The position numbers and the translations under genes are program-made. A DNA stretch of 64,000 nucleotides from Mustelus asterias (taxonomy: Eukaryota): the NCBI RefSeq assembly GCF_964213995.1, contig NW_027590163.1:124001-188000 (forward strand). Reading direction: 5' to 3'. The notes under the pieces were generated by a model that was not told the origin of the DNA, searched no databases, and saw nothing but the letters and a program-made list of their open reading frames with translations. Numbering within the stretch: the first letter of the stretch is position 1; every line of letters starts with the position of its first letter. Below, piece by piece: positions 1 through 64,000 of the stretch.

Positions 1-146
1 GAATGTGTCCTCCCTGGACAACTGCCTCATCACAGAAATCAATCCAGGGAATTTAGCTCACACAGACACAGCAGGAAAAAACAGCAAAAAATGAACAGTG
101 CGAGATGCACAGACAGAGAGACTGAGGGGAGAAAACAATGGGACCG

Positions 147-378
147 TTAGAATCTTAGAATCTTAGAATCCCTACAGCACAGAAAGAGGCCATTCGGCCC
201 ATCGAGTCTGCACCGACCACAATCCCATCCAGGCTCTACCCCCATATCCCTACATATTTTACCCACTAATCCCTCTAACCTACGCATCCCAGGAGACTAA
301 GGGCAATTTTTAGCTTGGCCAATCAACCTAACGCGCACATCTTTGGACTGTGGGGGGAAACCGGAGCACCCGGAGGAA
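147..378 (-). mobile_element. tRNA-derived shark SINE (HE1-like), 3' part
   Basis: (TAGAATC)n tail and body closely match the reverse complement of the SINE at 2347-2592 and the copy at 39773-40095. Confidence 0.75.
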
Positions 379-478
379 ACATCGAGACAAAGTGAGACAG
401 ATAGTGACAGAGATTGGGATGGACACACAACCCACGAATGAACAATAATAAACACACAGCCAGCTGTCCGAATTACAA

Positions 479-868
479 GCATAGAGTCATGGAAGTTTAC
501 AGCATGGAAACAGGCCCTTCGCCCCACATTGTCCATGCCGCCACGTTTTTAAACACTAAACTAGTCCCAATTGCCTGTGTTGGGCCCATATTCCTCTATA
601 ACCATCTTACCCATTTAACTGTCTAAACATTTTATAAAAGACAAACCTGTACCCCCCTCTCCTACGACATCTGGCAGCTTGGTCCAGACACTCACCATCC
701 TCCGTGTGAAAAAATTGCCCATCTGGGCACTTTGTATCTCTCCCCTCTCACCTTAAACCTATGCCCTCCAGTTTTAGACTCCCCTGCCTTTGGGGAAAAT
801 ATTGACTATCCAGCTGATCTATGCCCCTCATTATTTTATAGACCTCTGAACAACCTCAGTCTTCAACT
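479..868 (-). mobile_element. Old CR1-clade LINE, 3' end (continues at 2593-3097 and 12707-13340)
   Basis: Typical LINE 3' tail 'catagagtcatggaagtttacagcatggaaacaggcccttc'; RT C-terminal sequence resumes after the SINE. Confidence 0.65.
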
Positions 869-2592
869 AGGGTGGCACGGTAGCACAGTGGTTAGCACTG
901 CTGCTTCACAGCTCCTGCGACCTGGGTTCGATTCCCGGCTTGGGTCACTGTATCAAAGAACAATACAGCACAGAAATAGGCCCTCCAACCCCGCGCTGGT
1001 CCAAACTGGACCATTCTTTTGTATCCCTCCATTCCCACTCCGTTCATATGGCTGTCTGGATAAGTCTGAAACGTTCCCAGTGTGTCCGCCTCCACCACCT
1101 TGCCTGGCAGCGCATTCCAGGTCCCCACCACCCTCTGTGTAAAATATGTCCGTCTGATATCTGTGTTAAACCTTCCCCCCTTCACCTTGAACCTATGACC
1201 CCTCGTGAACGTCACCACCGACCTGGGGAAAAGCTTCCCACCGTTCACCCTATCTATGCCTTTCATAATTTTATACACCACTATTAAGTCTCCCCTTATC
1301 CTCCGTCTTTCCAGGGAGAACAACCCCAGTTTACCCAATCTCTCCTCATAACTAAGCCCCTCCATACCAGGTAACATCCTGGTAAACCTCCTCTGTACTC
1401 TCTCCAAAGCCTCCACGTCCTTCTGGTAGTGTGGTGACCAGAACTGGACGCAGTATTCCAGATGCGGCCGAACCAACGTTCTATACATCTGCAACATCAG
1501 ACCCCAACTTTTATACTCTATGCCCCGTCCTATAAAGGCAAGCATGCCATATGCCTTCTTCACCACCTTCTCCACCTGTGACGTCACTTTCAAGGATCTG
1601 TGGACTTGCACACCCAGGTCCCTCTGCGTATCTACACCCTTTATGGTTCTGCCATTTATCATATAGCTCCTCCCTACATTATTTATACCAAAATGCATCA
1701 CTTCGCATTCATCAGGATTGAACTCCATCTGCCGTTACTTTGCCCAAATTTCCAGCCTATCTATATCCTTCTGTAGCTTCTGACAATGCTCCTCACTATC
1801 TGCAAGTCCTGCCAATTTTGTGTCGTCCGCAAACTTACTGATCACCCCAGTTACACCTTCTTCCAGACCATTTATATAAATTACAAACAGCAGAGGTCCC
1901 AATACAGAGCCCTGCGGAACACCACTAGTCACAGGCCTCCAGCTGGAAAAAGACCCTTCCACTACCACCCTCTGTCTTCTGTGACCAAGCCAGTTCTCCA
2001 CCCATCTAGCCACCTCCCCCTTTATCCCATGAGATCCAACCTTTTTCACCAGCCTACCATGAGGGACTTTGTCAAACGCTTTACTAAAGTCCATATAGAC
2101 GACATCCACGGCCCTTCCCTCGTCAACCATTTTGGTCACTTCTTCAAAAAACTCCACCAGGTTAGTGAGGCATGACCTCCCTCTCACAAAACCATGCTGA
2201 CTATCGTTAATGAGTTTATTCCTTTCTAAATGCGCATACATCCTATCTCTAACAATCTTCTCCAACAACTTCCCCACCACGGACGTCAAGCTCACCGGCC
2301 TATAATTACCCGGGTTATCCTTCCTACCCTTCTTAAATAACGGGACCTGTGTGGAGTTTGCACATTCTCCTCGTGTTTGCGTGGGTTTCCTCCGGGTGCT
2401 CTGGTTTCCTCCCACAGTCCAAAGATGGGCGTGTTAGGTTGATTGGCCATGCTAAAAAGTGCCCTTAGTGTCCTGAGATGCGTAGGTTGGAGGGATTAGT
2501 GGGTGGATATGGGGGTAGGGCCTGGGTGGGATTGTTGTCGGTGCAGACTCGATGGGCCGAATGGCCTCTTTCTGTACTGTAGGGATTCTATG
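869..2592 (+). mobile_element. tRNA-derived SINE split by a LINE insertion (869-950 and 2347-2592)
   Basis: A/B-box head (gcacagtggttagc...gggttcgattccc) ends 'gggtcactgt' and resumes 'ctgtgtggagtttgcac' at 2347. Confidence 0.8.
951..2346 (-). mobile_element. 5'-truncated CR1-clade LINE, ORF2 reverse transcriptase with one premature stop
   Basis: ORFs 1735-2415 and 892-1728 share a frame; motifs [39 protein letters not shown]; same family as 45935-47070. Confidence 0.9.
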
Positions 2593-3097
2593 ATGCTCCA
2601 GAGAAAAAAGTCCAAGGCTATCCATCCTCTCCTTATAACTCAAAATATCAGTCCCGGCATCATCCGAGTAAATCTTTTCTGCATTCCTTCTCGTTTAATA
2701 ATATCCTTTCTATAATAGGGTGGCCAGAGCTGTACACAGTATTCCAAGTGTGGCCTTACCAATGTCTTGTACAACTTCAACAAGACGTCCCAACTGCTGT
2801 GTTCAATGTTCTGGCCAATGAAACCAAGCATGCTGAATGCCGTCTCTCCCATTCTTTCCACCTGTGACTAAACTTTGAAGGAGCGATGAACTGTACCCCG
2901 AGATATATTTTTTTCTAAAACTCTCACCAACGCCCGTCCATTAATTGAGCAAGTCCTGTCCTGGTTCGATCTACCAAAATGCATCACCTCGCATTCATCT
3001 AAAACAAACTCCATTTGCCATTCATCAGCCCACTAGCCCAGTTGATCAAGATCCCGCTGCAATCCTCGATAACCTTCTTCACTGTGCACAATGCCTC
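2593..3097 (-). mobile_element. CR1-clade LINE RT fragment (left part of the ERV target)
   Basis: YKTLVRPHLEYCVQLW and GIVHSEEGYRGLQRDLDQL; joins 12707 onward across the ERV. Confidence 0.8.
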
Positions 3098-3704
3098 TGT
3101 TAGCGCGAGTGAACAGATACCACACCACTCGCACCCAGAGCCAAGATCGATAGCAGCACAGTTTATTATAGTGTTTTACGTCGACGGAGGTACAATCAGG
3201 ACACAGACAAGACAGTCCCGTAAAGTACTCTGCTTGCCTGCCAAAACGGAGTACAGTTATAGTAACGATCTGTTTTGATATGTAAATGGTTTGTGAGTGG
3301 TTTCCTGATATAATCATCCTGTTTCAATAGGTTTGTGGGTGTGGAGTTTGATGTGTAAATGGTTTTCTTTTATAGTTATCCCGTTAATGGGTTTTCTGGT
3401 CTAGAGTTTTAATATGTAAAGTTTGGTTTAAGAGTGTGATAATTGCTTTATGTCTCTGAATTCCTTTGGACAATGGGTGTTTGATGGGATGTCAGGAAGT
3501 TTTCCAGGTCTCAAGATATTTTCTGAATAGCATATTGATGCGAGTTCCTGAGTCTTTGTCAACCTGGTTTCTGTGTTTAAAAGATGTCTGCTTGCCTTAC
3601 TCACACCTTTCTGGCTGAATGCTGTCCTGTTTTGCTTCATTTATCGAGTTATAGTTTAAAAAATATTCTAATCCTAATACCCACAAAATTTATGCCCGCC
3701 TACA
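3098..3704 (-). repeat. ERV 3' LTR
   Basis: Direct repeat of 12096-12702; TG..CA ends; minus-strand AATAAA at 3162-3167. Confidence 0.96.
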
Positions 3705-3714
3705 GTCCCCCCTG
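3705..3714 (-). other. Short polypurine tract
   Basis: Minus strand reads AGGGGGG-AC directly before the TG of the 3' LTR. Confidence 0.7.
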
Positions 3715-3853
3715 TCGGTCAAAAGTGAATTTTTGTTGTTTATTTCCTTTTCACTTTTCTAACCGATCTTTCTCCCCTTTATTATATTTTGTGTCCGGTG
3801 CTTCCTGCCTCCGTACGCTGCAGTCGTACAGTTTAGGGGAGTCCCGGAGTTTG

Positions 3854-6022
3854 TCAAATCATGTGTAGGCGGGAGTCATCATCCCGCTTGGCTACCTGCC
3901 CCATCATACCAATTGTTCTAACTAAGTTCTTATGTGCTTTCATTCTCTTCCGCTGGCGGTAGGTATAACATGTAGCCAATCCCCAGGAAAGGGCTAAGAT
4001 GAGTTGGATGACCACCAGTGTGTGCGATGTAATTCGGACCCAGGGGTGGATGTTTACATTTAGACCCCAGTCCCACACCTTCTGTACCCATGTTTGACTT
4101 CGTAACGCCGTCTCGGTATCTTGTTCCAAGGTTTTGATGTGTGACTGTAACTGGTGGTATAATCGGACGGAGTGTCCTACTTTAAGTCGGAGCTCCCTTA
4201 GGACTTCGGTCAGGTGTGGGATGGGGGCTTGCTCGGGTTCTTGGTAGTCTCTTAGGTTGTCTTTTAGGGGGTCTGTGGCATTAAAGGCTATGGTCTGCCT
4301 ATTTCGGATATTGGTGATGTGAGCTTGACCTATAGTGACTGGCTTGCGAGGGGTAAAACAGAAGTTAGGGTCGGGGATTGGGCATGTTAATCCGTTATAT
4401 GTGAATGATGTACGTGTGGTGGCTACACAGTATCTACCCCGCCCCCCGTATCCTGCCCGGGCGAAATGTGGGTCTACGGGTATAATCTCTAAGGTGCAGT
4501 CCTGTGTTCGGTTAAACCCACATTCTGCTGCCTCTCCTTGTCTCAGTGGGTGAGGACAGATGGTGACCTCTCCCCTCTGCTTGCACCCTGCGAGAGAAAC
4601 ACTGGACATTATGCCATGTTTGGAGATGGCCATGTTTTCGGTTATGTGGTAGCGGAGGGAAGCATTGCCCCTAACAACACCAATATTTTCAATTCGGAAG
4701 ATGGGGAATGGTCCAGCGTCCTGTGTGACCGTTGGAATTAGCAGAACCATTCCTATCCCGGTGCCCTCACTAACCTCGCAGTCGGGGATTACTGGATATA
4801 CTCGTGTCATCCCCTTCAGGGTCCGGTCATCCAGCACCCCCTTCTGATCTGCGAGTTGCGCTAGTTGGGCGCTGTCGATCCAATCGGGCACTTCCCCCCT
4901 GTGTACCTGGTCCAAATTGTGTCGTATTTGTGCCACCATCCACTGACCATATGCATGGCATAACTGTCCCTGTTGTACCCGGGCAGTGTCTTCCCTTTCC
5001 CTGTCTATGAGGCGATTGATAGTTCGGGCATGTGCTTCTAACACTGCAATCCCATCTAGTTGGATATGGGCGCCCGCTTCCCCTAAGAATGCTTGTTCCG
5101 CCTGCTGGTCTAATGACCGCTGTAATATGTTTTTCATTACCCCTTTCAGCTGTTCAATTTTACTGTTGAGGCCCTGGATGTCAATGGAGTTAATCATTGT
5201 GTCTCCTGTATTCAGCCCTGTGAGCATATCATTGATAATACCCCGTTTGCTTCGGTATGTGTTGGTGTTTATGTTTCCCCTGTAGTGTGTGGCCCCCATT
5301 GCGTCAATGGCCCGTTTTATGGTCTCTCTCTCTAACATCTGATACAAGTTCTGTACCTGTTCTGAGCAATGCCTGGGTACCTGGATTCCTGAAATGTCGA
5401 TCAGGACAGGTACCACCTCATGTTTTACGTTGTCGTACACAATTTCCCCCTCGTTCCACAACACCAGTCCTCCCTCCGGTCCCCTGCTTTGCAAGGGACA
5501 GGGTAAGATTTCGGGCCTTGTGGTCGTGGGGGCCCGCGCTGGAAGCGGTGCAAAACATACATACAATGAGACTGCGGGAGCCTCAACAAGTCCGTAATAG
5601 CCGCAAATGTCCATGTTTGAATTCAAAGTGTCCTGTGGTCGGGCCTCTTGTGGGTTGTCGGGGAGGGCGCAGAGAGTCCCAAAAACGCACTGGTCTCTGT
5701 TCTGGAGGTCCCGCTGTTGAATGCATGTTCGGAGTCCTTCTAAAGTGCAAGTGAAGCAGATCTCGTTGATACCCGGGTAAACTTGTAGCCATGCGTTAAG
5801 ATAAGTTCTACTGTTCATAGGGTCCGGTCCAGCTGGCACACATAGTGCCTCGGATGTGTTGAAGGCTACCCCGTGGAATCGCGGGTAGATGGGGTGTTCT
5901 TCGGGTGCCACACTCGTCAGGAAGGTCGCCGCGAGGATCATCCTCCAAGTGGTCCACATGGTTCTGGAGAGGGGTTGGGGGAGGATATATAAAACCTGGT
6001 GGCCGCCAGTCGTTAGGTTCAT
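3854..6022 (-). CDS. env: ERV envelope glycoprotein, F-type class I fusogen-like, 722 aa (start may be Met22 at 5959)
   Basis: Signal-like hydrophobic N-terminus, furin site RSKR (aa 257-260), following heptad region, Cys-rich block, C-terminal TM helix and basic tail; located between pol and the 3' LTR. Confidence 0.9.
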   Translation of the reverse strand: MNLTTGGHQVLYILPQPLSRTMWTTWRMILAATFLTSVAPEEHPIYPRFHGVAFNTSEALCVPAGPDPMNSRTYLNAWLQVYPGINEICFTCTLEGLRTCIQQRDLQNRDQCVFGTLCALPDNPQEARPQDTLNSNMDICGYYGLVEAPAVSLYVCFAPLPARAPTTTRPEILPCPLQSRGPEGGLVLWNEGEIVYDNVKHEVVPVLIDISGIQVPRHCSEQVQNLYQMLERETIKRAIDAMGATHYRGNINTNTYRSKRGIINDMLTGLNTGDTMINSIDIQGLNSKIEQLKGVMKNILQRSLDQQAEQAFLGEAGAHIQLDGIAVLEAHARTINRLIDREREDTARVQQGQLCHAYGQWMVAQIRHNLDQVHRGEVPDWIDSAQLAQLADQKGVLDDRTLKGMTRVYPVIPDCEVSEGTGIGMVLLIPTVTQDAGPFPIFRIENIGVVRGNASLRYHITENMAISKHGIMSSVSLAGCKQRGEVTICPHPLRQGEAAECGFNRTQDCTLEIIPVDPHFARAGYGGRGRYCVATTRTSFTYNGLTCPIPDPNFCFTPRKPVTIGQAHITNIRNRQTIAFNATDPLKDNLRDYQEPEQAPIPHLTEVLRELRLKVGHSVRLYHQLQSHIKTLEQDTETALRSQTWVQKVWDWGLNVNIHPWVRITSHTLVVIQLILALSWGLATCYTYRQRKRMKAHKNLVRTIGMMGQVAKRDDDSRLHMI

Positions 6023-6163
6023 ATTAGGTGATGAACTTGTCTTACTTATCTTATTCTTATTTCTATCTACATATATACATTCATGCCTCGGTTGGCATAT
6101 AGTTCCTTTAGTGTTGGAAAATAAAGGTTGTTATTTCGATTTCCGCTGTAAGGACAAAGATGG

Positions 6164-9100
6164 TTAAGGGCCAATACGTGGAGTGGACGGAGCATCCTCT
6201 GTCCTTTCAGTCAGTCTGCTCTGTCCTCTTTCCCCGTGGTGATAGGATTTTAATTGCGACCAATGTTTCCATCGGCCTTTTCCTTTCACATCGACACACG
6301 CACATGTATCGCTGGTAAGGATAACCTCGTGGGGTCCCATCCATTTCGGTGCAAACCCGGGTCGGTCTGGGGCAATCCGAATCAAAACCCTATCCCCTAC
6401 TCGAGGGAGGGTGGGGGTATGACTGACATTTTCCTTTTTAGCCTGGTCTCTAATGGCTTGCTGGTCCCTGGCTGTGTGGTGCAGGTCTCGGAGTTGTGAA
6501 TCTAAGTGTTGCACATATCGTTTGAGCTTGTCCCGGAGGGGTGTCATTTCTTCCCCTCCCACGGCGATGTTTTCGGGGAGTCGCATTGCTCTCCCGGTCA
6601 TTAGTTCGAACGGGGTGAGCCCTATGGTTCGACCTGGGGTGGCCCGTAGGCGCATCAGGATACAGGGAAGGACATCTACCCACCCCTGACCTGTTTCTGC
6701 GATAGTTTTTGCTATCGTGTTCTTGAGGGTGCGATTCATTCTCTCTACCATTCCAGCACTCTGGGGGTGGTATGGTATATGGAACCGCTGTCGGATCCCT
6801 AAGGTTTTACATGCGTGTTTCATTACCTTGCCTGTGAAGTGTGTCCCCTGGTCGGAGTCCAGTTGTAACGGGACTCCCCATCTGGGTATTATCTCATATG
6901 CTAAGATGTGGGCTACAGTGGTTGCCCCGCAATCCCGGGTTGGGAAGGCTTCTACCCATCGGGTGAACTGGTCAATGAGGACCAGGCAGTACTTCTTCCC
7001 ACGACTGGTGGGTAGAGGGCCGATGAAGTCAATTTGGAGGTTTTCCCAAGGTCCCTTTGGTCTGGGTTGGTTTGCTAGTTTAACCTTCAGGGGCCGGCCA
7101 GGGTTATGCTGTGCGCATATGATGCATCTTTGGCAGTGCTTAGCTACATCCCGCCCCATCCCTGGCCACCACCAATCTCCTGATAAACGAGCTAGGGTCC
7201 CATCCCGTCCGGAGTGGTTTGGTTCGTGGTGGAGTCGAAGTAGTTCCGCCTGTATGAATGAGGGGGCGACTACTTGATGTCCTTTCCTCCATATACCATC
7301 TTCGTCTAAGGACGCCCCGGTCTGTTTCCACCGCGCCACCTCGTCTGGGTCAGCGCTACCCTGTAGTTTATGAACATCCATCTCTTCCATGGGGGAAGAG
7401 ATGATGGCAGCTATCTGTGGGAGGGCTTCCCCTGCTGCAGCTTTAGCAGCGGCATCTGCTAGTTGGTTCCCCTTCTGCTCTACAGTCCTTGTCTTTTGAT
7501 GGGCTTTTATTTTAATTACGGCTGCTTCTGAGGGTAGTCTGGATGCTGTGGCCAGGTCTCGAATTATATTTTCATGTTTTATGTGTCCCCCCGCTGCGGT
7601 AATGAATCCGCGCCTATTCCATGCTATCATATAGTCGTGAACCACCCCGAACGCATATTGACTGTCCGTGTATATGTTTACCCTTTTGTCCCTTCCTGCG
7701 CTAAGGGCCTTTGTTAATGCTATAAGCTCGGCCACTTGAGCAGAGGTCTCCCCCCCCATGGTGCCCTTTGCTATTAGTGTTCCTTCCTGATCTACCACTG
7801 CCCATCCTGTGCGGTACTGTCCCTCCACCTGCCTTCGGGACCCGTCTACGTATAGTATTATATCGGGGTTCTCCAGTGGCTGATCACTAATCCCATCCTC
7901 TGTATCCATGTCTGGGTTAATCGGACAGTGATGTGGACTGCCGTCTGGAAGGAACCCCTCTGCTGGGTTTCTTCCGGTATCTCGTACGATTTTAATAGAT
8001 TGGTCCTGAGGAAGGAGCACTGCCTCCCAAGTTGCCCTTCGAGCATCTGAAACAGTTCGGAGTCGACCTGTGTTTAATAATTCTACTATTGTATGTTTTG
8101 TGTGCAGGATGATCTGTCCTAACATAGTAATGGGTTCGCACACCCTGACTGCCCATGCGGCACAGTCCAGGGCTGCCACACATTTGTGTAGTCCTTTGGC
8201 TATCGGGGACTGCCGCACCGAATAATATGCTACAGGTCTCATGGTGCCCCCACTTTCTTGAGTCACAACGGAGCTATAGAATCCGTCCTCCGCATTATAA
8301 AAAAGATGGAACGGTTTCGCTATGTTGGGCAGGCATAAGGCTGGGGCCGCTAATAATTCTGATTTCAGGTGGGAGTATGCTGTTTCTTGTTCGGGTCCCC
8401 ATTCAATGATTTCTGCCCCCGGCCTCCCCCCTTTTACCAATCGCTGGATAGGTTCTGCTATGGATGCAAACTGATCGATGAAATTCCGACAGTAATTAAA
8501 GAGTCCCATTACCCTACGCACCCCCCTAACTGTGTTCGGACGGGTCATGTTGGCAATTGCTGTTTTTCGGTCCGTGGGAAGGGTTTTCTTTCCCTGACTT
8601 ATGTAATGCCCCAGATATCGGACCTCTGGTTTTGCGAGTTGTGCTTTGGTTGGGTTAACCTTAAATCCTGCTGTTTGTAAGCCCCGCAGGATTACTGACA
8701 GGGCTCCCAAATGCCCCGTCGGGTTAGTGGAGGCGATCAAGATGTCATCCACATATTGGAGAAAAGCGCTCTCATAGGGGGATAAGTTACAATTTTCGAG
8801 GGCTTTGCTCATAACCCGGTGGAATATGTTGGGGCTATTGTGGAATCCCTGGGGGAGACGGGTCCAGGTGTACTGTCTACCTCCACAGGTGAAGGCAAAC
8901 TTCTCCTGGGAGTCTGGGTGGAGTGGAATTGACCAGAATCCGTTTGCTATGTCTAGCACGGAGAAGATACAATATTCAGGTCGCAGTCCGTTAAATATAG
9001 TGGCCGGGCTCGCAACGATAGGGTGTTCCTTTGGGGTGACCTTATTCAGGGCGGTATAGTCGATGGTTAGTCGGTAGTTCCCGTCTGGCTTACGGACGGG

Positions 9101-9778
9101 CCACATCGGGGAATTTGTGTGGGACACGGTGGGTCTCAGGATGCCCCGTTTAACCAAAGCCTGGACGATTGTTTCGGTTGCCTGTAACGCCTCGGGTTTT
9201 ATGGGATATTGTTTATGAGGGGCATGGGCTGGTCCTTGTATTTGTAAAGGAAGGATTGTGACGAGACCGCAGTCTTGCTTGCCTGTAGCCCAGACCCGGG
9301 GTAGTGCTTGACATAAGAGTCCCACTAGTCCCTCCTTCTTCCAGTCTCGGGCCGTCGGAGCCGGAGCCCCCATGCCTATGGCTGCTACGTTCTTATTAGG
9401 GACCCAGTATCCTTGGATCCCGCTATTGTGTTCTTTCCTTGCCGTCCACAGCAGGCGCTTATTGAAAGCGTCCACCACTGCTCCTAACTCTCCCAGGAGG
9501 TCTATTCCCAAAATTGTCCCTTCTTCATTTGGGCCCACCCAGAAGTGTACGGGGAGTATGATCCCCTCTACCTCAAGTAACACTGCTTCGCTCTGATATG
9601 CTATAGTCCTATCCCCCCCTATTCCTACTACTACTATGGAACGGTGGGTGGTGGGTAGTGCCATGTTGGTGAGGGATATCGAAGCCCCCGTATCTATTAA
9701 TATTTTGCATCGCCGGCCCCCTAACGATGCATTCACCCAGATACGGGGGTCCGTTCCCGGGGCGGGGGCCGATGCCAC
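6164..9778 (-). CDS. pol: ERV Pro-Pol (protease, RT, tether, RNase H, integrase), 1204 aa, probably expressed by readthrough of the gag stop
   Basis: ILIDTGAS; LPQGFHNSP and YVDD; RNase H YVDGS..SAQVAEL..YTDSQY; HHCC; DDE (IDF, SDQG, VERMN); GPH variant of the GPY/F motif. Confidence 0.97.
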   Translation of the reverse strand: MASAPAPGTDPRIWVNASLGGRRCKILIDTGASISLTNMALPTTHRSIVVVGIGGDRTIAYQSEAVLLEVEGIILPVHFWVGPNEEGTILGIDLLGELGAVVDAFNKRLLWTARKEHNSGIQGYWVPNKNVAAIGMGAPAPTARDWKKEGLVGLLCQALPRVWATGKQDCGLVTILPLQIQGPAHAPHKQYPIKPEALQATETIVQALVKRGILRPTVSHTNSPMWPVRKPDGNYRLTIDYTALNKVTPKEHPIVASPATIFNGLRPEYCIFSVLDIANGFWSIPLHPDSQEKFAFTCGGRQYTWTRLPQGFHNSPNIFHRVMSKALENCNLSPYESAFLQYVDDILIASTNPTGHLGALSVILRGLQTAGFKVNPTKAQLAKPEVRYLGHYISQGKKTLPTDRKTAIANMTRPNTVRGVRRVMGLFNYCRNFIDQFASIAEPIQRLVKGGRPGAEIIEWGPEQETAYSHLKSELLAAPALCLPNIAKPFHLFYNAEDGFYSSVVTQESGGTMRPVAYYSVRQSPIAKGLHKCVAALDCAAWAVRVCEPITMLGQIILHTKHTIVELLNTGRLRTVSDARRATWEAVLLPQDQSIKIVRDTGRNPAEGFLPDGSPHHCPINPDMDTEDGISDQPLENPDIILYVDGSRRQVEGQYRTGWAVVDQEGTLIAKGTMGGETSAQVAELIALTKALSAGRDKRVNIYTDSQYAFGVVHDYMIAWNRRGFITAAGGHIKHENIIRDLATASRLPSEAAVIKIKAHQKTRTVEQKGNQLADAAAKAAAGEALPQIAAIISSPMEEMDVHKLQGSADPDEVARWKQTGASLDEDGIWRKGHQVVAPSFIQAELLRLHHEPNHSGRDGTLARLSGDWWWPGMGRDVAKHCQRCIICAQHNPGRPLKVKLANQPRPKGPWENLQIDFIGPLPTSRGKKYCLVLIDQFTRWVEAFPTRDCGATTVAHILAYEIIPRWGVPLQLDSDQGTHFTGKVMKHACKTLGIRQRFHIPYHPQSAGMVERMNRTLKNTIAKTIAETGQGWVDVLPCILMRLRATPGRTIGLTPFELMTGRAMRLPENIAVGGEEMTPLRDKLKRYVQHLDSQLRDLHHTARDQQAIRDQAKKENVSHTPTLPRVGDRVLIRIAPDRPGFAPKWMGPHEVILTSDTCACVDVKGKGRWKHWSQLKSYHHGERGQSRLTERTEDAPSTPRIGP

Positions 9779-11188
9779 TCATGCAGATTTTTGTGCCGCC
9801 AAGGTTTGTATAATGTCCAGCAGCTGCTGGTGGCTGAGGTGCACTGGGTCCGAAACCACCTCGTTCTCCCTTATATCTGGGGCGCTTGCCGGGGTTTTCT
9901 CCAGTCTCTTCGGGGGCGCTCCCTTTCTCCTTGGGATCCTTCTGTCTTTGCAGGTAGATTCGGTGTGTCCGATTCTGCCGCACTTATTACATGTATTAGG
10001 AGGGTGCGGGATTATAGCTCGGCATTCCCTTTTGAAATGGCCTAATTCCCCGCACCTGTAGCAATGTCCTCCTTCAGTTCCTACCGCTGATATCCCTGCT
10101 CTGGCGCCCTGTGTTTTCCTTTGCTGGTTGTCTACAGTGACAGCCCAGTTTTCTAATTCATCGAAGGTGTTAAAGTTTACCAATCCTGTCTTTAGGATAG
10201 CTTGGTGTGCTGGGCTCAGCCCATCCCTATATAACTGGAGGAATGCCGGGTTCTGTCTATCTGCATCTGGCATTCCTCCGTGGGCTACAAAGGCATCGAA
10301 TTTTCGTCGCCCGTATTCCTGAGCCCCTTCCTCCTTTTTCTGCGTTACTCCTACTATTACACTCCAACTCACGGGGACCTCCCCCATGGTCAGGATAATA
10401 TCGTTTTTAAAGCCTGTCAGAGCCTGTTCCTGCTCCCGGCGGCTCCCGTCTAGGTCTGCACACCAAGTCCCATTCTGGTGTTCTGCCCGGAGCCGAGCCC
10501 AGTGATTCTCGGGCATCTTGGCTCTTACTAACCCTGCTATATCTCGGTTGTGTAAGTTGTGGCACATCTCTTTCATCTTTTGCCAAAAAATTGCGTTACT
10601 GTGCCTGGGCTGCAGGGTTGGGAGCTTTTCTAGTAATTTCATAGTGTCCCCTGGCGAGAGTGACACATAAGTCATTTTAATTTGGGCCTGCCTTCCTCGC
10701 CCGTCTCTCCCTTGTCCCCCTGGGATACATTCGATCTTAAGAGGTGCTGCTTTGGCGTTTGGGGGATCGGTGGTTACCGGGGGACTCCCCCCTGTTGGGC
10801 ACCGAGGACTTGTCTCGTCTATTAAGCACTCCCAATCGGGACATTCCTCGTATGGGGCTTCACGGGAGAAGTCGGTCAGTGCCGGCAACACGGGGTTAAT
10901 AGCCATCACAGCAGCATGCTTTTTCTGTTCAGCCTTTTCTTGTTTATCCTGAACGTATTTATGGACTCGCCCTGCTAGGGTGAGGTGTGCCTTTAGTATG
11001 AGGATCCAAGCCTTATCATCCTTGTTCCTCTTTTCCGTTGCCCACCATTCCCGTTGGCTCTCAAGGGGGTCTTGGGGTTTCCACCCTGTTTTAATCATGC
11101 TTTTAATTAGGTTCTTGTTTTTATCTGCTAGATAGCGGGTGAGGGACCCTTCCGGCCCCCATTCAAAAATGGTCTCAATGCTATCCAT
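9779..11188 (-). CDS. gag: ERV Gag, 469 aa, with two CCHC zinc knuckles
   Basis: MHR-like QKKEEGAQEYGRR; CYRCGELGHFKREC and CNKCGRIGHTESTC; TGA stop in frame with pol. Confidence 0.94.
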   Translation of the reverse strand: MDSIETIFEWGPEGSLTRYLADKNKNLIKSMIKTGWKPQDPLESQREWWATEKRNKDDKAWILILKAHLTLAGRVHKYVQDKQEKAEQKKHAAVMAINPVLPALTDFSREAPYEECPDWECLIDETSPRCPTGGSPPVTTDPPNAKAAPLKIECIPGGQGRDGRGRQAQIKMTYVSLSPGDTMKLLEKLPTLQPRHSNAIFWQKMKEMCHNLHNRDIAGLVRAKMPENHWARLRAEHQNGTWCADLDGSRREQEQALTGFKNDIILTMGEVPVSWSVIVGVTQKKEEGAQEYGRRKFDAFVAHGGMPDADRQNPAFLQLYRDGLSPAHQAILKTGLVNFNTFDELENWAVTVDNQQRKTQGARAGISAVGTEGGHCYRCGELGHFKRECRAIIPHPPNTCNKCGRIGHTESTCKDRRIPRRKGAPPKRLEKTPASAPDIRENEVVSDPVHLSHQQLLDIIQTLAAQKSA

Positions 11189-12032
11189 GTCGAATCTCTT
11201 AGCTAAGATCAGTGGTGTACTAATCCTGGTTTGGTGCTTCCCACAGATACTTGTGGAGGTATCCCTGGGGTTCCTGGTTTGGTGTTTCCACTGTCAGTAC
11301 CTTTAAACCTTCAGCAGTAACACGCAGAGCCCGTCCTGCATGTAACGGGGAGATCACCGCTCACAGAAACAGGGGGGGGGGGGGGGGCTCTGACCACGAC
11401 TACAGGGGCCGGGGGCCACTCTTTCCTGACCAAATCATACCGCTAAATCAATCCACAGAGGCTCGCCGTTTCCCTATCTCCCCGGGAATCACCCTGACCT
11501 GGGTGCGGACAAGCGTGGGATTGACCGCAGGTAGGAGTTCCCCCGGCGTGTAGCCGTTCTTTCGCGCTACCAGAGGTCTCCTGCTTGTAGTGCCCGAAGC
11601 ACTCACAGAGGCTCCAGACTTAGTAGCGCCCGGACATGTAGCAGACTCCTCGCGGATCTGTTTCCAGTGGCCCAGACTTTCGCGCCTGCAGAGGTCCTAC
11701 CCGACTTGCAGCGCCCGGACTTAAACCGAACTTCGTGAGTCCGCGTTCATTGGCCCTAACCCTGGACGTCCTCCCGGCCTCCCGGCCACTTAACCCTTGT
11801 CTTCCTTAGGTACCTTTTGGGTCAGCTAATGTCTGGTCGGGTCCGCTGTCAGGGATACACGGAATGCAACAGTACACAATCAATTACAATTCGCGACCCC
11901 GCTCACCCGCCCAAAGAAGAACCTACCCCGCTGTGCAGCTCTCGATCGGGCTCTGTTCACAAGTTCAGATCGCGGCAGCCGTGGAACACCGCTGGCACTG
12001 GGAATTCCCGCGGACTTTAAATGAGTAAAGAT

Positions 12033-12041
12033 ACTCACCCA
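12033..12041 (-). promoter_or_regulatory. Candidate major splice donor (TGG|GTGAGT)
   Basis: Consensus donor about 37 nt downstream of the PBS; candidate acceptor CTTAAC..TCTTTGTCCTTACAG| at 6146. Confidence 0.6.
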
Positions 12042-12075
12042 GTGTTTGAGAGGCGATGTTCCAGCGGCGGTCACG

Positions 12076-12093
12076 ATCCCGGACGAGCCCCCA
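12076..12093 (-). other. Primer binding site, tRNA-Pro
   Basis: TGGGGGCTCGTCCGGGAT, 18/18 complementary to the tRNA-Pro 3' end plus CCA, 2 nt after the 5' LTR. Confidence 0.97.
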
Positions 12094-12095
12094 AT

Positions 12096-12702
12096 TGTTA
12101 GCGCGAGTGAACAGATACCACACCACTAGCACCCAGAGCCAAGATCGATAGCAGCACAGTTTATTATAGTGTTTTACGTCGACGGAGGTACAATCAGGAC
12201 ACAGACAAGACAGTCCCGTAAAGTACTCTGCTTGCCTGCCAAAACGGAGTACAGTTATAGTAACGATCTGTTTTGATATGTAAATGGTTTGTGAGTGGTT
12301 TCCTGATATAATCATCCTGTTTCAATAGGTTTGTGGGTGTGGAGTTTGATGTGTAAATGGTTTTCTTTTATAGTTATCCCGTTAATGGGTTTTCTGGTCT
12401 AGAGTTTTAATATGTAAAGTTTGGTTTAAGAGTGTGATAATTGCTTTATGTCTCTGAATTCCTTTGGACAATGGGTGTTTGATGGGATGTCAGGAAGTTT
12501 TCCAGGTCTCAAGATATTTTCTGAATAGCATATTGATGCGAGTTCCTGAGTCTTTGTGAACCTGGTTTCTGTGTTTAAAAGATGTCTGCTTGCCTTACTC
12601 ACACCTTTCTGGCTGAATGCTGTCCTGTTTTGCTTCATTTATCGAGTTATAGTTTAAAAAATATTCTAATCCTAATACCCACAAAATTTATGCCCGCCGA
12701 CA
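12096..12702 (-). repeat. ERV 5' LTR
   Basis: Direct repeat of 3098-3704 with 3 substitutions seen by eye. Confidence 0.96.
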
Positions 12703-12706
12703 CCTC

Positions 12707-13340
12707 CAATCTTGGTGTCATCTGCAAACTTACTAACCATGCCTGCTAAATGCTCATCAAAACCATTAAAATAAATGACAAATAACAGTGGAACCAGAAC
12801 CGACCCTGAGGCGCACCGCTGGTGACAGGCCTCCAATTTGAAAGCAACTCTCTACAACCAGCCTCTGTCTTCTGTCATCAAGCCAATTTTACATCAATTT
12901 GGCTACCTCACGCGGAATACCGTAAGATTTAACCTGATGCAACAACCTGCCATGCGGTATCTTGTCAAATGCCTACTAAAGTCCATGTAGACAACATCAA
13001 TTACACTGCCCTCATCGACCTTCTTGGTTACCCTTTCAAAAAACTCAATAAAAATTCGTGAGACATGATTTTCCACTCACAGAGCCATTCTGATCAGTCC
13101 TTGCCTCTCTAAATGCCTCGGGATCCTGTTTCTCAGACTGCCTTCGAACAACTTACCCACTACAGATGTGAGGCTCAGCGGCCTGTAGCTCCCACGCTTC
13201 TCCCTGCAACCCTTTTTAAACAGAAGCACGACATTTCCCACCCTCCAGTATTCAAGCAGATCACCTGGGCTTTCGATGATTCAGATATCTCTGCAAGGGG
13301 TCCTGCTATTTCCCCCGAGTCTCCCATAACGTGGGAGGTC
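12707..13340 (-). mobile_element. CR1-clade LINE RT fragment (right part of the ERV target)
   Basis: 'caatcttggtgtcatctgcaaactt' encodes KFADDTKI on the minus strand; degenerate RT continues. Confidence 0.8.
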
Positions 13341-13545
13341 GTCTGAAGGAATGAGGTCCTCTCAATTCGTGTCTGCCAGCAGAGTCAACCATTGAAAATG
13401 TTTCGATTTACTTGTGAGCCTGCTATGGTGTTAGATTGTGCTCAGGTTCTCAACCCAAAGCCCATGTGAAGCAATCCCGCCGTGTGCAAGGAAAATAAAT
13501 TTACAGAACCAGTACCTTGTCCAATATGCAACAGCAGCAAAATGT

Positions 13546-13635
13546 GGGCTCGTCCGGGATTTGAACCCGGGACCTCTCGCAAGCTTGCGAATTTCAACAC
13601 CCAAAGCGAGAATCATACCCCTAGACCAACGAGCC
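13546..13635 (-). tRNA. tRNA-Pro(TGG) with an 18-nt intron (13582-13599)
   Basis: Exons match the canonical vertebrate tRNA-Pro(TGG) as I recall it; insertion at position 37/38; TTTT terminator 3 nt downstream. Confidence 0.9.
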
Positions 13636-14079
13636 TTCGTTGCAGAGATCTGCCAAATAATTATATTTTCATTGTCATCCAAAATAGATCATACATCTGC
13701 ATTGAAAGTTGAAAATGCTGGAATAGCTCAGAAAGTCAGAGAGCGTGTGTGCACAGAGAAACAAAGCTTTTCTTTCATCTCTCTACCCTTTCACTGAAAC
13801 TGGGGATGTTTAAAAATGTAGAACGTTTTGCGCAAATGAGATGCAGGAGGGAGGAAACATAACATCCTGTTGGGTGGAAGTCAGGAGAGGTGAGATGACG
13901 GAAACAGAGAATCACAAAGCGATTAACCACATAATGAGGCCGTTCCGAAGTTCTTTCCAGGACACACATGTGCTGTGGATAAAGGGGAACCGGTGGATGT
14001 AATGTACATAGATTACACTGGAGCCACATTGATGAGGTTGGTGGGTCTTGAGTTTTGAAAGTTCCACTCAGTAATATAG

Positions 14080-14480
14080 AAACAAAGGAATCAGGAGCTC
14101 AAGTCGGCAAATTCAGCCCTTCGAACCTGCTTCGTCATTCAATCAGATCATGGCTGATCTCTCCCTGGTCTCAAGTCTACTTTCCCATCTGTTCTTCTTT
14201 CCCCTTTAAACATTTTTTGAAACATCAGAAATATATCTATCTCCTTTTGAAACCATTCAATCTTTCAGAACCCATCACGCTCTGGGGCAGCGAGTTCCAG
14301 AGATTCACCACTCTGCGAGAACACTCTCTGCGAGAAGTACTTCCTCCTCATTTCAGGTTTAAATCCACCGCCTCTCAACCTATACCTGCGTCTTCTTGTT
14401 CTACATTGCCCCATAGAGGAATCATTTGGTCGACGTTTATTCCATTAGTTCCCTTTAGACTTTTGTACACCTCGATAACT
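14080..14480 (-). mobile_element. CR1-clade LINE 3' end fragment
   Basis: 'cagcccttcgaacctgcttcgtcattcaatcagatcatggctgatct' tail and 'gagttccagagattcaccac'. Confidence 0.65.
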
Positions 14481-14659
14481 TCAGCAACTTGTGAGACTAT
14501 TTCAGCTCGCTGTCGACTTCATGTCCTGGCAAACACAGTGGGTGTTGTCATTCGCTGAAGGAACCAATTATGTCCCATCTAAACAGGATATTCTGAAGGA
14601 AATACTTGTCGCTGATGAAAATGATCTGAGATGAAAATAATAAGCAAAGAAATGTATTT

Positions 14660-14960
14660 TAAAGTTTATTTAGTCGTGTGACAAGAAGGCTTGCATTAAC
14701 ATTTCAATGAAGTTGCTGTGAAAATCGGCTGGTCACCACTCTTGGCTACCTGTTTAGGTAATTAGCAGAAGAATTAGCATAGCCAATCCAAATACCGTGA
14801 GCATCTTTGGACTCTGGGAAGAAACCAGAGCATTCGCAGGAAACCCACACAGAATCACGAAGAACGTGCAGGCCCCACACAGACAATGATCCAAGCCAAG
14901 TATCGAATGCTTGTCTTTCGCACTGTGAGGTAACAGTACCAAACGCTACACCACCGTCCC
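14660..14960 (-). mobile_element. tRNA-derived SINE
   Basis: Same family as 27180-27465 and 63180-63460. Confidence 0.65.
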
Positions 14961-16252
14961 ATAGGGTACGTCAGTTTAAAAATACAGTTCACCCGTTACC
15001 CTTGGAGTCCAGTGGTTTGTGTAAGTAACCCTCGCCCCCCCTCCCCCCCCCCCCCCCCCCCACCCCCACCCCCACCCCCACCCCAGGTTATGTTTGCTTT
15101 CAATTCCCGCTCAGGAAAAGAAGAATCATTTGCCGTTTCCAATTTTGAGGTTCATGGACAGGGTGAACGGAAAGCACCTCTTCCCGTTGGTTGCGAAGTA
15201 AATCGTTGCTCTCAGCAAACGGTTAAAAGTAATCTGATTTAAACTCTGATGTAAAGCAGATCAGTAGAATCAGCAGAGTGAAGTTTGCAAGTTTACTTCA
15301 GAGCTGGAAATGCCAAGAACAAACTCAGAAAGAGAAGAACAGTGAGAGAATGTGATGAGGTGGAGCTGCTGGCATTGTGGGGTGGGCACAGAAATAAATC
15401 TAATAACACCAACTGAAAGTCCAATAGCTTTATTCGGAATAAATAGTTCAAAGAAGCAGCGCTCCCTCAGCTGGTGATTCCAAATAAACCTGTTGGTCTT
15501 TAACCTGGTTGTTGTGAGACTTCTAAAAGTGATAGATTACAAATCGCTGAGGACAGCGATGGTGAAGCAAGGTAAAATCTGGAAGAGAATGGATCAGATT
15601 TCACCGTTTATACTGACACTGAATTGTAAAACTTTGAAAATTATCTCACTCTGTAATGAACAATCTTTGGAAATATTTATGTCCGGTGTCGCACCCTCGG
15701 AACCAAACGTGATAACTGCAGTGGAGCGTTTGTCGTCATTATCTGAACACATTCAATTATGGATGATGACAAAATAACAAATAGAATGTGGATGAATCAA
15801 ATTGTAAAACACGCTACAAGATGCTTGTCTGGGGGTTAGAGTTTGATACTTTCACTGCTGTTTTAATTGCAGGTCAGAAAATGAAGATTTATTGCTCTCG
15901 TCCTAACCGTGAAAATAAATATCGGATATTTCCTGGAAGAACAGGGAAATCTCAGTCTCGCTTCGTGTCCGTCCTGTCTGAAGTGAAGACCGTGATCAAA
16001 TTCAACAGGAAGTTTTATTTTAATTTCGCAGGAGATTGGGAAACAGGCAAGGTTAAGGTAGTTTAAATGGTGCCGACCCTTCACTGCAGCTCATTTTGTT
16101 TCAGACTGGAGATGGAATCTATTTGTTACACAGTTCAGGATTACCAGATTCAGCGAAGGAGCAGATTCAAGCCTTCTGATGGCCTTTCCCAGCTCCGTTG
16201 CTTCTAATGTATTTCAGTAACAATAACAGTAAATAACACGCTTACCATGTTG

Positions 16253-16300
16253 TTTAGCGTGGCCGAGTGATCTACGGCGCTGGAAATAATACTCCAGTTC
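16253..16300 (+). pseudogene. tRNA-Leu pseudogene, 5' half
   Basis: tagcgtggccgagtgatctacggcgctgga..ctccagt resembles the tRNA-Leu(NAG) 5' region. Confidence 0.6.
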
Positions 16301-16898
16301 TGCAAAAAAGTTTCTTCGAATTCGATAGTTGACAGAATTGTTGTTTGCTTTGGCCCTTGCAGCTGAAGATAAACAGTTCAGATTGAATGTAGAAGTGTGG
16401 GTGGTGTCGTTCCTGGTAGGAAAAAAGAGGAGGAACAGTGCCAATTAAACAGTTGTTGGGGTAAAGGAGAGAGTGTGGAAGGAGTGCAGTTGCTCCGACA
16501 GGGAGCACACACGGAAACACTGGCTGAATGACTGGCTGCCGATATAAGCAACAGTGTTGCAAACAGTGAGACTGTATTCCCGGCCCAGGGGTTAAGCTCT
16601 GGATAAAAGCAAATTACTGCGGATGCTGGAATCTCTGAAAAGGAGTCATCTGGATTCGAAGCTCCAGCTCTTTTCTCTCCTTACAGATGCTACACCTGAC
16701 CTGCTGAGGTTTTCCAACATTTTCTGATTTGGTTCCAGGGACAAATGTGATGAATTTAGATTTTCCAAGTGAAGTTCAAATCCTGTCATGTCCGCTTCCC
16801 ATCATTCCTCATTGTGACTATGTTTTTAGGGAAAGTTATTTGAATTAAAGCAATGGGTACGGAGATGGTCATCTCATTACCGATGTGTCACATCAGCT

Positions 16899-16962
16899 TC
16901 CCTGAGAGCATAATGATCAGGATTCGGCGCAGTGGCCCCACGTTCAATTCCCGGTCATGGAG
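16899..16962 (+). pseudogene. tRNA-Glu pseudogene with anticodon arm deleted
   Basis: tccctg..aggattcggcgc..gttcaattcccggtcatgga. Confidence 0.6.
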
Positions 16963-17139
16963 TCAATCATCTTTTGTTCAATTCTTCATTTACTGAAAAC
17001 ACGACTCACAGCGCCTGTGAAGGGAGAAACAAGGTTAATCTTCCAGCTGGATGAACTTGTATCAGAGCTGGACAAATCAAAGGTGTATCTTTGACAATAA
17101 ACTCTGAAGAAGAGTCAGATGATACACTTTCAAGTTGCA

Positions 17140-18360
17140 TATTTTAACTTCCTTCCCCTGTAACTGAGGGAAGTGCAGTTGATCTAGTTGTTTTGTTCGA
17201 GCAAAGCACTGAGAAGGTCCCACAAGGGAGACTGATTGAGAATATAGAAGCACTTGGAATTCAGGAAACTGGGTGAGATGGATCGGAAAATGTCTTCATA
17301 ATAGGACACATAGGGTAGTGGTAGAAGTCTGTTCGAATGAATGGAGGTTAGAGCAAAGTGGCCTACTATAGGTTTCAGTGCTGAGACGCTTTTTGTTTGT
17401 TACATGCATAAATAATATAGATGATAATTTGAAGGGAATTATAAGCAAGTTTGCAGCTGGTACAAAGATTGTTGACGTGGTTAATATTGAAGACGAAAGC
17501 CCTACGTTCAAGGAAGATTTCGATAGGTTGGTGAGATGGAACGAACAGTGGCAGATGGTGTATAAACCGGATAAGTGCGAGGTGATGCACTTTGGAAGAA
17601 ATAATAACACAGGTGAATATTTAATGAATCGCAGGACATTAGGGAGTTCAGAGGAACATGTGGATTAGGAATACTTATAAACTGATCCCTGAAGGTGGCA
17701 GAGCAGTTGAATAGGATAGCTACGACGGCATAAGGGGCACCTTGTTTTTATCAGTCGTGGCATAGAATATAAGGGCAAGGAGTTAACATTGGAATTGTAC
17801 ATAGCGGTGGTTAGGCCAGAGCTGGAGTACTGTGCACAGTTCTGGCCAGCTCACTATAGGAAGGATGTGATTATACTAACAGGGGAACAGAGCAGATTCA
17901 CCAAGATTTTTCCTGGGACGGAACATTTGAGCGAAAAGGGGGAAGTGGATAGTGTTGGAATATTTTCCTTTGAGCAGAGAAGGCTGAGGGAGTGCGGGGA
18001 CTGATTGTGGCATATAAGTTTGAGGTTCATGGACAGGGTGAAGGGAAAGCAGCTCTTCCCCTTTGTTGAGATGTTAATCACGACGGGGCATAGTTTTAAG
18101 TTAAGGGGCTCGAGATTCGGCAGGTATTTCTTTCACGAAGAGGTTGTTGGGAATGTGCAGTACAGCGCCTGGGAAGGTATTGGAGGCCGGAAAAATTACA
18201 AACTTTATAAAGTGTCGGAATGAACACTTGAAAAATAATAGCATTCAAGGATATGGGACACGTGCTAGAAAATGGGATCAGCGCGATGCTAGTGGCAGTT
18301 ATTGTCGTTGTACACTCGATGGGCCAAACCGTCTCTACTGCGCCGTACGACTCTATGACT
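17140..18360 (+). mobile_element. Degenerate CR1-clade LINE (RT plus 3' tail)
   Basis: ISKFAAGTKI, PDKCEVMHFG, RPELEYCAQFW with frameshifts. Confidence 0.8.
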
Positions 18361-18899
18361 AAGCACAGTTCACAGTGAGGAGAAATGCAACATGTCCTCT
18401 GTCAGTGACGAACGCCTCTGCTGATAATCCGACCTAACAAGGAAAAAAAGGCACAACCAAACTGAGGAGAAACTGTGATCATGCGGGGATTGCGGGAAGG
18501 GATTCAAGCAACATAAAGTGAGAGACAAATGAATGGGGAAAGAAGAGCGAACGAAAATAAGACAGAGATTAATATATCAAATGTTGAACTCAATTTTGAT
18601 TTCTCCTGGCTTTAACGTGTCCCCTTTTCATTTGGTAATAAAGTATTACATTTCTCTTTCAGTTCAGATGAAAGGTCAGAGAGCTGTCACCTGATCATCT
18701 GTTTCTCTCTTCACAGGGCCAAGTCTGAACTGCTGGGGACATGAGATTCACAGTTTTACTCTCCAGTCTGGTGTGGATTGATAATGAGAAGCTCCTTTAA
18801 TTGAGAAAAATAAATGCATTTGGGTTCTGACTTGAACAAAATAAGCTGCACTCGTGAGTGAGATAAACATTTTCAGATTTGATGATGTCAGTCAAACCG

Positions 18900-19940
18900 A
18901 GTTTAAAGAGCTAGGACGTTGTCTTTGCATATTTTCAATCCACCAGAACTATTTCTGCATCGAGGGAATTTTACACTATTGAAACCAATATATTGGTAGC
19001 CATTCCAATTTCGGTTCAGTTGCAAACCGACTTCCTTGCACAGGTCCTGCCGTCTCCCAGAACAGTTCCAGAGTTCTGGAAGTCTGAAGTCCTCACTCCT
19101 GCACCTATTCTCCAGACGTGCATTCTTCTGAACTAACCGCCTATTTCTAAACTCACTGACACGTGGCACGGGAGTAATCCAGAGATTGCGAACTTCTGTT
19201 TTTTTAAATTTGATCTACTTCTTGGCTCCCTGAACTCTGCTTGCAGGATTTCCTCGCTTGTTCTATTATTTAGTTAAAATCAATATTTACCACGGTTTCT
19301 GTAGCCATCTCCACCCCCTCCCCCCTCCCCCACCCCCTCCACCTTCAGAAAAAGTTGCAGCCGTTTACTGACATTCTGACCCTGGCACGAGGGAGGCAGC
19401 ACACCGTCCCAGAAATGTTAACACTTTTCCCCTTAGAATTGAATCCCTCCCTCTATAGCAATGCCATTGTCCTCCTCCCCTATTGTGCAGCAGACCCATG
19501 CATGTTGCCACGACGTTGACTTTCACTGCTTTCCCCGGCACAGTCAGCCCCCTTCCCGCTCCACCGCGAAAGAACCAGTAGAGCAGCCCCCCTCCCCCAT
19601 CCCCCCACGAAAGAAACAGTAGCCAAAACGTTATATCTGCTAGATGCCCACAGGCCACTCCTGAACTACCTTCCTTCCTCTACTCCACCTAATGGTCACC
19701 CATGGGCTTTCTGCCTTTTCAAACTTCACCTGCGGTGTGGTCACTTTCGGAACGTGTTATCGACGACTTGCTCAGCCATGGGTATGCCCCACATTGAATC
19801 TCCTGAGCCTCAGCTTCGAAATGTGGTTGGCCAGTAGCTACGTTTGGACACACTTCCTGAACACATGGTCACTAGTGACACCTGAAACTTGCACTTTTGC
19901 CATATCGAACAGTCATAGGTGCAAGCTCTCCTGCCATGAC
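18900..19940 (-). mobile_element. Degenerate CR1-clade ORF1 remnant
   Basis: 'ggcacgggagtaatccagagatt' and 'cacacttcctg' blocks similar to ORF1 pieces at 36700-36940 and 61500-61620. Confidence 0.45.
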
Positions 19941-19997
19941 TACCCTTAACCCATCCCTCTTGCCCCCACCGTTCCACGCCCGGCTCTACCCCCCGCC

Positions 19998-20000
<3 letters not shown>

Positions 20001-20059
<59 letters not shown>

Positions 20060-20072
20060 AGCACACACACAC
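20001..20072 (+). repeat. (CT)n(CA)n compound microsatellite
   Basis: Seen directly. Confidence 0.95.
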
Positions 20073-21101
20073 AAAGCCGCAACACCGCACCAATTGGCTG
20101 CCTGGACACGTCAGAAAAGTTAGCTGGCAATCGCAGTTTGCATGTTGTGTATGGGATTCATGGTCATGTGCTGGCAAATGCGGTAATAGGACGTATCAAA
20201 TTGATTGAATGTGCAGCGTACATTTCCATACAGTATAGAATTTGGACGTAATATTCAGCACAAACATTCCTTCTGATCCTCATTGTGATTGCAGGCCCAG
20301 AACAATATCCACCAACCTATTACTTTTGCTCATGATCCTTCAAACGAGTGAGTATTTCGGGCGATTATCACCGTTTTCTTTCACTGATGTTTTTTCGATT
20401 TTCCTCTCATATTTATTCCCCTCATTGGGGAAGCCTGGCTCCTCGAGTTTTGCTCTTGGACCAATGAATGCCCCGAGTCCATTGAATGGAAAATCAAACT
20501 GAACTATCTCAGTCAGAACGGCCGGTCTGGGGGAGGGGTTTTGCTTCTCCGAGAAGAGCAGCCTTAGCTGATGAATATACCCAGAAGAAAATTGCAATGT
20601 TTATAGCCTGGGGCCAGTTCGCTAAGGAAATAATCTCTGAACATTCCCCCATTTTAATTTTACTCACGGAATGCAGTCCATCGCTAAATTTCAGTAGATT
20701 AGTGAATAAGAGCCCGCGTTATTTTTTGTATATCTGTGTAAGTGTGTTTTTCCGTGTGTGTGTGTATATGTGTGTCTATCTGTCTGTGTACATGTTTTTG
20801 GCTGTATGGTTGCGCGTGCCTGACTATGTGTGGATGTCTGTGTGTCTTTGTTTGTGTCCCTGCGTTTTGTGAGTTTCTGTGTAACCGTACCTCTTTTTGT
20901 CTGTAAGAGGGAATCTGTGTGGCGAAAGAAAGAATATCTTTTTGTGATTGTATGTGACAGAAAGAGAGAGATAATGTGTGTATTTTTGTCTGTAAGAGTG
21001 TATGCGTTCGAGAGAGTAAAAAATTGTGCTCAAAACGTATTTCATTTTATATCAAAAACACATCTAAAAGTTATGTTTGTCACATTCTGTTTTTTTTCCA
21101 G

Positions 21102-32599: not shown

Positions 32600-34915
32600 A
32601 AACTATCATTCTCACGAAAGAGGTAGTGTTGGGCAAGCTAATGGGGCTAAAGGTAGATATGTCTCCTGGCCCTGATGGAATGCATCCCAGGGTACTAAAA
32701 GAGATGGCGGGGGAAATGGCAAATGCACCAGTGGTAATTTACCAACATTCGCTGGACCCTGGGGTACTTCCCGCTGATTGGAAAACAGCAAATGTGTTGC
32801 CACTGTTTGAAAAAAGAGGTAGATAAAAGGCGGGTAACTATAGGCTGGTTAGCTTAGTTTTTGTCGTAGGGAAAACGCTTGAATCTATCATCAAGCAAGA
32901 AATAGCGAGACATCTGGACATAACTTGGCCCATTGGTAAGACGCAGCATGGGTTCATGAAGGGCAGGTCATGTTTGACCAATTTAGTGGAATACTTTTAG
33001 ACCATTATGTGCACAGTGGACAATGGTAACCTTTGGGTGTGGTGAATCTGGATTTCCAGAAGGCATTTCACAAGGTGCCGCACCAAAGACTGCTGCATTA
33101 GATAAAGGTGCTCAGTGTTAAATATAATGTATTAGAATGGATAGAGGATTGGTTAACTAACAGAAAGCAAAGAGTGGGGGTAAATGGATGTTTTACTGGT
33201 TGGCGATCAGTGAGTAGTGGTGTACCTCTTGGATCAGTGTTGGGACCATAAGACCATAAGACCATAAGACATAGGAGCGGAAGTAAGGCCATTCGGCCCA
33301 TCGAGTCCACTCCACCATTCAATCATGGTTGATTTCAACTCCATTTACCCGCTCTCTCCCCATAGCCCTTAATTCCTCGAGAAATCAAGAATTTATCAAT
33401 TTCTGTCTTGAAGACGCTCAACGTCTCGGCCTCCACAGCCCTCTGTGGCAATGAATTCCACAGACCCACCACTCTCTGGCTGAAGAAATTTCTCCTCATC
33501 TCTGTTCTAAAGTGACTCCCTTTTATTCTAAGGCTGTGCCCCCGCGTCCTAGTCTCCCCTGTTAATGGAAACAACTTCCCTACGTCCATCCTATCTAAGC
33601 CGTTCATTATCTTGTAAGTTTCTATCAGATCTCCCCTCAACCTCCTAAACTCCAATGAATATAATCCCACGATCCTCAGACGTTCATCGTATGTCAGGCC
33701 TACCATTCCTGGGATCATCCGTGTGAATCTCCGCTGGACCCGCTCCAGTGCCAGTATGTCCTTCCTGAGGTGTGGGGCCCAAAATTGCTCACAGTACTCC
33801 AAATGGGGCCTAACCAGTGCTTTATAAAGCCTCAGAAGTACATCCCTGCTTTTGTATTCCAAGCCTCTTGAGATAAATGACAACATTACATTTGCTTTCC
33901 TAATTACGGACTCAACCTGCAAGGGACCGCAATTGTTTACGAATTTACATGTATAATTTGGATTTGGGGACTAAGTGTAGTCTGTCAAAATTCGCAGATG
34001 ACATTAAGATGAGTGGCAGAGCCCAAAGTGTGCAGAGGACGATGAAATTATGCAACGCGATAGAGATAGTCTAAGTGAGTGGGCGAGGGTTTGGCAGATG
34101 GAGTAAAATGTTGGTAAATGTGAGGTCATCCATTTTGGTCGAAATAACAGCAAAATGTATTCATTAAATGGTAAAAACATTGCAGCATGTTGCTGTGCAG
34201 TGGAACCTTGGTGTCCTTGTGAAAGAATCACAAGGAATTGGTTTGCACGTGCAGCAGGTAATTAAGAAGGCAAATGGAATTTTGTCCTTCATTGCAAGAA
34301 GGATGGAGTTTATAAATAGCGTGGTTATGTTGCAGCTGTATAAGGTGCTGGTGAGGCCACACTTGGAGTACTGTGCACAGTGTTGGTCTCCTTACTTGAG
34401 AAAGGATACTGGCACTGGAGGAGGTGCAGAGGAGATTCACTAGGTTGATTCCGGAGTTGAGATGGTTGGCTTATGAGGCGAGACTGAGTAGACTGGGGCT
34501 ATACTCAATGGAATTCAGAAGAATGAAGGCAGATCTTATTGAAACATATAAGATTATGAAGGGAATAGATAAGATAGAAGCAGGGAAGTTGTTTCCACTG
34601 GAGGGTGAAACTAGAGCTCGGGGGCATCGCCTCAAAATACGGGGAAGCAGATTTAGGACTGAGTTGAGGAGGAACTTCTTCACAGAAAAGGTTGTGAATC
34701 TGTGGAATTCCCTGCCCAGTGAAGCAATTGAGGCTACCTCACTGAATGCTTTTCAGGCAAGGATAGATACATTTTTGAACAGTAAAGGAATTAAGGGTTA
34801 TGGTGAGCGGGCGGGTAAGTGGAACTGAGTCCACAAAAAGATCAGCCATGATCTTATTGAATGGCGGAGCAGGCTCAAGGGGGCAGAATGGCCTACTTCT
34901 GCTCCTAGTTCTTAA
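32600..34915 (+). mobile_element. Degenerate CR1-clade LINE ORF2, interrupted by a younger LINE
   Basis: SPGPDGMHPRVLKE, WKTANV, RPHLEYC, 3' tail. Confidence 0.85.
33248..33922 (-). mobile_element. Young 5'-truncated CR1-clade LINE with a 6-bp GGGACC TSD
   Basis: Open 195-aa ORF2 C-terminus; (GGTCTTAT)n tail; GGGACC at 33242-47 and 33923-28. Confidence 0.88.
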
Positions 34916-34929
34916 GTTGTTCTGTGCAC

Positions 34930-37170
34930 TCAAAATATGTTCGAACAACTTACCCACTACAGATGTGAGGCTCACCGGCCTGTCGTTCCAAGGCTTTTCC
35001 CTGCAGCTCTTCTTAAACAAAGGCACAACATTTGCCACCCTTCAATCTTCAGACACCTGAGCTGTGACTTTCGAATATTCAAATATCTCTGCTAGGGGAC
35101 CCGCAATTTCCTTCCTAGACTCGCAATGTTGGTAAATGTGAGGTCATCCATTTTGGTCGAAATAACAGCAAATCTCAGCGTCCAGGGATACACTTCATCA
35201 GGTCCTGGCAATTTATCTATCTTAATTTGCTTTAAGAATTCCAGCTCCTCTTTCTCTGTAATATGTGCGCTCCTCAAGATATCGCTATTTATTTCCCCAT
35301 GTTCCCTAACATCCATGCTTTTCTCAATAGTGAACACTGATGAGAAATATTCATTTAGGACTTCACCCATCTCTGTGGATCTGCACATATAAGACCTTGT
35401 TGATTATTCAGAAGTCCTACTCTCTCCCTAGTTACTCTGTTGCCCTTTATGTATTTGTAGAAACTTTTTGGATTCTCCTTTACCTTATCTGCCAAAAGAA
35501 TCTCGTGTCCCCTTTATGCCCTCATGATTTCTCTCTTAACTCTACTGCACCCTGTTCACACTTCAAGGGATTTACTTGATCTCATCAGCCTATGCATGTC
35601 ATGTGCCTCCTTCTTCTTCTTGACCAGGGGCTCAACGTCTCGCGTCATCCTGGGTTCCTACTTCTACTAGCGTTGCCCTTCACTCTAAGAGGAATGTGCT
35701 TACCCTGAGCTCTGGTTAACACACTTTTGAAAGCTTCCCATTTACCAGACATCCCTTTGCCTTCCCACAGACTTCCCAAATTAACTGTTGAAAATTCCTG
35801 CCTGATACCATCCAAATTGGCCTTGCCCCAATTTAGAATTTAAACTTTTGGGCCAGACCTATCATTCTCCACAGCTATCTTAAAACTAATGGAATTATGG
35901 TCACTGGTCGCAAAGTGATCCCTCACGAACATTTCTATCAAAAGCCTTTCCTTATTTCCCAAGAGGAGGTCACGTTTCGCCCCCTCTCTAGTCGGGCCAT
36001 CCACATCCTGAATGAGAAATTCTTCCTAAAAATATACTCAACACATTTCTGTCCATCCAAGCCTCTAATACCATGGCTGTCCCAGTCAAAGCTTGGAAAG
36101 TTAAAATCCCCCACTATTACCACCCTATTTTTCTTGGAGCTATTTGTAATCTTCTTACATATTTTGGTCCTCGATATCCCGCTGGCATTTTGGGGCCTTT
36201 GGTACAACCCTTTCCCCCTTCTTACTTCTCAGTTCCACCCACACAGATTCAGTGTACGAACCCTTGCATATATCTTCTTTCACCACTGCCGTGATGTTTT
36301 ACGTAATCAAAAGTGCAACTCCACCTCTCTCAAACCGTTTGTTCTACCTTTCCCGTAGCACCTGGACCCTGGAATTGAGCTACAAGTTCTGTCCCTCCCT
36401 CAGCCATGTTTCAGTCTGATCTATAATATCCCAGCCCCATGTACACATCCATGCCCTGAGTTCATCTGCCTTGCCGTCAGGCCTCTTGCATTGAAATTAA
36501 TGCAGTTTAATCTGGACTTCCCTTCCTCTCTGTCGTGCTTTTGCCTGATCTGTCTGGTACTGGGATTACTGACACTGCCTTCACTATTTAATGTGCTCAC
36601 TTTAACTTATGTGCTGTCCGCAACCTTCTCTTCAGTCTTCCTCCTGTTTTGGCCCCCACTCCCCTGCCATACTAGTTATATTATAATTCATTATAAGGCC
36701 TCCCGAGAGGCTCCAGCAGATCTCCCTGCCAGGATATTAGGCACCCTCCAGTTCAGGTATGAGCCGCCCCTCTTGAAAAGTTCATTCCTTCGCCAGAAGA
36801 GATCCCAATGATCCACAAATGTTAAAAAACTGCTCCCTGCACCAGCTGTCAAGCCAGGCACTCATCTGTCTAATCTTCGTATTCCTACTCGCACTAGCAC
36901 GTGGCACTCGCAGTTGTCCAGAAATTATTACCTTTGAGGTCCTTGCCTCTCATAATCTTGTAGACTTCTATCAGGTCTCCCGTCAACCTCCATCGCTTCA
37001 GTGAGAACAAATCAAGTTTCTCCAACCTCTCCGCATAGTTAATGCCCTCCATACCAGGCAACATCCTGGTAAATCTTTTCTGTACCCTCGCCAAAGCCTC
37101 CACATCCTTCTGGTAGTGTGGTGACCAGAATTGAACACTATATTACAAGTGCGGCCTAACTAAGGTGTTG
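34930..37170 (-). mobile_element. Degenerate CR1-clade LINE pieces (ORF1, APE endonuclease, RT)
   Basis: YQRP..VVIVGDFNFP, KLPGPDEVYP, ANVVPLFKK, RVQKRFTRMLPG. Confidence 0.8.
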
Positions 37171-37459
37171 CTGTTTCTTACCTTCTGATTTTTGTACTAT
37201 TTGGGGCCTGGAGGGCGTTCCCACTCGCCCCCCCCAACCCCCCCCCCCCCACCCCGCCCACCCCTGCCCCGGACGGAGTAACCACAGAGGATGTAACCTC
37301 CAGCAAGGCAAACATCAGGAAGGTGAAGCCCCAGCCAGATTAACCCCGGAATGCCCTCCCCCCCACCCCCCTCACCATCCCAGGGAAAATCCCGAAGTTT
37401 GTACCCAGGCAAAAATCCCCAGAGCCCCCCCCACCCCCACCCCAGCCAAAGATCCATAC

Positions 37460-38392
37460 GGTGTAACCCCCGTACAGTAAGGTGTAACCCTCGGACAGAG
37501 TACCTCTGGCGGGTTGTTCCTCCCTGAAAGGGAAAGCCCGAAAAGGTAGGCCCTGGAGGGTTGCAGATGATTCATAATGTTATTTTTCAGTGTAATAGAG
37601 TTATTTGTTACCGCATCAAGGAGGGCATATTGTCATGTCGGGATTGTGTTAATATTAGTTGTTGTTTTATGATTTATCATTGTGGATTGTCTGTAGCCCG
37701 GATGGTGTACCCGTTGGATAATGTAACCCCTGGACAGAGTGACCCCTTGGTTAGAGGCAAGCTAATCCAGCAGGCGAAAATATTGAAGGTGAATCTCCGA
37801 AGGGTGAAACTCTGGAGGTTTGCAGATAACTCACAATGGTAATTTTATTGCAACAAGCGATGTTTGTGATTGTGTTAAGAGGGGTTTATTACATGCTGTA
37901 TCGTGTTGATATAAGTTGTTGATTTGTTATGTCATGGTATAACCCCTGGATTTGCAGCCTCGGAATGTGCAATCCCGAGAGAAGTGCCCCGGAGGTGAAA
38001 CCCTCGGAAGAGGAAAATATGGAGGGCAAAGCCCTGGAAAGTTGTAGGTAACTTACAATGAAGCCCTTTCTTATTGTAAGGGAGTATTTTGTTATTGGAT
38101 AAAGGAGCTGTCGGTATTGTGTCCATATTTTTGCTTGCTGGTTTATAGTCCCTCTGGCTTGTTTGCATTATTGGAACGCCCATTGTGCATACTCGCAATG
38201 CATACTCGCTATGTGTTACTGTGCTATGTTGCTTGTCCTACTGTATTAAACATGACATGTTTATTATTGATACTGTGTTATATTGGGTGTTATCTCTATC
38301 AATTATTATTGCAGATTGGTATTGTATTCTGGTTTGCAATTTGAAAGTGTGATGTATTTTGCATTTGTAAACTGTTTGATAAATAAAAATAT
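37460..38392 (+). repeat. Three degenerate ~220-260-bp tandem units followed by an AT-rich tail with AATAAA (possible L1/Tx1-type 3' UTR)
   Basis: Recurring anchors TAACCCYYGGA and CTGGAGG-TTGCAGAT..CAYAATG. Confidence 0.5.
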
Positions 38393-39772
38393 TGGCTCTC
38401 AGTGGTTGCTTTTGGAAACTCTTTTTACAGGGGATTAGATGGGGAGCATTTACACACACACAAAACTCACAACACGAGATATGTATGACTCTTCTCAATT
38501 TCCACCTTGGAGTGACGATGTTGACTTCTTTTTTTCACAGGCTGTTGGAAGATAAGTATTAAAAACCAAACCAAACATCAGATTGGAACCTGGCGATTCA
38601 CTCAATTCATCAGAACCCCAATGTAAATGTGTCATGAGGGATTTGAAATTAAGAATTAAATTTTACATTGATTTGCTCTTTAACCAGAGCCTGGGAAGGT
38701 CAGTGAGTATTGGAACTCAAATTTATCATGGGTTGAATGAGCGAGGCTGGCCAGTCAAGTCTCAAGGAAATAAAGGAATGAATGAAAGTTTCAGAAACAG
38801 GAGCTGAGGTAGGGTCATGTTGAGCGATGTTAGTGGGATTTGTTAGGAACAGGAGGGGAGTTAATTTAAACCACATTGATTTTTCCTATTGCCATCTCTC
38901 CATGAACAGAAATATGTTTTTGATTTCACTAATCCTGCACAAGTGGTGTCGTATTTCCCAACCCCTTGAGATAGGCTGAACTGAAAGGATTTGTATATTT
39001 CGACACAATGAAAACGCAGCAAGGGGGTGTCAGCATTGACCCTTTGTATTCATACGCAAATGTTGGACAGAGAAAAGAAATATTTTCAGAGCAGAGATGA
39101 CAGAAAACAATTGTGTTACACATGGTTCGACAGTCCGGAATCACAATGTCTCTTCAGGGATGATGAAGTGTGTGTTTCCATGCTCCTGCCAGATATTTCC
39201 CTTTGTTCAGAAATCACAGACAGACATAAACTCAGGACTTTAAAAAGGCCCTTGTCCAGCTTTGAAGATTTTACCAATATCCGTTATCAATATCAACTGT
39301 ATTTTATGTGAGGTCTCAGTCCCATCACCAGTGGGAAAGTCATTCTTGGAGATGGCACAGATGTGTGGTTGGAAGGCTACCTTGGTGTGAGGCCCAGGAC
39401 AATGCTCTGGAGACGCAGGTTCAAATCCCGCCATGGTATGTGGTGGAATTTGAAGTTAGTATCAGTCTGAAATTGAAAGTCTAATGATGAGAAAGATAAA
39501 AGATTGATATTTTTGATAAAAACTAATCTGGTTGAATAATGCAGTTTAGGAAAAAAATCCGCTGTCCTCACCTGGTCTGGCCTCCATGTAACTCCAGTTC
39601 TGCAGCAATCTGATCGAATTTTAAATCCCCTCTGATGTATCAAACTGTTACAAAGTTACTAAAAAGGTATTATGGACATAGGAACATAAGAGCTTCGAAC
39701 AGAAGTTGGTCACCTGGCCTCTTGAGCCTGTATATGGTGCAAAGTCAGATTTAGAAAGAGAATATTTCACCA

Positions 39773-40095
39773 TTAGAATCATAGAAACGCTACAGCACAG
39801 AAATAGGCCATTCGGCCCATCGAGTCTGCACCGAACACAATCCCACCCAGGCCCTACCCCCATATCCCTACATATTTACCCACTAATCCCTCTAACCTAC
39901 GGACACTAAGGGGCAATTTTAGCATAGCCAATCAACCTAACCCGCACATCTTTGGACTGTGGGAAGGAGCACCCGGAGGAAACCCACGCAGACACGAGGA
40001 GAATGTGCAAACTCCACACAGACAGTGACCCAAGCCGGGAATCGAACCCAGGTCCCTGGAGCTGTGCAGCACCACTGTGCTACCGTGCTGCCCCG
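39773..40095 (-). mobile_element. Near full-length tRNA-derived SINE (HE1-like)
   Basis: Same family as 869-2592. Confidence 0.8.
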
Positions 40096-40750
40096 TGTTG
40101 TGAAAATTCTGATTCAGCCTCAGACAGTTGCCAGGGAGTGGGCTGGTGTTGGTGGAGTTTGAAGCGCGAACTGAAGACAATGGCTTCACTGTTTATTTAT
40201 TTTTAAATCCTGGACTGGAACGCAGCCCAATTAGGATCGTTCCTGCTTTGGAGGTGATGCTTTTTTTCACATCCACATGCGAATCCGGTCGTTCTAGATG
40301 ACGGAGGCTGAGGGTTTGAAAGATTCTATCTGGTTGTACACACATAAAATTCCTCTGCCATCTCTTCTCCTCCCACCAGTCTTAACCCGCCCACTTGCTC
40401 CATCCTCCCATCGAGGTCCCGATCTTGTGTAATTTCAGACCGGGTCACAGGTTCCCTTCCCTGCTGGACATTAGTGACCCACTTGGGTTTTTACAACAAT
40501 CCAGCAGCTTTCATGTCCATTTTGTCCTGGAGCCAGCCCCACAAATTACCATAATCATTCAGCTCAATTTCACAACCTGCCTTTGTGTTTTTGTGGTTTC
40601 TCTTTCATACTTTTTTTTTCTGTTCCCGATCAATTTCACAGGGTATCAGGAGGGGAGGATTTGTAGTCGGGAAACGGAAACGCAGCCTCACATCAGAATC
40701 TGACAGAGCCACTCACTTTATCGTTACGTGAAGATCATTGGATTTTGAAC

Positions 40751-41280
40751 ATGGAAGGAAAATGCACCGTTCACAGTGGGGAGAAACCGTACACGTGTTT
40801 TGTGTGTGGAGGAGGAATCAGCCAATTATCTGACCTTTCAGAACATAAATACAGCCAAAACAGGTCAAAGCCATGGAAACGATAAGATTGTGGGAAGGGA
40901 TTCAATTGTCCATCAGTGCTAGAAATTCATCGATGGTGCCACACTGGAGAGAGACTATGCACCTACTCCCAGTGTGGGAAGGAATTCACTCAGTCAGTCC
41001 ACCCTCTGACAAACCAGTGCGTTCGCACCCGGGAGAGGCCATACACCTGTTCCAAGTGGGGAAAGGAATTCAATCAGTTATCCAACCTGGTGATACACCA
41101 CATGTTTACTCTGGAGAGAGACCATTCACCTGCTCCAAAAGTGGGAAGGGATGCATTCAGTTATCTGAACTACTGAGGCACCAGCACGTTGACACTGGAG
41201 AGAGGCCGTTCTCCTGCTCTTAGTGTGGGATTAGTTTCAGTGAATAATCCACCCTGCTGACACACCAGAATGTTCACATG
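40751..41280 (+). pseudogene. C2H2 zinc-finger pseudogene, about 6 degenerate fingers
   Basis: MEGKCTVHSGEKPYTCFVCG, HTGER, TGERPFSCS linkers; stops (e.g. 40883), a frameshift and lost Cys/His residues. Confidence 0.85.
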
Positions 41281-42078
41281 GTTTTCCCCGTGAATCACAT
41301 CCAGGACTGAACCTTGTTCATTGGGATCTGTTTCTGCTGATCCTGACTGGTAGTCTGCTCAAATATTCTGGCTCAAAATTAAATAAGTCAGCTTTATGTT
41401 GCGCACACACTGTTGAGTCTCGATGTTATCCCAAACACAATTGGTTCCTTTTGAAGGGCTCTCCCGCTCCCCTGGCTCCTCCATCCTCACCTCCAACAAC
41501 AAGGGTGGGGAGCTGATCGAGCTTCTTTATCACGAAGATCGAGACAATCCCATCAGCTGTCCCTACTGCTGCCTTCCCTTCCACTAGCCCACAGGGATAA
41601 AATGTCTGGAAAGATCCCATTTGTCTGACGCCACATCTTTCTCCAGTTTCTCTGCTATCTCCCCTCCTTCTCTATCTGTTCACCTTGTCCATGAAACACT
41701 TCACCTGCTCCATTGAGTCTATTTTCATAAAACTGTTGAACACCCAACCTCCCCATGTTCACTGCTATTGTTGACAGTTCTCTCTCCTGAATTACTGCCC
41801 CTCTCACAAACAAATTTCCATTCATCATCCCATCGCCAAAACTAAAACTGTTACCCCATCATCCTTGCAAACTATTGCCCTATCTCCACCCTCAGTCTCA
41901 TGTCCACACTGTTCAAGATGCAGCACCCACGCAAATACTGACATTCTCAGTGTGAACAGAGTGGGATGTGTTGGGAGACAGGATGTCCCAGTACTCTATC
42001 CTGGGATTGTCAGTGTGAACAGGGTGGGGTTTGTTTGGAGACAGGATGTCCCAGTTCCCCAGACTGGGATTCTCAGTG

Positions 42079-43063
42079 GACAGAGTACCCTTCGTCGTCC
42101 AGTACTTCCCTGGAGCGGAGAAGCTATTGCATCTCCTCCGGAGCCTTCAACATGCCATTGATGAAGACGAACATCTCGCCAAGGCCATCCCAAAACCCCC
42201 ACTTCTTGCCTTCTAACAACCGCACAACCTCAAACAGACCATTGTCCGCAGCGAACTACCCAGCCTTCAGGAGAACAGTGACCACGACACCACACAACAA
42301 TGCCACAGCAACCTCTGTAAGACGTCCCGGATCATGGACACAGATGCCATCATCTCACGTGATAACACCATCCACCAGGTACACGGTACATACTCTTGCA
42401 ACTCGGCCAACGTTGTTTACCTGATACGCTGCAGGAAAGGATGTCACGAGGCATGGTACATTGGGGAAACCATGCAGACGCTGCGACAACAGATGAATGT
42501 AAACCGCTCGACAATCACCAGGCAAGACTGTTCTCTTCCTGTTGGGGAGCACTTCAGCGGTCACGGGCATTCGGCCTCTGATATTCGGGTAAGCGTTCTC
42601 CAAGGCAGCCTTCACGACACACGACGACGCAGAGTCGCTGAGTAGAAACTAATAGCCAAGTTCCGTACACATGAGCACGGCCTCAACCGGAATATTGGGT
42701 TCATGTCACACTATCTGTAATCCCCACAGCTTGCCTGGACCTGCAGAGTCTCACTGGCTGTCCTGTCTGGAGACAATGCACATCTCTTTAGCCTGTCTTG
42801 ATGCTCTCTCCACTCACATTGTTTGTATCGTAAAGACTTTATTAGCTGTAAGTATTCGCATTCTGACCATTATTCTGTAAATTGAGTTCGTGTCCTTATA
42901 TGCCCTGTTTGGGAACAGAATTCCCACTCACCTGAAGAAGGGGCTTGGGGCTCCGAAAGCTTGTGTGGCTTTTGCTACCAAATAAACCTGTTGGACTTTA
43001 ACCTGGTGTTGCTAAACTTCTTACAGTGTTTACCCCAGTCCAACGCCGGCATCTCCACATCAT
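42079..43063 (+). mobile_element. 5'-truncated Penelope-like retroelement (GIY-YIG endonuclease)
   Basis: YSCNSANVVYLIRCRKGCHEAWYIGETMQTLR..VGEHF..HGLN; 11-bp TSD GATTCTCAGTG at 42068-78 and 43064-74. Confidence 0.9.
42925..42968 (+). ncRNA. Minimal type I hammerhead ribozyme-like motif
   Basis: CAC-CTGAAGA-A-GGGGC(TTGGG)GCTCC-GAAA-GC-TT-GTG. Confidence 0.6.
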
Positions 43064-43739
43064 GATTCTCAGTGTGAACAGGGTGGGACGTGTTTGGAGA
43101 CAGGATGTCCCAGTTCCCCACCCTGGGATTCTCGGTGTGAACAGGGTGGGCTGTCTTTGGTCCCAGTTCTCCACCTTTACAGGGACAGGTAGAGGAGCAG
43201 TTGGGCTGAATGACAATGCTTACTGACAGCACTGCAGTGCCTGGTAACCATCCTCCCTTTTCTTTTCATATTTCTGAATAAAGATTTAAAGTTGTTGAGA
43301 CTGGAGTCTTGAACCTGCTATTTCATAAAAGATGTTAACCAGAATCTTCCATCTCTTTGTCCTTCTGCAACTCATAAGCCTTCACTATTTAGTCGATATT
43401 TAAACCCTTTTGACTGATGAAATTCATGATCTGATACTTTTCTGTGCTAAATCTTGCCTGATATTTTCCTGCTGCATTACATGTGTAAATGTTTGCAGTT
43501 TGTATAATGTTTAAACACAAGGTTTGCAGTGGGGATTGAAGCAGGGACTTTCTCCTGTAAAGTTGCAGTGGTAATGAGTGTCCTGGGAAAATGAGTGTGA
43601 ACCCCGGAGCCCCGGACACAGCGGAACTGACCATCCAGCTCTAGCTCTGATTCACAAACACCAAATGCTGCCAAGAATCAGCGAGTCAGCCTCAGTTTGT
43701 GGCCAAGCCCACCATCTCACAACGTCACAATGCCTGGCT

Positions 43740-44160
43740 GATTGACGGCGGCTCCACACCAATAGGAGGAGAGAGGGCGGGGCTGCAGGAACGACCGGGA
43801 GTGGCGTGTCCTCCAACCGATCGGAGTGAATTAGGGGCGGTGCTGAGGGTGGCGCATGCGCAGTGTGGGGAATGGCGATGGGGGTGACGGTTTGATCTGA
43901 TTTCCAGTCGGTAGTGGGTGGAAAGGCAACTCGGGGCAGCGATGGATCCGGCGGGTGGGCGGAGAGGATTCATAACCAGGTTTCTGTAAAACGGGAACTC
44001 AGAGAATGAAATCCCCGGTTCCCTGTTTGCACCCACCGCAGCCCAGTATTGTTCCCCCGTTTCTGCCCCGAGTTCAGGGCGCCATGTTGCCAGCGGGGCC
44101 GTGCGCCTGCGCGCACGCCATCTTTGTGAGCGGCACGGTGGGGAGAGCGCATGCCCAGTA
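43740..44160. promoter_or_regulatory. CpG-rich promoter-like island
   Basis: CCAAT, GGGCGG boxes and GCGCATGCGC (NRF1-type) motifs in a CpG-poor context. Confidence 0.6.
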
Positions 44161-44239
44161 CCATCTTTGTCTGGGTTTGACCAAAGGGCAGAGGTTAAAG
44201 GTGAGAGTGTTTTCGCACCAGCTACTTCCTGTGGTAATG

Positions 44240-44950
44240 AATTCCACAGGCTGGCCACTCTTTGGGTCAAGAAATGTCTCCTCACCTCCTTCCTAAATGG
44301 TCTACCCTGAATCCTCAGACTCTGGCCCCTGGATATCCTCCCTGCATCTCCCCTTTATAGTCCTGTTGGAATTTTAAAAGAATCTCTGAGATCCCCTCAT
44401 TTGTCTGAATTCCATCAAAAACAATCCTAACCTAGTCAATCTCTCCTCACACATCAGTCCCGCCATTCCCAGAATCAGCCTGGGAAACCTTCACTGCACT
44501 CGCTTGCGAGCAAGAACATCCTTCCTCAGAAAAGGAGACCAAAACTGCACACAATACTCTCGGATTGGCCTCACCAAAGCCCTGTATAATTGCCAGAACA
44601 TATCCCTACTCCTGTTCTCGAAAACTCTCACAAAATGAAAGTCAAGATGCCATTTGCCGTCTTCATCGCCTGCTCCATTGTGCATCTTCATCTTCAGTGA
44701 CTGGTGCACAAGGACACCCAGGTCCCGCTGCACACTCCCCTCTCCCAATTTACACCCCTTCAGGTAGTAGTCTGCCGCCTTGTTTTCACTTCCAAAGTGA
44801 ATAACGTCACATTCATCCAAATTATACTGCATCTGCCATTGATTTGTCCACTCACCAAACCTGTCCAGATCATTCTGAAGGATCCCTGCATCTCATCACG
44901 GTTCACCCTCCCAACCAATGTTACATTCTGCAAACTTTGGGATGTTACAC
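44240..44950 (-). mobile_element. CR1-clade LINE fragment
   Basis: LYRALVRPIREYCVQFWSP, FLTQRVASLWNSLP. Confidence 0.8.
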
Positions 44951-45934
44951 TTGTTACATTGTGTTACATTAAACATTGAGTTCATCCAATTAAACACTCA
45001 CACTGTTTAGGAATAAAGCAAATGTAACAGGCATCCTGAGGGGCCTGGGATTAGACCTTGAATTGAGGCCTAATCACAGAGGCTTCATCCCGGTGCGACA
45101 TATAATGTGACCTCATTATTGTAATTTTGGAGTTCTGCAATCACCCTCTGCATCCGAAGATCCCAAAAATAGTGGGATTTTTAAAATTCAGTGCGGGCTT
45201 TCTCAGAGTGGATCTCTCTATCTCCCCCTCTCTTTCTGCACGATTGCTGCAATGTAGAAACTAACCGCAGGCATATAGGTTGCGAATATTTTATTATTAA
45301 GTAAATGTTTACAGGCAGTGACAGAGATAATGCGGCAGAGAGAAAAAGAGAATCAACAGACAGAGGTAGAATGAAACAGATCGAGAGAGAGAGAGAATCA
45401 GATTGAGAGAGAGCATGAGAAAAAGAGACTGCCCCCAACACAAACGTCAGAATTAAAATGGAGAGTGAATCCCTCATGGAAGCCCGGCTCCCAGTAACAG
45501 CCTCAGTTTAACCGACCACATCCAGCTGTTTTCATATCCGCCTCGTTTCTCCTCTCCCTCTCTCTGTCTCTCCATCTGTTTCTGCAGCATTAGGGCTTGA
45601 ATTGAGGCCTAGTCACAGAGGCTGCATTAAACCATGGGGCAAAGAGCAGGATTTGCTCCATTCCAGTGGAACACAACAATTCTCTCCAGCCCGGAAAGCT
45701 GTAGTGACAGAGGCAGTGATATTAAACCCCTGATCGACCCCCTGCCCTACCAATTCTCCAATTCACACCACCCCTTCTAAAAACACAATCAAGACTCTGG
45801 AATTCGAAACAAGCTATTGCCAGGGACAGGGCATTTTAATCTCATCCCTCCCTCGTCCCTCCCAAGTGCTTTACAGTCGCTGAGCCAGTTGGATTTTAAA
45901 TTTGCGTGCTTACAAGCTGCATTTCAGGAAAGGC

Positions 45935-47070
45935 AGTCCCACATGGCAGGTTGGTTAAGAAGGTTAAGGCTCATGGGATACAAGGAGAAGTGGCTAGATG
46001 GGTGGAGAACTGGCTTGGCCATAGGAGACAGAGGGTAGTGGTCGAAGGGTCTTTTTCCGGCTGGAGGTCTGTGACCAGTGGTGTTCCGCAGGGCTCTGTA
46101 CTGGGGCCTCTGCTATTTGTGATATATATAAATGATTTGGAAGAAGGTGTAACTGGTGTAATCAGCAAGTTTGCAGATGACACGAAGATGGCTGGACTTG
46201 CGGATAGCGAAGAGCATTGTCGGGCAATACAGCAGGATATAGATAGGCTGGAAAATTGGGCAGAGAGGTGGCAGATGGAGTTTAATCCGGATAAATGCGA
46301 AGTGATGCATTTTGGAAGAAATAATGTAGGGAGGAGTTATACAATAAATGGCAGAGTCATCAGGAGTATAGAAACACAGAGGGACCTAGGTGTGCAAGTC
46401 CACAAATCCTTGAAGGTGGCAACACAGGTGGAGAAGGTGTTGAAGAAGGCATATGGTATGCTTGCCTTTATAGGACGGGGTATAGAGTATAAAAGCTGGA
46501 GTCTGATGATACAGCTGTATAGAACGCTGGTTAGGCCACATTTGGAGTACTGCGTCCAGTTCTGGTCGCCGCACTACCAGAAGGACGTGGAGGCGTTAGA
46601 GAGAGTGCAGAGAAGGTTTACCAGGATGTTGCCTGGTATGGAGGGTCTTAGCTATGAGGAGAGATTGGGTAAACTGGGGTTGTTCTCCCTGGAAAGACGG
46701 AGAATGAGGGGAGATCTAATAGAAGTGTACAAGATTGTGAAGGGGATAGATAGGGTGAACAGTGGGAAGCTTTTTCCCAGGTCGGAGGTGACGATCACGA
46801 GGGGTCACGGGCTCAAGGTGAGAGGGGCGAAGTATACCTCAGATATCAGAGGGACGTTTTTTACACAGAGGGTGGTGGGGGCCTGGAATGCGCTGCCAAG
46901 TAGGGTGGTGGAGGCAGGCACGCTGACATCGTTTAAGACTTACCTGGATAGTCACATGAGCAGTCTGGGAATGGATGGATACAAACGATTGGTCTAGTTG
47001 GACCAAGGAGCGGCACATGATTGGAGGGCCGAAGGGCCTGTTTCCTGTGCTGTACTGTTCTTTGTTCTTT
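45935..47070 (+). mobile_element. Young 5'-truncated CR1-clade LINE with open RT C-terminus
   Basis: Uninterrupted ORF to 46997 with [10 protein letters not shown] and FADD; (TTCTTTG) tail. Confidence 0.92.
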
Positions 47071-48764
47071 GTTATTGATGCACAGCCAGGTCCCGTGTGC
47101 AACAATTTGACGATATCCGGTCGGGACAAAGGGGAGAAATATAATTCTCCCAGCCTCATGCCTGGTGTAATCCTGCCACCCAGCCACTGAACGCCACGTA
47201 TGTTCCGAGTTTGAATAGAGAACACCTCAGTCACAGAAAGAGATAAACTCCCCTCTTTAAACTGGGAACAAGCTGTGCTCATTCCTTGGGGAAACTTTTT
47301 AAAATCAGCCTCCCAACAGTTATTTATTTGTATGTTCAGTTGTTTATTTCTGTAAATCAGGAATCCCACAGGGCTGTGACTGAGGTTTTTCTCCAGAGAC
47401 AGGGAGCTGGGCGCTGACCACAAACTGGACAACCCCCAGATCCTGCGTCTCATCCCACCACCTCACATCAACCCACACCTCTGTTTTTCTGTCAATGTCT
47501 GTATTTCCCTCACCCCCACCCTAGATTTCTGTGTTCTATAAGTCCCTTCGATTAACTCAGTAAATCCTGCCCTGATTCGATCTACCAAAATGAATCACCT
47601 CGCATTTGTCTAAATTAAATTCCATCTGCCATCCGTCAGCCCACTGGCCCAGTTGATCAAGAACCCGTTGCAATCCGAGATACCCTGCTTCACTGTCCAC
47701 TGTGCCACCAATCTTGATGCCACCTGCAAACTTATTAGTCATGCCTCCTAAATTCTCATCCAAATCAATGCAACACGGGACATGGAGAAATCAGACATTG
47801 ATACAGACAATTCTGATATTTGGCCTCATGCTTCAACGCCACACTGGTTGCTTGACCTGAAATAGATGCTCTATTCTGAAATTATTCAACACTAGTGTAG
47901 TCATGGAGGAACAGACAGACGTAGCGCAGTGAAACTTTATACTGTTGATGACAGTCTAGGGTCAGAAAGATTGAAGGAACTCACAAGGTCAATCCTATTT
48001 TTTTGATGCGAGTGGGGTGAGAGAGAGAGAGAGTGTGTTGAGCTGAAGGGGAATTTTGAGATGAGAAGGTCAGTGTTGAGGTGAGGCGTGCTGCTGTGGA
48101 TGGTGGGACTTGAGGTGATAGGTGGTGTACTGAGGTGAGAGGGAGTGTGTTGATGTAGGGGGGAGCTTTCAGAAGAGAGGGGAACAACATGATGTTATAT
48201 CAATACACACTGATCCAACAATCGCTCCCAAAATATTTGCTGCAGGGATTAGGTGCGAAGTCAATCTGTCTCCTCATGCTGCCACCTAGAGCGCGGAGGG
48301 CGTGGTGACAGCTCTTAAACACAGAGCAAACATCATCTGCAACATCCCATCAAACACTCCAATGTTAGCTACAGAGGTCTAGTGTCACTTCCACCCCATC
48401 TTAACTGTATGACCAGGCTGTCTATGGCTGCTAAAGTGAAGGTTCAACTTAGTCAGGCAATCTTCAGGCGAGATATCCCGCAAGCTTGCACCCATCAAAC
48501 ATTTACAGGGATAAGCTGTCTCTGCAATCTCCCATCAAATGCCCTAATTGTAGATGCACCACAGGCCTAGATACACAAAATATCTCCCTCGATACTGTCC
48601 AAACACGAATCTCCAGTTCAGGTAAAGTAGAGGGTGAGATGCACAGTGTGTACAGCTGAGAGGGGGAGAGTGTTGAGGTGAGAGGTGGGAGACTTGAGGT
48701 GAAAGTGGGAGTGTGCAGGTGAGAGGGGTATTCTGCGGTGTGCGGGGATGTGTTCAGTTGAGAG

Positions 48765-48960
48765 GTAGCACAGTAACACACTGGTTGGCACTGCTGCCTC
48801 ATGGCACCAAAGACCCGGGTTCGATTCCAGCTTCGGGTCACATTCTGTGTGGAATTCGCACGTTCTCCCCTGTCTGCGTGGGAATCCTCTGTGTGCTCCG
48901 GTTTCCTCCCACACTCCAATGATGTGGGAGTTAGTTAGATTGGCCACGCTAAATTGAGGT
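48765..48960 (+). mobile_element. tRNA-derived SINE fragment
   Basis: B box gggttcgattcc and SINE body. Confidence 0.7.
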
Positions 48961-48984
48961 GTCAATGGCAAATTTGAGGAGAGG

Positions 48985-51900
48985 ACGGGGTTAGATAAAT
49001 TTCCCTATCCAATGTCCCCATCAACCACTCCCAGAACAGTTACAGCACGGGGCGGGAGAGTGAGGGTAGATACATAATAAACGTCCTTCTACATTGTCCT
49101 CATCAAACACTCCCAGGATAGGGACAGTACGTGTTTAGGTGCAGAATAAGTCTCCCTCTGTACTGTCCCCATCAAACGCTCAAGACAGGTACAGCACGGG
49201 GTTAGATACAGAGTTAACCTCCCTCTGTCCTCAACAAAAACTCCCAGGAAAGCTACAGTACATGGACAGATGGAGAATAAAGTTTATTTTACAGCATCCA
49301 TATCGAAATAGGGGAAGAATTCGGCAATTGTTGCTCTAGCCTGCTCCTCCAGTCTGTTTCATAATGTCTGATTTGATGTCTCTCTCTCTCCCCTTAACGC
49401 TGTAAACATTGTCCCTTCAACTTCCCATTCAATTTCCTGTTGGAGTCCGCAATGGAATTTGCTTCCACCTCACGGTCCGACAGTACATTCCAGATTCCAC
49501 TCATCGCTACATTACAAAGGTTTCTTCATGTTGCTTCTGTCTCCATGCACATTAAATCAGCGTCCTCTGGCTGAGAGGAGGAGTGTGCAGCTGAGAGGAG
49601 ATGTGTTGCAGTGAGAGGGGCGAATTGAGGTGAGGAGAGGGTTAAAATGATGGGGAGTGTTTTGAGGTGAGGGGGTTCAGTGCTGAGGTGAGGGGGTAGT
49701 GTTGATTTGAGAGAGGGAGTGTGTTGTGTTGAGGGGGCCGTTTTGAGGTGAAACTGTGTTATTGGGAGGGGAAGGGATGTGTTGATGTGAGGGGTTTGTG
49801 TTAATCTGAGGGGAGTGTTGTGTTGAGAGGGAGAACATGGAGGTATATCATTCCACACTCGTCCACCAAACTCTCCCAGGGTATTTGCAGCAGTGGCTAG
49901 ATGCAAAGTAAATCTGTCTCTTCGGTCTGCCAACGAAAGTGAGGCGGGCAGCGAGAGCGCAGCTTAGTACTGAGCAAATTTCATTTGCACCATCCATTAA
50001 ACACTCCAATGTTAGCTACAGAATTCCAGTGTCAGCGTATTGCCCACATACCCACAGCACCTCTAAACTGTATGCCCGCCAATCCCGTGGCTAGTAACGT
50101 GCTGGTTCAATTCAGAGAATTAATGGTCCCACATCCAAATTCAGACCTGATAGCCCGCAAGACTGCGCACATCAAACATTCACATGGTAAAATTCCCTCT
50201 GCACCACCCCCATCAACAAGTGTGAGTTCAGATGCAGCTCAGGCTGCGATTTCCAGAAAACACCATCCACACTGTTTCACCAAGAAGTCCAGTGAAGGTG
50301 TAGCAAGGGCGAGATGCACAAAAAATGTCCGCATACGCTGTCCAAACTCTAAAGAACTATGCAGGAGCAGCACAGTGTAAGGTACACAGAATATCTCACT
50401 ACACTGTCCCATCAGGATCTTGAGCGCAGGTGTACACAGAGATACATATAGTTCTGACCTCCCTGTATATTGCCAGAAAAAAATCCCAGGTTTGGGTGAA
50501 GCACAGTTCAATACAGATACATCTCCTCGAGACACTGCCCTCTGAAACACTCCCAGAACAGTTACATACGGGATCACATACAGAGCAAAGCTCACTCTGT
50601 AGTGTCCCATTGAATAGTTCACTGAAGAGGGCGTTTACTCTGTTTCGACCCCCATTCAGAACCATGCTTCTGAATTTGCCATTGGATTATTGGAAACTGC
50701 GCTTCCATTGAACATTTCCAAGGATAGGGACAGCACTGGTTAAATTATATGGCCTTGCTTTACTGCCACTTCAAACAGGCCGATAAAAAGTACTTATCTT
50801 CTGTATAAAAATGTTTCCATCACTGGCCATGAAGTAATCCCAGGGCAGCCCCACTGATATTGATATTTGCCACTCGTGCTTTCATGATACCGGTGTTCTA
50901 GTAAAAATCGTCGCAGTCGTTTGTGAAATACTCCTTCAGATCTTTGCTTAATGCCGTTTAGAAACTTTGGAATTCGAATGAATTAATTACAAACATCTTC
51001 TGTTGTATGTGTCGAGTGCCCCAGTAACGTGAATAAGATTGACAGACTGATTGCAGTCAATTCCAAATGGGAAATAATTGTCCTGTGTAGAAGTGAGAAC
51101 CCGTTCCCTATTGTGATGGTTTGCAATATTCGGACAATGAGATGACCCTATCCAACACAAGAACACTTTGCAATATCTCCCAGCAACAGTGAGTCAGCGT
51201 TAACCAAGCGGGATGACATTCCCGGAGGTGCTGACATCTCACGCAGAGTGAAAACCATAATTCATTTGGTGGGGATTGCCTTGTTAAATTCAGCTGGGGA
51301 TTTATTGAGGGAATTTGTGAAAATGCATGTGGAGATCTTATACAATCTAATTGAAAAACATTTCAAAGTCTTTTTCTCCAACTGACTGTACAGAACAGAA
51401 GGGGCACATTTATAGGGATCTCAAGGTGAATAATGTTAATTCCAGTCACTGAACACCAGCATTAACTTTTTAATGCATATTATTTTATACATGTTTCACA
51501 TGCAGCGAATGTATTTATTTTAATTCTGGTATCTGAGAGGTCAGATAATTCTGATATTTAGCACCATGCTCCCACACTGCCACCTCTGCTTGACCTGAAA
51601 TAGATGCTCTGTTCAGCAATTATTTAAACCAAGTGTATTCGTGGAGGAACAAACTTACATTCTGCATCCAAACTTTATGTTGTTCATATCAGCCGTGGAT
51701 CAGCATGATTGAAGGAGCTGAAGGTTTTTGAGACAGTTTGTGTGACGCTGCTGCTGTGTTGCCTTTCATCGTTTTATAATGTGGGTGTCGCAGGGAATCA
51801 CTAGCGACAATAAGAGTGAGGTCAGTGATGTATTTGTTTGTCAGTTGGTAATAAGAATGAAGTCGGTGATACACCTGGTAGGTAAACGCCGTAGGGATGA

Positions 51901-52490
51901 GGTCAGCCATGCACCTGGATGTGTATTGACAATCAGAGCAATTCAGTAATGTATCTGTGCAGGTTGTGAAAGGAGAGTGCGGTCCCTGCTGTTCCTAAAT
52001 ACCTGGTTGCAATAAGAATCAGGTTATTTCTGCATATGCAGGGACAGGGGTAGCAGAGAGGAAACAACATGAAACTCCATCTGCAATTTCCCCAGCAAAC
52101 ACACCCAGGGCAGGGATAACGGACAGATGTTTGGGGTTGTGGAGTGGATGGCGGTGTGTGGAGTGCGGGGCTGTGTGTGGAATGCAGGGTTTTCTATGGA
52201 ATAAAAGAAACGCAACACTGTCTTTATACATCTCTCCTGGAGTAGGTACAGCATCAATTGGACACAGTACACTGCCTCTGCACTGCTCCATCAACCTTTA
52301 CTGTGCAGAGACAATACTGGATCTCTTCATGTTCCCAAAAGTGTGAGATACAGAGTAAAACTCCCTCTACACTGTCCCCATCAAGTACCCCAACGACAGG
52401 TACAGCACGGGGTTAGATACATTGTAAAGCTCTTCCTGCACTATCTCAAACACGCACTGCCAGTCCCGGGAAAGCACATGTACAGAGCTG
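48985..52490 (+). repeat. Patches of a ~67-bp satellite (gggttagatacagagtaaa..actgtccccatcaaacactcccagga..tacagcac)
   Basis: Clear units at 48985-49290 and 52340-52490; degenerate units at 49840-50830. Confidence 0.7.
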
Positions 52491-52809
52491 GAATTACATC
52501 TATTTTACGATGCCCACAGATAAGTATGATAAGATGTAGGTCCTTATGCCCTGAGAGACTGGTGGTCCAGTTGATAAGTCCAGGGCGGATTTGATGTATC
52601 TCTCCCCCCCGCAATCCTGCAAATATTTCCTTTCATTTTGACAATCGATTTTCTCTTGAAGTCCCTGATGGAATCGGAGAGCACCTCACATTCAGACAGT
52701 TAATTCCAGATAGGCGCTCGTCACTGCGTTACAAATTGGAAGTGTTGAGTTGAGACCGGTCAGTCGAAATGAGGGGGGAAATGTAAAGTCGGACGGGGAG
52801 TAATCAGGT

Positions 52810-55800
52810 AAGGGAGGAGTGGAGTATGAGCACGAGAGAGGGGGGAGTGTGGGTGCGAGGGACGGGGCAGTGTGGGTGCGAAGGGGGGAGTGTGGGTGCG
52901 AGGAGAGAGTGGGTGCAGGGGGGGTGTGGGTACGAGGGGGGAGTGTGGGTGTGAGTGGTGGGAGTGTGGGTGCGAGGTGGCAGTGTGGGTGCGAGGGGGA
53001 AGTTTGGGTGCGAGGGGGGAGTTTGGGAGCGAGGGGGCGAGGGTAGGTGCGGCGGGGGGGGGAGTCTGGGTGCGGGGGGAGTGTGGGTGCGAGAGCGGGG
53101 AGTGTGGGTGCGAGAGGGGGGAGTGTGGGTGCGGGAGGGGAGTGTTGGTGCGAAGCGGGGGGAGGGTGGGTGCGAGAGGGGGGAGTTTGGATGCGAGAGT
53201 GGGGGGAGAGTGGGTGAGAGAGTGGTGAGTGTGGACGCGAGGCGGGGGAGTGTGGGTGCGAGAGGGGGGGAGTGTGGGTGCGAGAGGGGGGAGTATAGGT
53301 GCGAGACGGTGGGAGTGTGTGTGCGATACGGGGGGGAGTGTGGGAGGGTCGAAGTGCAGGTTTGGGAGGGGGAAGTGCGGGGGCGAGAGGAGGGAGTGCA
53401 GGTGCGAGAGGGGGAGTGCAGGTGCGAGAAGGGGGGAGTGTGGGTACGAGAGGTGGGAGTGTGGGTGCAAGAGGGGGGTGTGCAGGTCCAAGAGGGGGGT
53501 GTGCAGGTCCGAGAGGGGGGATCGTGGGTGCGAGAAGAGGGAGTGCGGGTGCGAGAGGGGGGAGAGTGTGGGTGCGAGAAGGAGGGGGAGTGTGAGTGCG
53601 GGGGGGCGAGTGTGGGTGCGGGAGGGGCGGGAGTGCGGGTGCGAGAGGGAGGTGAAAGAGAAAGATTGTTGGGGTGAGAGTGGGAGTGTTGAGTTCCCTA
53701 AGGACTGGGAGGCTTGTTGATACAACAGAAAGTCTATTGAGATGAGAGGGGATTGCTGAGATGAGTTGGCAGTGTATTGTGATGAGCGATAATGTTCTGT
53801 CCTAAGAGGGGGCGTGCCGACGGCAGGGAGAGGGAGCCTGCCGACGGGTGGGATGGGGGGCGTGCCGAGGGGAGGGAGAGGGGACGTGCCGACAGGAGGG
53901 AGAGGGGGCGCGCCGACCGGAGGGAGTGGGTGCCTGCCGACGGAAGGGAGAGGGGGCGGGCCGCCGGGGGGGGGAGAGGGGGTGGGCCAACGGGGGGGAG
54001 AGGGGGCGTGCCGACAGGAGGGAGAGGGTGCGGGCGACGGAAGGGAGAGGGGGCATGCCGACGGGAGGGAGCGGGGGCGTGCCGACTGGAGGGAGAGGGG
54101 ACTGCTGAGGGTCCTGGTCTCAATTTAGCGGTGTGTGTGTTGAGATGAGTGTGGGAGTGTTGTGGTGACAGTGGGAGAGTTTAGAGTGGGACTGTTGAGG
54201 TGAGGGGAGTGCTGATTTGAGGGCACTGTTTAGGTGGGAGGGGAAGCTTCGACATTGCATTGAGCCAGTGCAGGTGAGAGTGGGTGAGTTTTGCGGTGAG
54301 AGGGGTTCTTGTTGAGAACAGAGTGGGTGAGTGTTGAGGTGATATGTGCTGAGTGTTCATGTGAGGGTAAACGGAGTTGATTAAGATGAGGGGGGAAGTG
54401 TTTAGAGCGGATGGGGTGTATTGTGGTGAGGGGCAGAGCGTTGAGGAGAAAGGGGCGGGCGGATATGAGACATAGTGTTTTAAGGTGAGTGGGGGAGGGC
54501 TTTGTTGAGATTGTTAATGTTGAGATGATAGGGGGAACTTTGAGTTAAGCGGGATTGTTGAGGTGACGGTCAGAGAATGTTGATGTGAGACTGGGTGTGT
54601 GGACGTGGGATAGGGAGCGGGTTGAGGTGGGAGGGGGAGCGCGTTGAGGCGGGAGGGGGAGCGCGTTGAGGTCGGAGGTGGAGCACGTTGAGGTCGAAGG
54701 GGAAGAACGTTGAGCAGAAAGTGGGAGTGCCAACTTGAGTGTCGATTTTTGAGATGAGATGGGGAAAGTGCAGTTTGGAGCGATCGTGCTGGAACGGGTG
54801 TGTTGAGGCCAGGGAATGTTGTGAAGTTGGAGGGGGAATTTTAATACGAGGAGTTGTATATCTTGAGTGGAGTGGGAATGATGGGGTGAGGGTTGAAAAT
54901 GTTGAGAAGTAGGTCAATGTTGAGTTGTGACGAGACAGTTAGAAGCGAGATTGTTGAGGTGCGAAGGAGGAGAGTGGATCAGAGACAGACAGTGTTGAGG
55001 TGATTATGGGAGTGTTGAGGCGAGACGGAGATTATTGAGCTTCGAGGGGGAGTGTGGATTTGAGAGCGATACCGCTGCCCAGACGGGGGAACGTTAAGAT
55101 TAGAGGAAGTTGTTAATGTGAGAGAGAAAGATTGTTGAGGTGAGAGGGAGAGTGATGACATGAGAGGGGGTGTATTGAGATGAGTGGGATTTCTTGAGGT
55201 GAGAGGGGGAAAGTTAAAATGAGATGGCGGGCGCTGAGGGGAGGCAGAGTGCTGAGATGAGAAGAGAGAGCTGACGTGAGAGGGGGAGAATGTTGTGGTG
55301 AGACGGAGGGTGGGATTTGGCCCCCAAAATCGGATAAGACCACCAGAGGTTATCGGACCTTTACATGGTCTGTGGCCGCCCGCTCCGATTCCCATGCGGT
55401 GTGGGACAGGAAATTTATCTCTTGGGGATTGTGAGGCGAGAGTGTGAAGCTGGGTGGGGAATACAGAGATGAGATGGTTCGTGTTGTGGTGGTTGGGGTA
55501 ATGTAGAGGTGAGCAGGGACGATTATTATGAGGGGGGAATATGTTAAGGTGGGAGGAGGAGAGTTGTGTTGAGTGGGGGAGTGTTGAGTTGAGAGGTGGT
55601 GTTCTGGTGAGAGGGCTGATGTTGTCAGTGGGAGAATATAGACGGGAGAAGTTGAGTGTTGAGGTGAGAGTTGGTCTGTTGCGATGAGAGGGGATGTGCT
55701 GAGGTGCGGGGATGTGTGTTGAGGATTGCGGAAGAGTGTTGAGGTGGTGGAGAGTGCAGAGTTGAGGGGAAGTGTTTTTGAGGGGTGAGAGTGTTGAGCT

Positions 55801-56240
55801 GAGAAGGGGAGTTTTGACATGAGAGGGACATTGTTCCATTGAGGCAGAGCAGTGTTAAGATAAGGGGGCATGTCGAGCTGAGAGGAGGAGTATTCATGTG
55901 AGAGGGCTGTGTTGATGTGTAAGGGGGAGTATTAAGGAGAGTTTGGAGTGTTCAGACAGGAGTGGTCGCTGAGATCACAAGGGGTGGGTTTTGAGATAAG
56001 GGCGGTGTGGATCGCAGGTGGTGAATTCGGATGTGAGGGGGAGAATTTAGCTGCGAGACGGATAGTGTTGAGGTGAGACAGTGTTGAGGAGAAAGGGTGT
56101 CATGTCTGTCTGATCGAGGTTGTGAGAGAGGAGAAGGTGAGTATTGAGGTGAGCTGGAGTGTGTTGAGATGAGGGTGTGTGTTGAAGTGACAGGATAGTG
56201 TTGATGTGAGAGGGAGTGTTTTGCAGTAACGGGGAGTGCT
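52810..56240 (+). repeat. G-rich minisatellite complex: ~21-bp GAGTGTGGGTGCGAGAGGGGG, ~24-bp GCGTGCCGACGG.AGGGAGAGGGG, and degenerate GTGTTGAGGTGAGAGGG
   Basis: Seen directly; blocks at 52810-53660, 53805-54100 and 54130-56240. Confidence 0.9.
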
Positions 56241-56279
56241 GAGTTGAGAGCATGAATGTTAATGTTGCCGTGTGATTTT

Positions 56280-57520
56280 TTTGAATCATGCAGCTTACAT
56301 GGAGGTGGAGCGAAGCTGTTGAAGTCAGGTGATAGTTTTTACTTTCCGTTTGGTCTTTTAGTTTTGATTTGGGAAGCAGTTTATCAGCAAGCTAAGAAGC
56401 AGTCTCTCTCCCTCTCCCTGTCCTACTCTTTTTAAAAATCTGTGTTTAGCCAAACAGACTCGACTACAACTTCCACTGGGTTTATTCTCAAGGGAATTTG
56501 AGCATTCGAAATGGACACGTGTAATAAGTAGGCATTAACCTCTGTTGCATTGTGGTGATCTGGAGGGTTTTGTGGATTGGATGTTGGATTTGGTTGGAAC
56601 CCACGAGAGATACTTACCTCAGAGTTATACATTATCGTGGTTGTTATGTTTCTTGTTTGTAATTGTTAAAAGCTCTTGCGAATTGCCTTACTACACATGT
56701 CAACAATATTCTTAATTAAACTTTGTTTTGAATAAAATTTCCTCGTGGGTCAGTTCACTCACACCTGAAGTGAAACCTCTCGTGCTCCTTCTAGCCAAAT
56801 TCAAGGTAAAGGGTTACAGATCAGTGAAGCTTCATGGAACACCTGGAAGTATCCAACCTGAATTATAACAATTATAACAATTGGGGGCTCCGGGATTGAA
56901 ATCTGTATTTATGGATTGATTTGGGATGAGTGAACTCAAAGACAGTGAGTGGTGCGCAGATTTATGTTTTCTTTTCAGGTGTTGTATTCAAGTTTAAATA
57001 GGGAGTGTGGTTTCGATTCATGGCTCTTTCAGAGACTCAGAAGTTTCTGCAGGTGGAGGAAGACACGCAAGTTACCTTACAGAAAGTTACGAAAGCAAAG
57101 CTTTTGGAATTGGCAAACACATTGCAGTTGACATTGCCTGACAGAGTGCGGAAAGGAGAGACAATTGTGGCGACAGCACAGCATTTGGAATTGTCAGCAC
57201 AGTCAGAATCGTTGGAAATGGCGAGAATTCAGTTACAAATGAAAATGACTGAATTTGAAAAATAATTAAAACTCTTTGAATTGCAAGCAAAAGAAAAGGA
57301 AAGGGAGGGACAGCAAGCAAAAGAATTAAAACGATCTGAATTACAGGCAAACGAAACAAAGTGAGGAAAGAGAAAGGGGGAAGGAAAGATAGAGAGACTT
57401 TAAACTTCGGAAAATGGCCATCAAATGTAAACGTCGGGAAGGATTGGCGGAGGTAAAGGGCAAAGTACAGACTGAGGGTGGTGAGAGAATGAGGGGCAAA
57501 AAATAAATCCGGAGGTAGAA
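56280..57520 (+). mobile_element. Gypsy (Gmr1-like) LTR retrotransposon 5' remnant: LTR, degenerate PBS-Pro, gag start
   Basis: AATAAA near 56731; ..ATAACA-AT-TGGGGGCTCCGGGAT; MALSETQKFL..TKAKLLELANTLQL followed by an E/K/R-rich coiled coil; left boundary uncertain. Confidence 0.6.
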
Positions 57521-57539
57521 AACGTATGTGAAAGATGCA

Positions 57540-60055
57540 ATATTGCAATAATCATTGCGGACTTCGATATGCAGGTGGACTGGGAAAATCAGGTAGGTAG
57601 TGGATCCCAAGAAAAGGAATTTGTGGAATGTCTGAGAGATTACTTTTGGAGCAGCTTTTGACAGAGCCGACTGGGGAGCAGGCAATTCTGGATTTGGTGA
57701 TGTGTAATGAGGCAGACTTGATTAGGGAACTTAAGGTGAAGGAACTCTGAGGGAGCAGTGACCAAAATATGATAGAATGTTACCCTGCAGTTTAAGAGGA
57801 AGGAGCTGTCGTCAGATGTAACGGTATTACAATTAAATAAAGTAACTGCAAGGACATGAGGGAGGAGCTGGCCAGAGTTGATTGGAAAGGGAACCGAGCA
57901 GGGGAGAAAGTGGAACACGAATGGCAGGAGATTTTGAGAGTTTTTCCGGAGGCACATCAGAAATTCTTCCCAAGGAGGAGGAAACATGCCACAGGGAATA
58001 CGGACATCCATGGCTGATGAGGGAAGTCAAGGACAGCATAAAAGCATAAAAGAAAAAGCGTAGAAAGTGGCAAGGATTAGTGGGAAGGCAGTGGATTGGG
58101 AACCCTTGAAAAGTAAGCAGAGGACAAGTAAAAAAAGCAATAAGGGGGGAGCAGGTGAAATATGAGTGTAAGCTAACTCGTAATACAACAGAGGATAGGA
58201 ATATTTTGTTTCAATATATCAAAGGTAAGAGAGAGGCAAACATAGCCATTGGACCACTGGCAAACGAGGCTGGAGAAGGAATAATAGGAAACAAAGAAAT
58301 GGCAGAGGAACGGAATGGTTACTTTGCATCAGTCTTCACAGTTGAAGACACCAGTGGGATGCCAGAGCTCCAGGAGAGTCAGAGGGCAGAGTTGAGTGTA
58401 GTGGCCATCACTAAGAAGAAGTTTCTGCGGAAACTGAAAGGTTTGAAGGTGGATAAATCACCTGGACCGGATGGACTACACCCCAGGGTTCTAAAAGAGA
58501 TAGCTGAGGAAATTGTGGAGGCATTGGTGGTGATCTTTCAGCAATCACTGGAGGCAGGAAGGGTACCAGAGGACTGGAAAGTAGCAAATGTAACACCGCT
58601 GTTTAAGAAGGGAAGAAGGCAGCAGACGGGAAATTATAGGCTGGTTAGCATGACGTCGGTCATTGGCAAGATTTTAGAATCCATTATTAAAGGTGAGAGC
58701 TCAGAGTACTTGGAAGTGCATGATAAAGTAGGACTGAGTGAGCACGGCTTCGTCAAGGGGAGGTCATGTCTGACAAATCTGTTCTTTGAGGAGGTAACAG
58801 GGAAGTTAGATAAAGGAGAATCAGTGGACCTCATTTATTTAGATTGCCAGACGGCCTTTGATAAGGCGCTGCACAGGAGACTGTTCAATAAGTTAAGTGC
58901 CAATGGTGTTAAGGGTAAGATCCTGGCATGGATAGAGGATTGGCTGACTGGCAGAAGGCAGAGAGTGGGGATGAAGGGGTCTTATTTCAGCATGGCAGCC
59001 AGTGACCTAGTGGTGTGCGTCAGGGATCGGTGCTGGGACCACAAATTTTCACAATATACATTAACGATTTGGAAAAACGAATTGAAGGCACTGTTGCTAA
59101 GTTTGCAGATGTAATAAAGATATTCAGACAGACAGGTAGGATGGAGAAAGCGGGAGTTGGGGGGGGGGGGTGGGGGGCAGCTGTAGAAGGATTTGGACAG
59201 GTTAGGAGAGTGGGCAAAGAGATGGAATACAATGTGGAAAAGTGTGAGGTTATGCACTTTGGAAGGAGGAACAGAGGCATAGACTATTTTCTAAATCTGA
59301 AATGCTTAGAAAATCAGACGCACAAAGAAATCAGAAACACAAACGGACTTGGGAGTCCTTGTTCAAGATTCTCTGAAGGTTAACGTGCAGGTTCAGTCGG
59401 CAGTTAGGAAGGCAAATGAAAAGTTAGCATTCATGTGGGGAGGGCTGGAATACAAGACCAGAGATGTACTTCTGAGGCTGTGTAAGGCTCTTGCCAGACC
59501 CCATTTGGAGTATTGTGAGCACTTTTGGGCCCCGTATCTAAGGAAGGATGTGCTGGTCTTGGAAAGGGTCCAGAGGAGATTTACAATAATGATCCCTGGA
59601 ATGAAGAGCCTGTCGCATGAGGAAAGGTTGAGGACGCTGGGTCTCTACTTGTTGGATTTCAGAAGGTTGAGGGGGGATCCTATTGAAACTTACAGGATAC
59701 TGCGAGGCCTGGATAGAGTGGACACGGAGAGGATGTTTCCACTTGTAGGAAAAACTAGAACTAGAGGGCACAACCTCAGATGAAAGAGACGATCGTTTAA
59801 AACAGAGATTAGGAGGAATTTATTCAGCCAGAGAGTGGTGAATCTGTAGAACTCCTTGCCCACAGAAGGCTGTGGACGCCAGGTCATTGAGTGTCTTTAA
59901 GACAGAGATAGATATGTTCTTGATTTATAAGGGGATCAGGGGTTTTGGAGAAAAGGCAGGAGCAGGGAGATGAGAAGAATATCAGCCGTGATTGAATGGC
60001 AGAGCAGACTGAATGGGCCGAGTGGCCTCATTCTGCTGCTGGTCTGTTATGGTAT
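57540..60055 (+). mobile_element. Degenerate CR1-clade LINE ORF2
   Basis: KSPGPDGLHPRVLKE, NYRLVSMTS, QGSVLGP, RPHLEYC, 3' tail. Confidence 0.88.
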
Positions 60056-60325
60056 GGGGAATAAGGGATACAGGCGGACGGAAGGAGCATTTGGAATATG
60101 TTCAGTGCAGGGATTTGGGGGTGGTGTTTTGAGATTTTTGTGACAGGTTTGGGTGGTGAGGAATGGGGGTTAGGCAGTTTGTGGGAGGGAGGGAGCATTG
60201 ATCTCCCCGGTTTCAAATCCTCCCCGGGTTTCCACTACACCTGTCTTCAAACTACCATCAGGTACGCCGCCTCATCGTGTTCATATCCACACCAACGTCG
60301 CTCAATCAAAATGTCCAACCAATCA

Positions 60326-60571
60326 ACAGGTTCAGACCCACACCAGGTTCAAACTCACACCAGGTTCAGACACACACCAGGTTCCGGCCCGCACCAGGTT
60401 CAAACTCACACCAGGTTCAGACTCACACCAGGTTCAAACTCACACCAGGTTCAGACTCGCACCAGGTTCAGGCACGCGCCAGGTTCAGGCCCGCGCCAGG
60501 TTCAGGTCCACGCCAGGTTCAGGTCCACGCCAGGTTCAGGCCAGCGCCAGGTTCAGGCACGCACCAGGTTC
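60326..60571 (+). repeat. 17-bp minisatellite (CAGGTTCAGACTCACAC), about 14 units
   Basis: Seen directly. Confidence 0.92.
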
Positions 60572-61029
60572 CATTCCAAATGTTAGAGAGTCTCTCCGGG
60601 TTGTTCCACTCTATCCTGGGATATAGTTACCCTCTTTAACTCTGGAAATCCATTGAATCCATTCAGGTCCTATAATTGTGGCTCCAATTTCAGATTTACA
60701 CTGCAATTGATTCAAAAACCTGGGCATCAGCAATTGAATCTATCTCCTCCAGCTCCTTGTTTCCCAGCAGCCCAGATGAGATGTCCGGAACCGGGGCACC
60801 GGTCAGGCAACACAGCCTTCGAGACTCTCAATCCTGGCCACAGCGAAAGGTGTCTATTTCCCTGACGAACTATCTCCATTTACAACTACATTTACTTTTT
60901 CTCCTCCCTCTTGAATGGCTCCCTGAACCCCCGTGCTGTGGTTAGGTTGTTCATCCTCCTTGCAGCCCCCACCCACATCCTCACAGGGAGCAAGTGTCAC
61001 AAACCTGTTTGTTTAATCATTCGAAGGAC

Positions 61030-61350
61030 ATGGGCGTCCCTGGCTGGCCAGCATTTACTGCCTGTCCCTAGTTGCTCTCTGAGGGTATTGAGAGTCACCA
61101 ACATTGCTGTGACTCTGGTGTCACATGTAGGCCAGACCAGATAAGGACGGCAGGTCTCATTCCCTAAAGGACGTTGGTGAACCAGACAGGTTTTGCAACA
61201 ATGGATTCAGGGTCATCATTCGAATCTTAATCCAGATTTTTTTAAATGAAGTCAAATTCCACCATCTTTCGTGGCGGGATTCGAACCCGGGAGCGCCGAG
61301 CATTAGCCACGTTTCTGGATTAATAGTTGAGCGACAATACAATTAGTTCA
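61030..61350 (-). mobile_element. SINE
   Basis: Same family as 27550-27890 and 63680-64000; reverse B box ggattcgaaccc. Confidence 0.65.
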
Positions 61351-61999
61351 TCACCGACACTGAGACAAGCTTAAGGGCTGGGTCTCCTTCAACAGATTTG
61401 TCACCAAGGCTTGCTTGTAGTCACACTCTCCTATCCCTGACCACTGACCAAATTTGATGTAGTTATTGTAAGGGTTGTGACTTCCTCCTGAAACACAGCG
61501 TCTCGCGAACTCTCCCCCTCCCTGATGTGCCGCAGTGTTCAAAGCTCAGACTCCAGCTCATCAAATCTGAATTGGACATGCTCGATCAACCAACACTTCC
61601 TGCAGATGTGTTCACAAGAAAAGACAAATGGGACTTTTCCGCCATGAGCACTGTGGCCCGAGTTCCCTTTATTGGGTGACAATGTGGCCAAGATGGCTAA
61701 GCCCACTGTGTCCATTGTTGACTCTGAGGTTCCCACTGGGGGAGATAGAGAACAGGAGCCGGAGTGCCTGGAATTCTTTCCAAAGTTCCCGGTGTGCTGG
61801 GAATTGATTTTTCAGGCATGCCTTGGGGCTTCATGGCTTGCAGATGATTGAAGCATTCCCATGGGATGGTATCTCCCAAGCGGACTTGATCGGAAACTGG
61901 CCCAATTCCAGACTCGACCATGCCTCATAACCACGCGGATCCATTGCGATTATTCTTTACTAATAACCTATCACCTGCCTTTCAGTGCCTCTCACGGCT

Positions 62000-63150
62000 G
62001 GTGGGATCAACACCTGGTGCCTTGGTGCCTTGCCAACCTCCCGCCCTCGGGAAGATCAGACTCAGCCCTGGGTGGAGTCATCTTCCCATGAGAATCTCTG
62101 GTGGGGCTGTTCCGGTCGTTGAATGGGGGGGGGGGGAGGTGAGCGGAGAGTGAGAAGCGGGGGGGGGGGGGGGGGGGAGTGGTGTCGTCCAGTAATTGAA
62201 GATTAATCTGGATGGTTTGGTGTCCAAGGAGGCTGTGGGATAGTTTGCTGAAACTGCTTTTAGTGTTTGGACCGCTCTTTCTGCCAGGCCGTTGAATGAT
62301 GGGTAATATGACACTGTCCTCACGTGTCAAATTCTGTTCAACGTCATCTCGTCCACAAATTCCTGACTGATGAAGGGTGGTCCATTTTCAGAAACAAACA
62401 CCTGCAGGATCCCGGTTGTCAAGAAGGGGACGTTAAGTTTCTCCACTCTTGTCCTTGTGTTTGATTAACTCACCCTGTTTACGGCCATCCATTTTGAATC
62501 AGCATCTACCATTACCAGGAACATTGACCCCATGAACGGACCGGCACTGTCCATGTGCAGCCACGCCTACGGCCGTCCTGGCCATTCCCAAGTGTGAAGA
62601 GTAGTGACTGGTGATAGTTCTGCCCTTGTTGATATTGCCAACACTGACCCACGAGCAACTATCTGTATTCATACCTGGCCACCAGACATAGCAACTTGGA
62701 TGATCTTCAGTTTGCCACTCCTGGGTGGTCATGGTAAAGTTCAGCCAGGATGGGAGGGTGAACCTGTCTCAGGGTGAGACTCCTGAACCCCACAGCAGTG
62801 TGCCATCTTCCACAGTCAGCTGCTCTCTGCCACTCCAATATGGGTGCAATGCAGGCTGTAACGGCCTTTTGGATTCCCCCTTCAGCACGAGCTGCTTCGA
62901 TTCATTCAGGAATGGAAAATTTTGCGTCCACAGCTGAATATTATTGGCTGCCAGTGGGAGAGTTTCAAAATAGTTCATGATTACCGTCTCTTCCATTAGG
63001 GATACGACAAGTGCCTGTTAATCGCAGCCAACTTAAGGCATCTGCTTAGCTTCTCGGCCTCCTGGAGGGTGTTCCGATCGATAATGGTAGGCGGACAGTA
63101 ATAAAGCCCACAGCTGGATATGGGCCGATGTTATGGGCTGCAGGTACTTC
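62000..63150 (-). mobile_element. Degenerate Gypsy pol (RNase H and integrase)
   Basis: LTVEDGTLLWG, YVWWPGM, YYPSFNGLAERAVQTLK. Confidence 0.8.
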
Positions 63151-63179
63151 TGGAATTATTTTGTCCAAACTACCAGCGG

Positions 63180-64000
63180 AGACGAGGTGTCACAATGGTT
63201 AGCACTGCTGCCTTATAACGCCAGAGACCTGGGTTCAATTCCTGGCTTGGGTCACTGTGCGGAGTCTGTGATCTCTGTATCTGCGTGGGTGCTCCGGTTT
63301 CCCCCCACAGTCTGAAAGACGTGCTGGTTAGGTGAATTGGGCATGTTAAATTCTCCCTCAGTGTACCCGGACAGGCACCAGTGTGCAGAGACTAGCCGAT
63401 TTTCACAGTAACTTCATTGCAGTGCTCATGTAAGCCTACTTTTGACACTTTATAAATGTTAAACTTCCTCTGAGTATAAATTGTTGAATATCGCTGGGAA
63501 TCCTCATCTAGCTGTTCGTGTAAGTGCACGTGAATAAATTCATAATCGGAAACAAGGATCCTCGTGCCAGATTTGAGTATAGCTCCTCGATCCGAGGGAT
63601 TGGGTATTTATCCAGCTGTGAGAAACAGTTTATCGTTTGTTTAAAATTTCCCAGTGCAAAGTATTTTTATTCACTCTTGGGACTTGGGTGTCGCTGGCTG
63701 GCCAGCATTTATTGGCGATCCCTAGTTGCCCTTGTTCAGAGGGCAATTAAGTGGCAATCACATTGCTGTGACCCTGGAGTCACGTTTAATCCTGACAACG
63801 TAAGGACGGCAGATTTCCTTCCCTGGGACATTAGTGAACCAGATGGGTTTTCCCGAAAATCGACAATGGTTTTATGGTCTCCAGCAGATTCTGAATTCCA
63901 AATATATTTATTCAAATTCCACGATGTGCTGTGACGGGATTCTAACCCGGGTGCCCAGAACATTAGCTGAGCTTCTGTATTAATAGTCTAGTGATAAAAC
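63180..64000. mobile_element. Two SINEs (63180-63460 plus strand; 63680-64000 minus strand)
   Basis: tRNA-like heads; match other copies in this window. Confidence 0.65.

Follow-up and report, generated by a model that had tools for sequence, protein, structure and literature searches.

A young shark endogenous retrovirus occupies positions 3098-12702 on the minus strand of the window (the whole 64,000-nucleotide stretch of DNA analysed here). Its gag and pol frames are separated by one in-frame UGA, and in our preferred reading (probability about 0.55) this stop codon is read through with the help of a predicted pseudoknot lying 8 nt downstream. We take a pseudoknot to be the likeliest stimulator because a long predicted hairpin and a conserved short helix, S1, are compatible with each other. 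The provirus is laid out as follows.

12096..12702, minus strand: 5' LTR, 607 bp, 3 mismatches relative to the 3' LTR
12076..12093, minus strand: primer-binding site, complementary to the 3' end of tRNA-Pro
9779..11293, minus strand: gag frame, 504 codons between stops, with its first ATG at 11188 and with two zinc knuckles
9779..9781, minus strand: UGA, the stop codon of gag, in the pol frame, preceded by A at -1 and followed by GUG
6164..9778, minus strand: pro-pol frame, 1204 aa, with protease, RT (YVDD), tether, RNase H and integrase
3854..6130, minus strand: env frame, first ATG at 6022, RSKR site
3098..3704, minus strand: 3' LTR

A target-site duplication of 4 bp is present on both flanks. 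The first Met of the pro-pol frame is residue 39, after the catalytic DTG at residue 29, and because no Met precedes this DTG a Pol that includes the protease needs the gag frame. An IMG/VR scan returned no relative, and the openly accessible papers searched held no description of the family or of its junction structure.

The gag-pol stop codon and the route to Pol

The first-pass annotation had put gag in the same frame as pol, and this is correct: gag ends in GCA-TGA (TGA at 9781-9779) and pol continues with GTG GCA TCG. Positions are given below as +n, the number of nucleotides 3' of the UGA on the minus strand. The same annotation proposed checking the UGA in other proviral copies, and there it is kept. 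Own-genome searches scored the best 40 or 150 of 214-2226 candidates, and among these best-matching copies TGA was found in 57 of 59 distinct contexts of family 1 (127 rows; the other two have TAA and TGG), 56 of 59 of family 2, 12 of 14 of family 3 and all 5 of family 5. Damage to a single copy was considered as the origin of the UGA and rejected, TGA being a family trait across copies. The comparison covered seven stop-bearing families from shark and fish; the stop is UGA in five of them and UAG in two. The stop is conserved in frame between two constrained coding regions, as expected of programmed readthrough. Two contigs compared across 9450-10050 differ at 11 positions, none of them within 9680-9781, although with so few changes this is not significant.

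The surroundings of the stop vary. UGA-GUG, the context of family 1, is not the classic leaky one (+4 C), while textbook leaky contexts are found in relatives: UGA-CGG in family 2, UGA-CGA in family 3, UGA-CAA-UUA in family 6 and UAG-CAA-UUA in L211.

Opal readthrough had been suggested as the route to Pol, and with a stop that is in frame and conserved in copies it is by far the likeliest one; very probably a minority of ribosomes read through the UGA to make Gag-Pro-Pol. It is highly improbable that Pol comes instead from a spliced or separately started RNA, from re-initiation at an AUG, or by way of selenocysteine or A-to-I editing. An AUGA overlap is indeed present at the stop, but its AUG is not in the frame of pol, families 2, L209 and L211 lack it, and no in-frame Met occurs before the catalytic Asp. 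Foamy viruses start Pol separately (PMC8278194, excerpt), and some room for splicing is left by the assembled contigs, the only material examined, which could miss a joint from gag to pol and in which none was seen. Against selenocysteine, relatives carry UAG at the same place, which it cannot explain, and Rfam finds no SECIS element in 3000-13800 (viral SECIS variants could escape). The stop lies outside any predicted helix.

Pairing downstream of the stop codon

A 12-bp stem had been proposed as the stimulator, and it can be drawn: GCAUCGGCCCCC at +4..+15 pairs with GGGGGCC(GGC)GAUGC at +58..+72, 42 nt apart, with a 3-nt bulge. Folding 9700-9781 gives it as the structure of lowest energy (-35.6 kcal/mol), a fold that is as a whole within chance (z -1.4; 19 of 200 shuffles equally good). 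When 20 more bases are added the stem vanishes, its probability for +1..+100 being 0.00 versus 0.99 for a long hairpin at +30..+94. This hairpin, formed by helices S2 and S3, had been overlooked in the earlier reading, and it is what makes a pseudoknot possible. The elements of the junction are these.

9771..9778, minus strand: 8-nt spacer, +1..+8, containing the first GCAUC (+4..+8), which is the 5' side of the lower part of the 12-bp stem; varies between subfamilies
9764..9770, minus strand: helix S1 5' arm GGCCCCC, +9..+15
9739..9749, minus strand: helix S2 5' arm, +30..+40, base of the hairpin in family 1; predicted, pair probability 0.73-1.00
9725..9731, minus strand: helix S3 5' arm, +48..+54, containing the second GCAUC; predicted
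9715..9721, minus strand: helix S1 3' arm GGGGGCC, +58..+64, protease Gly-Gly codons, in the hairpin apex loop
9706..9712, minus strand: helix S3 3' arm, +67..+73, also the 3' side of the lower part of the 12-bp stem, only one of these pairings being possible at a time
9685..9695, minus strand: helix S2 3' arm, +84..+94, overlapping the protease DTG codons; predicted

The two halves of the 12-bp stem are not equally conserved. Over 12 aligned junctions the lower 5 bp are paired in 58% of cells, versus 94% for the upper 7 bp, which are S1, and slid controls of the lower stem reach 52%. The second GCAUC, at +49..+53, competes with the lower stem, and by the 8-nt spacer rule these 5 bp would lie where a terminating ribosome covers the mRNA. 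A 12-bp stem from +4 is thus not supported as the signal, its lower part being weakly kept and in competition with the second GCAUC; nor is a tie between the helix and UGA, since the helix also follows UAG in two related fish families.

S1 itself recurs throughout. In all seven stop-bearing families +9/+10..+15 can pair with the protease Gly-Gly codons over 6-7 bp, always with the 5' arm starting at +9/+10; the distance to the stop is fixed and that between the arms varies by 6 nt. This register rests on the distance from the stop, because a MAFFT alignment with one sequence per family, which was not counted, placed its gaps at the 5' end. RNAalifold returned S1 as the sole consensus helix of the 12 junctions, and 94% of its 84 cells are paired versus 35-71% for slid partners, a comparison that favours S1, as it does the other helices, because they were drawn from the tested sequences; nor are the counts from shuffling in these helix tests to be taken as probabilities. 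The best duplex of +9..+16 with +30..+110 has -18.9 kcal/mol, a value that none of the 450 overlapping codon positions further downstream in this element attains, for a window picked after seeing the sequence. Ranked in this way, the seven families give 0, 0, 1, 0, 16, 0 and 9 of about 450, and five UGA junctions from outside the clade, which lack S1-type pairing, give 233/242 and 279-386/450.

Codon 5, beneath the 5' arm of S1, encodes Pro, Leu or Ser, yet is all-pyrimidine throughout. Ser at this codon co-occurs with GGA in the partner arm, a compensatory change from C-G to U-A, which counts once because the lineages involved, L209/L210 and L211, are sisters (quick tree); the remaining differences are C-to-U wobbles, or the pairs are invariant. 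Given the amino acids, the chance of 6/6 S1 pairs is 0.011-0.062 per family (6 families computed). A relative without an in-frame stop, family 4 (24/25 loci scored), keeps the hairpin and has no 5' arm (duplex -2.0), although it represents a single defective lineage. S1 is probably functional.

Between subfamilies A and B, 1 of 22 four-fold sites has changed in codons +1..+33 versus 130/390 elsewhere (p 0.002), and diversity at the family 2 junction is 0.114 versus 0.205 elsewhere (p 0.002). The comparison of A with C is borderline (p 0.05), pooled family 1 (p 0.15) and family 3 (p 0.80) are not significant, and other pol windows (codons 100-124 and 250-324) are equally low in synonymous change.

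Of the local folds, the long hairpin is the strongest (z -2.4 for 9680-9781). It is predicted to leave the Gly-Gly bases unpaired in its apex loop in five of the seven families, versus 6-16 of about 113 background windows; the apex hairpin is not seen in families 5 and 6. S2 is kept in subfamilies A-C and is 67% paired across families, not in register. S3 is 74% paired, with changes on both sides in 4 of its 7 pairs, versus 15-46% in slid controls.

Could readthrough be basal and set by the stop context, or be helped by this hairpin alone, with the conserved pairing serving packaging, dimerisation, splicing control or protein constraint? We judge this improbable. The hairpin is the strongest fold locally and survives in the stop-less family 4, the leaky contexts of four relatives may need no structure, and protein constraint acts on the Gly-Gly and DTG codons; moreover, a pseudoknot predicted after the UGA of Candida Tca2 did not direct readthrough in a yeast reporter (PMC2194720, excerpt). 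However, the hairpin starts only at +26 to +30, further from the stop than known stimulators allow, the 5' arm of S1 keeps its distance from the stop and is missing where the stop is missing, and the UGA-G of family 1 is not leaky.

A more serious competitor, though still an unlikely one, is a plain extended stem-loop of the alphavirus style, in which a 42-nt loop holding a small inner hairpin would be closed by S1, alone or together with the lower 5 bp, the long hairpin being off-pathway or unrelated. No helix but S1 is kept in all seven families, it is in the minimum-energy fold of +1..+80 (S1 probability 0.99) and it would form first during synthesis; the apex hairpin is lacking in families 5 and 6, and 4 pairs of the lower stem show double changes. 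Signals of this class typically have spacers of 8-9 nt together with long loops (PMC3159437, in part), and an epsilonretrovirus extended stem-loop appears, from unpublished data, in Table 5 of PMC3542737. However, once the sequence to at least +100 is included, S1 alone has probability 0.00 versus 0.9-1.0 for S2+S3 and is ~8-10 kcal/mol worse in a knot-free model. A helix of 6-7 bp over a loop of 42-48 nt is also short compared with the stems of 10-14 bp described (PMC3159437, in part), the lower stem hardly exceeds its slid controls, and S3 covaries.

The pseudoknot would accommodate both S1 and the hairpin, and the proposed topology, the apex loop of S2+S3 docked on the C-rich strand, is slightly favoured. 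Energetically it is about neutral: added together, the open hairpin (-33.9) and S1 (-15.8) beat the best nested fold (-42.6) by only ~7 kcal/mol, with no penalty for the knot yet counted, and ViennaRNA cannot fold knots. In the proposed mechanism, +30..+94 would fold into the hairpin, whose apex loop presents the Gly-Gly bases; the loop would then dock onto the C-rich strand at the mRNA entrance of the ribosome, and docking would slow termination so that a near-cognate tRNA could decode the UGA. Near-cognate tRNAs for UGA are those for Trp, Cys or Arg. The step of which we are least sure is a switch, in which the two GCAUC copies might let the RNA toggle between the knot and the 12-bp stem.

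Comparison with known readthrough signals

The gammaretroviral signal is the only retroviral readthrough signal worked out so far. We compared it with the shark junction using section 4.1 of PMC13517186, where the MLV pseudoknot has an 8-nt spacer and a first helix from G9, and the MLV-type locus L214. As in MoMLV, the in-frame stop lies about 27-31 codons before the protease Asp, the spacer is 8 nt, a C-rich strand pairs with the G-run of the protease Gly-Gly codons, and a possible pairing of the spacer extends the first helix; spacer pairing is thought to tune MLV readthrough, and the GCAUC switch is proposed here as similar. In contrast, MoMLV has the type III context UAG-GGR where the shark has UGA-GUG, and its first helix is a compact local hairpin with the C-run in the loop. 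In the shark element the C-run itself forms the first arm, and the loop of a long hairpin further on holds the G-run, for a predicted knot of about 95 nt versus 50-60 in MLV. The Rfam models GP_knot1 (RF01073) and GP_knot2 (RF01092) matched none of the seven clade loci at gathering score, although of four gamma-type controls they matched only two, and they had no match in the window at E up to 5. The suspicion of a stimulator other than that of MLV was well founded in that this is not the MLV pseudoknot as such, a conserved local hairpin being absent at +9.

With the alphavirus type II signals the junction shares UGA, a 5' arm 8-9 nt after the stop that pairs distantly, and reduced synonymous change (PMC3159437, in part). 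UGA-CGG, which with UGA-CUA marks that type, occurs in related family 2, whereas family 1 has UGA-GUG. The spacer fits an extended stem, which in this class (Firth et al. 2011) lies 8-12 nt after the stop; the conserved helix has 6-7 bp instead of 10-14 and its loop 42-48 nt instead of about 100-150 (PMC3159437, in part), the 12-bp version would start at +4, and the 3' arm is here predicted inside a hairpin loop.

We tentatively propose, at slightly less than even odds, a second type of retroviral readthrough pseudoknot in a shark-and-teleost lineage that branches early beside gamma/epsilon. It would be a reversed knot using the same Gly-Gly codons and 8-nt spacer as MLV, placed behind UGA or UAG and in type I, II or non-leaky contexts, strongest where the context is weakest and with a two-state switch in family 1. 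S1 and the hairpin offer a concrete, testable model for fish-type retroviral readthrough. In this lineage one signal exists in seven natural forms, with UGA or UAG and leaky or non-leaky contexts, and therefore stop codon, context and structure are separable in a simple reporter. If the knot is true, one G-run at the start of the protease has been wired into two topologies, in MLV and in the shark lineage, a finding of relevance to the action and evolution of readthrough stimulators; if no more than the short stem is true, this is a modest extension of the extended stem-loop class.

Relatives of the provirus

The UGA had been thought to set the element apart from fish retroviruses, and it does not. 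WDSV and SnRV have UAG, and SSSV, ZFERV, RMERV and XtERV-S have UGA; section 4.1.2 of PMC13517186 lists UGA for SSSV, ZFERV and a toad ERV, and TGA is reported for XtERV-S in an excerpt of PMC8278194. We also rejected the idea that this UGA is a first among retroviruses, as it is recorded for salmon, zebrafish and frog retroviruses. These epsilon-like and unclassified viruses of fish and amphibians, which we compared by description only, have the same gene layout and presumed suppression. Their cis-elements are described as unclear and unverified in a 2026 review (PMC13517186), and a scan of WDSV and SnRV found no pseudoknot (PMC3835772, excerpt).

In a quick RT-RNase H tree Pol falls together with gamma/epsilon-type sequences (SH-aLRT 100), and it appears to branch off early beside the gamma-epsilon clade (clade support 84-88 in quick trees from which reference viruses are absent). 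Both trees omit family 6, which has no RT in its locus, and L294, a short match. The RT stands apart from beta-like and gypsy rows, in trees without authenticated Loki, foamy, SnRV or WDSV rows; the best solved relative of Pol is MLV RT. Env has no Pfam or PDB sequence match, and its predicted fold resembles paramyxovirus/pneumovirus F (best Foldseek match hPIV3 F, E 1e-10, TM 0.30 by query, from a model of the 99% identical P0101 with mean pLDDT 62). Lokiretroviruses, in the parts of PMC7947760 available, are similar in an env with an RXKR site akin to the F of Mononegavirales and in a dual RNase H. They differ in an RT that is sister to all sampled retroviruses there, a position the shark RT does not take, and their listed hosts include no cartilaginous fish. 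An SnRV-like ERV of the elephant shark (PMC4422223, part of the supplement) has a decayed junction that makes it unusable for S1; judged by eye, its primer site and env type are different as well. In a published passage of an elephant-shark ERV, an in-frame TGA can be seen by eye 38 codons before the DTG.

The in-frame UGA and its relatives

A complete endogenous retrovirus (ERV), with open gag, pro-pol and env frames, lies on the minus strand of the window:

12096-12702, minus strand: 5' LTR, 607 bp
3098-3704, minus strand: 3' LTR, 607 bp, with 3 mismatches between the LTRs
Provirus flanks: target-site duplication, 4 bp
Primer site: tRNA-Pro

NCBI proteins of the shark Mustelus asterias match its env at 99% identity. 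In a DNA search with the junction as query, the best 40 of 214 candidates were 99-100% identical to that junction; older subfamilies share about 87% and 80% identity with it. Judging from these identities, the family (family 1) is young and amplified. At 13546-13635 (minus strand), some 850 bp away from the 5' LTR, lies a gene for tRNA-Pro(UGG) that seems to carry an 18-nt intron and that ARAGORN miscalls as Gln; the provirus primer site matches the 3' end of this gene. The window also has four further tRNA-like genes and, at 52859-56000 and 60273-60578, tandem arrays of G-rich type (21-24 nt units, strong GC skew) plus a 17-nt array.

As the first-pass annotation had described, gag and pol share one frame interrupted by a UGA (TGA at 9781-9779), after which pol continues in frame. 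The stop is a family trait, conserved in other copies: among the best-matching copies, TGA is present in 57/59 distinct family-1 contexts and, in the related families 2, 3 and 5 of the same genome, is kept in 56/59, 12/14 and 5/5. The accompanying interpretation, opal readthrough with a non-MLV stimulator, stands only in part. An opal stop is itself ordinary for aquatic retroviruses; UGA at gag-pol is recorded in SSSV, ZFERV and a toad ERV in the pertinent part of PMC13517186, and in XtERV-S in that of PMC8278194. UGA is present at several places in the tree, and junctions beyond the clade (L238, L239, L259, L275 and L286, with contexts UGA-CGG, UGA-AGA, UGA-CUA and UGA-GGA) lack S1-type pairing.

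Divergent proteases used as queries against the own genome, together with a scan of metagenomes, yielded the junctions of six further stop-bearing families; where measured, their RT is 47-65% identical to that of the window.

Stop contexts of the six related families
Family 2: UGA-CGG
Family 3: UGA-CGA
Family 5: UGA-GCA
Family 6: UGA-CAA-UUA, one copy
L209/L210: UAG-CGC; RT same as protein row P0008, whose cluster includes herring proteins
L211/L212: UAG-CAA-UUA

Textbook leaky stop contexts occur in 4/6 of these families and back readthrough in this lineage independently. In pol the catalytic DTG is at residue 29 and no Met precedes residue 39; therefore a Pol with its protease needs either passage through the stop or a splice into the gag frame. 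That no readthrough takes place at this stop we regard as highly improbable.

A related element on a metagenome contig carries the tobamovirus-type (type I) motif UAG-CAA-UUA where gag meets pol (L211:2915-2923, plus strand), and a shark copy has UGA-CAA-UUA (L314:1615-1623, minus strand); section 2.1 of PMC13517186 says that animal viruses lack type I readthrough. Family 4 is defective and related to family 2; in 24/25 loci scored it has no in-frame stop near the protease. It comprises at least 25 near-identical defective copies with shared breaks (L315-L339, own genome; 1100 candidates), and was apparently amplified after decay.

Folds predicted downstream of the stop

The 12-bp stem proposed earlier is as described. 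No other fold of 9700-9781 scores better (-35.6 kcal/mol), though a stem of this strength is not unusual for the composition (z -1.4; 19/200 shuffles as good). With 20 extra bases (+1..+100, counted from the base after the UGA) the preferred fold becomes a long hairpin made of S2 and S3, at -45.9 versus -35.6 for the stem and with pair probabilities of 0.99 versus 0.00.

S1: +9..+15 with +58..+64; upper helix of the proposed stem
S2: +30..+40 with +84..+94; 11 bp, predicted
S3: +48..+54 with +67..+73; predicted

GCAUC occurs twice, at +4..+8 and +49..+53, and both copies compete for one partner; therefore S3 and the lower stem (the 5 bp below S1) are mutually exclusive. S1 is compatible with the long hairpin, its 3' arm (the protease Gly-Gly codons) lying inside the 12-nt apex loop. 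S1 together with S3 is a pseudoknot, beyond what ViennaRNA can fold. The open hairpin (-33.9) plus S1 (-15.8), set against the best nested fold (-42.6), would allow the knot a penalty of about 7 kcal/mol, an estimate that is neutral for the knot.

Conservation of the helices

S1 was the sole consensus helix found by RNAalifold among 12 junctions from 7 families. Across families the proposed stem held up in its upper part: S1 is paired in 94% of 84 cells (slid partners 35-71%), while the lower stem reaches 58% (slid controls up to 52%), though with 4 double-changed pairs; pairing in S3 reaches 74%, 4/7 of its pairs showing double changes (slid controls 15-46%), and in S2 67%, with a register that differs between families. 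All four helices were drawn from the same sequences used to score them, and shuffle counts here should not be read as probabilities. In an alignment of one sequence per family the register of the 5' arm was lost, so that register is set by the distance from the stop.

Codon 5, under the 5' arm of S1, is Pro, Leu or Ser and its letters are always pyrimidines; the Ser codons pair with GGA in the partner, a compensatory C-G to U-A change that counts as one event because L209/L210 and L211 are sisters. Given the amino acids, the chance of 6/6 S1 pairs is 0.011-0.062 in each of six families computed. Of about 450 codon positions further downstream in the same element, 0, 0, 1, 0, 16, 0 and 9 equal the +9..+16 duplex in the seven families; the five out-of-clade UGA junctions rank 233/242 and 279-386 of 450, and high ranks occur in 2/7 out-of-clade UAG junctions too (1 and 0 of 450), their partners lying elsewhere. 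All six core pairs are intact in 33/43, 48/59 and 9/14 copies of families 1, 2 and 3. Synonymous change is low after the stop (1/22 vs 130/390, p 0.002), as it is in family 2 (p 0.002), with a third test borderline (p 0.05); no reduction was seen in two further tests (p 0.15 and 0.80), and other pol windows are equally low. That structure is irrelevant to readthrough seems distinctly unlikely.

When the 5' arm is left out of the folding, the Gly-Gly bases are unpaired within a hairpin in 5/7 families (background 6-16 of about 113 windows), and were not found so in families 5 and 6. In the stop-less family 4 the hairpin is kept and the S1 5' arm is absent.

A candidate stimulator and its lineage

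A ribosome that has the stop in its A site would cover about 8 nt, placing S1 at the mRNA entrance; docking of S1 in the hairpin loop would create a knot resisting unwinding, and a near-cognate tRNA could sometimes beat the release factor at UGA. We put readthrough helped by such a pseudoknot at somewhat over one half (about 0.55). A plain extended stem-loop without a knot is possible though rather unlikely. An extended stem-loop is listed for epsilonretroviruses, from unpublished data, in the relevant part of PMC3542737, and the corresponding passage of PMC3835772 reports no pseudoknot found in WDSV or SnRV. The review PMC13517186, where it treats them, terms epsilon-type cis-elements unclear. 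In the window's family the stop context is non-leaky, and no other family of the set has so strong an S1 and hairpin; this would fit a greater dependence on structure.

Like MLV, the window's signal has an 8-nt spacer and a Gly-Gly G-run pairing with a C-run (PMC13517186, in part), but stop, context and topology differ. With the alphavirus class it shares UGA plus a spacer, whereas stop context and stem length differ from those given in the pertinent part of PMC3159437. Window-clade junctions gave no Rfam match, in a search of modest sensitivity (2/4 gamma-type controls matched). We found no account of the S1/knot structure in the literature, although supplements or subscription papers may contain one; what is new here is the conserved helix with its likely knot, well defined and cheap to test.

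Among solved structures the window's Pol is closest to MLV (E 2e-113 vs 2e-56 for the next retroviral group), and in a quick tree it clusters with gamma/epsilon-type rows (support 100). The sampled stop-bearing families form one clade beside such sequences (SH-aLRT 84-88) in two quick trees, of which both lack family 6 and the second also families 3 and 5. The env (3854-6130, minus strand) had no sequence match in Pfam or PDB; its predicted model is similar to the F proteins of paramyxoviruses and pneumoviruses (best E 1e-10, TM 0.30, pLDDT 62), and an F-like env is reported for lokiretroviruses in the relevant part of PMC7947760. On a tree without reference Loki or epsilon rows, we go no further than to call the element a class-I-related ERV that branches early and has an F-type env.

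In run X15 (guessed RNA) contig depth, which cannot rank expression, was about 2000-7000 over env and about 87 over gag-pol; the env contigs span 3700-5950 with a loose end at 5998, and the depth could reflect env RNA that has been spliced, or else a separate gene for env alone in that organism. The joining of an F-type env to a class-I-related Pol is seen here in a shark, with relatives in bamboo shark and more distant ones elsewhere.
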